Virus record (IMG/VR): IMGVR_UViG_3300045988_017676
Location: 1 to 36,465 of that record
DNA length: 36,465 nucleotides
Reading direction: 5' to 3' (one strand)
Source: a virus
Shown here one piece after another: positions 1 through 36,465 of this stretch. The number at the start of each line of letters is the position of its first letter. The first letter of the stretch is position 1. A program made the translations under genes and the position numbers. A model generated the notes under the pieces. The model made no database searches, was not told where the DNA came from, and saw only the letters and a program-made list of their open reading frames with translations.

Positions 1-45
1 ACAAAAATGCTTGAAAACCCACTAAAATCGTGATATGAAATTAAA
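1..45. repeat. 45-nt terminal direct repeat, left copy (circular overlap/DTR or att core)
   Basis: acaaaaatgcttgaaaacccactaaaatcgtgatatgaaattaaa is identical to 36421-36465. Both copies are truncated by the window edges, so the true repeat length is unknown. Confidence 0.9.
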
Positions 46-181
46 CATTTCTTAAAGTTGGCATGATTGTGAAGAATGGCTTAATTACAACGAAAATAAC
101 GAAAAACGTTGATTTTAAGCCATTTTTCAAGTGTTTAGTTAGTGCATATCGAACTGTTTAAAACATAGATAATTCGATTCC

Positions 182-204
182 GTTAGTAACACATTAGTAA
201 CAAA
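182..204 (+). repeat. Tandem 11-mers GTTAGTAACAC/ATTAGTAACAA; candidate integrase arm-type sites
   Basis: 22/23 identical to 36403-36425. 11-nt periodicity. Overlaps the integrase stop codon and last codons. Confidence 0.5.
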
Positions 205-1345
205 CTTTTATCTTTTCGATTTCTTCTCTTAGATCTTCAATGGTGCGGTGACCATACTTTGCGTTTGTAATATCATTCCCAAAGCTATGTCCCATCATTC
301 TCTTGCGGTCATTTTCATTTACGCCGTATTTTTCACAAAGAGCCGAAAATGTGTGTCGGCAGTCGTGAGGGGTGTGCTTTTCAATTCCTAATTCCGACAG
401 TTTATTTGACATGTCTTTTAAAAAACTGCTGTATGTACTTGGAAATATACTGCCTGCTTTTAGCCTGCGTTTGACAAGAGGCAATATGGCGGAGTGGATT
501 GGGACAATGCGGTCTTTACTGGCTTTCGTTTTTATGCCACCCTTAAAATATGTATCTTTTAGATTAATCTCTAAGTTTTTGTACGCACGGATCCGGAACC
601 CGGAATAACACATAATCAAGATAAATTCTACAATTTCATCGCCTTTGTTATTCCATAAAATTTTAAGGTCGTTATCAGTAAATGGCACACCGGATTCATC
701 GTCATCCTCTTTATTGATTTTAATGTGCGCAGAATAGTCTTTATCGCATAATTCATAGATGTCCGCATAAGCATACATTTGCCGGAATAGATGTACAATT
801 AACTCCAAAGAAGAGTGTTTTAGAGGGCAGTTATCTACCACAGATTGCAGATCATCGTGTCTCAGCTCCCTAAATGGGCGGTCGTGCAGAGCTTTGGCAT
901 TTTTAAAGGCTGCCTGAATTGAACGCTTACTCGATTCAGATAATTTCTTTCCTTTTTCATTTTCAAATTTATACTTCCAAAACTCCTTATACACTTCTGC
1001 AAAAGTCTTTTCCGGCTCCCTTTTCTCTTCGACAATCCCTTGCGCTTTGTTATAGTCTGCGAGTAAGCGCTGCGTGATGATTTCAAGGCTTTTCTGGTCA
1101 CTAGGCAGGTCTATATCCCTTTCGTCCCCTTTCGTGTATGTGCCAGCTTTATATGATGTTAAGATGATAAATCCTTTCATCCAGTCGTCCACATAGCATA
1201 AGGCTTTTGGAGTAATCGGGACCCCCTCATCTGTGTAGTCGGTAACTGGTGGATGCACGGCATAAGGATTCCGACGGTTCTTTCCGAGGTACTTAATTGA
1301 GCCATATCCGTTTGGCAATTTGGGGTGTTTCTTTCTCTTTGGCAT
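194..1345 (-). CDS. int: Tyrosine site-specific integrase (phage integrase family) with N-terminal arm-binding-type domain
   Basis: Motifs GFRIR, HDCRHTF, MGHS and KYGHRT (R..HxxR..H..Y). N-terminus LPNGYGSIKYLGKNRRNPY. Start moved to the ATG at 1345, preceded by AAAGGAG. The track ORF extends to 1453. Confidence 0.95.
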   Translation of the reverse strand: MPKRKKHPKLPNGYGSIKYLGKNRRNPYAVHPPVTDYTDEGVPITPKALCYVDDWMKGFIILTSYKAGTYTKGDERDIDLPSDQKSLEIITQRLLADYNKAQGIVEEKREPEKTFAEVYKEFWKYKFENEKGKKLSESSKRSIQAAFKNAKALHDRPFRELRHDDLQSVVDNCPLKHSSLELIVHLFRQMYAYADIYELCDKDYSAHIKINKEDDDESGVPFTDNDLKILWNNKGDEIVEFILIMCYSGFRIRAYKNLEINLKDTYFKGGIKTKASKDRIVPIHSAILPLVKRRLKAGSIFPSTYSSFLKDMSNKLSELGIEKHTPHDCRHTFSALCEKYGVNENDRKRMMGHSFGNDITNAKYGHRTIEDLREEIEKIKVCY

Positions 1346-1469
1346 AGATTCATCTCCTTTATGGTATAAAAATAACAGCCAACAAAAAGAATGCATGTTC
1401 TGATTGTTAAACTGTTTCGAAGATGATACAATATTCTTGGATTTTAATCGCATATCTTCGGATATGTAG

Positions 1470-1510
1470 ACCGTCTCAGTGCTGGTAACACTGGGGCGGT
1501 TTTTATTTTA
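1470..1510 (+). terminator. Rho-independent terminator-like hairpin, functional orientation plus strand
   Basis: ACCGTCTCAGTG-ctggtaa-CACTGGGGCGGT followed by TTTTATTTT. On the plus-strand RNA the 12-bp stem pairs with two G-U wobbles. On the minus strand these become C-A mismatches and there is no U-tract. Confidence 0.6.
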
Positions 1511-1882
1511 TAAAACGTGTGACGCTATAAGTCTGTTTATAGATTGCACATCTGAGTTCGAGGTGAAATCAAATTTTACTGTTCCTAATCCACTAAAACA
1601 AACAGTGAGTTCTGAGTCCATATCGAAAGTGCCAGGAGTTTCAACCGAAAATGCTTGCATTTTTGAATACGGCAACGATGTATAATCTTTTTTAGTTCCT
1701 GCAATACCTTGCACGTTGCATGCAATAATTCTTTTGTTTGTAAAAACAACGAAGTCTCTCATCGAAGAGTAATACCCGGCCACTTCTTCATCAGTTACAA
1801 GCAAGCTGAAAACTTCTCTCGGAATGTTCTTTTCTTTTCCTTTGCTTAATTTGAATACTTTTTTGTTCTGAAAATCAATCAA
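1508..1882 (-). CDS. Bacterial PH-domain protein (bPH_1/DUF1696, YokE-like)
   Basis: DFVVFTNKRIIACNVQGIAGTKKDYTSLPYSKMQAFSVETPGTFDMDSEL matches my memory of the YokE/DUF1696 pattern. TTG start with GAAGGAA upstream. Confidence 0.7.
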   Translation of the reverse strand: MIDFQNKKVFKLSKGKEKNIPREVFSLLVTDEEVAGYYSSMRDFVVFTNKRIIACNVQGIAGTKKDYTSLPYSKMQAFSVETPGTFDMDSELTVCFSGLGTVKFDFTSNSDVQSINRLIASHVL

Positions 1883-1912
1883 TGTATGTTCCTTCTTTCT
1901 TAATTCAATGCT

Positions 1913-2377
1913 TTATTTTTTGGTTAACTCGACCTTTTTTGTAGTTCCCATAGCGGACGATTCATAACTAATCACGCCGTCTTTGTATATAAATTCTTTT
2001 GTATCGTCACTTGATGCTAGTAACGCCATCCCTGTTTTTTCTTTATCATTTTCCGATGTCCATGCGTAATCGTTAGTTGGCTCGGTTGGCGCAACATAAG
2101 TGCCAGCCCAGTAAAGTGATTTTGTATTTCCTCCATCAGACACCCAATTTATTTCTATTACACCATCAGAAATCGTAGCTTCTTGATATGACCCTTCGAC
2201 TTCTTCTGATTTCCATGTTCCAGTTAAATCCAAAGGTTCTTTCTTCTCTTCTTTCTGCTCTGTTGTTGCTTCTGTCTTTGTCTCGGCGTCTTTGGATGGT
2301 TCGGCATCCCCACCACATGCTGTAATAGATAATGTCATAGCTCCAACTAATAACATTGCTACAATTTTCTTCTTCAT
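1913..2377 (-). CDS. Secreted lipoprotein of unknown function
   Basis: Signal peptide MKKKIVAMLLVGAMTLSITAC with lipobox ITAC, followed by a Glu/Lys/Thr-rich linker. SD GAGGAA. Lies between int and the repressor. Confidence 0.85.
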   Translation of the reverse strand: MKKKIVAMLLVGAMTLSITACGGDAEPSKDAETKTEATTEQKEEKKEPLDLTGTWKSEEVEGSYQEATISDGVIEINWVSDGGNTKSLYWAGTYVAPTEPTNDYAWTSENDKEKTGMALLASSDDTKEFIYKDGVISYESSAMGTTKKVELTKK

Positions 2378-2439
2378 TTCTTTTTCCTCACTTTCTTATG
2401 CACTTTAACACCACTTTACTCTATATAAACGCCGGAGCG

Positions 2440-2515
2440 GTTATATCATATTAAATCCAAATTATTAACGAGAGCAATTTTGCTCTGGTTGATTTCCGTT
2501 ATATCGTATTAAATC
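2440..2515. repeat. Two 18-nt direct repeats (17/18 identical) flanking a 6-bp hairpin
   Basis: GTTATATCATATTAAATC (2440-2457) and GTTATATCGTATTAAATC (2498-2515). Hairpin AGAGCA-attt-TGCTCT at 2471-2486. Confidence 0.6.
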
Positions 2516-2545
2516 AAAATATTCCATCAAGCCTTATAAAATATC

Positions 2546-2559
2546 AGAACAAATGTTCG
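2546..2559. promoter_or_regulatory. LexA/DinR (Cheo) box 1
   Basis: AGAACAAATGTTCG against Firmicute consensus CGAAC-N4-GTTCG, with both GAAC/GTTC cores intact. Lies 10 nt upstream of the -35. Confidence 0.6.
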
Positions 2560-2568
2560 AATAAAATG

Positions 2569-2597
2569 TTGATTTTTGTCCACTGAGATAGTATTAT
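2569..2597 (+). promoter_or_regulatory. Sigma-A type promoter for the 36-aa ORF
   Basis: TTGATT, 17-nt spacer, TATTAT. Confidence 0.6.
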
Positions 2598-2611
2598 ATA
2601 TTCAGGGATTT

Positions 2612-2624
2612 CGAACAAGTGTTT
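2612..2624. promoter_or_regulatory. LexA/DinR (Cheo) box 2
   Basis: CGAACAAGTGTTT: left half perfect, right half GTTT as seen in clostridial boxes. Lies about +8 to +20 relative to the predicted start. Confidence 0.5.
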
Positions 2625-2646
2625 TTGCAGTTAGGGGGATGGCAAA

Positions 2647-2757
2647 ATGGATGAACAAAAACAAAGGTTGCATGAAATGATTGATAATATGTCAAATCCT
2701 AAATTGGTTAACTACATATACAATCTCATTAAATCCTTTATTGAATTGCGGAGCTAA
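2647..2757 (+). CDS. 36-aa helical mini-protein, candidate SOS-controlled antirepressor or co-regulator
   Basis: MDEQKQRLHEMIDNMSNPKLVNYIYNLIKSFIELRS. SD AGGGGGA 7-8 nt upstream. Below the ORF-track size cutoff. Its 3' end overlaps the repressor 3' end by 4 nt. Confidence 0.5.
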   Translation: MDEQKQRLHEMIDNMSNPKLVNYIYNLIKSFIELRS

Positions 2758-2768
2758 TTCGGCTCCGC
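2748..2768. terminator. Shared hairpin at the convergent gene ends (bidirectional terminator candidate)
   Basis: GCGGAGC-taattcg-GCTCCGC followed by TTTATTC on the plus strand. A/T-rich on the other side. Confidence 0.6.
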
Positions 2769-3125
2769 TTTATTCTTTTCATGCAGACTAATTACTATCT
2801 GCCGTATTGCACTTTTGTCGTCAACTGGAAGTGAATTGTACATCTTTATAAAATCCATCAGTTCTACATTCGCAAGTATGCTGGCGTCAACAGTTGCATC
2901 GGAATCAAGTTTTTCATCTAATAAATCTGATTTTCCTATTTTAAAGTAATCCGCAAGTTTTTGAACCTTACCAAGACCAGGCATCGAATTTCCTTTGCAC
3001 CACATATTTAAAGTACTTGGGTTCTCGCCAATATCCTTAGCTACTTCGTTTTGTTGCTTGTTATTTAAGGATAAGTAGTAATTCAAATTTTTAGAGAAAA
3101 TCCTTTTGGTGTTTTCATCATTCAT
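2754..3125 (-). CDS. CI-type lysogeny repressor, XRE-family HTH, no S24 peptidase domain visible
   Basis: HTH segment QQNEVAKDIGENPSTLNMWCKGNSMP. Start taken at the ATG at 3125 after GGAGGAAAATAAA. 123 aa. Divergent from the cro-like gene. Confidence 0.88.
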   Translation of the reverse strand: MNDENTKRIFSKNLNYYLSLNNKQQNEVAKDIGENPSTLNMWCKGNSMPGLGKVQKLADYFKIGKSDLLDEKLDSDATVDASILANVELMDFIKMYNSLPVDDKSAIRQIVISLHEKNKAEPN

Positions 3126-3146
3126 TTTATTTTCCTCCATAAACAC

Positions 3147-3175
3147 ATTGTAAACCATAACACAAAAAAATTCAA
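3147..3175 (-). promoter_or_regulatory. PRM-like promoter for the repressor
   Basis: On the minus strand: TTGAAT, 17 nt, TACAAT, then GGAGG and ATG. The -35 is itself an operator half-site. Confidence 0.6.
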
Positions 3176-3205
3176 TATAAAATTCAATTATTTTGAAATT
3201 CAGTG

Positions 3206-3234
3206 TTGACAATTCAATTTGATTGAATTATAAT
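3206..3234 (+). promoter_or_regulatory. PR-like early promoter (perfect consensus)
   Basis: TTGACA, 17 nt, TATAAT. The spacer is entirely occupied by the palindromic operator. Confidence 0.8.
3212..3228. promoter_or_regulatory. Operator ATTCAAT-N3-ATTGAAT
   Basis: Perfect 7+7 inverted repeat inside the PR spacer. Extra AATTCAAT half-sites at 3169-3176 and 3181-3188. Confidence 0.7.
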
Positions 3235-3266
3235 TAAGCCATAACAAAGAGAAAGGAGGAGTCGAT

Positions 3267-3470
3267 ATGCCGAAGATATCTCTCGAAGCTGCAAGAGTCA
3301 ATGCTGGTCTTACGCAGAAAGAGCTTGCCGAAAAGCTAGGAGTTTCAAATACTACTATAGTGAACTGGGAAAAAGGAAAGACAGAACCTACTTATCCTCA
3401 ACTTATTAGAATAAGCGAGCTTTCAGGAATCCCTTTGGATTTTATTTTTATACCTGATAGATTCAATTAA
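3267..3470 (+). CDS. Cro-like XRE-family HTH regulator
   Basis: LTQKELAEKLGVSNTTIVNWEKGKTEP. SD AAAGGAGGAG. First gene of the rightward operon. Confidence 0.88.
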   Translation: MPKISLEAARVNAGLTQKELAEKLGVSNTTIVNWEKGKTEPTYPQLIRISELSGIPLDFIFIPDRFN

Positions 3471-3477
3471 ATTGAAT
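3461..3477. promoter_or_regulatory. Distal operator ATTCAAT-N3-ATTGAAT
   Basis: Second perfect copy of the same 17-bp palindrome, overlapping the cro stop codon, 249 bp from the first. Confidence 0.6.
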
Positions 3478-3506
3478 TTTAAATCTAATTTGCGAAAGGA
3501 GATAAA

Positions 3507-4268
3507 ATGAACAATTTAACAGTATTTGAACAAAACGGTCAGCTACTCACCGACAGTAGAGAAGTAGCAATGATGGTAGGAAAAGACCATGCAAAACTTT
3601 TAAGAAATATAAGAGAGTATTGCAAACATTTGAACGAATCCAATTTTGGATTGGTTGATTTCTTCATCGAATCAGCTTACACGGATTCAAAGGGAGAAGT
3701 AAGACCATGTTACCTCTGCACAAAGAAAGGATGCGACATGATCGCCAACAAAATGACCGGAAAGAAAGGTGTCATTTTCACAGCTACATATATTGAAGCA
3801 TTCGAGAAGATGAAAGACTTCATCGAAAAAGGGACGCAGTACGTAGGCATTCCGTTAAAAGAACAGGTGGAATCACTGGAAGTGGTAGCAAGCATGTTAA
3901 GAATGAACGATGCAAGCAAATTGCTGATGCTGAAAGGCTTCTACGATTCTTACCATATTCCAACAGGATTCTTACCGAATTATGAGTTTAACGGCAATCG
4001 GGAAATGAAGTCACTCACAGCACTGCTGAAAGAAAATAATCTCGGAATCAGTGCAGTTCAGTTTAATAAGAAGCTTCTATCTGCTGGAATCTTGGAAGAA
4101 AAGGAACGCCAGTCAAGTAAGGGAAGAGTGAAGAAGTTCAAATCACTGACAGAGAAAGGTTTGAAATACGGTGAAAATGCAGTCAGTCCTCATAATCAGA
4201 AAGAAGTGCAGCCGTTGTATTACAGTGACACGTTCAATGAACTGTTTGATATGGTGATGACTAACTAG
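3507..4268 (+). CDS. Rha-family phage regulatory protein (antirepressor-like)
   Basis: N-terminus LTVFEQNGQLLTDSREVAMMVGKDHAKLLRNIREY fits the Phage_pRha pattern. SD AAAGGAG. Confidence 0.82.
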   Translation: MNNLTVFEQNGQLLTDSREVAMMVGKDHAKLLRNIREYCKHLNESNFGLVDFFIESAYTDSKGEVRPCYLCTKKGCDMIANKMTGKKGVIFTATYIEAFEKMKDFIEKGTQYVGIPLKEQVESLEVVASMLRMNDASKLLMLKGFYDSYHIPTGFLPNYEFNGNREMKSLTALLKENNLGISAVQFNKKLLSAGILEEKERQSSKGRVKKFKSLTEKGLKYGENAVSPHNQKEVQPLYYSDTFNELFDMVMTN

Positions 4269-4322
4269 GTCGTTCCAAGCCCGGAAGATGCAGAGGACAG
4301 AATATAAGGAAGGAGGAGCAAC

Positions 4323-4502
4323 ATGTTACATAAAGTAGAAATTAATGAACAGGGAGTGTGTTTAGACGGAAAGCCACTTAAAGGAGTAAGGTCTTATAGA
4401 TTTTCGCATTATGAAGGAGGAGATACGGCAGCCTTACTCCTTAAAATGGACGTTACTATTTTACCCTATGCAAGAAATTCCGATAAAAGAAAAGAGGCGT
4501 GA
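4323..4502 (+). CDS. Hypothetical 59-aa protein
   Basis: Strong SD GGAAGGAGGAG 4 nt upstream of the ATG. Not in the track because of its size. Confidence 0.55.
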   Translation: MLHKVEINEQGVCLDGKPLKGVRSYRFSHYEGGDTAALLLKMDVTILPYARNSDKRKEA

Positions 4503-4504
4503 GA

Positions 4505-4678
4505 ATGAGTGAAGCAGTAGAAAAAATTACAAAAGAGCAGGAGGAAAAAAGGCTCGAAGATTTTAAAGTAATCGCAGAAAATTGGGACAAGTTCCCAGAA
4601 CGAGTGCAGGGGAAAATCGATGGAATCATTTCGATGGCTGCATCTGCATTTTTAAAAGAAACAAGAAAAGCAGGATAA
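4505..4678 (+). CDS. Hypothetical 57-aa protein
   Basis: ATG 2 nt after the previous stop. GAGG upstream. Charged helical composition. Confidence 0.5.
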   Translation: MSEAVEKITKEQEEKRLEDFKVIAENWDKFPERVQGKIDGIISMAASAFLKETRKAG

Positions 4679-4691
4679 ATAGGAGACATGT

Positions 4692-5501
4692 ATGAACGAA
4701 TTACAGATTTTTAATAACGAAGAGTTCGGAAAGATTCGGACAGTAACTATTGACAACGAACCGTGGTTCGTAGGAAAAGATGTGGCATCATCGTTGGGAT
4801 ATAGCGATACAAACAAAGCGGTGGCAATGCATGTAGAAAAAGAAGATAAAAAACTCAACGACAAATCGTCGCCGAGTTTCGGGCAGCGCGGAGCAACTAT
4901 TATTAATGAATCCGGCTTATATGCCCTTATCTTCGGTAGCAAGCTAGAATCCGCAAAAAGATTTAAACACTGGGTAACATCAGAAGTACTCCCAACACTT
5001 CGCAAGACCGGCTCTTACGAGATGCCAAAGAAGAAACAAAGCAACGAACGTCTTGCCAGTGTAAATAATGCAGTAAAGATTTTAACACCAATGCTTCAGG
5101 CAGCAGGGTGCAACAGTAAAATCCAGCTTCTGACAGCAAAATCGCTCTACGAAAAAGCAGGTGTCAATCTCCCAATCATGATTGAGGCGGATCAACAGTA
5201 TTATGACACCGTACATATCGCGCGGCAGGCAAGATTGTATTATCAAAGCTCCGGTAAGCCGGCAGATAAGGCAGTCAACGAGATCATCCGCAGATTGGAT
5301 TTATCAGAGGATCTATACACAGAAACTTGGGAATCTAAAGGAAACTGGCAGGGACCCGTCCGGAAATATGCTCCGCAGGTCATTGACATGGTAAAGCAGT
5401 GGTACTCAGATCATGGATATCCGAGAGAGATTGAGTATACGCAGTGTGACGGACAGATCAGACGGTATCATGTGATTTTTAGAGATTCAGAGGCGGCGTA
5501 G
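4692..5501 (+). CDS. BRO N-terminal domain antirepressor-like protein
   Basis: LQIFNNEEFGKIRTVTIDNEPWFVGKDVASSLGYSDTNKAVAMHVEKEDK fits the Bro-N pattern. SD TAGGAGA. Confidence 0.88.
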   Translation: MNELQIFNNEEFGKIRTVTIDNEPWFVGKDVASSLGYSDTNKAVAMHVEKEDKKLNDKSSPSFGQRGATIINESGLYALIFGSKLESAKRFKHWVTSEVLPTLRKTGSYEMPKKKQSNERLASVNNAVKILTPMLQAAGCNSKIQLLTAKSLYEKAGVNLPIMIEADQQYYDTVHIARQARLYYQSSGKPADKAVNEIIRRLDLSEDLYTETWESKGNWQGPVRKYAPQVIDMVKQWYSDHGYPREIEYTQCDGQIRRYHVIFRDSEAA

Positions 5502-5503
5502 AT

Positions 5504-5665
5504 ATGACTTGTAAAGATTGCAGGAAATACAATAACTGCCTTGAGAGCAGCAGGATGTATCCGTGTACCGTATTTGTAAGAAAGGAGGTGCCACATGGCA
5601 AAAAGGTTAAGCCCAGAAGAAGCAGGGAAACAGATCGGATGTTCCGCGCACTGCGTAAGGATTAA
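5504..5665 (+). CDS. Possible Cys-rich 53-aa ORF (doubtful)
   Basis: MTCKDCRKYNNCLESSRMYPC... Weak SD. Overlaps the better-supported 5595 ORF by about 70 nt in another frame. Confidence 0.2.
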   Translation: MTCKDCRKYNNCLESSRMYPCTVFVRKEVPHGKKVKPRRSRETDRMFRALRKD

Positions 5666-5801
5666 GATGCAGCGGGGAATCTGGGATTTAGGTGAGGCAT
5701 ATCCGCCAAAAAAAGGAGTAAGAAGTACCTGGGAGTATTTTATCTGGCAACATAAGCTTGATAAACTTTTGGGAATCGAGAAAGGAGGTGGACAAGCATG
5801 A
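5595..5801 (+). CDS. Small HTH DNA-binding protein (excisionase/HTH_17-like)
   Basis: LSPEEAGKQIGCSAHCVRIKMQRGIW. SD AAAGGAGGTG. Confidence 0.6.
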   Translation: MAKRLSPEEAGKQIGCSAHCVRIKMQRGIWDLGEAYPPKKGVRSTWEYFIWQHKLDKLLGIEKGGGQA

Positions 5802-5965
5802 TTTTTGGGAAATTATTAAACAAAGATGGGAAAGTAGAGCAGTATGAGAAGAGAGAAGCACTTGCAAATGTCATTCCGTTTAGACCAAAGAGAGGTTTAG
5901 AGGATTTACAACTGATCGACATCTCACAACCAATAAAAAAGAGCGCACGGTCGGCAAACCGGTAA
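5798..5965 (+). CDS. Hypothetical 55-aa protein
   Basis: ATGA overlap with the previous gene. SD AAAGGAGGTGG. Confidence 0.55.
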   Translation: MIFGKLLNKDGKVEQYEKREALANVIPFRPKRGLEDLQLIDISQPIKKSARSANR

Positions 5966-6021
5966 GCGCCCTTATTAAATAATCCAATTAAATAGTAAGC
6001 GATAATAGGAGGAAAATCAAG

Positions 6022-6681
6022 ATGAAAAAATTTGAATTAACCAGTGAATTTGTGACTTTTTTAGGAAAGAAGCTTTTTAGGATTAAGGCACTAATCTCTT
6101 TTGGGAATGTGGAAGAGGGAGAACTTGGTGGATATGTGGAGAAAGAAGAGAACCTTAGCAACGATGGCAATGCTTGGGTGTCCGGCGATGCTTGGGTGTA
6201 CGGCGATGCTGAGGTGTCCGGCGATGCTTGGGTGTACGGCGATGCTGAGGTGTGCGGCAATGCTAGGGTGTACGGCGATGCTAGGGTGTACGGCGATGCT
6301 AGGGTGTACGGCGATGCTAGGGTGTCCGGCGATGCTGAGGTGTGCGGCAATGCTTGGGTGTACGGCAATGCTTGGGTGTCCGGCAATGCTTGGGTGTCCG
6401 GCGATGCTTGGGTGTACGGCGATGCTTGGGTGTACGGCGATGCTAGGGTGTGCGGCAATGCTGACTACGCCACAGTGCATGGATTTGGCTCCGAATATCG
6501 TACAACTACATTTTTTAGGACAAAAGCAGGAGATATTGGCGTGAGATGTGGTTGCTTTTATGGCACTTTGGAGGAGTTTAGAGCAAAGGTAAAGGAAACG
6601 CATGGGGAAACTAAGACTGCGAAAGAGTATTTGATGGTTGCAGATCTTATGGAGTTTAGATTTTCGAAGGAGGAAGCATAG
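6022..6681 (+). CDS. Hexapeptide-repeat (beta-helix-type) protein with a conserved C-terminal Cys-containing domain
   Basis: Sixteen G[DN]A[WRE]V[SYC] units, then ...VRCGCFYGTLEEFRAKVKETHG... SD TAGGAGGAAAA. Confidence 0.85.
   Translation: MKKFELTSEFVTFLGKKLFRIKALISFGNVEEGELGGYVEKEENLSNDGNAWVSGDAWVYGDAEVSGDAWVYGDAEVCGNARVYGDARVYGDARVYGDARVSGDAEVCGNAWVYGNAWVSGNAWVSGDAWVYGDAWVYGDARVCGNADYATVHGFGSEYRTTTFFRTKAGDIGVRCGCFYGTLEEFRAKVKETHGETKTAKEYLMVADLMEFRFSKEEA
6166..6453 (+). repeat. 16 tandem 18-nt coding repeats GGC-RAT-GCT-(TGG/AGG/GAG)-GTG-T(C/A/G)C, plus a degenerate 17th unit to 6471
   Basis: Units were written out one by one. 14 of 18 positions are invariant in all 16 copies. Confidence 0.97.
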
Positions 6682-6852
6682 ATGAAAAAATGGGAATTTA
6701 ATGATGATATACCGGCAGAGATGGCAGTAGAGTTGATTCGAGCGGTGGAGCGGTACATCAATAGTTTTGATAATGACGGATATATGACAACAACCGAGAA
6801 AACAATGTTAGCAATTCTTGGAATAGAAAAAATAGAGGAGGAAGAACAATAA
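6682..6852 (+). CDS. Hypothetical 56-aa protein
   Basis: ATG 1 nt after the previous stop. TAATG overlap with the next gene. Confidence 0.55.
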   Translation: MKKWEFNDDIPAEMAVELIRAVERYINSFDNDGYMTTTEKTMLAILGIEKIEEEEQ

Positions 6853-7337
6853 TGGCAAATTTATACGAAATCAATGAGTCGATTGTAGCAGCGTTTGAAA
6901 GAGGAATCGATGCGGAAACAGGGGAAATTCTCAGCGAAAAGGCACTTGAAGAGTTAGCTAAACTAGAAATGGAGCGTGATGAGAAGGTTGAGGGAATCGC
7001 TTTGTGGATTAAGAATCTCCTAGCGGATGCGGAGGTGCTTAAAAAGGAAAAAGAGGTGTTTGCACAGCGCCAAAAGGCAGCGGAAAACAGAGCGGCATCC
7101 CTTAAAAAATACTTAGCAGGCGCACTTGCAGGGCAGAAATTTGAGACAAGCAAGGTAAAAATCGCCTTCCGGAAGTCGGAAAGTGTGGAAGTTACGGATA
7201 TTTCAAAGATAGATGATGATTATCTGAAATATGCGGAGCCGACTGCTGATAAGACAAAAATCAAAAAGGCTCTGAAAGAAGGGATTGATTTGCAGGGAGT
7301 GCGGCTTGTTGAAGGGAAAAATATTCAGATTAAGTAG
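6852..7337 (+). CDS. Siphovirus Gp157-family protein
   Basis: MANLYEINESIVAAFE... coiled-coil. Typical position upstream of the Sak4-like ATPase. Confidence 0.75.
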   Translation: MANLYEINESIVAAFERGIDAETGEILSEKALEELAKLEMERDEKVEGIALWIKNLLADAEVLKKEKEVFAQRQKAAENRAASLKKYLAGALAGQKFETSKVKIAFRKSESVEVTDISKIDDDYLKYAEPTADKTKIKKALKEGIDLQGVRLVEGKNIQIK

Positions 7338-7349
7338 GAGGATTAGATA

Positions 7350-7991
7350 ATGAGCAAGGTGATTTGTATCGCCGGAGAATCCGGTTCGGGGAAGACGACA
7401 AGTATGAGAAATTTAGATCCAAAGACAACATTCTACATTGACGCAGACTGCAAAGGATTGTCTTGGAAAGGTTGGAGAAGTCAATATAACACTGATAACA
7501 AGAACTATAAAGCAACAGACGATGCCAATGTTGTTAGAACGTTTATTAAGAGACTGGCAGAAGGTTGTCCTAACATTAAAGTTATTGTGGTTGACACAAT
7601 CAATGGACTTATGGTTGCAGACGAAATGAGGAGAAGCAAGGAAAAAGGATATGATAAATGGGTGGATCTAGCCGCATGTGCGTGGGATCTGGTTTGTGAA
7701 TGTTATACATATCGTGATGATCTGACAATCGTCTTCACCGCTCACACTCAAACGGATCATGACGAGAATGGTTACATGTTCACACGGATTAAGACGTCTG
7801 GTAAGAAATTGGACAAGATTGTGCTGGAAAGTAAATTTACAACAGTCCTTCTCAGCAAATGTGTTGATGGGCAGTATAAGTTTGAAACGAGAGCAAACAA
7901 TAGCACAGCGAAATCTCCTTTAGGAGCATTCGAGGAATTTGAGATTGATAATGACATCGTAGAAGTAATTAAAGCATTGGAGGAATTTTAA
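7350..7991 (+). CDS. Sak4-like RecA-fold ATPase (AAA_24 type)
   Basis: Walker A GESGSGKTT. Walker B-like VIVVDTI. SD TAGGAGGA. Confidence 0.8.
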   Translation: MSKVICIAGESGSGKTTSMRNLDPKTTFYIDADCKGLSWKGWRSQYNTDNKNYKATDDANVVRTFIKRLAEGCPNIKVIVVDTINGLMVADEMRRSKEKGYDKWVDLAACAWDLVCECYTYRDDLTIVFTAHTQTDHDENGYMFTRIKTSGKKLDKIVLESKFTTVLLSKCVDGQYKFETRANNSTAKSPLGAFEEFEIDNDIVEVIKALEEF

Positions 7992-7993
7992 AT

Positions 7994-8596
7994 ATGAGAA
8001 AGCCAAATAATTTTGATAATACAAAAGCGCAGGGAGATTTTACTCCGGTAGAACTTGGAGGACATATCATGGTAATTAAGGATGTTACGGAGATGAAGTC
8101 CAAGAATGGGAAAGATATGATCAGAATTTCTTTCGATTTTGCAAAGAATGATAAGCAGCCAGGATACTTTGAAAAAATGTTTAGAGATGATATCAGACCG
8201 GATAAAAAATGGCCAAATCAAGCGACTCAGTACATCTTGACAGAGGATGCTGATGGAAATTGTAGCAGGTCATTTAAAACATTCATTACTTGCGTAGAGC
8301 ATTCCAACAAAATGGAAGTGCAATGGGGAGACAACTTCGAGCAACAGTTTAAAAATAAAGCAATTGGTGGAGTGTTCGGACCGCAAATGGATTATTACAA
8401 CGGAAAAGAAATCGAGAAAAGAGTTCTTAGATGGTTTACGTCTGCTGACAAAGTAAAAGATGCACAAGTGCCAGATATGTCGGAAACACAAGCATATAAG
8501 AATCATCTTAACGGATATCATCCAAATTCAACTTCCGCAGGGGATGGATTTATGAATATTCCTGATGGAATCGATGAAGAACTTCCGTTTGCATAG
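7994..8596 (+). CDS. DUF669-family protein (phage SSB-like recombination accessory)
   Basis: FTPVELGGHIMVIKDVTEMKSKNGKDMIRISFDF fits the DUF669 pattern. Acidic C-terminal tail DEELPF. Confidence 0.7.
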   Translation: MRKPNNFDNTKAQGDFTPVELGGHIMVIKDVTEMKSKNGKDMIRISFDFAKNDKQPGYFEKMFRDDIRPDKKWPNQATQYILTEDADGNCSRSFKTFITCVEHSNKMEVQWGDNFEQQFKNKAIGGVFGPQMDYYNGKEIEKRVLRWFTSADKVKDAQVPDMSETQAYKNHLNGYHPNSTSAGDGFMNIPDGIDEELPFA

Positions 8597-8607
8597 AGGT
8601 GGAATAG

Positions 8608-9117
8608 ATGGATATACAAATTGATAGCCGGGAAAAGGCAAGAGCAATTAGGAAAATTGTAAAGACTTTTGATGAGAGTGGAGTCAAATACTTTTCTAGT
8701 AAGTTATTAGTTGGGGATTACATGTCTTTGGACAATCCCCGGCTGATCATTGACAGAAAACAAAACCTACAGGAGCTTTGCGGAAATGTTTGCCAGCAAC
8801 ATGAAAGGTTTAAGAGAGAGCTGCTTAGAGCAATGGATGCGGGAATACAACTCATTATATTGGTTGAACACGGACAAGGCATAAATAACATCGAAGATGT
8901 TTATTTTTGGAAGAATCCGCGGAAACACGAAGTACGCTTCCGAACCGTAAATGGAAAAAGGGAAAGATATGTGGTGTCAGCTAAGGCGGTGGATGGTGAT
9001 CAGCTTTATAAATCTCTTTGTACCATCAGAGATCGATACAATGTGAGGTTCGAATTTTGCGAGAAAAAAGACACCGGAAAGAAAATCATTGAATTGTTAG
9101 GCAGGAAAGATGAATAA
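8608..9117 (+). CDS. ERCC4/Hef/Mus81-type nuclease-like protein (candidate junction resolvase)
   Basis: IDSRE, VGDY and IIDRKQNLQEL resemble D.RE/GDY/ERKxxxD. The acidic residues of the ERK..D motif are swapped (DRK..E). Confidence 0.6.
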   Translation: MDIQIDSREKARAIRKIVKTFDESGVKYFSSKLLVGDYMSLDNPRLIIDRKQNLQELCGNVCQQHERFKRELLRAMDAGIQLIILVEHGQGINNIEDVYFWKNPRKHEVRFRTVNGKRERYVVSAKAVDGDQLYKSLCTIRDRYNVRFEFCEKKDTGKKIIELLGRKDE

Positions 9118-9601
9118 GGAAGAGATTAAGAAAACATACAGTATGAGGGAAATTGCAGAGCGGTACGGATTCCAAGTGGATCGGGCGGGATTTATTCACT
9201 GCCCATTCCACCAAGGGGATCGGGGAGCATCGCTGAAAATCTACCAGGATAGTTTTCATTGCTTTGGGTGCGGGGCAAATGGAGATATATTCACGTTTGT
9301 TCAAATGATGGACCGGGTTGATTTTAAAGAGGCTTTTCAAAGTCTTGGAGGGACTTATGATAAGCCAACATTTCACTCGAAGCTGGCTGTATACCGGAGT
9401 AAAAAGAAAGCAGATCAGCGGAAAAAAGAACAAGATAAACTTAAAAAAAGAAGAGAGCTTAATAATGTACTGATTGATGTGTATCGCGACTATATGAATC
9501 GATCAGAGCCATTCAGCGAGACTTGGTGTGACTGCTACAATGCTCTGCAATATCAGTTGTACCTGCATGATATTTTAAACAGTGAGGAGGTGAGAATGTG
9601 A
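9110..9601 (+). CDS. CHC2 zinc-finger protein (DnaG primase Zn-binding domain only)
   Basis: CPFHQGDRGASLKIYQDSFHCFGCGANGDIFTF. No TOPRIM region is recognisable in its 163 aa. Confidence 0.8.
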   Translation: MNKEEIKKTYSMREIAERYGFQVDRAGFIHCPFHQGDRGASLKIYQDSFHCFGCGANGDIFTFVQMMDRVDFKEAFQSLGGTYDKPTFHSKLAVYRSKKKADQRKKEQDKLKKRRELNNVLIDVYRDYMNRSEPFSETWCDCYNALQYQLYLHDILNSEEVRM

Positions 9602-11466
9602 AAGAAATGAGCGAATTTGATGCGGACAGCATATTGGATGATGAAGTTTTCATCGAGCTGTTTGAGATGGAAGATCCGATTCTCCGGTCGAAAACAAAGG
9701 TTCAACTCACTAGGAGAGCTAAACAGCTGGGAGTTAAATCAGATTTTGAAGAGATATTAAAGGGGTACAGCCAGGCAGATCGAGAAATGAAAAGGCAGGA
9801 GCAGGAAAATAGAACTGTCTGCACAGTGGATAATTACACCAATTTCACGGGACCTCATGATCGGATGTATTGCGGTGCATGGATAGCAGATGATCGAGGA
9901 GTCTTTGCTCAGAATTCCGGAAGAGTTGATGAGGTAGCCTGCTATCACCCGATTCTTCCAGTGGAGAGGCTGCGTAATCTCGAGACTGGAGAAGAGCAGA
10001 TCAAGTTGGCATACAAACGAAATAATCAATGGCAGGACATTGTTGTGCCAAAGACAATGATTACATCGGCGAATAAGATTGTGGCGCTGTCCGGAAGAGG
10101 AATATCTGTCACATCAGAAAATGCAAAGCTGTTGGTCAAGTATCTCGCTGACGTGGAAAATGGAAATGATGACTACATAGATGTGCAATACTCCACAAGT
10201 AAGCTAGGATGGATTAACGATCAGTTTATCCCCTATGATACAGACATTATCTTTGATGGTGATAATCGCTTCAAACAAGCTTTTGAGAGTGTTTCAGATC
10301 ATGGAAGCTTTGATGTGTGGCTAAGGCATGTCCGGGAGCTTCGAGCATCTGGCAGGATGGAAGTGAAATTTCTATTAGCTGCATCATTTTCCAGTGTATT
10401 AGTGCAAGTTCTTGGCGGGCTCCCGTTTTTCGTGGACTTATGGGGAGAAACAGAGGGAGGAAAGACAGTATCTTTGATGGTCGCTGCTTCCGTGTGGGCG
10501 AATCCAGATGAGAGCAGATATATAGGAGATTTTAAAACTACAGATGTTGCGCTGGAAGCAAAGGCGGATATGCTGAATCATCTCCCGATGTTTCTCGATG
10601 ATACAAGTAAAACCTCAGCGAGAATCAGGGATAATTTTGAAGGAATTGTTTATGATCTGTGTTCTGGGAAAGGAAAGAGCCGGTCCAATAAAGAACTTGG
10701 AATCAATCGAGAAAACCGCTGGAGAAACGTGATGATCTGCAATGGAGAACGGCCATTAAGCAGTTATGTCAATCAAGGCGGAGCAATTAACAGAATCTTA
10801 GAAGTTGAGTGCGGCGAAAAAATATATCAGGATCCACAGAAGACGGCAGAAACAGTGAAGAAAAATTATGGACATGCAGGGAAAGAGTTTGTGGAGATTA
10901 TAAAGGAACTCGGTGAGGACGAAATTCGTTCTATTCAGAAAGAATTTCAAAAACAACTTTTAGATACGGACAAGATGCAGAAGCAGAGTATTTCGCTTTC
11001 TATCGTTCTTGCAGCAGATAAAATAGCCACAGACTATATATTTAAGGATGGACAATATATTTCCGTGGAAGAGGCGAAAAAGGTGCTTATAGACCGAAAC
11101 GAGCTTTCAGATAATGAGCGCTGTTATCATTTCATCCAGGATAAGGTGGCAATGAATGGACATCGGTTTGATGCAATGACGAGCTGCGAAAAGTGGGGAA
11201 TTGTTGAGAATGGATATGCAATATTTTACAATTCTGCGTTTGACCAGATTTGCAAGGATGGTGGATTTTCTAAAAAATCTTTTCTTTCATGGGCGGCGAA
11301 GAAAGGAATTATCCAGCAGGACAGCAAAGGAAATCATACAAAGCAGAAGAAGATTGACGGGAAAAACTCGAGGTGTGTGTTTTTACAACTAAATCCAGAA
11401 GAGAATGTGGATAATGATGGATTCGCGAGCATCGATGAGACACAAGAGGAGTTGCCATTTCAATAA
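9598..11466 (+). CDS. SF3-type replicative helicase / primase-associated protein (DUF927/VirE-like)
   Basis: Walker A GETEGGKT. Walker B MFLDDT. GTG start after GAGGAGG (alternative ATG at 9607). Acidic C-terminus EELPF matches the DUF669 tail. Confidence 0.8.
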   Translation: MKEMSEFDADSILDDEVFIELFEMEDPILRSKTKVQLTRRAKQLGVKSDFEEILKGYSQADREMKRQEQENRTVCTVDNYTNFTGPHDRMYCGAWIADDRGVFAQNSGRVDEVACYHPILPVERLRNLETGEEQIKLAYKRNNQWQDIVVPKTMITSANKIVALSGRGISVTSENAKLLVKYLADVENGNDDYIDVQYSTSKLGWINDQFIPYDTDIIFDGDNRFKQAFESVSDHGSFDVWLRHVRELRASGRMEVKFLLAASFSSVLVQVLGGLPFFVDLWGETEGGKTVSLMVAASVWANPDESRYIGDFKTTDVALEAKADMLNHLPMFLDDTSKTSARIRDNFEGIVYDLCSGKGKSRSNKELGINRENRWRNVMICNGERPLSSYVNQGGAINRILEVECGEKIYQDPQKTAETVKKNYGHAGKEFVEIIKELGEDEIRSIQKEFQKQLLDTDKMQKQSISLSIVLAADKIATDYIFKDGQYISVEEAKKVLIDRNELSDNERCYHFIQDKVAMNGHRFDAMTSCEKWGIVENGYAIFYNSAFDQICKDGGFSKKSFLSWAAKKGIIQQDSKGNHTKQKKIDGKNSRCVFLQLNPEENVDNDGFASIDETQEELPFQ

Positions 11467-11470
11467 AAAA

Positions 11471-11673
11471 GGTAGCAAAGTAACAAGGTAACAACGGAAA
11501 AACGCGCTATATATAAGAGCGTTTTGTGTGAGAAATCCAAGAAATATGAAATCCCTATATAGGGTAAAAATCATTGTTACTTTGTTACCATAGCTTGAAA
11601 AGCCGTCAACCATGCGGGTTTGAGTAGGTAGCAAGCGTTTGTTACTAATACGAAATATTTGATACTTTGTTAC
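11471..11673. repeat. Iteron cluster: at least 8 copies of RGTARCAA in both orientations, plus palindrome CCCTATATAGGG (11553-11564); candidate origin or regulatory region
   Basis: GGTAGCAA-AGTAACAA-GGTAACAA (11471-11494). Inverted GGTAACAA-AGTAACAA (11574-11589). GGTAGCAA-gcgt-TTGTTACT (11627-11646). TTTGTTAC (11666-11673). Confidence 0.65.
11503..11525 (+). terminator. Terminator-like hairpin after the helicase gene
   Basis: CGCGCT-atatata-AGAGCG (5 of 6 pairs) followed by TTTT. Confidence 0.5.
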
Positions 11674-11687
11674 GAAAAGGAGTAAAT

Positions 11688-11885
11688 ATGCACGAAAAAA
11701 TAACAGATATTCAAAATTCTTTCTGGAAAGCCTATAAGGACTTTAGAGAGAATCAAGATTATAAACAGTATAACGCATCAATCAAGGCGATCGCTAAGAA
11801 ATATCAGTCAGACAAAGAGATGCTTGATTTTATAAAATCCTTATTAATTGCATGGACTCCGGTAATTAATTTATGGAAGGAGTGA
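11688..11885 (+). CDS. Hypothetical 65-aa protein
   Basis: ATG after AAAAGGAG. The track ORF starts upstream at a TTG. Confidence 0.65.
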   Translation: MHEKITDIQNSFWKAYKDFRENQDYKQYNASIKAIAKKYQSDKEMLDFIKSLLIAWTPVINLWKE

Positions 11886-11888
11886 TCC

Positions 11889-12041
11889 TATGCTATGGAT
11901 GGCAGTGACTGCAGATCGATTTGAATTGCCTCTTTGTGTGGAAGAATCAGCCACTCTCCTGGCAAGAAAATTACATACTACGGAATCAACGATACGAAGT
12001 AGGAGATCGAGGCAGAACAATGGAAAGATATGCGGATATAG
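11889..12041 (+). CDS. Hypothetical 50-aa protein
   Basis: AAGGAG lies 8 nt upstream. MLWMAVTADRFELPLCVEESATLLARKLHTTESTIRSKE... Confidence 0.45.
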
Positions 12042-12069
12042 GATAGTGGCAGTAGAGGAGGAAAGATAA

Positions 12070-12366
12070 ATGGTAGAGATTAAATTACAGGATGGATATT
12101 TTATCGAGGTGGATCCATTAAATTACACATTGAGACAGAGGTATTCCGGGAAGACAAAGGATGGCGAATCGAAAGAATCTGTCAGAACACATGGATATTA
12201 CGGAAGCATCCGGCAGGCGGTAGACAGATACATAACTCTTTCTCAGCTTGACTTTATGGACGGTATGAGCATCGACTTGAAAGAATATGTGGATTTGATT
12301 GAAAGACTTAATAAATCAGCTGTACAGAGGATTGAGAGTGCTATCGGGAGGTATCCGAAAGAATGA
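12070..12366 (+). CDS. Hypothetical 98-aa protein
   Basis: SD GAGGAGGAAAG. Track ORF. Confidence 0.75.
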   Translation: MVEIKLQDGYFIEVDPLNYTLRQRYSGKTKDGESKESVRTHGYYGSIRQAVDRYITLSQLDFMDGMSIDLKEYVDLIERLNKSAVQRIESAIGRYPKE

Positions 12367-12529
12367 AGAGTAGTGCTATGAAAAAAAGGAACTGGCTCCC
12401 GATGATGCGAAGCTATGCGCTAACTGTGGGAAGATGCTGATCGGAGAGTATGATTATGTGAAAACAAAGAGAGGAACAGAGATGTATTTCTGTAAAGGTT
12501 TGTCGTGTGGAAGAACGAAAAGAAGATAA
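12363..12529 (+). pseudogene. Zinc-ribbon mini-protein split by a frameshift at an A7 tract (12381-12387)
   Basis: An ATGA-coupled start at 12363 gives MKSSAMKK in frame 0. The CANCGK...FCKGLSCG ribbon lies in the -1 frame (open 12374-12529) and has no start codon of its own. Confidence 0.5.
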
Positions 12530-12590
12530 GGAAGAACATACATGGCCAGAAGAGCCGTGCAGTTCTTTCCGGGACGAGGTAGAGAAGAAA

Positions 12591-12722
12591 ATGAATAAAA
12601 TTAAGAAAGTGACAAAGAAAAGCTATAAAGGTTGCGAAGCTTGTAGATGGCAACGGTTAAATGGCGGCACTTGCAAAGGCGGTAAGGCAAGATGTGGGCA
12701 GTTTGTAGCGGAGAAGGAATGA
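12591..12722 (+). CDS. Cys-containing 43-aa mini-protein
   Basis: MNKIKKVTKKSYKGCEACRWQRLNGGTCKGGKARCGQF. GAGGT upstream. The track ORF begins earlier at a GTG. Confidence 0.5.
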   Translation: MNKIKKVTKKSYKGCEACRWQRLNGGTCKGGKARCGQFVAEKE

Positions 12723-12734
12723 GGTGAAATAGGC

Positions 12735-12887
12735 ATGTTAGGCAAATGCAAAGCACCAAACACATGTATATGCAACTATGATTGCTGCTGCATAGAATGT
12801 CCGGAACATGACATTTGCAATATGCAGTGCGTAGACGTGGATGAGTACGAGTATTGTGTGGAGTGTCCGGAGTATGAGGAGGAGTAA
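12735..12887 (+). CDS. Cys-rich acidic 50-aa mini-protein (11 Cys)
   Basis: MLGKCKAPNTCICNYDCCCIECPEHDICNMQCVDVDEYEYCVECPEYEEE. SD GAGGTG. Duplicated [IV]ECPE[HY] motif. Confidence 0.6.
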   Translation: MLGKCKAPNTCICNYDCCCIECPEHDICNMQCVDVDEYEYCVECPEYEEE

Positions 12888-12890
12888 TAC

Positions 12891-13172
12891 ATGGATGGGA
12901 AGAAAGTTAGAGAAGCAATAGAAGATTTTAAGGAATTATCTATCCAAATGCGAGAAAGAGGATTTAGTGGAGCTTCTAAGCATTGCGATTTGGCAATCGA
13001 AGCACTGGAAAAGCAGTTGCCTATGAAAGTGGAATATGAAGGCGGATTTAGCAACAATGGTTTTACAAGGTATCGAATGGCGAAATGCCCTGATTGTGAC
13101 AGATGGCATAGCAGTAGAGACGAGATTATCTATTGTTCAAAATGTGGACAGAGATTAGATTGGAGTGAATGA
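12891..13172 (+). CDS. Zinc-ribbon protein, 93 aa
   Basis: C-terminal CPDCDRW...YCSKCGQ. SD GAGGAGGAG. Confidence 0.75.
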   Translation: MDGKKVREAIEDFKELSIQMRERGFSGASKHCDLAIEALEKQLPMKVEYEGGFSNNGFTRYRMAKCPDCDRWHSSRDEIIYCSKCGQRLDWSE

Positions 13173-13173
13173 C

Positions 13174-13353
13174 ATGGAAGAATTAAAGAAATGCCCATTT
13201 TGCGATGGAGAAGCAAGTCTTAAAGTTAATCATGGGTTCGGAGAAGAAGTTATATCGGCTTTTGTGTACTGTGAGGAATGCGGAGTCGCAACGCGAAGTT
13301 TCGCTTTAGAATCTACGGCTAGAGGAACATGGAATAGGAGAGTGGAAGAATGA
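13174..13353 (+). CDS. Lar-family restriction-alleviation-like protein
   Basis: LKKCPFCDGEA...YCEECGVATR...ARGTWNRRVE fits the Lar_restr_allev pattern (CPFCG...C..CG...WNRR). An alternative GTG start lies at 13165. Confidence 0.7.
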   Translation: MEELKKCPFCDGEASLKVNHGFGEEVISAFVYCEECGVATRSFALESTARGTWNRRVEE

Positions 13354-13571
13354 AAGAGGAGATGGTTGAAGTTTTAATTAAAATTGCAAGCAAATGCAAG
13401 ACTAAAGACGGATGCCGTATTAAGATCACAACCCCAGCAGGACGTTATTTAGATACCTTAATCGTAGAAAAAGCGTATGATAACGGAACAATTACGGGAT
13501 ATAGTGAACACATGGATATTGATACAGCTTATTATATTACGGATGGGATTGGAATTGAATTTTTAAATTGA
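13350..13571 (+). CDS. Hypothetical 73-aa protein
   Basis: ATGA coupling. SD GGAGAGTGG. Confidence 0.7.
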   Translation: MKEEMVEVLIKIASKCKTKDGCRIKITTPAGRYLDTLIVEKAYDNGTITGYSEHMDIDTAYYITDGIGIEFLN

Positions 13572-13593
13572 TTTTATGAGGTGAAAAATAAAG

Positions 13594-14007
13594 ATGAAAA
13601 GAGAAATCCTTTTTAAAGCAAAGAGAATAGATAATGGAGAATGGGTAGAAGGTTAGTATACATATATTACCAATCCGCTAACAGAAGATGGTAAACCGAT
13701 AAAACATCTGATTTGTAATGGAACTAATATATTTAATGACTTGATTGACCCAGATACTCTCTGCCAATACACAGGACTTACCGACAAGAACGGTCGGAAG
13801 ATTTGGGAGAATGATATTGTAAAATGTCTTAAGAGAACAGAAGGATACGAATTGTATCAAGTTGTATGGAGAAATGAGTTCGCAGATTTTGGGGTAGAGC
13901 CGATTAAACCTAAATACGGAGCGAAGTATCCAATTGGACTAAGTGATGGTGTAACATTGTGTGGACATGATTATAGGGCTTTTGGAAATATTTTTGATAA
14001 TTCATAG
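13594..14007 (+). pseudogene. YopX-family protein interrupted by one in-frame TAG (13654-13656)
   Basis: MKREILFKAKRIDNGEWVEG-TAG-YTYITNP...CQYTGLTDKNGRKIWENDIV. Both halves are in the same frame. SD GAGGTG precedes 13594. Confidence 0.75.
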
Positions 14008-14082
14008 AAATGCCTCCTTAGATAAAAAGAATTGATAAGCCAATTATAACATCCAAGGAGGCAGCAGTAAAGGAGGGAAGAA

Positions 14083-14268
14083 ATGAATAAAGAAGGATAT
14101 AAAGATCCAACAGCAGACAGAGCGATTGCACATGCGGATCATATACCGAAGCATGTAAGAGATGTAATCGAGGTCCTTAAAAAGATTGCCAGTCTTGCAG
14201 GATTTAGAATTGCAAATATCGAACTGGAGGATAAGACCACCAGAAAGAAATTTAAATACCGAAAATGA
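14083..14268 (+). CDS. Hypothetical 61-aa protein
   Basis: SD AAAGGAGGGAAG. Track ORF. Confidence 0.7.
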   Translation: MNKEGYKDPTADRAIAHADHIPKHVRDVIEVLKKIASLAGFRIANIELEDKTTRKKFKYRK

Positions 14269-14320
14269 AATAAATACAGACACATGGATGTTATGGAGTA
14301 TTTGAGGAGAAAGGGGATTG

Positions 14321-14791
14321 ATGCCGGTGGACAAGCAGATATTAATCGAGTACGCAGATATGAAAGAAGAGATTAAAGACCTTAGAAGACGGATACAAGA
14401 GGATAAGAAAGCACTGGATAAGCTAAACAAGACAGTTGTTACAGATTCTGTGACTTGTGGAAAGAAAGGGAAAAAGCCACTTCGGACAGTAAAGATACAC
14501 GGTAAGCCTACTATGGCCATTATCCGGAAGCAGGCTGCTTATGAAAGAAAGATTGCACAGCTAGAGTTATTGGAAGCTGATCTGCTCGAAAAGCAAACGC
14601 AAGTAGAGGAATACATACAGCAGATAGAAAAGAGCAGGCTTAGGAGCATGTTTAGACTGTATTACATAGATAATCTGACGTGGGAAATGGTAGCTATGAG
14701 GATGAATTATATGTTTCCGAAGAAAAGAATTCCATTTACGAAAGACAGCTGTCGTAAGTTACATGATAGATTTTTAGAGAAAGTTTCGTAA
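14321..14791 (+). CDS. Candidate late-gene transcriptional activator (sigma-70 region-4-like HTH; ArpU/RinA/DUF1492-type position)
   Basis: C-terminus SRLRSMFRLYYIDNLTWEMVAMRMNY...CRKLHDRFLEKV. Last gene before the packaging module. Confidence 0.6.
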   Translation: MPVDKQILIEYADMKEEIKDLRRRIQEDKKALDKLNKTVVTDSVTCGKKGKKPLRTVKIHGKPTMAIIRKQAAYERKIAQLELLEADLLEKQTQVEEYIQQIEKSRLRSMFRLYYIDNLTWEMVAMRMNYMFPKKRIPFTKDSCRKLHDRFLEKVS

Positions 14792-14877
14792 ATGTCCGCC
14801 ACTGTCCGCTTTGAAAGTGGTAATATGGTATCATACCCGAAAAGGGAAAATGATTATAACACTGTTTCTCACTAAGG

Positions 14878-14901
14878 CGCCCCGCTTTTGCAGGGCGTTT
14901 T
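14878..14901 (+). terminator. Terminator-like hairpin ending the early/middle operon
   Basis: CGCCC-cgcttttgca-GGGCG followed by TTTT. Confidence 0.45.
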
Positions 14902-14905
14902 GCAT

Positions 14906-14945
14906 GCCATGAATGGATAAGCAGGTTCAACTCCTGCGCATGGCT
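14906..14945 (+). other. tRNA-like acceptor/T-arm minihelix (tRNA remnant?)
   Basis: GCCATG...GCAGG-TTCAACT-CCTGC-G-CATGGC-T: canonical T-arm with a TTCRANY loop and a 6-bp acceptor-like stem. No D or anticodon arms. Confidence 0.35.
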
Positions 14946-15122
14946 TAGTAGCATATCACGGTAAATATTAAAAATCCGGAATGCCGTGGAAGTGCTACAG
15001 TGTGATATCACGAAAGGCAGATATCCGCAGATCTGCCAAGTAAACAAGTCAATAAAGTCAATATTTAGTGTTTTAGTCCCTGAGTGCGGATAGGGGAAAG
15101 GATGTCAATAAAAGGCATCATA

Positions 15123-15195
15123 TGGGTGCATAGCTCAGTTGGTAGAGCGATGGTCTCCAAAACCATATGTCATCGGTTCGATTCCGATTGCGCCT
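15123..15195 (+). tRNA. tRNA-Trp: tRNA-Trp (anticodon CCA)
   Basis: Folded by hand. Acceptor GGGTGCA/TGCGCCT. D arm GCTC-AGTTGGTA-GAGC. Anticodon arm ATGGT-CTCCAAA-ACCAT. T arm ATCGG-TTCGATT-CCGAT. Discriminator G. No encoded CCA. Confidence 0.92.
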
Positions 15196-15199
15196 GTTG

Positions 15200-15266
15200 T
15201 GGACTACTGCAACCTCCTTTCTTTTGGTTACGTTGCTTGGTTTTGCTATTATGTTATGCAGTAGTC
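15200..15266 (+). promoter_or_regulatory. Long stem-loop (11-bp perfect stem, 45-nt loop) between the tRNA and terS
   Basis: GGACTACTGCA (15200-15210) pairs with TGCAGTAGTCC (15256-15266). Confidence 0.5.
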
Positions 15267-15327
15267 CTGAAAGTTTAGTGCATCCAGAGATGGGTGCCTT
15301 TATTATATTTAAAAGGTGGTGAGCCAG

Positions 15328-15717
15328 ATGGGAGTGTTAAAAAATCCAAGGCATGAAAAATATGTACAGAACCTAGTATCCGGAATGAGCCAGCGTTTGG
15401 CTTACCGAGATGCGTTTCCGAAATCAAAGAGTTGGAAAGATACAACAGTTGATAGTAAGGCATCGGAGTTGTTTGGTAAGGTTGTGGAAAGGTATAACGA
15501 AATTCTAGCAGAGCAAAAGGACGATGCACTTTTAACGCGCTGGGAAAAAAGAAAGCTGCTTGCAGATATGGCAAGAGATGCAGACAACCAATGTTCCGAT
15601 AGGATTAAAGCAATAGATACTGACAATCGAATGGAAAACGAGTATGCGGCTAAAAACTACGTTGAAGATAATGACATGGTTCTGAAATTCATTGAAGGGA
15701 TGAAGAGCCATGATTAA
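15328..15717 (+). CDS. terS: Terminase small subunit
   Basis: MGVLKNPRHEKYVQNLVSGMSQRLAYRDAF... typical TerS N-terminal HTH. Lies immediately upstream of and overlapping TerL. SD AAGGTGGTG. Confidence 0.85.
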   Translation: MGVLKNPRHEKYVQNLVSGMSQRLAYRDAFPKSKSWKDTTVDSKASELFGKVVERYNEILAEQKDDALLTRWEKRKLLADMARDADNQCSDRIKAIDTDNRMENEYAAKNYVEDNDMVLKFIEGMKSHD

Positions 15718-17041
15718 GTTAAGCGAAAAGCAAGTTGAGTATACGAAACAGTCCACACACCGATGGAATATAAAGTCAGGTGCTGTTCGTTCAGGAAAAT
15801 CATTCGTAGATACGTCGGCAGTAATTCCGGTTAGAATAATCGAGAGACTAAGAAAGCCGGGACTTACGGTTATATTGGGAGTATCGAGGGACACGATTGA
15901 GCGAAATGTATTGCAACCGCTTAGAGAAATATATACCGATAAGCGTGTGGGGACTATAAACAGCCGCAATACAGCTTATTTATTCGGAGAAGAGGTTTAT
16001 TGCCTTGGCGCAGAGAAAGTCAGTCAGGTTGCTAAAATTCAAGGCTCATCTATTAAATATTGTTATGGAGATGAGATAGCGAAGTGGAACAAAGAAGTAT
16101 TCCAGATGCTTAAATCGCGTTTAGATAAGCCGTATTCGTGCTTCGACGGAGCTTGCAACCCGGAACATCCAACGCATTGGCTCAAAGAGTTCATTGATAA
16201 TCCGGAGCTAGACATCTACTTGCAGAAATACACAATCTTTGACAACCCGTTTTTGCCGGAGGAGTATGTAAAGCAGCTTTGCAAGGAATACGAAGGCACA
16301 ATCTATTATGATCGCCTTATCCTTGGACTTTGGAAAAGAGCTGACGGCTCTATCTACAAGCGGTTTGCAGACAATCCAGAAGCATTCCGGTGTGAAATCG
16401 TAGATGAGTTTACAACGGATCCAGAACATAAGCAGTTTCGGAAGGAAGATATCACGTCTATCGAGATTGGCTTGGACTTTGGCGGTAATCAATCCGGTCA
16501 CTCATTCGTTGCCAGAGGGTACACAGATAATTATAGGGATGTAATTGTTCTAAAATCCAGAAGAGTCATGGCAAAGGATGAAAATGAGGACATTGACAGT
16601 AATCGACTGAATGAGTTGTTTTGCGAATTTATCCGAGAAGTAATAGAGCAATATTCGGTATGCGTGAGAAGCGGAGACTATGTACAATACTGCAATGTGG
16701 AATCCGTATTTTGGGATAATGCGGAAACGGTCCTCGGTAATTCCATCCGAAACGCCGTAGAAAAAGAATTTCCGTGGATTAGCGTCCGACCTGCGAAGAA
16801 AAGACCGATAAATGACAGAATTAGATGCACCGTCAAGCTCATGGGGGCTAGGCGGTTTTTTATTACAAAAGACTGTGAATCATTAAAGACAGCCCTTACG
16901 GATGCAGTGTGGAACAAGGAAGTTGTCGGTAAAGATGAACGCCTGGATGATGGCAGCACAGATATTGATAGCCTGGATGCATTTGAATACACGATTGAAC
17001 GTGATATAAAATACCTGATTGAAGAGGTGGAAAATGTTTGA
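15710..17041 (+). CDS. terL: Terminase large subunit (PBSX/XtmB-like)
   Basis: Walker A-like SGAVRSGKS. 443 aa. Position between TerS and portal. Confidence 0.93.
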   Translation: MIKLSEKQVEYTKQSTHRWNIKSGAVRSGKSFVDTSAVIPVRIIERLRKPGLTVILGVSRDTIERNVLQPLREIYTDKRVGTINSRNTAYLFGEEVYCLGAEKVSQVAKIQGSSIKYCYGDEIAKWNKEVFQMLKSRLDKPYSCFDGACNPEHPTHWLKEFIDNPELDIYLQKYTIFDNPFLPEEYVKQLCKEYEGTIYYDRLILGLWKRADGSIYKRFADNPEAFRCEIVDEFTTDPEHKQFRKEDITSIEIGLDFGGNQSGHSFVARGYTDNYRDVIVLKSRRVMAKDENEDIDSNRLNELFCEFIREVIEQYSVCVRSGDYVQYCNVESVFWDNAETVLGNSIRNAVEKEFPWISVRPAKKRPINDRIRCTVKLMGARRFFITKDCESLKTALTDAVWNKEVVGKDERLDDGSTDIDSLDAFEYTIERDIKYLIEEVENV

Positions 17042-18386
17042 TGGAATTAAGAGATTATGGAAAGGAATCATGAGGATGTTTGGATATACGACATTAAAAC
17101 AGATCATCGGCAAGGATATCGCACTATCCAACGACATGATAGATGCAATCAGCAGATGGAGACAGATGTTAAATGGTGATGCAGAATGGATTTCTGACAG
17201 CATCGTTTCTCTCGGAATCGAAGATGGAATCTGCCGAGAGTTTGCCGACTGCGCACTGGTGGAAATGGAAACCGGTGTAAGTAATGAACGTTTGGACAAG
17301 ATCTATCAGAAGAATATCACGAGTCTGAATGAAAACCTGCAGGAAGGGCTTGCGCTTGGGTCATTTGTTTTGAAACCACTGGGAGAATCGGCTGCAGAAT
17401 TTGTCTCAGCCGACAAGATCATCCCGATCAGTTTTTGGGATGATGGAAAGCCGAATGATATTGCATTTCTGACCGTAAAAAAGGTTGGGGACGCTGATTA
17501 TTTCACAAGGATTGAGCGGCACTATTTCATTGACGGGAATCTGACTATAGAAAACAAGTGCTTCCACTCTCAGACGGCGAATGATATCGGTCTTCCATGC
17601 AGCTTAGAAGTAGTGGAAGAGTGGGAAAATATCCTACCTGGACCGATTACATACCCAGGCATGAACCGAATGGATTTTGGCTATTACAAGAATCCTATTA
17701 AAAACAAGGTGGATGGTTCTGCTTGTGGCGTGTCGGTATATGAATCAGCTTCTGAGTTGATTCGGAAAGCGGATACACAGGGCGCAAGGCTTGACTGGGA
17801 ATACGAATCGGGCGAGCGTGCTATCCATGTGGATAATAGAGCTCTTAAACAAGATAAGTCGACCGGAAGATTTGGCATGGCAAAGCTCAGCAAACGTCTA
17901 TACCGAGGGCTCAATCTGGAAGCTGGAAAAGATCAAGAACTTTTAAAAGAATATTCCCCAGAAATGCGAGATGAATCGTTTAAACGAGGATTAGAGGAAT
18001 ACAAGCGCGAGATTGAATTTTCTGTCGGTCTTGCTTATGGAGACCTGTCAGATGCACAGGAAGTGGCAAAGACAGCCACAGAAATTAAAGCATCGAAGAA
18101 TCGGAAATACAACCGAGTAACGGCGATTCAGAATAACTTATACGATTGCTTAGAGGATTTCGTTGCCGGACTTGCGTTTTACAATAGCATGCTCAACTCA
18201 GGCTATGAGTTCTCTTGCAAATTCAACGATTCTATTCTGACTGATGAGGAAACAGAGCGTCAGCAGGATAGACAGGACGTGAGCATGGGCGTGATGTCGC
18301 ACTTGGAATACCGGATGAAGTGGTATAACGAGGATGAAGCAACAGCGAAGAAGATGCTACCAGAGCAGAACCAAGTTATGGAGTAG
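17034..18386 (+). CDS. Portal protein (SPP1 gp6-like)
   Basis: Size and position. Start taken at the ATG at 17034 after GAGGTGG, overlapping the TerL stop. Confidence 0.88.
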   Translation: MFDGIKRLWKGIMRMFGYTTLKQIIGKDIALSNDMIDAISRWRQMLNGDAEWISDSIVSLGIEDGICREFADCALVEMETGVSNERLDKIYQKNITSLNENLQEGLALGSFVLKPLGESAAEFVSADKIIPISFWDDGKPNDIAFLTVKKVGDADYFTRIERHYFIDGNLTIENKCFHSQTANDIGLPCSLEVVEEWENILPGPITYPGMNRMDFGYYKNPIKNKVDGSACGVSVYESASELIRKADTQGARLDWEYESGERAIHVDNRALKQDKSTGRFGMAKLSKRLYRGLNLEAGKDQELLKEYSPEMRDESFKRGLEEYKREIEFSVGLAYGDLSDAQEVAKTATEIKASKNRKYNRVTAIQNNLYDCLEDFVAGLAFYNSMLNSGYEFSCKFNDSILTDEETERQQDRQDVSMGVMSHLEYRMKWYNEDEATAKKMLPEQNQVME

Positions 18387-18395
18387 GTGATCTGA

Positions 18396-19580
18396 TTGAA
18401 AGAAGATTACAAGAAGCATCTATCTGGACAGATTGAGAAGCATTTCTCTGATTTGGAAATGCGGATCATGGAAGATATTGTTCGCAGGATAAGAAAAACC
18501 GGTAAAATCACAAGTACAGCAGACTGGCAGATTAATAGGCTTAGTATTTTAGGATATTCTTCCGAAGACATCGAAAATATGCTGAAAGAGGCTCTGAATA
18601 AGTCTTATCCGGAGATGTTTGAACTATATGACAAGGTAATTGAATGGGAATACGTCCGCAACAAAGATATATACGAGCAGATCAATGCAGAATTTATCCC
18701 TTACGAAGAGAATGAAGAGTTGCAGCAAATCGCAGAAGCGCTGATACAGCAAAGCGAAAATGACTTGCAGAACATTACTAAATCACTTGGATTTTATTTG
18801 GATTATGGTACGGGGAAACCTGTGCTGACCCCATTAGCCGAAGTCTATCAGAAGTATTTAGATGCCGCCTGCTTAGACATTGTAACAGGCGCATTTGATT
18901 ACAACAGTGTCTTGCGTAGAGTAGTCACACAGCTAACAAACAGCGGACTGCGACAGATTGATTATGCATCTGGAAGAGCAAACAGAATTGACGTAGCAGC
19001 TCGTAGGGCTGTGATGACTGGAGTTTCTCAGCTGTCCGGTAAAATCTCTGAAATGAACGCCAAAAAGCTTGGAACAGATTATTTTGAGGTGGAATGGCAT
19101 GCCGGAGCTAGACCAACTCACGCAGCATGGCAGGGCAGAGTGTACAGCAAAGAGGAACTCACAACAGTATGCGGACTAGGAAGCGTCACTGGATTGCTTG
19201 GGGCGAATTGTTATCATATGTATTACCCCTTTGTGGAAGGCATTTCAGAGCGGAACTGGACAGATGAGTGGCTTGCAGAGCAGAACCGCAAGGAAAGCAT
19301 ACCGAAGACCTTTAAAGGCAAGGAATACACCTTATACGAAGCTAAACAGCAACAGAGGAAAATGGAAACGGCTATGAGAGCACAGAGGGAAAAAGTTGTG
19401 CTATTAAAGCAGGATGGAGCTGACCCGGAAGATGTAATGCTTGCAAAAGCAAAGTATCAAGGTCAGCTAGGAGAGTACGCAAGATTTTGCAAACGAATGG
19501 GGCTACAACAAGAACGAGAACGCATCTATTACGATATGCGTGGAAGAGTGGCACCTGTGCCAAAACGATTTAGGAGGTGA
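18396..19580 (+). CDS. Head morphogenesis / minor capsid protein (SPP1 gp7 / Mu F-like)
   Basis: EVEWHAGARPTHAAWQGRVY motif. Follows the portal. TTG start after AGGTGAT. Confidence 0.85.
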   Translation: MKEDYKKHLSGQIEKHFSDLEMRIMEDIVRRIRKTGKITSTADWQINRLSILGYSSEDIENMLKEALNKSYPEMFELYDKVIEWEYVRNKDIYEQINAEFIPYEENEELQQIAEALIQQSENDLQNITKSLGFYLDYGTGKPVLTPLAEVYQKYLDAACLDIVTGAFDYNSVLRRVVTQLTNSGLRQIDYASGRANRIDVAARRAVMTGVSQLSGKISEMNAKKLGTDYFEVEWHAGARPTHAAWQGRVYSKEELTTVCGLGSVTGLLGANCYHMYYPFVEGISERNWTDEWLAEQNRKESIPKTFKGKEYTLYEAKQQQRKMETAMRAQREKVVLLKQDGADPEDVMLAKAKYQGQLGEYARFCKRMGLQQERERIYYDMRGRVAPVPKRFRR

Positions 19581-19585
19581 GAAAA

Positions 19586-19867
19586 ATGAGCAAAGTAAAA
19601 GTAATGAGACAGCCGACAGCATCGGCAACATTGATTTTTGAATTTGAGGTTGCAGCATCTGAGTTTCTTATTAAAAATCTTACCGATGGAGAGATATATG
19701 CTTCCTTAGAAAGAGATGCGACAAAAGAGCAGAGCGTACTGATTCCAGCGCAGACTGCACAACGATTGCAGTATGGTTCTTATGGTGGTGGAAAGAGCAA
19801 TCTCGTCCAAATCATCCCCACAGCAACCAGCGAAAAAGGAGTAGAAGTACAATGCTTAAAATGGTAG
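19586..19867 (+). CDS. Hypothetical 93-aa protein
   Basis: ATG after AGGAGGTGA. Overlaps the next gene by 16 nt. Confidence 0.65.
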   Translation: MSKVKVMRQPTASATLIFEFEVAASEFLIKNLTDGEIYASLERDATKEQSVLIPAQTAQRLQYGSYGGGKSNLVQIIPTATSEKGVEVQCLKW

Positions 19868-21441
19868 ACGGAACTGGAATCATCGGGCTTGATATGGTAT
19901 GCCCTCTAGGTGGTGCTGTATCCCCTCCACAGCCACCAAATTACGATAATGTAGAGATGGAGGGCATGGGTAGCTTAACACTCCAGAACAGCTTAAAGGC
20001 GCCGTTGGAGAGGTTGGAATTGATTGGAAATAGTATGCAGGGCGAGAATCCAGCGCCGGACAATCCACAGGAGATTAAATCAGCAGGACGGAAAAGTAAG
20101 AATCTGTTAATAGAAAATATATCTGTTTTTACAGTGCAGGATAACATTGCATACATACCTTTGCCGGAAGGACACGAAACAAAGCTGTATACTATGCTGA
20201 TACAGAAAAAACCGGGTGAAAACGATGACGTAGGATTTACTTGCGGATTTTATGACAAATCAAATATGACCGCTACTTATAGTGCACCGTGCTTACAAGC
20301 TGGAAATCTTGTAACGGGAAACGGTATTGTCAATTCTAAAATCGGTGTTAATCATTTTGTATGCTTTTCTCCGGCTGATTCGAGGTTTTTTGATATATAC
20401 AATGTCATGTATGCAGAGGGGAAAGAAACTACATTAGATTATGAGCCTTACGGATATTTTTTTGATGTTAAAGTGACTGGAGAGAATCTACTTTCTAACA
20501 ATCCTAACGATTGGCAAATAGGTAAAGGAATATCGTGGAGTACTTATCCTAACGACGCAATCATGATATATTCTGTTATTAACAGTGCAGTAAACGTTAT
20601 TAATCTAAAGTCATCAAATGCATACTCTTTTGTTAATAATAGCGGAGAAATAGTAATCAAACGAATGATAGAAAGAGATTCGAGCGGAAAAGGCATTAAA
20701 GATCATAACATTCGCTCCAACAAATATACTTTTGTGACGAATCAGAACACAACGAATATTATTCTACGGGTTGAGAAGATAGACGGCACAGAACTATTAA
20801 GTACGGATATTGAGTTTATTAAAATTATGCTTGTAGAAGGAGAGGTAAACGAACTCACCCCTTACGAACCTTACACCGAGCAATTTGTACAAATCGCCCT
20901 TAATGAGCCGTTGAGAGGTATTGGAGAGTACAAGGATACAATCACAAAGGATGGAGTTGTGAGAAAGATATATCCGCCGTATGAAATCAACTTAAATGAT
21001 TTGAGAGATGGTGGCTACTCGAGGACAAACACTGTGATGTTTAGTGTAAAAGTGCAAAATAAAACAGTAGGATATGCAAGTTTGAAACCGTCTATTCTCT
21101 GTAATATACTTCCGGATTGCGGCTTGCAAACGGGGAATATATACAATGACGACAAAGAATGTATTGCCGTAGGCGGCGCTATTGTCTTATTTAGAGTAAA
21201 TAAAAGTCGATTGAAAGACATATCATCTTTCGAAGCTATAAAGCAGTCATTTATCGAACTTATGGCGGACAAGAAGATGATTGTGGAATATGCCCTTGAA
21301 ACACCAGTAACCGAACCTCTCCCAGAATCTGCACAACAGCAATTACAAGCCCTGCACAGCGAGAACGGAGTGGCACATGTATTTGTAGACAGCGGAGAAG
21401 TACCATGTGGAATCAAACTCACATACAGAAAGGAGATTTAA
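19852..21441 (+). CDS. Fibre / receptor-binding-like structural protein (529 aa) inside the head module
   Basis: N-terminal LELIGNSMQGENPAPDNPQEIKS and later LVEGEVNELTPYEPY are motifs I associate with Firmicute prophage fibre proteins. No catalytic motif seen. Confidence 0.55.
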   Translation: MLKMVDGTGIIGLDMVCPLGGAVSPPQPPNYDNVEMEGMGSLTLQNSLKAPLERLELIGNSMQGENPAPDNPQEIKSAGRKSKNLLIENISVFTVQDNIAYIPLPEGHETKLYTMLIQKKPGENDDVGFTCGFYDKSNMTATYSAPCLQAGNLVTGNGIVNSKIGVNHFVCFSPADSRFFDIYNVMYAEGKETTLDYEPYGYFFDVKVTGENLLSNNPNDWQIGKGISWSTYPNDAIMIYSVINSAVNVINLKSSNAYSFVNNSGEIVIKRMIERDSSGKGIKDHNIRSNKYTFVTNQNTTNIILRVEKIDGTELLSTDIEFIKIMLVEGEVNELTPYEPYTEQFVQIALNEPLRGIGEYKDTITKDGVVRKIYPPYEINLNDLRDGGYSRTNTVMFSVKVQNKTVGYASLKPSILCNILPDCGLQTGNIYNDDKECIAVGGAIVLFRVNKSRLKDISSFEAIKQSFIELMADKKMIVEYALETPVTEPLPESAQQQLQALHSENGVAHVFVDSGEVPCGIKLTYRKEI

Positions 21442-21442
21442 T

Positions 21443-21730
21443 ATGAACTACGCAAAAATCATGGAAAACGGAACTGTAAGAATCAGCTCCATCAAGAAAG
21501 AGGGCTACAAGCCACTCAAGGAAGAGAAACCAGAGGGATTTAGCAATCTAGTCTTTGTCGGCTATACCGAAACAGAAGAATTTGTAATCAAAGAATATGA
21601 AGCAGTCGATGATGGTATGAGCGCCTACGGAAAGTTACAAAAGGACTTAAAAGCAACACAAACGGCACAGGAAGTCACAGACCAAGCGGTGCAGGAGTTA
21701 ATTCTTGCGACTATGAAAATGGGGGTGTAA
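21443..21730 (+). CDS. Hypothetical 95-aa protein (possible fibre accessory)
   Basis: ATG after AAAGGAG. C-terminal LKATQTAQEVTDQAVQELILATM resembles the C-terminus of the 34375 ORF. Confidence 0.65.
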   Translation: MNYAKIMENGTVRISSIKKEGYKPLKEEKPEGFSNLVFVGYTETEEFVIKEYEAVDDGMSAYGKLQKDLKATQTAQEVTDQAVQELILATMKMGV

Positions 21731-21733
21731 ATT

Positions 21734-21829
21734 ATGGCACAGTTTTTAGCTAATAGGATCAAAGGTGGACACTTGGCAATCGGCGAGGTACCGGAGAGCT
21801 TAAAAGAGCAGGTGCAGGCGTTACTTTAG
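21734..21829 (+). CDS. 31-aa mini-protein, paralogue of 34826-34942
   Basis: MAQFLANRIKGGHLAIGEVPESLKEQVQALL compared with MAVVYATLIIKGVKTIDDVPEIILEQVKQVL. Confidence 0.5.
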   Translation: MAQFLANRIKGGHLAIGEVPESLKEQVQALL

Positions 21830-21838
21830 GAGGAGAAT

Positions 21839-21949
21839 ATGCTTAAATGGCTGAAACAGAGATTTTGTAAACACAAGTACCGTAAGCATTATGACAAGGC
21901 TACAAAGGGGTATGTGCGGCGTTGTGTAAAATGCGGAAAAATTGAATAA
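21839..21949 (+). CDS. 36-aa zinc-ribbon-like mini-protein
   Basis: MLKWLKQRFCKHKYRKHYDKATKGYVRRCVKCGKIE. Strong SD TAGGAGGAG. Confidence 0.55.
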   Translation: MLKWLKQRFCKHKYRKHYDKATKGYVRRCVKCGKIE

Positions 21950-21951
21950 GT

Positions 21952-21992
21952 AAGGCATTAGCACATAGAGATATGTGTTATTTTTATGCCTT
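21952..21992 (+). terminator. Nested hairpin, terminator-like
   Basis: AAGGCAT...ATGCCTT enclosing CACATA...TATGTG, followed by TT. Confidence 0.45.
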
Positions 21993-22079
21993 TTGGTCAG
22001 TAGATTAGACCTTAAACAGTCAATTCGTGGTGGATGGTTACACACCTTAAACAACCTAAGACGAAAGGAGAATAGGAAC

Positions 22080-22628
22080 ATGAAAACAGATTTTTTAAAA
22101 GGACTTGGATTGGAGCAGGATGTAATCGATAAGATTATGGCAGAGAATGGAAAAGATATTGCAGCTGAAAAGGCAAAGACAACCAAAGCAGAGGGTGAGC
22201 GCGACAATTACAAAAGTCAGCTTGAGACAGCAACAGAATCTTTGGAAAAGTTTAAAGATGTTGACCCAACAGCTATGCAGGGAGAAATCGACAAACTGAA
22301 TCAGCAGTTAAAAGATAAAGATGCCGAGTATGCTGCAAAAGAAGCGGACCGTATCTTTTCCGACACGATCAAAGAAGCAATCAAGACGGCCGGCGGTCGC
22401 AACGAAAAAGCAGTTATGGCTATGCTTGATATGAACGCTTTGAAAGAATCGAAAAACCAGTCTGAGGACATCAAGAAAGCATTGGAAACCGTAAAGGAGT
22501 CTGATGCTTATTTATTTGGCTCTGATGAGCCTTTTAAGAACCCAGTGGGAGCAACTGGTGGTTCTGGTACTGGTGGAGATAACTTCTCTGCAATCAGAGC
22601 GGCTATGGGGCTTCCGGCAGAGAAATAA
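22080..22628 (+). CDS. Scaffolding protein (Phage_GP20 type)
   Basis: MKTDFLKGLGLEQDVIDKIMAENGKDIAAEKAK is a typical GP20 N-terminus. SD AAGGAGAA. The track ORF has a spurious N-terminal extension. Confidence 0.88.
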   Translation: MKTDFLKGLGLEQDVIDKIMAENGKDIAAEKAKTTKAEGERDNYKSQLETATESLEKFKDVDPTAMQGEIDKLNQQLKDKDAEYAAKEADRIFSDTIKEAIKTAGGRNEKAVMAMLDMNALKESKNQSEDIKKALETVKESDAYLFGSDEPFKNPVGATGGSGTGGDNFSAIRAAMGLPAEK

Positions 22629-22652
22629 TTAAGAAAGAAGAGGTAAATAATT

Positions 22653-23510
22653 ATGGCAAACACAATCGCATTAAGAAAAGCGTATTCTACAATGTTGGAT
22701 GAGGTTTACAAACTGTCATCCCTTACAGCGGTTCTGGACGGACCGAATGAACTTGTAAAAGAGGGAGCAAACGCGAATGAGATTCTGATCCCGAAAATGT
22801 CCATGCAGGGACTTGCGGACTACAATAAGCAGACAGGCTATGTTGCAGGTGATGTGACACTTGAATACGAGACTAAGAAATGTACTTATGATCGAGGCCG
22901 CATGTTCACTGTGGACGCTATGGACAATATCGAGTCTGCAGGTGTTGCCTTCGGACGTCTTTCCGGAGAATTTTTGAGAACACAGGTTGTTCCGGAGCTT
23001 GACGCTTGGAGACTTGCATCTTATGCAGGATACGCACCATCTACTAATAAAGTGGCAGCAGCGATTGCAGATGCGAAAGCCGGAATTGCAGCAATTAGAA
23101 AAGGCAAGACTGCTATTAAAAATGCGGAGGCAAAGCCGGAAACCTGTTATCTGTATATCTCTGCCGCACTCAAAGGGGATATTGAGGACCTTGATACAAC
23201 GGCATCCAAGAAAGTTCTGGAAGGCTGGGCTGGAGTGATTGAAGTTCCTGAGGGAAGATTTTTCGACAAAGTCACGTTGACAGCATCTGGAGCCGGCGGC
23301 TTTACAACAACAGGCGGTAAGAAGATTGATTTCTTGATTGTTGACAAGAATGCAGTAATCCAGAATCAGAAGCACACTGTATCTAAGATCATCACACCGG
23401 ATCAGAACCAGGATGCAGATGCTTGGAAGTTCGGATATCGTACCGTAGGTATCGCAGAGGCGAAAGATAACAAGAAAGTGGCTATCTATGTACATACTGC
23501 AGTGGTTTAA
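22653..23510 (+). CDS. Major capsid protein
   Basis: Follows the scaffold. 285 aa. RMFTVDAMDNIESAGVAFGRLSGEFLRTQVVPELDAWR is capsid-like. Confidence 0.88.
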   Translation: MANTIALRKAYSTMLDEVYKLSSLTAVLDGPNELVKEGANANEILIPKMSMQGLADYNKQTGYVAGDVTLEYETKKCTYDRGRMFTVDAMDNIESAGVAFGRLSGEFLRTQVVPELDAWRLASYAGYAPSTNKVAAAIADAKAGIAAIRKGKTAIKNAEAKPETCYLYISAALKGDIEDLDTTASKKVLEGWAGVIEVPEGRFFDKVTLTASGAGGFTTTGGKKIDFLIVDKNAVIQNQKHTVSKIITPDQNQDADAWKFGYRTVGIAEAKDNKKVAIYVHTAVV

Positions 23511-23549
23511 TAGCCACTGTATTGATAAAGACGAGACAGGGGTGAAAAT

Positions 23550-23792
23550 ATGGCATATTCAAAGAAAACATGGGTTGACGGTGAGGTCATCACGAAAGAA
23601 GCAATGAATAATATTGAAAATGGTGTTGCCACTGCTGATGCTGGCATTCCGGTAAATGCAACAAAAGCAAAAGCCGGGGTAGTGAAGCAAGCAACGCTTG
23701 TACCGGAAGCTGCGGGAACAAACGTAACAAAGGAAGAGTTCAAGGCATTGCTGGACGCATTGAAAGCCTCTGGACAGATGGCAAGTTCATAG
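23550..23792 (+). CDS. Head fibre / decoration-like protein
   Basis: KKTWVDGEVITKEAMNNIENG N-terminus and AGVVKQATLV...EEFKALLDALKASGQM C-terminus. Confidence 0.55.
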   Translation: MAYSKKTWVDGEVITKEAMNNIENGVATADAGIPVNATKAKAGVVKQATLVPEAAGTNVTKEEFKALLDALKASGQMASS

Positions 23793-23804
23793 GAGTGCAT
23801 CGTC

Positions 23805-24185
23805 GTGATTACAGTAGATTTTAGCTTTTACAAGGAAAAATATTTTGGGACTTTGATCGAGGAAGAACAGAAGTTTCGACAGCCGATCATGAAGGCAAAC
23901 ACTTATTTAAAACAGAACATGTATATGAACCCGAGTGAAGAAGATATGGAGCTGGTGAAGTTGTGCTTGTGCGAAGTTTCGGAAATGATTTATCAAGACG
24001 ATGTAAACAAGCGAGAGCATGGTGGAAGGGAGGTTCAATCCGAAAATACAGATGGATATTCTGTAAGCTATGCAACCGAGGCGGAGGCAGGAAAGATCGC
24101 GGTGAATTCTTTGCAGATTAAGATATACGAGGTCATTCAAAGATATCTAGCCCATACCGGGCTTCTATATTTGGGGGTGGAATAG
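23805..24185 (+). CDS. Head-tail connector/adaptor (gp15/gp6-like)
   Basis: Position and size. GTG start. Confidence 0.65.
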   Translation: MITVDFSFYKEKYFGTLIEEEQKFRQPIMKANTYLKQNMYMNPSEEDMELVKLCLCEVSEMIYQDDVNKREHGGREVQSENTDGYSVSYATEAEAGKIAVNSLQIKIYEVIQRYLAHTGLLYLGVE

Positions 24186-24595
24186 TGGTCACAAATGCAA
24201 CGATTACAATTTTCAACCGTATCCCGGATAAGGTCAGCAAAAAGTTTGTTTATGTCCCGCATGCAATCCAGAGAGTATGGTTTCACACAAAACAGAAAAG
24301 CAGTGTAGGGGAAAACGGTCTGAAAAGCGCAGATGAATATCAGATCAGGATACCGTATTCGGAGTGCGAGAACTGGTTGCCGAGTGATGAGTTTTTAAGA
24401 TCAGAAACCCCATCCCGAAATTGGACTGTACAAAATGGTGATTTGTTTATTGTTGGAATATGGAACGGTGCAGATCGTGTAAGTGGGATAAACGAGATTA
24501 AAAAAGAGTTCTCAGGAGTGGTAGGGGAGATCCTAAGCCATTCTGTGAACTTTTTTGGTTCTTCTAAACACATTCGGTTAGGTGGTGGCTCTTAA
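24185..24595 (+). CDS. Head closure / stopper-like protein
   Basis: Position and size. GTG start overlapping the previous stop. Confidence 0.55.
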   Translation: MVTNATITIFNRIPDKVSKKFVYVPHAIQRVWFHTKQKSSVGENGLKSADEYQIRIPYSECENWLPSDEFLRSETPSRNWTVQNGDLFIVGIWNGADRVSGINEIKKEFSGVVGEILSHSVNFFGSSKHIRLGGGS

Positions 24596-24924
24596 TGACA
24601 AAGATTAAGCTAAATATAGATCCTGTGGATAAAATTCTGCTAAGAAGAAAGTTGAATAAGAACGGAGACGGACAGAGATTTTTTACTCACGAAGTAAGGA
24701 GGTTGTCAGATCCGTATGTCCCTAGGCGCACCGGGGTTATGAAAAATACTGCCATAGAGCAGATAAACAAAATAACATATCCACAGCCTTATTCTCGCCG
24801 ACAGTATTACGAGCATAAAGGTGACGGCTTAAGAGGTCCGCAATGGGATAAGCGCATGTGGAACGACCGTGGCGAAGAAATCATAAAAGCCACGGCGAAA
24901 TATTGTGGAGGAAAAGCAAAATGA
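24595..24924 (+). CDS. Head-tail joining protein (HK97 gp10-like)
   Basis: Position. TAATG coupling. Confidence 0.55.
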   Translation: MTKIKLNIDPVDKILLRRKLNKNGDGQRFFTHEVRRLSDPYVPRRTGVMKNTAIEQINKITYPQPYSRRQYYEHKGDGLRGPQWDKRMWNDRGEEIIKATAKYCGGKAK

Positions 24925-25349
24925 GTGTGGCAAGTAAAGTTGTGGAATTTATTCAGACGTGTCCTTTTCTCGAAGAATTTGCAGAACTCTTTCCAGTCGT
25001 TCATTTGGACAAATTAGAAGAAGACACGACAGCATACTGTATTGAAAGCACTCCAGTAGAACCGATCTTGAAGAGGTACACGAATGGGGACACCATAAGG
25101 CAGTATGTTTTTTCTCTATGTTCAAGAGAGCTTTACGGAGAAGAAGAGAACAAAGATACATCTGAATTTTACGAAAAGTTTTCTGATTGGCTGGAAGAGT
25201 GTACGAGCGCAGGCAATTTGCCGGATTTAAGAGGAAACTTGCAGAGCAGGTCTATCCGAGCGACAACGGATGGATACCTGTATGATGCACAAGAAACAAA
25301 ATGCCAGTACAGAATACAGTGTCAATTTATTTACTTTAAACGGAGGTAG
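24921..25349 (+). CDS. Tail completion / terminator protein
   Basis: ATG at 24921 after GGAGG. ATGA coupling. Immediately upstream of the major tail gene. Confidence 0.55.
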   Translation: MSVASKVVEFIQTCPFLEEFAELFPVVHLDKLEEDTTAYCIESTPVEPILKRYTNGDTIRQYVFSLCSRELYGEEENKDTSEFYEKFSDWLEECTSAGNLPDLRGNLQSRSIRATTDGYLYDAQETKCQYRIQCQFIYFKRR

Positions 25350-25354
25350 AAAGA

Positions 25355-25885
25355 ATGAAAATGAACTTACAATTTTATGCGGAAGCAAAAGAATCTGGAG
25401 TTGAGCAGAGATACCAGCAGCCGGATTATATTGATGTGACAGGTGGCGGCGAAATGCCACAGTTTGAACTTCTCGGAGTTGGAGTGACACAGCTGGATAA
25501 CTCTCCTTCAGCTCAGACAACTTCAAAACGATACGTGAATCAGAAGTCAGCTACACAGTCAATTGGATCGTATGAATGGACAGCGCCGCTCGAGTTTGAT
25601 TTGATTCGCTCAGAGAAGGCAATCCAGTTTATTGCAGATATTGGAGAGAATGAAAAAACAGGTGTAGAAGCTGAAACGCTTTACGTTAAAGTTTATCTTA
25701 ATAAGCCTGTGGACTTAAAAGAAAATACTTTCGAGGCTAGACAAAGGAGAGTCGCAGTAGAAGTTGCGGAATTCTCTGACAACGATGGAGAAATTCAAGG
25801 ATCGGGAAATCTCCTTGGCAAAACCGACTGGGTTAAGGGAGAGTTTAATACCAAAACGAAGACATTTACGCCAGCGGGGGAATAG
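25355..25885 (+). CDS. Major tail protein (TP901-1/phi13-like)
   Basis: 176 aa. Sits upstream of the chaperones and the tape measure. SD ACGGAGGT. Confidence 0.82.
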   Translation: MKMNLQFYAEAKESGVEQRYQQPDYIDVTGGGEMPQFELLGVGVTQLDNSPSAQTTSKRYVNQKSATQSIGSYEWTAPLEFDLIRSEKAIQFIADIGENEKTGVEAETLYVKVYLNKPVDLKENTFEARQRRVAVEVAEFSDNDGEIQGSGNLLGKTDWVKGEFNTKTKTFTPAGE

Positions 25886-25897
25886 TATCCCCTGCTG
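25872..25897 (+). terminator. Hairpin spanning the major-tail stop codon (attenuator/terminator-like, no U-tract)
   Basis: CAGCGGGGGA-atagta-TCCCCTGCTG, 10-bp stem with one G-U pair. Confidence 0.4.
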
Positions 25898-25966
25898 ATA
25901 ATGCCTTAATTGGACAGGGGAAAATTGGCAAGGCAAAGATTGGAAAGAAATAGGAGGAGCTTGCAA

Positions 25967-26341
25967 ATGAAAATCAACAACGTAGAACTCGATTTTAACT
26001 TATACGATGCAGATAACGTGGAGTTAAGGAAAAGGTATTTTGGAAAACTGGATGAAATGAAAACGGTTGTAGAGGACATTCCAGACGGTACAGAAACTGA
26101 AAAGCATAGGTACTTGTGCGGAAGAGTTAAGAGTATTTTTGATGCAGTCTTCGGCGAAGGGACTGGGGTTAAAGTGTGCGGCGCAAAAGACGATTTGTTA
26201 GTTTGCATGAAAGCTTATGATGAACTTGTGTCTGAACAGGTAAGACAAGACAATGAGTACCTAAAGATCATGCAAAGCATTGCTAAAAAAGGTAAGGTAT
26301 CGAGCGGAAGCAGGAATAAGAACAGAAGGAATGCAAGATGA
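25967..26341 (+). CDS. Tail assembly chaperone
   Basis: ATG after TAGGAGGAG. Position between the major tail protein and the tape measure. Confidence 0.7.
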   Translation: MKINNVELDFNLYDADNVELRKRYFGKLDEMKTVVEDIPDGTETEKHRYLCGRVKSIFDAVFGEGTGVKVCGAKDDLLVCMKAYDELVSEQVRQDNEYLKIMQSIAKKGKVSSGSRNKNRRNAR

Positions 26342-26940
26342 GCATTTTAACAGAGTTCTTTCCGGAATCATTGGTCGTAGACGGTGTGGAATGTCTGATA
26401 CATTCAGATTTTCGCACCGTTTTAAAATGCAACAAAATCATCGAAAGGGAATCAGAGCTTTCCCGGGAGTCTTTGTTAGAGATATTGCAGATGTTTTATA
26501 AGGGCTGCACGTTTTTTACAGAGGAGCACATCGAGAAAATGTTCTGGTTCTTTTCTTGTGGGAGAGAAAAAAAGAAAAAGAGATTCCCACGGAAGATTGC
26601 AGGATTGAATGATAAACAGTCTTTTGATTTTGAAGAGGATGCGGAGCTGATATACGCAGGATTCCAACAACAGTATGGAATTGATCTGCAAAGAGAAAGA
26701 ATGCACTGGTGGAGATTTATGATCTTGCTCGATAATTTCGGAGCAGATACAAGGCTATCTAAAGTCATGGAATATCGCACAACGGATACTGCGAATAAGA
26801 AACTCGGAAAAGAAGAACGGGCTTTCTTCCAAGCAATGCAGAGATATTATGGACTGGATAAAACGGTAGTTGTGGACGAGCATACAAAGCAGCTTGAAGA
26901 AGCGCTTATGAACGGTGGAGATGTAAGTGGATTGTTGTAA
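26338..26940 (+). CDS. Phage Gp15-family protein (second tail chaperone)
   Basis: MSILTEFFPESLVVDGVECLIHSDFRTVLK fits the Phage_Gp15 pattern. ATGA overlap. Lies in the -1 frame relative to the upstream ORF. Confidence 0.72.
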   Translation: MSILTEFFPESLVVDGVECLIHSDFRTVLKCNKIIERESELSRESLLEILQMFYKGCTFFTEEHIEKMFWFFSCGREKKKKRFPRKIAGLNDKQSFDFEEDAELIYAGFQQQYGIDLQRERMHWWRFMILLDNFGADTRLSKVMEYRTTDTANKKLGKEERAFFQAMQRYYGLDKTVVVDEHTKQLEEALMNGGDVSGLL

Positions 26941-26952
26941 GGTGGTGAGCAA

Positions 26953-29900
26953 ATGGCAGACGGTAAAGTCGTAATCGAAACAGATCTGGATTCTTCCGGG
27001 ATAGAAAAAGGACTCAAGAAGTCAGAAAAATCTATGAAATCACAAGCTGCCAGTATGGCAGCAGAGTACCGGAAACAGGGAATGAGTGCCAGTGATGCGT
27101 TTAAAAAGGCGTGGAGTGAGATAGAAAGAGGTTCGTCAGCATCTGCATCCACAGCGAAACGAGAATTTAGCGAAATGGGGCAGAGCGCAGAACAAGCGGC
27201 GAGTCATGCAGAACGAGAGTGGAAATCATCCAGTACCGGAATTGGAAGTGCGATATCTAAAATAGGAAGTTTAGCATCCAAAGGTTTAAAGGTCGCAACT
27301 GTAGCGATCACGGGAACGGCAGCAGCACTTGGTGGAGTTTCGGCAGCGGCAATCAAGGTGGGTTCTGATTTTGAATCTCAGATGTCTAGAGTCAAAGCTA
27401 TCTCCGGAGCAACAGGAGAAGAATTTGAAAAATTAAAAGAACAAGCAATTCAGCTTGGTGCAGACACTGCATTTTCTTCCAAACAGGCAGCGGAGGGTAT
27501 GGAGAACCTTGCAGCAGCCGGGTTCGCTACGAACGAGATTGTCGATGCGATGCCAGGATTGTTAAGTCTTGCAGCTGCCGCAGGAGAAGATCTTGCAACA
27601 AGTTCAGATATTGCAGCTTCCACCCTTCGAGGGTTTGGGCTAGAAGCAAAGGATATGGCGCATGTGGCGGATGTGCTGGCTGCAAATGCAAATAGGACAA
27701 ACTCTTCGGTGGCGCAAACTGGAGACGCGATGAAATACGTTGCGCCTCTTGCAAGGGCAGCAGGGCTTAGTTTGGAAGAAACAGCAGCAGCAATCGGTAT
27801 CATGGCAGATGCCGGAATACAAGGAAGCCAAGCAGGAACAACGCTTCGCGGAGCGATTTCAAGGCTTTCTAAGCCAACGGATGACATGCAGGAAGCCATG
27901 GATGAATTAGGGATTTCTTTCTATGATTCCAATGGCAAAATGAAATCCTTAACCGAGCAGGTAGGAATGCTTCGCAAAGCCACGGAAGGCATGACAGATG
28001 AGCAGAGGAACAATCTCCTGGTTACTCTATATGGACAAGAAGCATTATCTGGAATGATGGCTCTTATCAATGAGGGAGAAGGCTCTCTTGGAGATTTGAC
28101 AGAAGCATACAAGGCCTGCGATGGAGAGGCGCAGAAAGCAGCAGAAACGATGCAGGATAATCTTTCAAGCGCCCTTGAGCAGTTGAGCGGATCAGCAGAA
28201 TCTCTCGGAATTGTTTTTTATGAAAGTGTAGCTGAAAACCTTAAAAAGACTGCACAGTCGGCAACAGACAGCGTAAACAACATCGCGGACGCATTTAAAA
28301 GCGGTGGAATGAATGCTGCAATCCAAGCGGCAGGAGATGAGTTTGCGAATCTTGCGACAGCAGCAGCGGAACACGCACCGGAGATGGTTGACACCGCAGT
28401 AGATTTTATCGAGTCTTTTGGAAGTGGGATTACTAAAAATAAGAAGAAGCTCTATAACAGTGCTGTTGATATGGCGGAGACACTCGGAACCGGACTAGCA
28501 AGGATACTTCCGGATGAATTGGAAAGACCAGTTGAGAGTGCAGTGAAATCCATTGCATCATCTCTTAATTCCGGCGGTCTAAAGAAAGCCGGGAAGACGG
28601 TAGAGACAACATTTAAAAATGTAATCGAAATCGTTGGTAAATTAGCAGACGTAGCATTGCCGCCACTCACAAAAGCAATTGACTTTGCAGGAGATCATTT
28701 TGATTTGCTTGCAACATCGGCAACAGCTACTTTTACAGCATTTAAAGGATATAAGATTTTTGCAACTACATCCAAAGCAATGAGCGGATTATCTGCCACT
28801 GTAAAAATGTTATCGGCGGCAGAAAAAGCTAACACACTGCAAGTATTGGAAGCTTCCGGAGCGCTGACAACCAAAGAAATGGTGGTCGGAGTGCTGACAG
28901 GAAAGATTACACTTGCAACAGCTGCACAGACAGCTTGGAACACAGCCATGAATGCCAATCCAATAGGGATTGTGGTTACGGCGATTGGAGCCTTAACAGC
29001 TGGGCTCGTAGCCTATAAAATAGCAACGAATGACTCCGAAGCCTCTCAGTACGCATTGACTGAAGAACAGAAGAAAGCGAATAAAGAGATACACAAACAG
29101 TACGAAGCATATAAGGAACTGGATTCTGCGAGAAAAGATGCAATGAGCGGCATAGATGCTGAGTATGCTCATTTAACGGAACTTAAAGACGAGCTTAACG
29201 CCTTAATTGATACAAACGGCAAAGTAAAATCCGGATATGAGGATAGGGCAAATTTTATCGTAAGTGAACTCTCGAGCGCCTTAGGGCTTGAAAAGGAGCA
29301 GATCTGGGAGATTATTAATGCAAATGGAAATCTGGAAGATTCCATTGATCAGGTCATTGAAAAGAAGAAAGCAGAAGCTTACCTGAATGCAAATGAAGAA
29401 GCTTACGCCGAGGCGATTAAAAATAAGAGTAGTGCGCTACAAACCTATGTAGGCAAATTGGCAGAATGCAAAGAAGCCGAAGAAGCTTACAACGAAGCGC
29501 AGGCTGCAGCTACCTCCGTCATGGAAGAATATCAAGAAATGTTTAAAGCATCTCCCGAAGCAGCGCAGGCGTACATCGAAGCTCAGAATGGCGTGCTTGT
29601 TGCTGCGGAGGAAGCGAAAAAGACCTTTAAAGAACAGAAAAAGGCGTTAAGTGAAGCAGAAGAAAGATATGTAGGATATAATGCTACGATCCAAAATTAC
29701 GAAGGACTCTCGAGTGCAATCGTCTCCGGCGATGCTGATAAGATTAACAGTGCTCTGTTTAACATGAAAAACAGCTTTATAACAGCTGAAACAGGAACGA
29801 AAAAGTCTCTTGAAAAGCAGGTTAAAAACGCCGAGAAAGCCTACAAAGACATTCAAAAAGCGATCAAAGACGGCACTCCGGGAATAACGCAAGAAGCGGT

Positions 29901-31221
29901 AGATGGCGCTAAACAGATGGTAGATGCAGCCAAAGCAGAAATGGACAAGTTTGAGGCAAAAGCGAAAGAGTCTACAAAGAAAGCCGGAGACGGAGCGGTT
30001 CAAGGATTGAACGAGAAGATGCCGGATTTTACAAATTCGGCTAAAAACTCAGCTCTAGCTTGGACCATGGGCTTCCAAAATTCAGAGGAGTTTCTAAAAA
30101 GCGGTAAGAAAGCGGGATGGAGCGTTAAGCAAGGCGTAGATTCCACGCAGCAAGAAATCAACGAAAGTGGAATAAACATTTCCGATTCCCTGAATAAGAA
30201 CTTGGGATCTGCTGACACAAAAGCAACCGGAAAGGCAAAACTGCTTGAATACAACCTTGGCATAGGAAGTCAGAAAGGAAATATCGACAAAACATCTGAT
30301 TTGATTGCAGAATCATCCAACAAAAAGCTTGGATCCAAAGACACGAAAAAGACTGGTTCTAAAAAGCTATCTGAATACAATTTCGGTGTAGGAAGTCAGA
30401 AGGGCAATGTCGATAGCACAGCGAGAAACATAGCAAATTCCGCAAATAGTATCCTAGGTAGTGCAGATACAAGAAGCACAGGTTCTTCTCAGGGTGGAAA
30501 ATATAACAGTGGTCTGGGATCCATGAACGGAAATATCAATTCCACAGCAATTGCTTTATCTGACACGGCTAACAGAGGTCTCGGGGCTGCAAATACAGCA
30601 GGGACGGGATCTAATCAAGGTTTGCGTTTCAGCAGAGGTGTAGGAAGTGTAAGCGCGTATAGCGATGGAGCATCCGTTTCTGAAACAGCGAAAAGCGGTA
30701 TGGGATCAGTAGATGCAAGTGGAACTGGAAGTAACTTCGTGCAAGGATTTGTTAATGGATTTGGGTTAGTAGATGTTTGGAATGCTGCCAAGAGCATCGG
30801 TGAACAGGCGTTAGGTGCAATTAAGAAATCATTAGGTATTCATTCGCCTTCGAGGGCAGCAATGGCTCTTGGTGAGTTTTTCGGACAAGGTTTTGTACTA
30901 GGAGTCGGAAACAAAGAGAAAGAAGTTGCGAAAACATCTAATAAACTCGGAGAAATAGCTCTAAATTCGTTAGATTTAACATCTGTATCACGTCGCGCGA
31001 GAGAAGTTATGGCATTTAATTCTAGTCGCATCTCACAAGGAATCGCCGGAAGAAATATGCAGATACAGCATATTGTTGAGCAGGACAAAAATCGTCTTAC
31101 AGATCGTGAGATAGAAGCAATCGGAAAAGGTGTTGCAAGCGTAGTGAATGCTCGAATGGAAGAATTTAGGTTTATTTTCAAAGAAAGAGAGCTAGGAAGA
31201 GCAGTAAGGAGTGTGACGTAA
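26953..31221 (+). CDS. Tail tape measure protein
   Basis: 1422 aa. TP901-type core ISGATGEEFEKLKEQAIQLGADTAFSSKQAAEGMENLAAAGF. Hydrophobic segments and coiled coils. Confidence 0.95.
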   Translation: MADGKVVIETDLDSSGIEKGLKKSEKSMKSQAASMAAEYRKQGMSASDAFKKAWSEIERGSSASASTAKREFSEMGQSAEQAASHAEREWKSSSTGIGSAISKIGSLASKGLKVATVAITGTAAALGGVSAAAIKVGSDFESQMSRVKAISGATGEEFEKLKEQAIQLGADTAFSSKQAAEGMENLAAAGFATNEIVDAMPGLLSLAAAAGEDLATSSDIAASTLRGFGLEAKDMAHVADVLAANANRTNSSVAQTGDAMKYVAPLARAAGLSLEETAAAIGIMADAGIQGSQAGTTLRGAISRLSKPTDDMQEAMDELGISFYDSNGKMKSLTEQVGMLRKATEGMTDEQRNNLLVTLYGQEALSGMMALINEGEGSLGDLTEAYKACDGEAQKAAETMQDNLSSALEQLSGSAESLGIVFYESVAENLKKTAQSATDSVNNIADAFKSGGMNAAIQAAGDEFANLATAAAEHAPEMVDTAVDFIESFGSGITKNKKKLYNSAVDMAETLGTGLARILPDELERPVESAVKSIASSLNSGGLKKAGKTVETTFKNVIEIVGKLADVALPPLTKAIDFAGDHFDLLATSATATFTAFKGYKIFATTSKAMSGLSATVKMLSAAEKANTLQVLEASGALTTKEMVVGVLTGKITLATAAQTAWNTAMNANPIGIVVTAIGALTAGLVAYKIATNDSEASQYALTEEQKKANKEIHKQYEAYKELDSARKDAMSGIDAEYAHLTELKDELNALIDTNGKVKSGYEDRANFIVSELSSALGLEKEQIWEIINANGNLEDSIDQVIEKKKAEAYLNANEEAYAEAIKNKSSALQTYVGKLAECKEAEEAYNEAQAAATSVMEEYQEMFKASPEAAQAYIEAQNGVLVAAEEAKKTFKEQKKALSEAEERYVGYNATIQNYEGLSSAIVSGDADKINSALFNMKNSFITAETGTKKSLEKQVKNAEKAYKDIQKAIKDGTPGITQEAVDGAKQMVDAAKAEMDKFEAKAKESTKKAGDGAVQGLNEKMPDFTNSAKNSALAWTMGFQNSEEFLKSGKKAGWSVKQGVDSTQQEINESGINISDSLNKNLGSADTKATGKAKLLEYNLGIGSQKGNIDKTSDLIAESSNKKLGSKDTKKTGSKKLSEYNFGVGSQKGNVDSTARNIANSANSILGSADTRSTGSSQGGKYNSGLGSMNGNINSTAIALSDTANRGLGAANTAGTGSNQGLRFSRGVGSVSAYSDGASVSETAKSGMGSVDASGTGSNFVQGFVNGFGLVDVWNAAKSIGEQALGAIKKSLGIHSPSRAAMALGEFFGQGFVLGVGNKEKEVAKTSNKLGEIALNSLDLTSVSRRAREVMAFNSSRISQGIAGRNMQIQHIVEQDKNRLTDREIEAIGKGVASVVNARMEEFRFIFKERELGRAVRSVT
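30202..30765 (+). repeat. About 4.5 tandem repeats of ~42 aa (126 nt) within the tape measure C-terminal region
   Basis: LGS[AK]DT+xTG...Y N.G.GS..GN[IV][DN]ST units start at 30202, 30328, 30454, 30580 and 30700. They are diverged at the DNA level. Confidence 0.8.
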
Positions 31222-32162
31222 TGAAAATAACGGATATTTATTATCTAAACAGCAGGGGCGAGAAGCTAAATCTTCTCAGCCCTCCTTATCAACTTCAGAC
31301 AGCCAATTTATTTGATTACAGCTGGGATTATTCGAGTATTGCAAGGCGCAGAAGAGGGCAGATAACAGCGTTCGCAAGAGGAATTACGACTTTTACATTA
31401 TTACTCGGCGTGAATGGATACAACGAAAAAGTATATCGAGATGCAATAGATCGATTTTATGAAGTAACAGAATACGACTTACTAAATCTAACACCTGGAA
31501 GGCTTTATGTTGGAGAATTTTATATAAACTGCTACATTAAATCATCTAAGAAAACAGACTGGGAGTGGGGAATTGAAACACTTGATAATGAAATCGAAGT
31601 GATTGCTGACTATCCTCATTGGTGCCGAGAAAAGGAATATCATTTCTATATGTCGTCTCAGTCTGTGATTGACGAGAGCGCCAAGGAGGAAAATGATAAT
31701 ATTATCCGATTTGCATCGTTAGAGCAGGATTATAAACATGATTATCCACGGAAATATCAGACGAGATACCATCCGGCAAAAAAACGGTATTTGCGAGATT
31801 ATAAATATGATTACTATCACAATCATCAACTGGCACGATTGGACAATGATCATTTTGTAGAAACTGATTTTAAAATGACTATTTATGGTCCGTGTACTGA
31901 GCCGAAAATTTGGATAGGTGATCACCTTTACCATGTAGCCGCAACATTATACGACTCAGAATATCTCGTGATTGATAGCAGAGAGAGAACGGTTGTGCGC
32001 TATGCAAGAAACGGCGTGCAAGAAAACTGTTTCGGGAAAAGAGATAATAAAAATTACGTTTTCCAAAAGATTCCGCCTGGTAAGAGTGCAGTGAAATGGA
32101 ATGCAACATACTCCTTCGATCTCACGCTTTACCAAGAAAGGAGCGAGCCACCATGGAGATGA
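31221..32162 (+). CDS. Distal tail protein (Dit, siphovirus tail component)
   Basis: Immediately follows the tape measure with a 1-nt overlap. 313 aa. Confidence 0.75.
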   Translation: MKITDIYYLNSRGEKLNLLSPPYQLQTANLFDYSWDYSSIARRRRGQITAFARGITTFTLLLGVNGYNEKVYRDAIDRFYEVTEYDLLNLTPGRLYVGEFYINCYIKSSKKTDWEWGIETLDNEIEVIADYPHWCREKEYHFYMSSQSVIDESAKEENDNIIRFASLEQDYKHDYPRKYQTRYHPAKKRYLRDYKYDYYHNHQLARLDNDHFVETDFKMTIYGPCTEPKIWIGDHLYHVAATLYDSEYLVIDSRERTVVRYARNGVQENCFGKRDNKNYVFQKIPPGKSAVKWNATYSFDLTLYQERSEPPWR

Positions 32163-33142
32163 TTTTGACAGATGTGGATAGGTTGGAACTGTCCTATCTC
32201 GACATTGCATCTTATATTGATATAGATGTAGGCAACACGAATGACTTTGAAATTAGCCTATCAAGGGAAGATGTAAGACGATACGATGTAAAAAAGGGTT
32301 GTTGCATATTTGCCCCGGGTACTGAGTTTGGTGGAATTATAGAGGATGTACAGAGTAATACCGAGGATGCAGAGATAACTTTTACAGGGTATACTTGGCG
32401 AGGACTGCTTAAACACATGGTTATAGAGCCGCCTAGCGGGCAAGGATATTTGACAGTGTTCGGAGATGCAAACCGGGTATTGGGAAAAGTGCTAAACAAA
32501 GGTACGGGGCTTCTTTTCGAGGTTCCGGACTCTGCATCTGGAATAAACATCCCTAAATATCAATTTCGGTACATTCCCGCCCTCGAAGGGCTTACAGCGA
32601 TGTTGGAAAAATCCAAAGCAAGGCTCGATATACAAGCGGTGCAGGGAGATGCCGGAGAGCCTTTTAAGTTGCTTATCAGGGCTGTAAGGATTAAGAATTA
32701 CAGCGAAGATGTGGAGTATAACGGCGATAATCAAATTGGGGTGTCTGTTAGGGATTTCAGGGCTGGCATCAATCACCTAATCTGCCTCGGAAAGGGAGAA
32801 CTTGCAGAACGAACAGTGGTGCATTTGTATGTACAGTTAGATGGCAGCATCGGAAAGAAACGGTATTATACAGGCACTGATGAGCGGACGGCGGTCTACG
32901 ATTATTCCTCGGCAGAAAATGCAGAAGTGCTTGAAACTGAGGGAAAGAAGCGATTGAAAGAGTTGATGAATTATAAATCAGCAACCGCAAATACATCTAA
33001 AACGGATTTGGCGATTGGAGATATTGTATCTGCGAGAGATCGTGATACTGGCGTATCGCTTAGTCGTCCGGTAGTAAATAAGATCTACACTTATCAAAAT
33101 GGTATAGAAACATTGGAATGTAAATTGAAAGGAGAACAATAA
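32153..33142 (+). CDS. Tail-associated / baseplate hub protein (short Tal-like)
   Basis: Position after Dit. ATG at 32153 after AAAGGAG. Confidence 0.6.
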   Translation: MEMILTDVDRLELSYLDIASYIDIDVGNTNDFEISLSREDVRRYDVKKGCCIFAPGTEFGGIIEDVQSNTEDAEITFTGYTWRGLLKHMVIEPPSGQGYLTVFGDANRVLGKVLNKGTGLLFEVPDSASGINIPKYQFRYIPALEGLTAMLEKSKARLDIQAVQGDAGEPFKLLIRAVRIKNYSEDVEYNGDNQIGVSVRDFRAGINHLICLGKGELAERTVVHLYVQLDGSIGKKRYYTGTDERTAVYDYSSAENAEVLETEGKKRLKELMNYKSATANTSKTDLAIGDIVSARDRDTGVSLSRPVVNKIYTYQNGIETLECKLKGEQ

Positions 33143-33143
33143 C

Positions 33144-33974
33144 ATGGCTTTAGAATTAGTAACAGGATACTGGGGGATAGAGCACGTTACAGCAGAGCAA
33201 GATGCGGACTTAAATGCCGGAATCATCGGCTCGGGTAATTATGTCTTAAACATTGGAGAGAAGATGCGTGCAGAGGCGGTATCTGCGAATCAAGTGCGGA
33301 TTTTTGACGGCGTATTTATGGCATACGGTAGACAATGTATTTTAGGAGACGGAGAGTACGAAGATGTAACAATCGAAAATGGTACACCGGGATTACTCCG
33401 AAACGATATGATCGTTGTGAAATACAAGAAAGACGAAGAATCCGGGAAGGAAAATGTTACATTCGCAGTACTTAAAGGAGAGACTGGAAGTGTCGGAAAG
33501 GATCCAGTGCCGAACAAACAGGACATCCGATCGGGAGCATTTGAATCAGAAGTACCGATGTATCGAGTTAAGATTAATGGGCTTGCAATCGAGAAAATAG
33601 AGCCACTGTATAGCATCCCTATGACAAATGATGATTTGTCCACTGGATTGGAAAAAGTAAATAAACAATTGGCTGTAAAAACTCGAACAATCGAGGGTAG
33701 CTATTTGACTGCGCAGGTTGTGGAATATGGCAATTTAGTATGGTTTAGAATAAGCGCCAACACTAAAACCACACTAAACAAAGGTACTGAATACAAACCG
33801 TTCAGCATTTCTTCCAGTGCGCCTTTGTTTTCCGTGTATCGGCGCATCACCATTGATGAGTTAAAATCATTTAATTTTAAAATTGACCAAAGTGGACAAG
33901 TAACGATTATACCAAACGTACAAATCCCTGAAGGGACTGGTATTAATGTGAGCGAACTGTACCTTAAAAAATAA
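33144..33974 (+). CDS. Tail tip / receptor-binding protein candidate
   Basis: Last structural gene before the lysis region. SD AAAGGAGAA. Confidence 0.55.
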   Translation: MALELVTGYWGIEHVTAEQDADLNAGIIGSGNYVLNIGEKMRAEAVSANQVRIFDGVFMAYGRQCILGDGEYEDVTIENGTPGLLRNDMIVVKYKKDEESGKENVTFAVLKGETGSVGKDPVPNKQDIRSGAFESEVPMYRVKINGLAIEKIEPLYSIPMTNDDLSTGLEKVNKQLAVKTRTIEGSYLTAQVVEYGNLVWFRISANTKTTLNKGTEYKPFSISSSAPLFSVYRRITIDELKSFNFKIDQSGQVTIIPNVQIPEGTGINVSELYLKK

Positions 33975-33981
33975 AAGAGTG

Positions 33982-34335
33982 CTACATTACCTCGTATACG
34001 GTCATGCGTGTCCATTGGGTATCTTTAAATGTAACAGTTAATTTGCCGTCATTTATTTCCCGGCTAACCACGTCACTTTCTGCACCTATTACTGTTTTAA
34101 CCCATTCGTTTGTCCGTATGAATAGTAAATAAGCATATGGAGGATATGCGTTTTCACTGCCGTATAATCTGCGGAAAAATACAAGATACATGTGGTCTTT
34201 GCGCATGCTCTTTTTCATAGTCAACGATTTGCTGCCTTCTTCTGGGGAAATCACATCGTCCCAGAAAGCAAATTTGCCTAGCGCAGACGACATGTTTTTT
34301 ACTTTTGTATCTAGATCAGATGTTTTCTTTGACAA
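33982..34335 (-). CDS. Reverse-strand hypothetical protein (moron), up to 117 aa
   Basis: The only long ORF in a 400-bp stretch with no credible plus-strand ORF. Protein-like composition. TTG start (or the ATG at 34293) with no clear SD. Confidence 0.5.
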   Translation of the reverse strand: MSKKTSDLDTKVKNMSSALGKFAFWDDVISPEEGSKSLTMKKSMRKDHMYLVFFRRLYGSENAYPPYAYLLFIRTNEWVKTVIGAESDVVSREINDGKLTVTFKDTQWTRMTVYEVM

Positions 34336-34374
34336 ATCATCATTTTTTTATATAAATCGAAAGGAGATGATAAC

Positions 34375-34788
34375 ATGAAACTATTATTTGCAGATGGACA
34401 GACATTGCAAGTACAAGCAATCTCATCGGAAGATGGGAAACTGCATGTAAGTGTCTTAAACAACTGCTATGAGCAGTTAAAACACCTTTTTACAGATCCG
34501 ATTACGACAGCAAGAATAGAAGTTGAAAACAATCATGGGGAAATCGAAGAGATATTCGAAAATTACACTATATTTTCGTACATCCGTGAAAATGCAGGAA
34601 AGATTTTCGAAGTAGAGATGGAGCAGCAGGGAAAAGATACCGAAACTCGTCTTGCAGAAGCAGAAAAGCGAGCAGAACAGGCAGAAAAGGAACTTACTGC
34701 AACACAGTTAGCGCTGTGTGAAGTATACGAGATGATAGGACAGATGCAGGCATTGCTTAAGCCCGGAGAGGTGGATGGCAATGCTTGA
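34375..34788 (+). CDS. Hypothetical 137-aa protein with C-terminal coiled coil
   Basis: SD AAAGGAGATGA. Track ORF. Confidence 0.8.
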   Translation: MKLLFADGQTLQVQAISSEDGKLHVSVLNNCYEQLKHLFTDPITTARIEVENNHGEIEEIFENYTIFSYIRENAGKIFEVEMEQQGKDTETRLAEAEKRAEQAEKELTATQLALCEVYEMIGQMQALLKPGEVDGNA

Positions 34789-34825
34789 TTTTTTGCTATT
34801 TTTAATGCGGAAGGAGGTGGGAGAT

Positions 34826-34942
34826 ATGGCAGTAGTTTACGCAACATTAATCATTAAAGGAGTAAAAACCATCGATGATGTACCAGAAATAATTTTGGAG
34901 CAGGTGAAACAGGTTTTGAAAAAGTTAGAGGTCGAAATCTAG
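34826..34942 (+). CDS. 38-aa mini-protein, paralogue of 21734-21829
   Basis: MAVVYATLIIKGVKTIDDVPEIILEQVKQVLKKLEVEI. Strong SD GGAAGGAGGTGGGAG. Confidence 0.65.
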   Translation: MAVVYATLIIKGVKTIDDVPEIILEQVKQVLKKLEVEI

Positions 34943-34962
34943 GAGAGTGAGGGATTAAGAAC

Positions 34963-35367
34963 ATGGAAAAATTATTTAACAACTTAAGTATGGTAATCGG
35001 TGCGGTAGGAGGAGTTATCGTATACTGGCTCGGCGGGTGGGATATTTTGCTAAAAACGATTCTATTTTTAGCTGTAATCGACTACATAACAGGCATTTTA
35101 AAAGCTATACACCAAAATCAGCTCTCTTCCGAGATTGGATTTAAGGGGCTGATCAAGAAAATAACAATGTTTATCGTGATTGCAGTAGCATTTGCAATAC
35201 AAAAATTATTAAATGATACCGTTCCTTTGCGAGAAGTAGTGATAATGTTTTATATCGCGAATGAGGGTATTAGTTTGTTGGAAAATGCAGCTGTTATGGC
35301 TCCGATACCGGAAAATTTAAAAAATGTATTATTGCAATTAAGGGAAAATGATTCAGAGGGCGAGTGA
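34963..35367 (+). CDS. Holin (Phage_holin_4_1 / TcdE-like family)
   Basis: Three hydrophobic segments. FYIANEGISLLEN motif. Immediately upstream of the endolysin. Confidence 0.9.
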   Translation: MEKLFNNLSMVIGAVGGVIVYWLGGWDILLKTILFLAVIDYITGILKAIHQNQLSSEIGFKGLIKKITMFIVIAVAFAIQKLLNDTVPLREVVIMFYIANEGISLLENAAVMAPIPENLKNVLLQLRENDSEGE

Positions 35368-35407
35368 TCGTCCTCTTTTGTTTTAAAAAGCAGGAAGGAG
35401 AAAGAAT

Positions 35408-36334
35408 ATGGCGCATTTATTTGTAATCGCAGGACATGGAGCAGGAGATCCGGGAGCATGTGCAAATGGATTTAGTGAGGCAGAGAGAGTAAGAGCATTA
35501 GCAACGAGAATTAAAGCACTCGGCGGCGATCGGGTTACTCTGGGGGACTTTAACAGAGATTATTATGCAGACAATGGTATCAGTAGCCTCGACATCCCGG
35601 CTGACTGGCAGATCACAGAGTTACACATGGATAGCGCAGCAGCAGGAGCCAAAGGAGGGCATGTCATTATTAAGGCAGGATTTGATCCGGATCAGTACGA
35701 CAATGCCCTTGCAAGTTTTATCGGCGGTGTTTTACCGGGACGATCAAATCTGATTGTTGGCAGAGATGATCTCGCTAATCCAAACAGAGCAGCAGCAAGA
35801 GGATATAGCTATCGTCTCGTAGAGGTTGGATTTATTACAAATACTGGAGATCTTACGATTTTTAATAATCAGATGGATGGCATTGCAAGAGGAATCTTGG
35901 AAGCGTTTGGAATTAAGAGCAATGCAGAGCCACTAAAGCCAAAAACACCTCTATGGTATCAGGCACATGTATCTGGTAAAGGTTGGATGGATGCGGTAAA
36001 CGGAGGTATCGCCGGAACCGTGGGGCAGAATCGGGCACTGGAAGCAATCAAGATTGACATGCGTAAGTTGGACTTTAAGATCAAGGCTCGGGCGCATATC
36101 CAAAATATCGGGCTTAAGGATTTTGGATACATCAAACACGATACCGTCATCGGGACGACCGGAAAAGGTCTGCATTTAGAAGCAATCGAATTGATTGCAG
36201 AGGGGCTGAAAGGAAAGAAACTGCAGACCAGAGTGCATATCCAAGATATTGGTTGGACTCGCTGGACATCTGGCATGATCGGAACGGTCGGCATGAACAA
36301 GAAAATCGAAGCGATTGAGCTTAGATTGGTATAA
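35408..36334 (+). CDS. Endolysin: N-acetylmuramoyl-L-alanine amidase (Amidase_3-like) with 3 C-terminal ChW repeats
   Basis: VIAGHGAGDPGA, ELHMDS and VEVGFITN. Three ChW-like units YQAHVSGKGW...LEAIKI, ARAHIQNIG...LEAIELI and TRVHIQDIGW...IEAIELRL. Confidence 0.92.
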   Translation: MAHLFVIAGHGAGDPGACANGFSEAERVRALATRIKALGGDRVTLGDFNRDYYADNGISSLDIPADWQITELHMDSAAAGAKGGHVIIKAGFDPDQYDNALASFIGGVLPGRSNLIVGRDDLANPNRAAARGYSYRLVEVGFITNTGDLTIFNNQMDGIARGILEAFGIKSNAEPLKPKTPLWYQAHVSGKGWMDAVNGGIAGTVGQNRALEAIKIDMRKLDFKIKARAHIQNIGLKDFGYIKHDTVIGTTGKGLHLEAIELIAEGLKGKKLQTRVHIQDIGWTRWTSGMIGTVGMNKKIEAIELRLV

Positions 36335-36338
36335 AAAT

Positions 36339-36366
36339 ATCCTCCCTTCGCAATGAGGGGGAGGAT
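36339..36366 (-). terminator. Hairpin after the endolysin whose U-tract lies on the minus strand
   Basis: ATCCTCCC-ttcgcaatgagg-GGGAGGAT. The plus strand has AAAAAT before it and GAAAAAG after it. Read on the minus strand, the hairpin is followed by ATTTTTAT. Confidence 0.55.
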
Positions 36367-36402
36367 GAAAAAGAATATATTGTATCATCTTAATTTAAAC
36401 GC

Positions 36403-36425
36403 GTTAGTAACACGTTAGTAACAAA
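36403..36425 (+). repeat. Tandem 11-mers GTTAGTAACAC/GTTAGTAACAA; candidate integrase arm-type sites
   Basis: 22/23 identical to 182-204. Abuts and overlaps the start of the 45-nt terminal repeat. Confidence 0.5.
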
Positions 36426-36465
36426 AATGCTTGAAAACCCACTAAAATCGTGATATGAAATTAAA
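36421..36465. repeat. 45-nt terminal direct repeat, right copy
   Basis: Identical to 1-45. Confidence 0.9.

Follow-up and report, generated by a model that had tools for sequence, protein, structure and literature searches.

The immunity region analysed here probably holds a small antirepressor module that is derepressed by the SOS response and acts on the C-terminal helices of the phage repressor. The stretch of DNA under study (hereafter the window) has a length of 36,465 nt and is a complete Ruminococcus (Mediterraneibacter) gnavus siphophage or prophage, near phiRg507T2_2. R. gnavus phages match the window at 93-96% identity over the immunity region. The module consists of a 36-codon gene, a candidate promoter bracketed by two putative LexA boxes, and the convergent gene of a short CI-type repressor (Table 1). 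A preliminary description of this DNA had given the positions of the boxes and had named the promoter, the Shine-Dalgarno sequence, the small ORF, the 4-nt stop overlap and the hairpin, and all of these were confirmed in the sequence.

To our knowledge, how DNA damage is sensed by many Firmicute phages with non-cleavable repressors was long unclear. A design of the present kind has recently been shown by experiment in Bacillus phages, and it has not been described for phages of gut Clostridia.

Table 1. Features in and around the immunity region, with positions in the window
Feature	Position	Strand	Remarks
bPH_1 (bacterial PH-domain) protein gene	1508-1882	-	upstream of the small ORF
Lipoprotein gene	1913-2377	-	upstream of the small ORF
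Putative LexA (SOS/Cheo) box 1, AGAACAAATGTTCG	2546-2559	no strand	perfect GAAC-N4-GTTC; -35 starts 9 nt downstream
Candidate sigma-A type promoter TTGATT-17-TATTAT	2569-2597	+	9/12 consensus match; would drive the small gene; -35 TTGATT 2569-2574, 17-nt spacer, -10 TATTAT 2592-2597
Putative LexA box 2, CGAACAAGTGTTT	2612-2624	no strand	about +8 to +20 from the predicted start site
Shine-Dalgarno AGGGGGA	2633-2639	+	7 nt ahead of the ATG; kept in all alleles
Small gene, 36 aa, predicted SOS-induced antirepressor	2647-2757	+	AimX-like in predicted function; ATG at 2647; product MDEQKQRLHEMIDNMSNPKLVNYIYNLIKSFIELRS
Intrinsic terminator, 8-bp GC-rich stem and T-run	2748-2778	+	spans both stop codons; hairpin GCGGAGC-N-GCTCCGC at 2748-2768, then TTTATTCTTT
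CI-type repressor, 123 aa	2754-3125	-	ATG at 3125; HTH_3 only in Pfam
Candidate repressor-maintenance promoter TTGAAT-17-TACAAT	3147-3175	-	promoter scan
Putative operators	3182-3228	no strand	perfect palindrome 3212-3228 and degenerate copy 3182-3198
Early lytic promoter TTGACA-17-TATAAT	3206-3234	+	12/12 consensus match
Cro-like HTH protein, 67 aa	3267-3470	+	divergent from the repressor; AimL-like position
Third operator copy, ATTCAATTAAATTGAAT	3461-3477	no strand	between cro and the Rha gene

The small gene and its promoter

The preliminary description had proposed two LexA boxes. Box 1 stands as a perfect site with a conserved footprint, while box 2, which starts 15 nt past the -10, is one base off GAAC-N4-GTTC and fits the GAAC-N4-GTTT form. 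The latter form predominates among the LexA boxes of C. difficile, and the clostridial and Bacillus LexA motif is GAAC-N4-GTTT/C (PMC4234289). Box 1 is identical at 13 of 14 positions to the C. difficile recA operator GAGAACAAATGTTTG, to which LexA binds in vitro as observed by SPR (PMC4234289). By analogy with these sites, we infer that the two boxes are Firmicute-type LexA operators and would be bound by R. gnavus LexA. The boxes were called with the Firmicute and C. difficile LexA motif, which may differ from that of R. gnavus itself.

Bare site counts were at the level of chance. Promoters of 9/12 quality numbered 11 in 3.1 kb against 10.4 expected. For a match at 9 of 12 positions, the term consensus promoter, used in the preliminary description, was too strong. 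Boxes with at most one mismatch were not enriched across the whole window (18 versus 11.6 expected). The boxes at the small promoter are significant because of their position and conservation. Box 1 was unchanged in 26 related phage loci with four immunity types, box 2 was unchanged in the relatives as well, and the 26 loci were near-invariant all the way from box 1 to ATGGA(T/C). The upstream sequences of the small ORF formed 46 distinct clusters, of which 30 had a perfect GAAC-N4-GTTC in the last 170 nt ahead of the ORF, where about 0.7 would be expected (0.015 per region); none of 40 control loci had one.

Between the upstream clusters, the GAAC/GTTC positions alone were conserved, and the N4 and the surrounding DNA varied. 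Loci L107-L112 keep box 1 with another N4. In L107-L109 the two-box geometry is repeated with other N4 and spacers, TTGAAA-17-TAATAT/TATTAT lies between the boxes, and the position of box 2 holds a perfect GAACGTGCGTTC. The E-type loci have a single box directly after the -10, equivalent to the position of box 2. Relatives of the repressor at 45-75% identity have unrelated upstream DNA and yet show a -10 followed by GAAC(N4)GTT(C/T). Since about 10 of the 46 upstream clusters were without a LexA box, SOS control is not universal in the family; some of the box-free members carry an additional HTH gene or a different palindrome upstream.

Several other sites were considered and set aside. The only other perfect box in the window (4758-4769) is a coding coincidence, which encodes the N-E-P-W-F motif of Bro-N. 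A box with one mismatch upstream of int (1389-1400) was not found in relatives. No operator of the repressor was found at the small promoter; a match with two mismatches at 2718-2734, inside the small ORF, was at chance level.

The small ORF is a true protein-coding gene under purifying selection. Its pN/pS was 0.08-0.26 in frame and 0.8-2.9 in the other frames. Homologues were found in 122 loci, in which the convergent arrangement with the repressor is conserved, and the peptide formed nine 50%-identity clusters among 1.84 billion proteins. Independent pipelines call the ORF as a gene in metagenome assemblies. RG-TP1 annotates it as gp44, and phiRg507T2_2 leaves it unannotated. An out-of-frame ATG at 2640 (13 codons) was rejected as a gene start: it overlaps the Shine-Dalgarno sequence and is absent in the other alleles.

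The peptide has a mass of 4.4 kDa, a GRAVY of -0.64 and a pI of 6.5, has no hydrophobic segment and is predicted to be helical. Comparison of the peptides with the Pfam, PHROG and PDB sequence families gave nothing beyond noise; the matches discarded as such were DUF6038, phrog_32332 (E = 1.4e-4, one member) and the estrogen receptor. It had been remarked at the outset that the peptide was not recognisable as any described antirepressor, and this holds at the level of sequence, similarity to AimX included.

The small ORF and the repressor ORF converge and have 4 nt in common (2754-2757). The RNA of the hairpin at this junction folds with -16.3 kcal/mol (z = -3.9). Alleles B and E have equivalent junction hairpins, though the genes do not overlap there.

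The repressor and its pairing with the peptide

The repressor is an HTH-only protein, as the preliminary description had stated, and Peptidase_S24 was absent from it in Pfam. It consists of an XRE HTH (residues 3-69), a linker (70-76) and a C-terminal helical tail (77-120). The N-terminal domain is similar to 2kpj (E = 8e-22). Homologues of the repressor numbered 157 at E<=0.001; the best 120 of these 157 are mostly of about 120-125 aa (range 76-151), and none of the best 120 has an S24 domain. A domain scan of the genes neighbouring the repressor found no ImmA-like metalloprotease. There is thus no second SOS route at the locus, neither through S24 nor through an adjacent ImmA-like protease.

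The AF2 model of the repressor (pLDDT 89.9) showed the HTH, the linker and a confident helical tail. The model aligned over its full length, with weak scores, to 9sf2_A, which is the phi106 repressor in complex with AimX, and to 1b0n_A, which is SinR of the SinR/SinI structure. The Foldseek match to 9sf2_A had E = 0.02 and a TM of 0.42, with the full-length model being dominated by the HTH, and the C-tail model on its own had no match. The profile of the repressor also matched 9iaq_A, a 142-aa HTH cro/C1-type chain, with E = 0.55. By analogy with the repressors described below, the C-tail (about residues 77-120) is predicted to be a dimerisation or oligomerisation module.

The perfect palindrome ATTCAAT-N3-ATTGAAT (3212-3228) sits between the -35 and the -10 of the lytic promoter. 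In allele-B phages, TTCGAA-type repeats take the place of these operators, and the operators therefore belong to the exchangeable immunity cassette. The joint of this mosaic lies directly after the ATGGA with which the small ORF begins. Each of the 26 loci has one of four unrelated alleles, which extend from codon 3 of that ORF over the repressor gene and the operators up to and including cro. Without exception, a given peptide allele goes together with one particular S24-less repressor allele. The four peptide alleles of these related R. gnavus phages are 13-36% identical behind a near-identical promoter. Allele A is carried by phiRg507T2_2 and allele B by phiRg507T2_3. RG-TP1 combines the same promoter with allele B, and this phage was recovered by mitomycin C induction (PMC13435783; GenBank source field).

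Alleles B-D have unrelated HTH domains and a similar C-tail, and in them the peptide is kept. Species-level Lachnospiraceae genomes with the HTH domain were scanned, the loci being located by repressor alignment. A convergent peptide ORF was found in all seven scanned genome loci whose repressor has a short helical C-tail, and in 0 of 40 loci with the same HTH but with S24 or other C-termini (Fisher p = 1.6e-8). The S24-bearing relatives with the same HTH, which lack the peptide, have 211-220 aa. Identity between peptides correlated with identity of the C-tail (rho 0.84) above that of the N-domain (0.63). The tail-to-tail position of the peptide gene with respect to the repressor was fixed across very different phages, with other integrases and other neighbours. 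Judged from these sequence comparisons, the peptide tracks the C-tail of the repressor and not its HTH. The co-variation could stem in part from physical linkage in one recombination cassette.

The preliminary description had suggested that the mini-protein is the SOS output for a repressor that lacks S24. Computed evidence speaks for this suggestion, namely the box footprint, the purifying selection, the co-variation of peptide and repressor, the tracking of the C-tail and the proven AimX/AimC arrangement, while the antirepressor function of the peptide is something that we infer.

Comparison with known systems and alternative explanations

The locus resembles the AimX-AimC-AimL system of the 'extended arbitrium' Bacillus phages phi106, phiW23, BMBtp14, Wbeta and Waukesha92 (PDB 9sf2; Kabel et al., 10.1101/2025.11.23.689978). 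In phi106, phiW23 and BMBtp14, a LexA site is followed by an ORF of 29-80 aa, which is convergent and overlapping with the gene of a non-autocleaving HTH repressor of 80-140 aa, and by a cro-like gene; AimX acts by binding the C-terminal oligomerisation domain of AimC (10.1101/2025.11.23.689978). The R. gnavus phage locus shares the gene order and orientation, the LexA site, the small convergent ORF that overlaps the 3' end of the repressor gene, and the divergent cro-like gene. The LexA site of phi106 aimX lies just upstream of the ORF, as it does here. Like AimC, with its flexible linker, the 123-aa repressor combines an HTH, a linker and C-terminal helices (in the AF2 model) and has no autocleavage domain. 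As with AimX, the small proteins differ strongly from one another, are helical and co-vary with their own repressor. By this analogy, AimX would be the described functional analogue of the peptide. The similarity between the repressor and AimC is weak and mostly at the level of the HTH (profile against 9sf2_A, E = 0.014), and the peptide profile had no match to the 9sf2 chains at E<=10.

There are also differences from the arbitrium phages. Neither aimR/aimP nor any other gene of the same direction lies upstream of the small ORF, and aimR/aimP were not found beside it in the related loci. LexA would therefore be the sole input here. Many members of the family have two boxes bracketing the promoter, unlike the arbitrium phages, and their hosts are Lachnospiraceae (Clostridia) and not Bacillus.

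The proposed capture of the C-terminal multimerisation helices of an XRE-type repressor by a small helical protein recalls SinI-SinR of B. subtilis (1b0n). SinI, however, is homologous to the tail of SinR, the genes have another order, with the same orientation, and another regulation, through Spo0A, and SinI-SinR is a biofilm circuit of the host. The Pfam SinI domain (PF08671) was matched neither by the repressor nor by the 19 peptides tested. No alignment was obtained by hhalign between a 24-member peptide profile and a 90-member repressor-tail profile, and most z-scores of pairwise local alignments with shuffles between peptide and tail were not significant. We therefore rejected, as a claim of homology, the idea that the peptide is a SinI-like paralogue of the repressor tail; with no detectable similarity between peptide and tail, an origin by SinI-style mimicry is unsupported.

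A LexA-repressed antirepressor couples a non-cleavable repressor to SOS also in 186 (Tum), in Gifsy/Fels phages (GfoA-GfhA-type; PMC3121763) and in N15 (AntC). These antirepressors are unrelated and mostly larger, have genes at a distance from that of the repressor, often target several prophages in trans, and are controlled through the E. coli-type CTGT-N8-ACAG box. The R. gnavus phage peptide, in contrast, is encoded inside the immunity cassette and is apparently allele-specific. Among Firmicute phages, Sar has been reported as a LexA-controlled small antirepressor of SPbeta-like phages (10.1101/2025.11.27.690993). Sar-SroF likewise has a Cheo-type SOS box in the promoter and multiple specific repressor pairs. 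SroF has an integrase fold and Sar mimics DNA, whereas here the repressor is of the XRE HTH type and the evidence favours the C-tail. Small phage proteins decide induction also in GIL01 (gp7; PMC4551915) and in the Vibrio TF-smORF/Qtip modules (PMC10432266). The latter have exchangeable sensory inputs ahead of a small antirepressor, as here, but they use a dedicated transcription factor in place of LexA and unrelated proteins.

Other explanations of the small gene should be weighed against these observations. The peptide may be an SOS-induced moron unrelated to immunity, for instance an exclusion factor, an inhibitor of division or a small toxin, and its place in the immunity cassette would then be a coincidence. 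Small proteins do occur in Firmicute SOS regulons, and the region from int to the repressor carries morons, namely the lipoprotein and the bacterial PH-domain protein. This explanation is nevertheless very unlikely: the peptide has no hydrophobic segment, its tail-to-tail position is constant across phages with different integrases and neighbours, and it is strictly tied to one type of repressor C-tail. Alternatively, the transcript itself could be the effector, with SOS-induced convergent transcription or antisense RNA lowering the expression of the repressor and the ORF being incidental. Convergent transcription had also been raised in the preliminary description as a second layer of control. 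The genes are indeed convergent with 4 nt in common, and the same idea was first put forward for aimX in arbitrium phages (10.1101/2025.11.23.689978). Such a role appears very improbable, since a strong terminator (-16.3 kcal/mol and a T-run) sits exactly on the junction, the equivalent hairpins of alleles B and E occur without gene overlap, and the ORF has a Shine-Dalgarno sequence and is under in-frame purifying selection. In the AimX systems, antisense effects were experimentally excluded: in phi106/phiW23, the effect was lost when the start codon was changed to a stop, and recoded and extended antisense constructs had none (10.1101/2025.11.23.689978).

The two remaining explanations concern LexA. 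A co-factor of LexA or modulator of SOS, like GIL01 gp7 or AriS, would act on host LexA/RecA, and a gp7-like role had been considered at the outset. The peptide is small and helical and adjoins the LexA boxes, and proteins of this kind occur in Firmicute phages (PMC4551915, PMC9043618). A LexA binder, such as gp7, which targets LexA itself, would be expected to be conserved and not allele-specific. The related R. gnavus phages imply hosts with essentially one LexA, and it is in these phages, mostly near-identical in their genomes, that four divergent peptide alleles stand behind a constant promoter, each tied to its own repressor. Where the C-terminus of the repressor differs, no peptide is present. 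We thus regard a LexA co-factor as highly improbable. It is also conceivable that the boxes serve a phage regulator or another host regulator as operators, so that the promoter would answer another signal. The flanks of the boxes hold TTCGAA, which is also the motif repeated in the allele-B operators, and about one fifth of the family is without boxes; some of these members have a further HTH gene or a different palindrome upstream. The TTCGAA flanks were ruled out as allele-B operators because the boxes are identical across all immunity types, including phages with wholly different repressors and operators. The restriction of conservation to GAAC/GTTC with a variable N4, and the near-identity of box 1 to a clostridial operator for which LexA binding was shown by experiment (PMC4234289), also make a regulator other than LexA highly unlikely.

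Proposed mechanism and implications

The reading that we prefer, an SOS-derepressed antirepressor acting on the helical tail of the repressor, would work as follows. In the lysogen, host LexA would occupy both Cheo-type boxes, upstream of the -35 and downstream of the start, and would silence the 36-codon gene. Upon DNA damage, RecA would be activated and LexA would cleave itself. A short transcript would then run from the small promoter to the terminator at the junction, and the 4.4-kDa helical peptide would build up. The peptide would bind the helical tail (about residues 77-120) of the 123-aa repressor, and the hetero-complex of peptide and repressor would leave the ATTCAAT-N3-ATTGAAT operators. 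The strong rightward promoter would then fire, with expression of cro, Rha, Bro and the replication genes. Physical contact between peptide and repressor, with disruption of oligomerisation, is suggested by analogy: contact of AimX with AimC and a block of oligomerisation have been demonstrated in Bacillus arbitrium phages (10.1101/2025.11.23.689978).

A wider interpretation can be offered tentatively. The peptide and the helical-tail repressor may form a portable output stage, widespread in Lachnospiraceae phages, whose input is swapped at the start codon, with arbitrium as one special case. If this were true, one LexA-box cassette would be common to at least four R. gnavus immunity types, and other members of the family would have replaced it by box-free promoters. 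The Bacillus arbitrium system, with AimR as input, would then be a special case of a broader Firmicute design of plug-in antirepressors, and some gut prophages of the family would be induced by signals besides DNA damage.

R. gnavus is a gut bacterium associated with IBD, and its prophages are induced in vivo. The 36-codon gene, which is unannotated in most records, is a candidate for the switch that links SOS, as elicited by antibiotics, inflammation or genotoxins, to prophage induction. The AimX/AimC design seems to occur also in a second bacterial class, there free of quorum sensing, and the input stage of the module is apparently exchangeable. The boxes predict which gut prophages would respond to SOS-inducing drugs, and the peptide could serve for the allele-specific induction or curing of chosen prophages.

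Anatomy of the small-gene locus

The window is essentially the entire genome of a temperate siphophage of Ruminococcus (Mediterraneibacter) gnavus. The features named in the preliminary description, two LexA boxes on either side of a promoter for a 36-codon ORF that converges on a repressor gene, were all found in their places. The promoter, a 9/12 match to the consensus, is unremarkable taken alone. The repressor ORF on the minus strand ends at 2754, so that 4 nt are common to the two genes. Its realistic start is ATG 3125, giving a protein of 123 aa with an XRE-type HTH as its sole Pfam domain. The folding energy of the junction hairpin was -16.3 kcal/mol (z = -3.9). The left neighbours encode a lipoprotein, a bacterial PH-domain protein and a tyrosine integrase; to the right lie a divergent promoter (12/12 consensus), then genes for a Cro-like HTH protein, a Rha protein and a Bro-N protein.

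Features of the small-gene locus and the repressor operators
Feature	Position	Sequence or motif	Remark
Box 1 (candidate LexA box)	2546-2559	AGAACAAATGTTCG	
Small promoter	2569-2574; 2592-2597	TTGATT; TATTAT	17-nt spacer
Box 2 (candidate LexA box)	2612-2624	CGAACAAGTGTTT	
SD	2633-2639	AGGGGGA	
Small ORF, plus strand	2647-2757	product MDEQKQRLHEMIDNMSNPKLVNYIYNLIKSFIELRS	ATG 2647; 36 codons
Hairpin	2748-2768	followed by TTTATTCTTT	8-bp GC-rich stem; spans both stop codons
Operators	3212-3228; 3461-3477	ATTCAAT-N3-ATTGAAT	degenerate copy at 3182-3198

The small-ORF region was 93-96% identical to that of the phage phiRg507T2_2 and its relatives and to that of the phage RG-TP1. The identical peptide is encoded, in an unannotated gene, by phiRg507T2_2, and the RG-TP1 equivalent is annotated as hypothetical gp44.

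An out-of-frame ATG within the SD/spacer (ATGGCAAAATGG) opens a 13-codon ORF (2640-2681), which was rejected as a gene because it is missing from immunity alleles with GGGGGATCGCGAAATGG. Just upstream of box 1, a 58-bp direct duplication (2440-2520; GTTATATC(A/G)TATTAAATC(C/A)AAAT at 2440-2462 and 2498-2520) flanks a small hairpin (2471-2486). It is single-copy in phiRg507T2_2 and phiRg507T2_3, and phiRg519T2 has both copies. Elsewhere, a plus-strand ORF (6022-6681) contains an 18-nt tandem repeat (6166-6462; 16.5 copies, 89% match). Its product is a GDAWVY/GNAWVS hexapeptide-like repeat protein, a short stretch of which is similar to a 'putative acyltransferase' of another phage record.

Conservation and enrichment of the LexA boxes

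Five phages were aligned with 22 further IMG/VR contigs, the latter found by a 26-mer around box 2. The DNA that begins with box 1 and runs into the small ORF as far as ATGGA(T/C) was almost invariant among them, so that boxes and promoter make up a conserved cassette. Three other family loci (L107-L109) repeat the geometry of the window (box, about 8 nt, -35, 17 nt, -10, about 14 nt, box), with N4 cores (AGAT, GAAT, GTGC) and spacers that differ from those of the window. A perfect GAAC-N4-GTTC was present within 170 nt of the start codon in 30 of 46 distinct upstream-sequence clusters (0.015 expected per region), and a box with at most one mismatch in 36 (0.068 expected). No perfect box was found in the 300 nt scanned downstream of the repressor in 40 control loci. 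Since about ten of the 46 clusters had no box at all, SOS control, as predicted from these motifs, is frequent in the family, though not universal.

Box 1 is identical, except for a single position, to the 14-nt core of the recA operator of C. difficile, which served as the reference species in place of the host R. gnavus. LexA binds this operator in SPR, and for clostridia and Bacillus the motif in use is GAAC-N4-GTTT/C (PMC4234289). Over the whole window, LexA-like boxes were not enriched (18 versus 11.6 expected). The sole other perfect GAAC-N4-GTTC (4758-4769) lies 66 nt into the Bro-N gene, where it encodes a conserved N-E-P-W-F motif, and is most likely a coding coincidence. A one-mismatch box, GAATGCATGTTC (1389-1400), sits in the interval that separates the integrase start (1345) from an upstream terminator (1468-1502); it is probably a chance occurrence, because no counterpart was found in the related loci searched.

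Among family members, L116-L118, L120-L122, L073 and L084 have no LexA box at the promoter, and L118, L122 and RG-TP1 carry an extra small HTH gene just upstream in the same direction. These arrangements suggest alternative or additional inputs. RG-TP1-type loci and others (L004, about 2914-2929; upstream regions of L107-L109, L113, L115 and L116) carry a 16-nt palindrome, GTCCCAGATCTGGGAC, about 100 nt ahead of the small promoter. A variant with compensatory changes, GTCCGAG(A/C)TCTCGGAC, occurs in loci without LexA boxes. The palindrome could be a terminator or the binding site of another regulator.

The peptide gene and its exchangeable repressor

In 40 distinct coding sequences, pN/pS was 0.08-0.26 in the proposed frame versus 0.8-2.9 in the other two, which marks the small ORF as a true gene. 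An exhaustive phmmer search placed the close relatives of the peptide in nine 50%-identity clusters, all ending in a shared ...NPKL.NYL.NLIK.FLELRS core. The peptide is hydrophilic (GRAVY -0.64, pI 6.5, 4.4 kDa), and sequence searches assigned the peptides to no Pfam, PHROG or PDB family.

From codon 3 of the small ORF onward, the small ORF, repressor, operators and cro are swapped as a block, as one of four alleles (A-D; the window and phiRg507T2_2 carry A, RG-TP1 carries B) with peptides of 32-36 aa and repressors of 114-132 aa. The pairing is strict, each peptide allele occurring with one repressor allele only. The four peptides are mutually homologous, with the same length class and gap-free alignment, and only 13-36% identical. 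Alleles B-D have unrelated HTH domains and a similar tail motif (helix - L[DP]xxxK - helix), and the peptide is kept. A further 74 viral contigs encode repressor relatives (about 50% identity) that share the N-domain and have a different C-tail ending ...RFKRIILEYDNLPPDKKDLLCDFFEKFIF. Each carries a convergent ORF of 38-48 aa that belongs to the peptide family (MDYKKEIIEMIQKIH...); upstream of it, the DNA is unrelated to that of the window, yet has TATAAT and then GAAC(A/T)AATGTT(C/T) within about 10 nt. In metagenome contigs with 68-75%-identical repressors, the small gene was called by the assemblers' pipelines. The L071 contig has a second, longer peptide-family match (MNKKELDEFENMALEEKKNKIIEMIRKLPNEAPIYKALYEFIKEVTRT) elsewhere, which may be part of another immunity region.

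A scan of species-representative genomes with the repressor alignment, in which the patterns fell in the HTH, gave 47 loci, nearly all from Lachnospiraceae or other Clostridia. A convergent peptide gene was present in all seven loci with a helical-tail repressor of about 122 aa, and a peptide-family ORF was found within 2.5 kb in none of the 40 loci with the same HTH and Peptidase_S24-type C-termini (211-220 aa) or other tails (Fisher p = 1.6e-8). Peptide identity correlated more closely with C-tail identity (Spearman 0.84) than with N-domain identity (0.63), a relationship to which proximity of the coding regions could contribute. The AlphaFold2 model, built with 58 homologues, comprises the HTH (3-69), a lower-confidence linker (70-76) and helices at 77-85, 87-97 and 101-120 (pLDDT about 96). 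No S24 domain was found among the 120 homologues listed of 157 at E<=0.001, and no ImmA-like gene among the repressor's neighbours. Profile-profile comparison detected no similarity between peptide and repressor tail. No repressor operator was found at the small promoter. The operator copy at 3461-3477 is perfect (ATTCAATTAAATTGAAT) and is located past the end of cro, ahead of the Rha gene; this third copy may be a roadblock or looping site.

A phiRg507T2_2 lysogen is reported to be resistant to phiRg507T2_3, which carries allele B (PMC10072058). Since repressor, operators and peptide differ completely between these phages, the cross-immunity must have a non-repressor source, for example a prophage-encoded exclusion function.

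Comparison with AimX/AimC and the proposed mechanism

A report of November 2025 described the 'extended arbitrium' module, which has the order aimR-aimP, a LexA site (in phi106-type phages), the AimX ORF, aimC and a divergent cro-like aimL. The AimX ORF (29-80 aa) is convergent with and overlaps aimC, whose product is an HTH repressor of 80-140 aa that does not cleave itself. The helical C-terminal domain through which AimC oligomerises is the binding site of AimX, and the resulting heterodimer is unable to bind DNA. An AimX start-to-stop mutation abolished the MMC and arbitrium response of an aimL reporter at the phi106 locus and reduced lysis in phiW23. AimX proteins diverge strongly from one another and show co-variation with AimC, and the authors pointed out the analogy to SinI/SinR. 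They also noted that many extended arbitrium systems lack the LexA site, and reported that very few close homologues of AimC/AimL turned up beyond arbitrium systems (10.1101/2025.11.23.689978).

The arrangement in the window functionally matches this module, although the window has no aimR or aimP. Foldseek aligned the repressor model along its whole length, at weak scores, with the phi106 repressor from the AimX complex (9sf2_A; E = 0.02, TM 0.42) and with SinR in 1b0n. A profile search returned 9sf2_A at E = 0.014 and 9iaq_A, a 142-aa HTH cro/C1-type chain, at E = 0.55. Sar is another LexA-controlled small antirepressor, of SPbeta-like phages (10.1101/2025.11.27.690993); the repressor fold of that system differs from that of the window. 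The classical LexA-controlled antirepressors (Tum, Gifsy family; PMC3121763) have the logic in common with this locus, but not the proteins and linkage.

The best-supported model, whose mechanism we consider fairly probable, is that Lachnospiraceae phages use the AimX/AimC design in a stand-alone form that responds to SOS only. The anatomy, its conservation, the coding selection and the association with alleles and domains were observed here; LexA binding, a physical peptide-repressor interaction and its consequence are inferred. LexA would repress the small promoter via one or two Cheo boxes, and DNA damage would release a short, terminated transcript. The peptide would then capture the C-terminal helices of the repressor and abolish operator binding. 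RG-TP1, which has the same promoter, was isolated via mitomycin C induction, and this is consistent with the model. The core of the preliminary interpretation, in which the mini-protein is the SOS output, is supported. Its second layer, in which convergent transcription would itself act on the repressor gene, is unlikely because a terminator lies at the gene junction and because of the experimental precedent of AimX, for which antisense effects were excluded (10.1101/2025.11.23.689978). It had also been considered that the peptide might act on LexA as a gp7-like co-factor. This is unlikely too, since the promoter stays constant and the peptide downstream of it diverges along with the repressor.

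The kind of system predicted here is already known, since characterised examples of LexA-controlled small antirepressors, and of this gene architecture, exist in Bacillus phages. The peptide family, its host range, its independence of arbitrium and an input cassette that appears to be exchangeable are undescribed so far.

Follow-up and report, generated by a model that had tools for sequence, protein, structure and literature searches.

Why should sixteen adjacent 18-nt repeats in a phage gene be identical at every silent position and differ only where the encoded amino acid changes? This question is raised by an ORF in the window, i.e. the whole 36,465-nt stretch of DNA that was analysed (positions 1 to 36,465 of IMG/VR virus record IMGVR_UViG_3300045988_017676). 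The features of the locus are as follows.

6007..6012, plus strand: Shine-Dalgarno-like AGGAGG, 9 nt 5' of the ATG, read from the sequence
6022..6681, plus strand: complete YdcK-like hexapeptide beta-solenoid ORF (219 aa, pI 4.69), from the ORF list, Pfam and PHROG
6022..6165, plus strand: N-terminal beta domain (aa 1-48), conserved in the family and resembling the YdcK N-terminus
6166..6453, plus strand: homogenised array of 16 18-nt units encoding the solenoid core G-[DN]-A-[WRE]-V-[SYC], from the unit table, TRF and a pattern search
6454..6471, plus strand: degenerate edge unit 17, GGCAATGCTGACTACGCC (GNADYA), start of the conserved DYA junction that leads into the C-terminal domain
6454..6678, plus strand: C-terminal alpha/beta domain of 4 strands and 2 helices, with the motif GFGS..RTTTFF...V.CGCFYGTL.EF

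When the ORF is cut in frame, 16/16 units fit the consensus GGC-RAT-GCT-(TGG/AGG/GAG)-GTG-T(C/A/G)C. Variation is limited to nt 4 (A5/G11), 10 (T8/A5/G3), 11 (G13/A3) and 17 (A8/C5/G3); the remaining 14 nt are invariant in every unit, and there are nine unit types. The unit table agrees with the initial annotation of this DNA, which had described 16 in-frame 18-nt units with four varying positions and nine types; the end coordinate given there was 6471 instead of 6453 because the degenerate unit 17 fills 6454-6471. TRF reports a single array (6166-6462, period 18, 16.5 copies, score 419). The degenerate unit pattern has 16 matches in the window, all of them inside the array (0.03 expected from shuffles). 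The array has a GC content of 62% (window: 41%) and a net charge of -10, and the protein is acidic, as had been stated. Three other ORFs span the array (6101-6544 on the plus strand, 5988-6458 and 6091-6603 on the minus strand). These were rejected as genes: as the alternative frames lack conservation between phages, they are by-products of a stop-free repeat.

An array of this kind could be a product of short-read assembly, the units or their number and order resulting from collapse or expansion. Many metagenome and draft-genome contigs stop inside homologous arrays, some deposited relatives have frameshifts or stops in the array, and the exact window protein was not found in a collection of 15 billion sequences. 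However, no exact repeat within the array exceeds 48 nt and no 54-mer occurs twice, such that reads of at least 100 nt resolve it and collapse is unlikely. Similar arrays are present in Sfi19, SFi18 and other isolate phages, the first two of which are presumably Sanger-sequenced given their 1999-2000 deposition dates, and in the window the frame is intact through to the conserved C-terminal domain. An assembly artefact is highly improbable.

The protein matches the Pfam family B_solenoid_ydck, PF18836, in nine stretches (67.5 bits, cut-off 30; E-value: 3.3e-19). Only one protein of solved structure, YdcK, matches it by sequence (PDB 2f9c, E-value: 6.6e-12; the phmmer alignment begins at residue 21). 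These matches bear out the suggestion of a beta-helix-like solenoid and show that the window protein is a YdcK-type hexapeptide beta-solenoid, with the array as the coding sequence of the solenoid core. Homology to YdcK of Salmonella and E. coli (2F9C, 2PIG; PF18836, NF040481) spans both the N-terminal domain and the solenoid, and the YdcK repeats have the same motif, G-[DN]-A-[RW]-[IV]-x (e.g. GNARIT and GDARVL). Like the window protein, YdcK is uncharacterised. It differs in being chromosomally encoded (326 aa), in having repeats that have diverged in the ordinary way and in lacking a homogenised array, and no match to the phage C-terminal domain was found in it. The NCBIfam model YdcK_fam aligns with the N-terminal domain at residues 17-47, and the NF040481 match scores 58 bits (equivalog cut-off 350) over residues 17-89 only. 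Judged by sequence, the window protein is a homologue of YdcK but not an equivalog. Among phage protein families, it matches PHROG 7964 (E-value: 1.4e-105) and PHROG 5070 (E-value: 1.7e-61), both of which contain function-unknown phage proteins, while its N- and C-terminal parts match the fragment families phrog_20149 and phrog_20532, respectively.

Two other families with comparable architecture were considered and set aside. LpxA-type acyltransferases (Hexapep, PF00132) have the same hexapeptide period and alternation of aliphatic and small residues. However, at E-values up to 10 the window protein has no PF00132 match, and no His is found among the invariant residues in an alignment of 60 proteins. 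In addition, the window units are perfect and lack inserted loops, and length is freely variable in the family (4 to 31 units). Bactofilins (PF04519) form a triangular beta-helix with approximately 18 residues per turn. The PF04519 match scores 23.9 bits, below the gathering score of 27.9, and the phage protein, unlike bactofilins, is capped by N- and C-terminal domains.

Each 18-nt unit would form one short strand and a turn, in which Gly, Ala and Val alternate with three variable residues. The AlphaFold model of the full-length protein has pLDDT values of 77-84 in the N-terminal domain and below 50 over the solenoid. In this low-confidence solenoid model (pLDDT <50) there is a 4-residue strand every 6 residues, and the best PDB fold match of the full low-confidence model is YdcK 2pig (E-value: 0.01, TM 0.27). 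At such pLDDT values the model is too uncertain to fix the handedness; a left-handed helix with turns of three units and with outward-pointing variable residues is a prediction. A lag-3 periodicity of the variable residues, corresponding to a three-unit turn, was looked for and not found, and the 147 arrays described below are evenly divided by unit number modulo 3 (46/52/49). Strand alternation and YdcK homology indicate that the variable residues are probably surface-facing; Gly, Ala and Val would fill a small interior. The original description of a G-A-V scaffold with three combinatorially varied residues per hexapeptide holds. The C-terminal domain is modelled with a pLDDT of 88.9, and no fold match in the PDB (best E-value: 0.24) and no Pfam or NCBIfam match were found for it. 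The D-Y-A junction motif is almost invariant in an alignment of 60 homologues, and the N-terminal domain is identical in many relatives despite differing arrays.

The claim that every difference between the units is nonsynonymous is true of the window array, but the pattern is not significant in this array alone: with four polymorphic sites, and approximately 14/18 of the unit sites taken as nonsynonymous, the chance value is roughly estimated at (14/18)^4 = 0.37. Its significance comes from replication across 147 unique arrays (2,433 units) from phages and prophages of many phyla. At the third positions of codons 1, 2, 3, 5 and 6, diversity is 0.07-0.12 within arrays and 0.37-0.71 between arrays (ratio 0.10-0.28). 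At nt 4, 10, 11 and 17, the corresponding values are nearly equal, 0.39-0.57 within and 0.48-0.73 between (ratio 0.78-0.91). In 26 arrays, variation is found solely at these four positions, on 16 distinct silent backgrounds. As the silent sites are uniform within an array and different between arrays, they are under concerted evolution. This agrees with the initial annotation insofar as it proposed concerted evolution together with selection limited to alternate residues. As arrays in many phyla share this regime, ongoing homogenisation fits better than its other suggestion, very recent amplification. A further pattern, an Asn unit after each Cys unit, is seen in 3/3 cases in the window array, but in the family Asn follows Cys in 60% of cases and follows any residue in approximately 60% (Fisher p = 0.85); the pattern is due to chance and is no family property.

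The form that homogenisation takes can be seen in isolate phages. Sfi19, Sfi18 and CHPC919, three S. thermophilus isolates, have equal gene length and constant copy number. Their arrays diverge by 3.3-4.6%, compared with 0.13-0.25% for the flanks over 2,384 nt (p = 1e-6 to 3e-10), i.e. 13-33 times faster. The differences consist of whole units with a linked silent marker (GCT-GAG vs GCA-AGG) and of copies of a rare GGARVY unit. Block duplications are seen in phiRM10 and P0019, and closely related phages have unrelated unit orders. Among relatives whose N- and C-terminal domains are identical, lengths differ in steps of 6 aa, which supports the expectation of in-frame length variation, and Vibrio phage isolates with identical end domains and arrays of different lengths encode proteins of 200, 255 and 260 aa. 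Across relatives, arrays of 4 to 31 units are tolerated, although most close relatives are short-read metagenome assemblies, many of whose contigs end inside the array, and this copy-number variation may partly be artefact. Ordinary divergence between units and a fixed copy number had been named beforehand as observations that would speak against this type of evolution. The first is absent from most relatives and present in a few (e.g. P0261); the second applies to the three S. thermophilus isolates, whereas most relatives vary.

These comparisons show how the arrays evolve. Units are copied onto one another continually, and blocks of units are duplicated or deleted, by intra-array gene conversion, unequal exchange or slippage. 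This copying erases silent differences within an array, while the arrays of different phages drift apart. The variable sites nonetheless remain mixed in every array. Because they share the same 18 nt with the homogenised silent sites, homogenisation cannot spare them, and selection for a heterogeneous surface must restore or retain the mixture of residues.

The residues at the variable positions belong to restricted alphabets: N/D at the first, W plus a basic residue (R/K) plus E/Q at the second and Y/S/C/F at the third. TGG (Trp) is present in 147/147 arrays, and most arrays add a basic residue and an acidic or amide residue to it. AGG and CGG, which both encode Arg, coexist in only 3/147 arrays (odds ratio 0.02, p = 1e-17). 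CGG accompanies CAG (odds ratio 34) and AGG accompanies GAG (odds ratio 6.3), such that two codon sets, TGG/CGG/CAG and TGG/AGG/GAG, are nearly exclusive. Since W, a basic residue and E/Q are kept by means of two codon sets, the pattern points to selection on amino acids, not hot spots, as the force that shaped the variable sites.

This codon usage also bears on the proposal that a targeted hypermutation system, such as a diversity-generating retroelement or other site-directed mutator, diversifies the four positions. Such a system would agree with the restriction of variation to the same four nt positions in many arrays. However, no second (template) copy of the unit is found anywhere in the window, a scan of 21 ORFs revealed no reverse transcriptase, and the substitutions are not adenine-specific, as T, A, G and C all take part in them. 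Furthermore, isolates differ by whole-unit copies with linked silent markers and not by point changes, and two nearly exclusive codon sets encoding the same residue classes are a signature of residue selection. Targeted hypermutation is a very improbable source of the variation.

The array might instead function at the DNA level, as origin iterons, a recombination hot spot or an array of binding sites, with its coding frame incidental or secondary. It is a GC-rich island and adjoins replication and recombination genes, changes at nt 4 and at nt 10 would be silent in two of the other frames, and codon 4 ends in G in approximately 94% of units in all phyla. This last feature is accounted for by the occurrence of Trp (TGG) in every array. 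Against a DNA-level element, the phyla share the peptide period G-[DN]-A-x-V-x, whereas silent bases are free to differ from one array to the next, the +2 frame is unconserved (A-M-L-G-C-T here, V-T-L-G-Y-P in phiRM10) and the array is always in frame with the conserved flanking N- and C-terminal domains. A primary role for the DNA itself is very unlikely.

The gene lies in the early region of a temperate, Mediterraneibacter (Ruminococcus) gnavus-type siphophage of a gut bacterium. It follows genes for Rha and Bro anti-repressors and directly precedes a module encoding Gp157, a Sak4-like ATPase, an ERCC4 nuclease and a primase (Pfam). S. thermophilus phage Sfi19 has the same gene order (orf229-Gp157-AAA ATPase-helicase), with AcrIIA6 located 1.3 kb upstream of the homologue. 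The homologue in a T7-like Aeromonas phage lies upstream of the phage RNA polymerase gene; the pre-RNA-polymerase region of T7 is occupied by ocr. The placement among early genes that had been noted for the window is accordingly seen in several phage types. The family is large (more than 7,800 homologues at E-values up to 1e-10) and spans phages and prophages of Firmicutes, Proteobacteria, Bacteroidota, Actinobacteria and candidate phyla. A tblastn search gave 12 matches in Liberibacter; the tandem-repeat genes hyvI/hyvII of Liberibacter prophages were set aside as relatives, as they encode autotransporters (PMC3708911). No nucleotide match was found in 5,426 complete E. coli genomes, and full-text searches found no literature on the function or repeat evolution of any family member.

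The proposed model for the protein, to which a probability of roughly 0.65 can be assigned, is a solenoid rod that is homogenised by unit copying, has its residue mixture kept by selection and probably acts early on the host. The protein would be a rod or surface module without enzymatic activity, free to vary in length and attached to a small, conserved C-terminal domain. In the early phase of infection, the rod probably acts on a component of the host, via binding, decoy or evasion; this is the weakest step of the model. Rapid reshuffling of the units may reflect host-phage conflict, or else merely a tolerant, structurally constrained surface.

The selection for heterogeneity that this model includes could serve folding or solubility alone, without conflict. 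The mixed outward residues would then keep the solenoid, with its minimal Gly/Ala/Val core, soluble and in register by pairing charges and avoiding ladders of Trp, and reshuffling would be neutral repeat instability without a target. Several properties of the arrays are consistent with this: the residue alphabets are restricted and conserved across phyla, neighbouring units carry opposite charges more often than in shuffled controls (z = 4.5), Trp recurs less often than in these controls at lags 2 and 3 (z about -3.5), the order of the units is apart from this close to random, and the rod tolerates a wide range of unit numbers uniform modulo 3. However, these constraints on order are small (approximately 15%), and their z-scores are somewhat inflated because the shuffling controls ignore block duplications. 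A purely structural role also leaves unexplained both the retention of the rod in the early regions of very different phages and the presence of Trp in all arrays. It is a possible but not a probable explanation.

Alternatively, the protein could be a DNA mimic or decoy, an idea also raised in the initial annotation, in which an acidic rod of roughly DNA width blocks a restriction enzyme, an AddAB/RecBCD-type nuclease or gyrase. The low pI and the array charge of the window protein are in keeping with mimicry, as are the early position of the gene, its proximity to AcrIIA6 in Sfi19 and its location in the T7-like phage. In the family, 69% of arrays are net negative, but 20% are net positive and the mean charge is just -0.19 per unit. 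A surface rich in Trp, Tyr and Arg is atypical of known mimics, and the sole solved structure matched by sequence is that of YdcK. The search of PADLOC-DB gave 0 families at E-values up to 1, although this library consists of defence systems and has little bearing on anti-defence.

The idea of mimicry stays alive because the C-terminal domain also sits on pentapeptide-repeat solenoids. The domain is matched by 1,159 representative clusters at E-values up to 0.001, and in a census of its N-terminal partners it is joined to hexapeptide, pentapeptide or CxFGxx repeats and is also found alone. Its BFVD matches include pentapeptide-repeat and LRR phage proteins. Pentapeptide-repeat proteins (Qnr, MfpA and AlbG) are, like the window protein, rod-like solenoids built of near-perfect short repeats, with a repeat of 5 residues and a right-handed quadrilateral helix (PMC8145042), and have been described as DNA mimics (PMC3089455, PMC8145042). 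DNA mimicry and gyrase protection are features of Qnr, MfpA and AlbG and would be putative roles of the phage members found here. DNA mimicry by the window protein is doubtful.

A more specific form of the binding model is that the family is a self-reshuffling recognition scaffold, in which each hexapeptide presents a three-residue 'word' and gene conversion retunes binding to a host target. The targets would be repetitive or variable (nucleic acid, a polymer or a defence protein), and the conserved C-terminal domain would supply a common effector or anchoring function. PUF repeats, TAL repeats and antibody paratopes read their ligands with similar residue types. A parallel is found in the TAL effectors of Xanthomonas, in which tandem near-identical repeats vary at a couple of codons, all of the variation is amino-acid changing, repeat number and order shift by recombination and the variable residues are the functional read-out. 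This is an analogy without homology: a TAL repeat is a 34-aa alpha-helical unit that reads one DNA base, whereas the units here are 6-aa beta-solenoid strands. As a description of the whole family, the recognition scaffold is tentative and rather unlikely.

A repeat can also act on expression instead of structure. NeuO is a proven enzyme, and a 7-nt repeat at the 5' end of its gene toggles expression on and off, whereas the window repeat never leaves the reading frame and makes up the solenoid. This O-acetyltransferase of E. coli K1 prophage CUS-3 is a phase-variable hexapeptide-repeat protein (PMC3046976).

The locus is an unusually clean natural case in which concerted evolution and selection for heterogeneity are opposed within one 18-nt unit, in a widespread family found in early or host-takeover regions of phages, and in which two independent codon 'alphabets' arrive at the same residue classes. 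If there is a binding partner for the variable surface, the family would add a new kind of modular scaffold and a candidate arms-race locus; otherwise, the arrays would still be a useful model for the solubility of minimal solenoids.

A link between phage-encoded tRNA-Trp and the Trp-rich gene was considered and rejected, there being no clear correlation. Phage phiRM10 has the gene, RG-TP1 lacks a comparable annotated ORF at the syntenic position, and both encode a tRNA-Asn at an equivalent site. Homologous arrays break short-read assemblies and cause one protein to fall into several PHROG families. In public records, relatives are named 'putative acyltransferase', 'trimeric LpxA-like' or 'polymer-forming cytoskeletal protein', and other homologous arrays are mis-annotated as CRISPR spacers, 'MFS transporter' or 'glycerol kinase', or are annotated on the wrong strand or in the wrong frame.

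The repeat gene of the window contains a single strong tandem array, which is listed here with the other features discussed.

6007-6012, plus strand: AGGAGG preceding the repeat gene (read from the sequence)
6022-6681, plus strand: repeat gene, a 219-aa ORF containing the array
6166-6462, plus strand: 18-nt tandem array (Tandem Repeats Finder; period 18, 16.5 copies, score 419)
6166-6453, plus strand: 16 in-frame units, GGC-RAT-GCT-(TGG/AGG/GAG)-GTG-T(C/A/G)C (ORF cut in frame)
6454-6471, plus strand: degenerate 17th unit, GNADYA (ORF cut in frame)
6454-6678, plus strand: C-terminal domain of 75 residues (AlphaFold pLDDT 88.9; four strands and two helices)
15123-15197, plus strand: tRNA-Trp, anticodon CCA, just upstream of the terminase genes
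21995-22058, plus strand: GP20-b cis-regulatory RNA motif (Rfam; 47.2 bits, gathering score 36.2)
35408-36334, plus strand: endolysin, Amidase_3 with three ChW (clostridial hydrophobic W) repeats (domain search)

In-frame cutting of the ORF reproduces the 16 units and nine unit types of the initial annotation, with variation limited to nt 4, 10, 11 and 17. The degenerate unit pattern has 16 matches in the window, all within the array (0.03 expected), and the array has a GC content of 62% as compared to 41% for the window. Exact repeats inside it reach at most 48 nt and all 54-mers are unique, so the array is resolvable with ordinary reads; a collapse artefact is an unlikely origin. The array is real: it is homogenised, lies in frame and codes for a YdcK-like solenoid. 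That all differences are nonsynonymous, as was stressed initially, is true here, but with only four polymorphic sites it is statistically unremarkable alone and becomes remarkable through comparison across arrays. Because the repeat is stop-free, long spurious ORFs cross it in other frames (6101-6544 on the plus strand; 5988-6458 and 6091-6603 on the minus strand).

The family is widespread. Relatives are found by tblastn in 84 deposited phage genomes (hosts: Streptococcus, Bacillus, Vibrio, Aeromonas, Edwardsiella, Xanthomonas, Bacteroides, Mannheimia, Mycobacterium and Fusobacterium), with 455 relatives in IMG/VR, 75 loci from many phyla in GTDB genomes and more than 7,800 homologues at E-values of 1e-10 or lower in a large protein collection. 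All homologue loci that were examined carry 18-nt arrays, of 5-25 copies each, and the silent bases differ among loci (GGC/GGT; GAT/GAC; GCT/GCA/GCG; GTG/GTA/GTC/GTT).

To quantify this pattern, 147 distinct arrays of at least eight units each (2,433 units in total) were pooled. At the third positions of codons 1, 2, 3, 5 and 6, within-array diversity is 0.07-0.12 while between-array mismatch is 0.37-0.71 (ratio 0.10-0.28). At nt 4, 10, 11 and 17, the corresponding values are 0.39-0.57 and 0.48-0.73 (ratio 0.78-0.91). Third-position variation is absent in 35 of the 147 arrays, and in 26, spanning 16 silent backgrounds, variation is confined to nt 4, 10, 11 and 17. Silent sites are thus uniform within arrays and divergent between them while polymorphism is kept at three codons, which bears out the earlier proposal of concerted evolution plus selection at the variable residues: the arrays evolve in concert throughout the family and retain heterogeneity, specific to residue class, at three positions of each hexapeptide. 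Because the variable codons are interleaved with homogenised silent sites within 18 nt, homogenisation cannot spare them, and either selection for heterogeneity or site-specific hypermutation is therefore required.

The residue alphabets are narrow and conserved across arrays: N (60%) and D (37%) at position 2; R (32%), W (31%), E (14%), Q (10%) and K (7%) at position 4; and Y (49%), S (27%), C (13%) and F (5.5%) at position 6. TGG is present at position 4 in all 147 arrays, which, with homogenisation, explains why G is nearly fixed at nt 12 (about 94%). The Arg codons AGG and CGG occur together in only three of the 147 arrays (p = 1e-17); CGG is accompanied by CAG, and AGG by GAG and AAG. A mix of Trp, a basic residue and Glu/Gln is thus maintained via two one-step codon networks, TGG/CGG/CAG and TGG/AGG/GAG, which argues for selection on residue classes and not for hot spots. 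Unit order is close to random across arrays, with no lag-3 periodicity of the variable residues; the succession of a Cys unit by an Asn unit, seen in the window, does not hold generally in the family (p = 0.85). Neighbouring units show an excess of opposite charges (z = 4.5), and Trp-Trp is under-represented at lags 2 and 3, faint signs of surface-compatibility constraints. A purely structural cause of the heterogeneity is a strong rival to a role in acting on a host component.

Arrays change by unit copying and by block gain or loss. Metagenomic relatives with flanks 95-99% nt-identical to the window have arrays of 10-30 units in unrelated order on an unchanged silent background, and many proteins that share their N- and C-terminal domains exactly have lengths that are multiples of 6 aa apart, in agreement with the in-frame length variation anticipated initially. 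Most of these relatives come from short-read assembly, with many contigs breaking off within an array, so isolates were checked. Contigs starting or ending inside a homologous array, both metagenome-assembled and draft, include loci L111, L124, L125, L134, L137, L144, L149, L151, L155, L159, L161 and L164; short-read assemblies break at these arrays, and contigs of this kind do not give reliable unit counts. In the S. thermophilus phage isolates Sfi19, SFi18 and CHPC919, gene lengths are equal and divergence is 3.3-4.6% in the array versus 0.13-0.25% in 2,384 nt of flanks (p = 1e-6 to 3e-10). Entire units are replaced and carry a linked silent marker (GCT-GAG versus GCA-AGG), and the replacements include copies of a rare GGARVY unit; the process is intra-array gene conversion. 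Five Vibrio breoganii phage isolates have identical end domains and arrays giving 200, 255 and 260 aa, with a frameshift or stop inside the array in two of the five. Block duplications are seen in phiRM10, a relative of the window phage, and in the homologous protein P0019. A templated mutator was considered and rejected, as searches revealed neither a template copy of the unit in the window nor a reverse transcriptase among the 21 ORFs scanned.

The repeat-gene product has the YdcK beta-solenoid repeat (PF18836; 67.5 bits, cut-off 30); a Pfam match to bactofilin was below threshold. It falls in PHROGs families 7964 and 5070, both labelled unknown function, and its N- and C-terminal ends in separate fragment families. 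The sole phmmer match in the PDB is YdcK of Salmonella (2f9c/2pig; 6.6e-12), aligned over the N-terminal domain and solenoid; like the window solenoid, YdcK bears the motif G-[DN]-A-[RW]-[IV]. The NCBIfam YdcK equivalog is matched far under its cut-off. The product is thus best classified, from these comparisons, as a YdcK homologue and not an orthologue. PADLOC returned no matches for it. The full-length AlphaFold model has pLDDT values of 77-92 at the ends and below 50 across the solenoid, where a four-residue strand recurs every six residues; YdcK is its best PDB match, the solenoid part being of low confidence. The variable residues probably face outward on the solenoid. The role is likely to be non-enzymatic because the product has no Hexapep match in Pfam, the homologue alignment has no invariant His, the units lack inserted loops and length varies freely. 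The fold family and profile families are already known; full-text literature searches turned up no description of this repeat regime. Conceptually, the TAL effector repeat comes nearest; it is not homologous and, unlike the array, has a known ligand.

A PDB structure search with the C-terminal domain found no relative. In a viral structure library, it matches the C-termini of phage proteins with pentapeptide-repeat, LRR or other solenoid N-terminal parts. A search of 1.84 billion representatives gave 1,159 clusters with the domain (E-value of 0.001 or lower). Among the best 150 hits it is nearly always C-terminal: the hits comprise 94 with hexapeptide solenoids, 3 with pentapeptide repeats, 30 short or stand-alone forms and 23 others, of which a few bear CxFGxx repeats or an HTH-like N-terminus. 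Some members, such as P0261, have ordinary diverged hexapeptides. The domain stands behind pentapeptide or CxFGxx repeats, or alone, in P0258, P0254 (near-perfect GADLRGAYLR repeats), P0239, P0192, P0233, P0249 and P0135. The architecture is that of an interchangeable repeat rod joined to a conserved small domain, which suggests a broader class of phage proteins of this type. Unit number modulo 3 is uniform across arrays, so the ends require no fixed relative orientation.

The phage of the window is temperate and has relatives among phages of Ruminococcus (Mediterraneibacter) gnavus. The repeat gene follows genes for an integrase, repressor, Rha and Bro-N and small ORFs, and precedes those for Sipho_Gp157, AAA_24 (Sak4-like), an ERCC4 nuclease, primase, packaging and structural proteins, holin and the ChW-amidase endolysin. 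Its early placement, noted initially, recurs in several phage types. Virulent S. thermophilus phage Sfi19 has the matching order homologue-Gp157-ATPase-helicase, and its orf183 (L167 511-1059), which lies 1.3 kb upstream of the homologue, orf229, encodes the anti-CRISPR protein AcrIIA6 (PDB 6eyy; E-value: 2.6e-107). In phiRM10 the homologue lies ahead of a Gam-like/Rad52 recombination module; a T7-like Aeromonas phage has it at 3.3-3.9 kb, upstream of the gene for the phage RNA polymerase. As to function, we prefer the speculative reading that the product serves as a rod or variable surface module and acts early in infection on a component of the host. The DNA mimic suggested in the initial annotation is also speculative and is not favoured: the window protein is indeed acidic (pI 4.69) and its C-terminal domain is shared with pentapeptide-repeat proteins, but charge is inconsistent across the family.

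Several minor observations were also made. The window begins and ends with an identical stretch of 45 nt (1-45 and 36421-36465), which indicates either an overlap from circular assembly of a genome of 36,420 bp or the 45-bp core of an attachment site on both sides of an integrated prophage. The endolysin domains are consistent with a Clostridia/Lachnospiraceae host. The GP20-b motif lies in the head-gene region, at the 5' end of ORF 21975-22628 and upstream of 22653-23510. The repeat gene is the most Trp-rich of the phage (3.65% versus 1.11% overall; 8 of 112 Trp codons). At the site equivalent to that of the tRNA-Trp, a tRNA-Asn is found both in phiRM10, which has the repeat gene, and in the relative RG-TP1, where the annotation shows no comparable ORF in the syntenic position; there is therefore no clear link between tRNA-Trp and repeat gene.

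In public records, homologous arrays are annotated in the wrong frame or strand (a "MFS-type transporter" in Aer_P220, a minus-strand CDS in Acidovorax AP1, orf129 in Sfi19) or as "glycerol kinase" (Javan phages) and "CRISPR spacers" (Vibrio phages); misannotated loci are L002, L004, L005, L006 and L168-L171. Twelve Candidatus Liberibacter phage records match the repeat-gene product by tblastn; hyvI and hyvII, hypervariable tandem-repeat genes of Liberibacter prophages, are autotransporters (PMC3708911). Streptococcus phage Javan174 has a perfect 15-nt tandem repeat, AAAAATTCAAATCTA (L003 1288-1367; 5.3 copies, 100% identical), after a "replication initiation protein" gene and approximately 130 nt upstream of the homologous gene, which may be a set of iterons.
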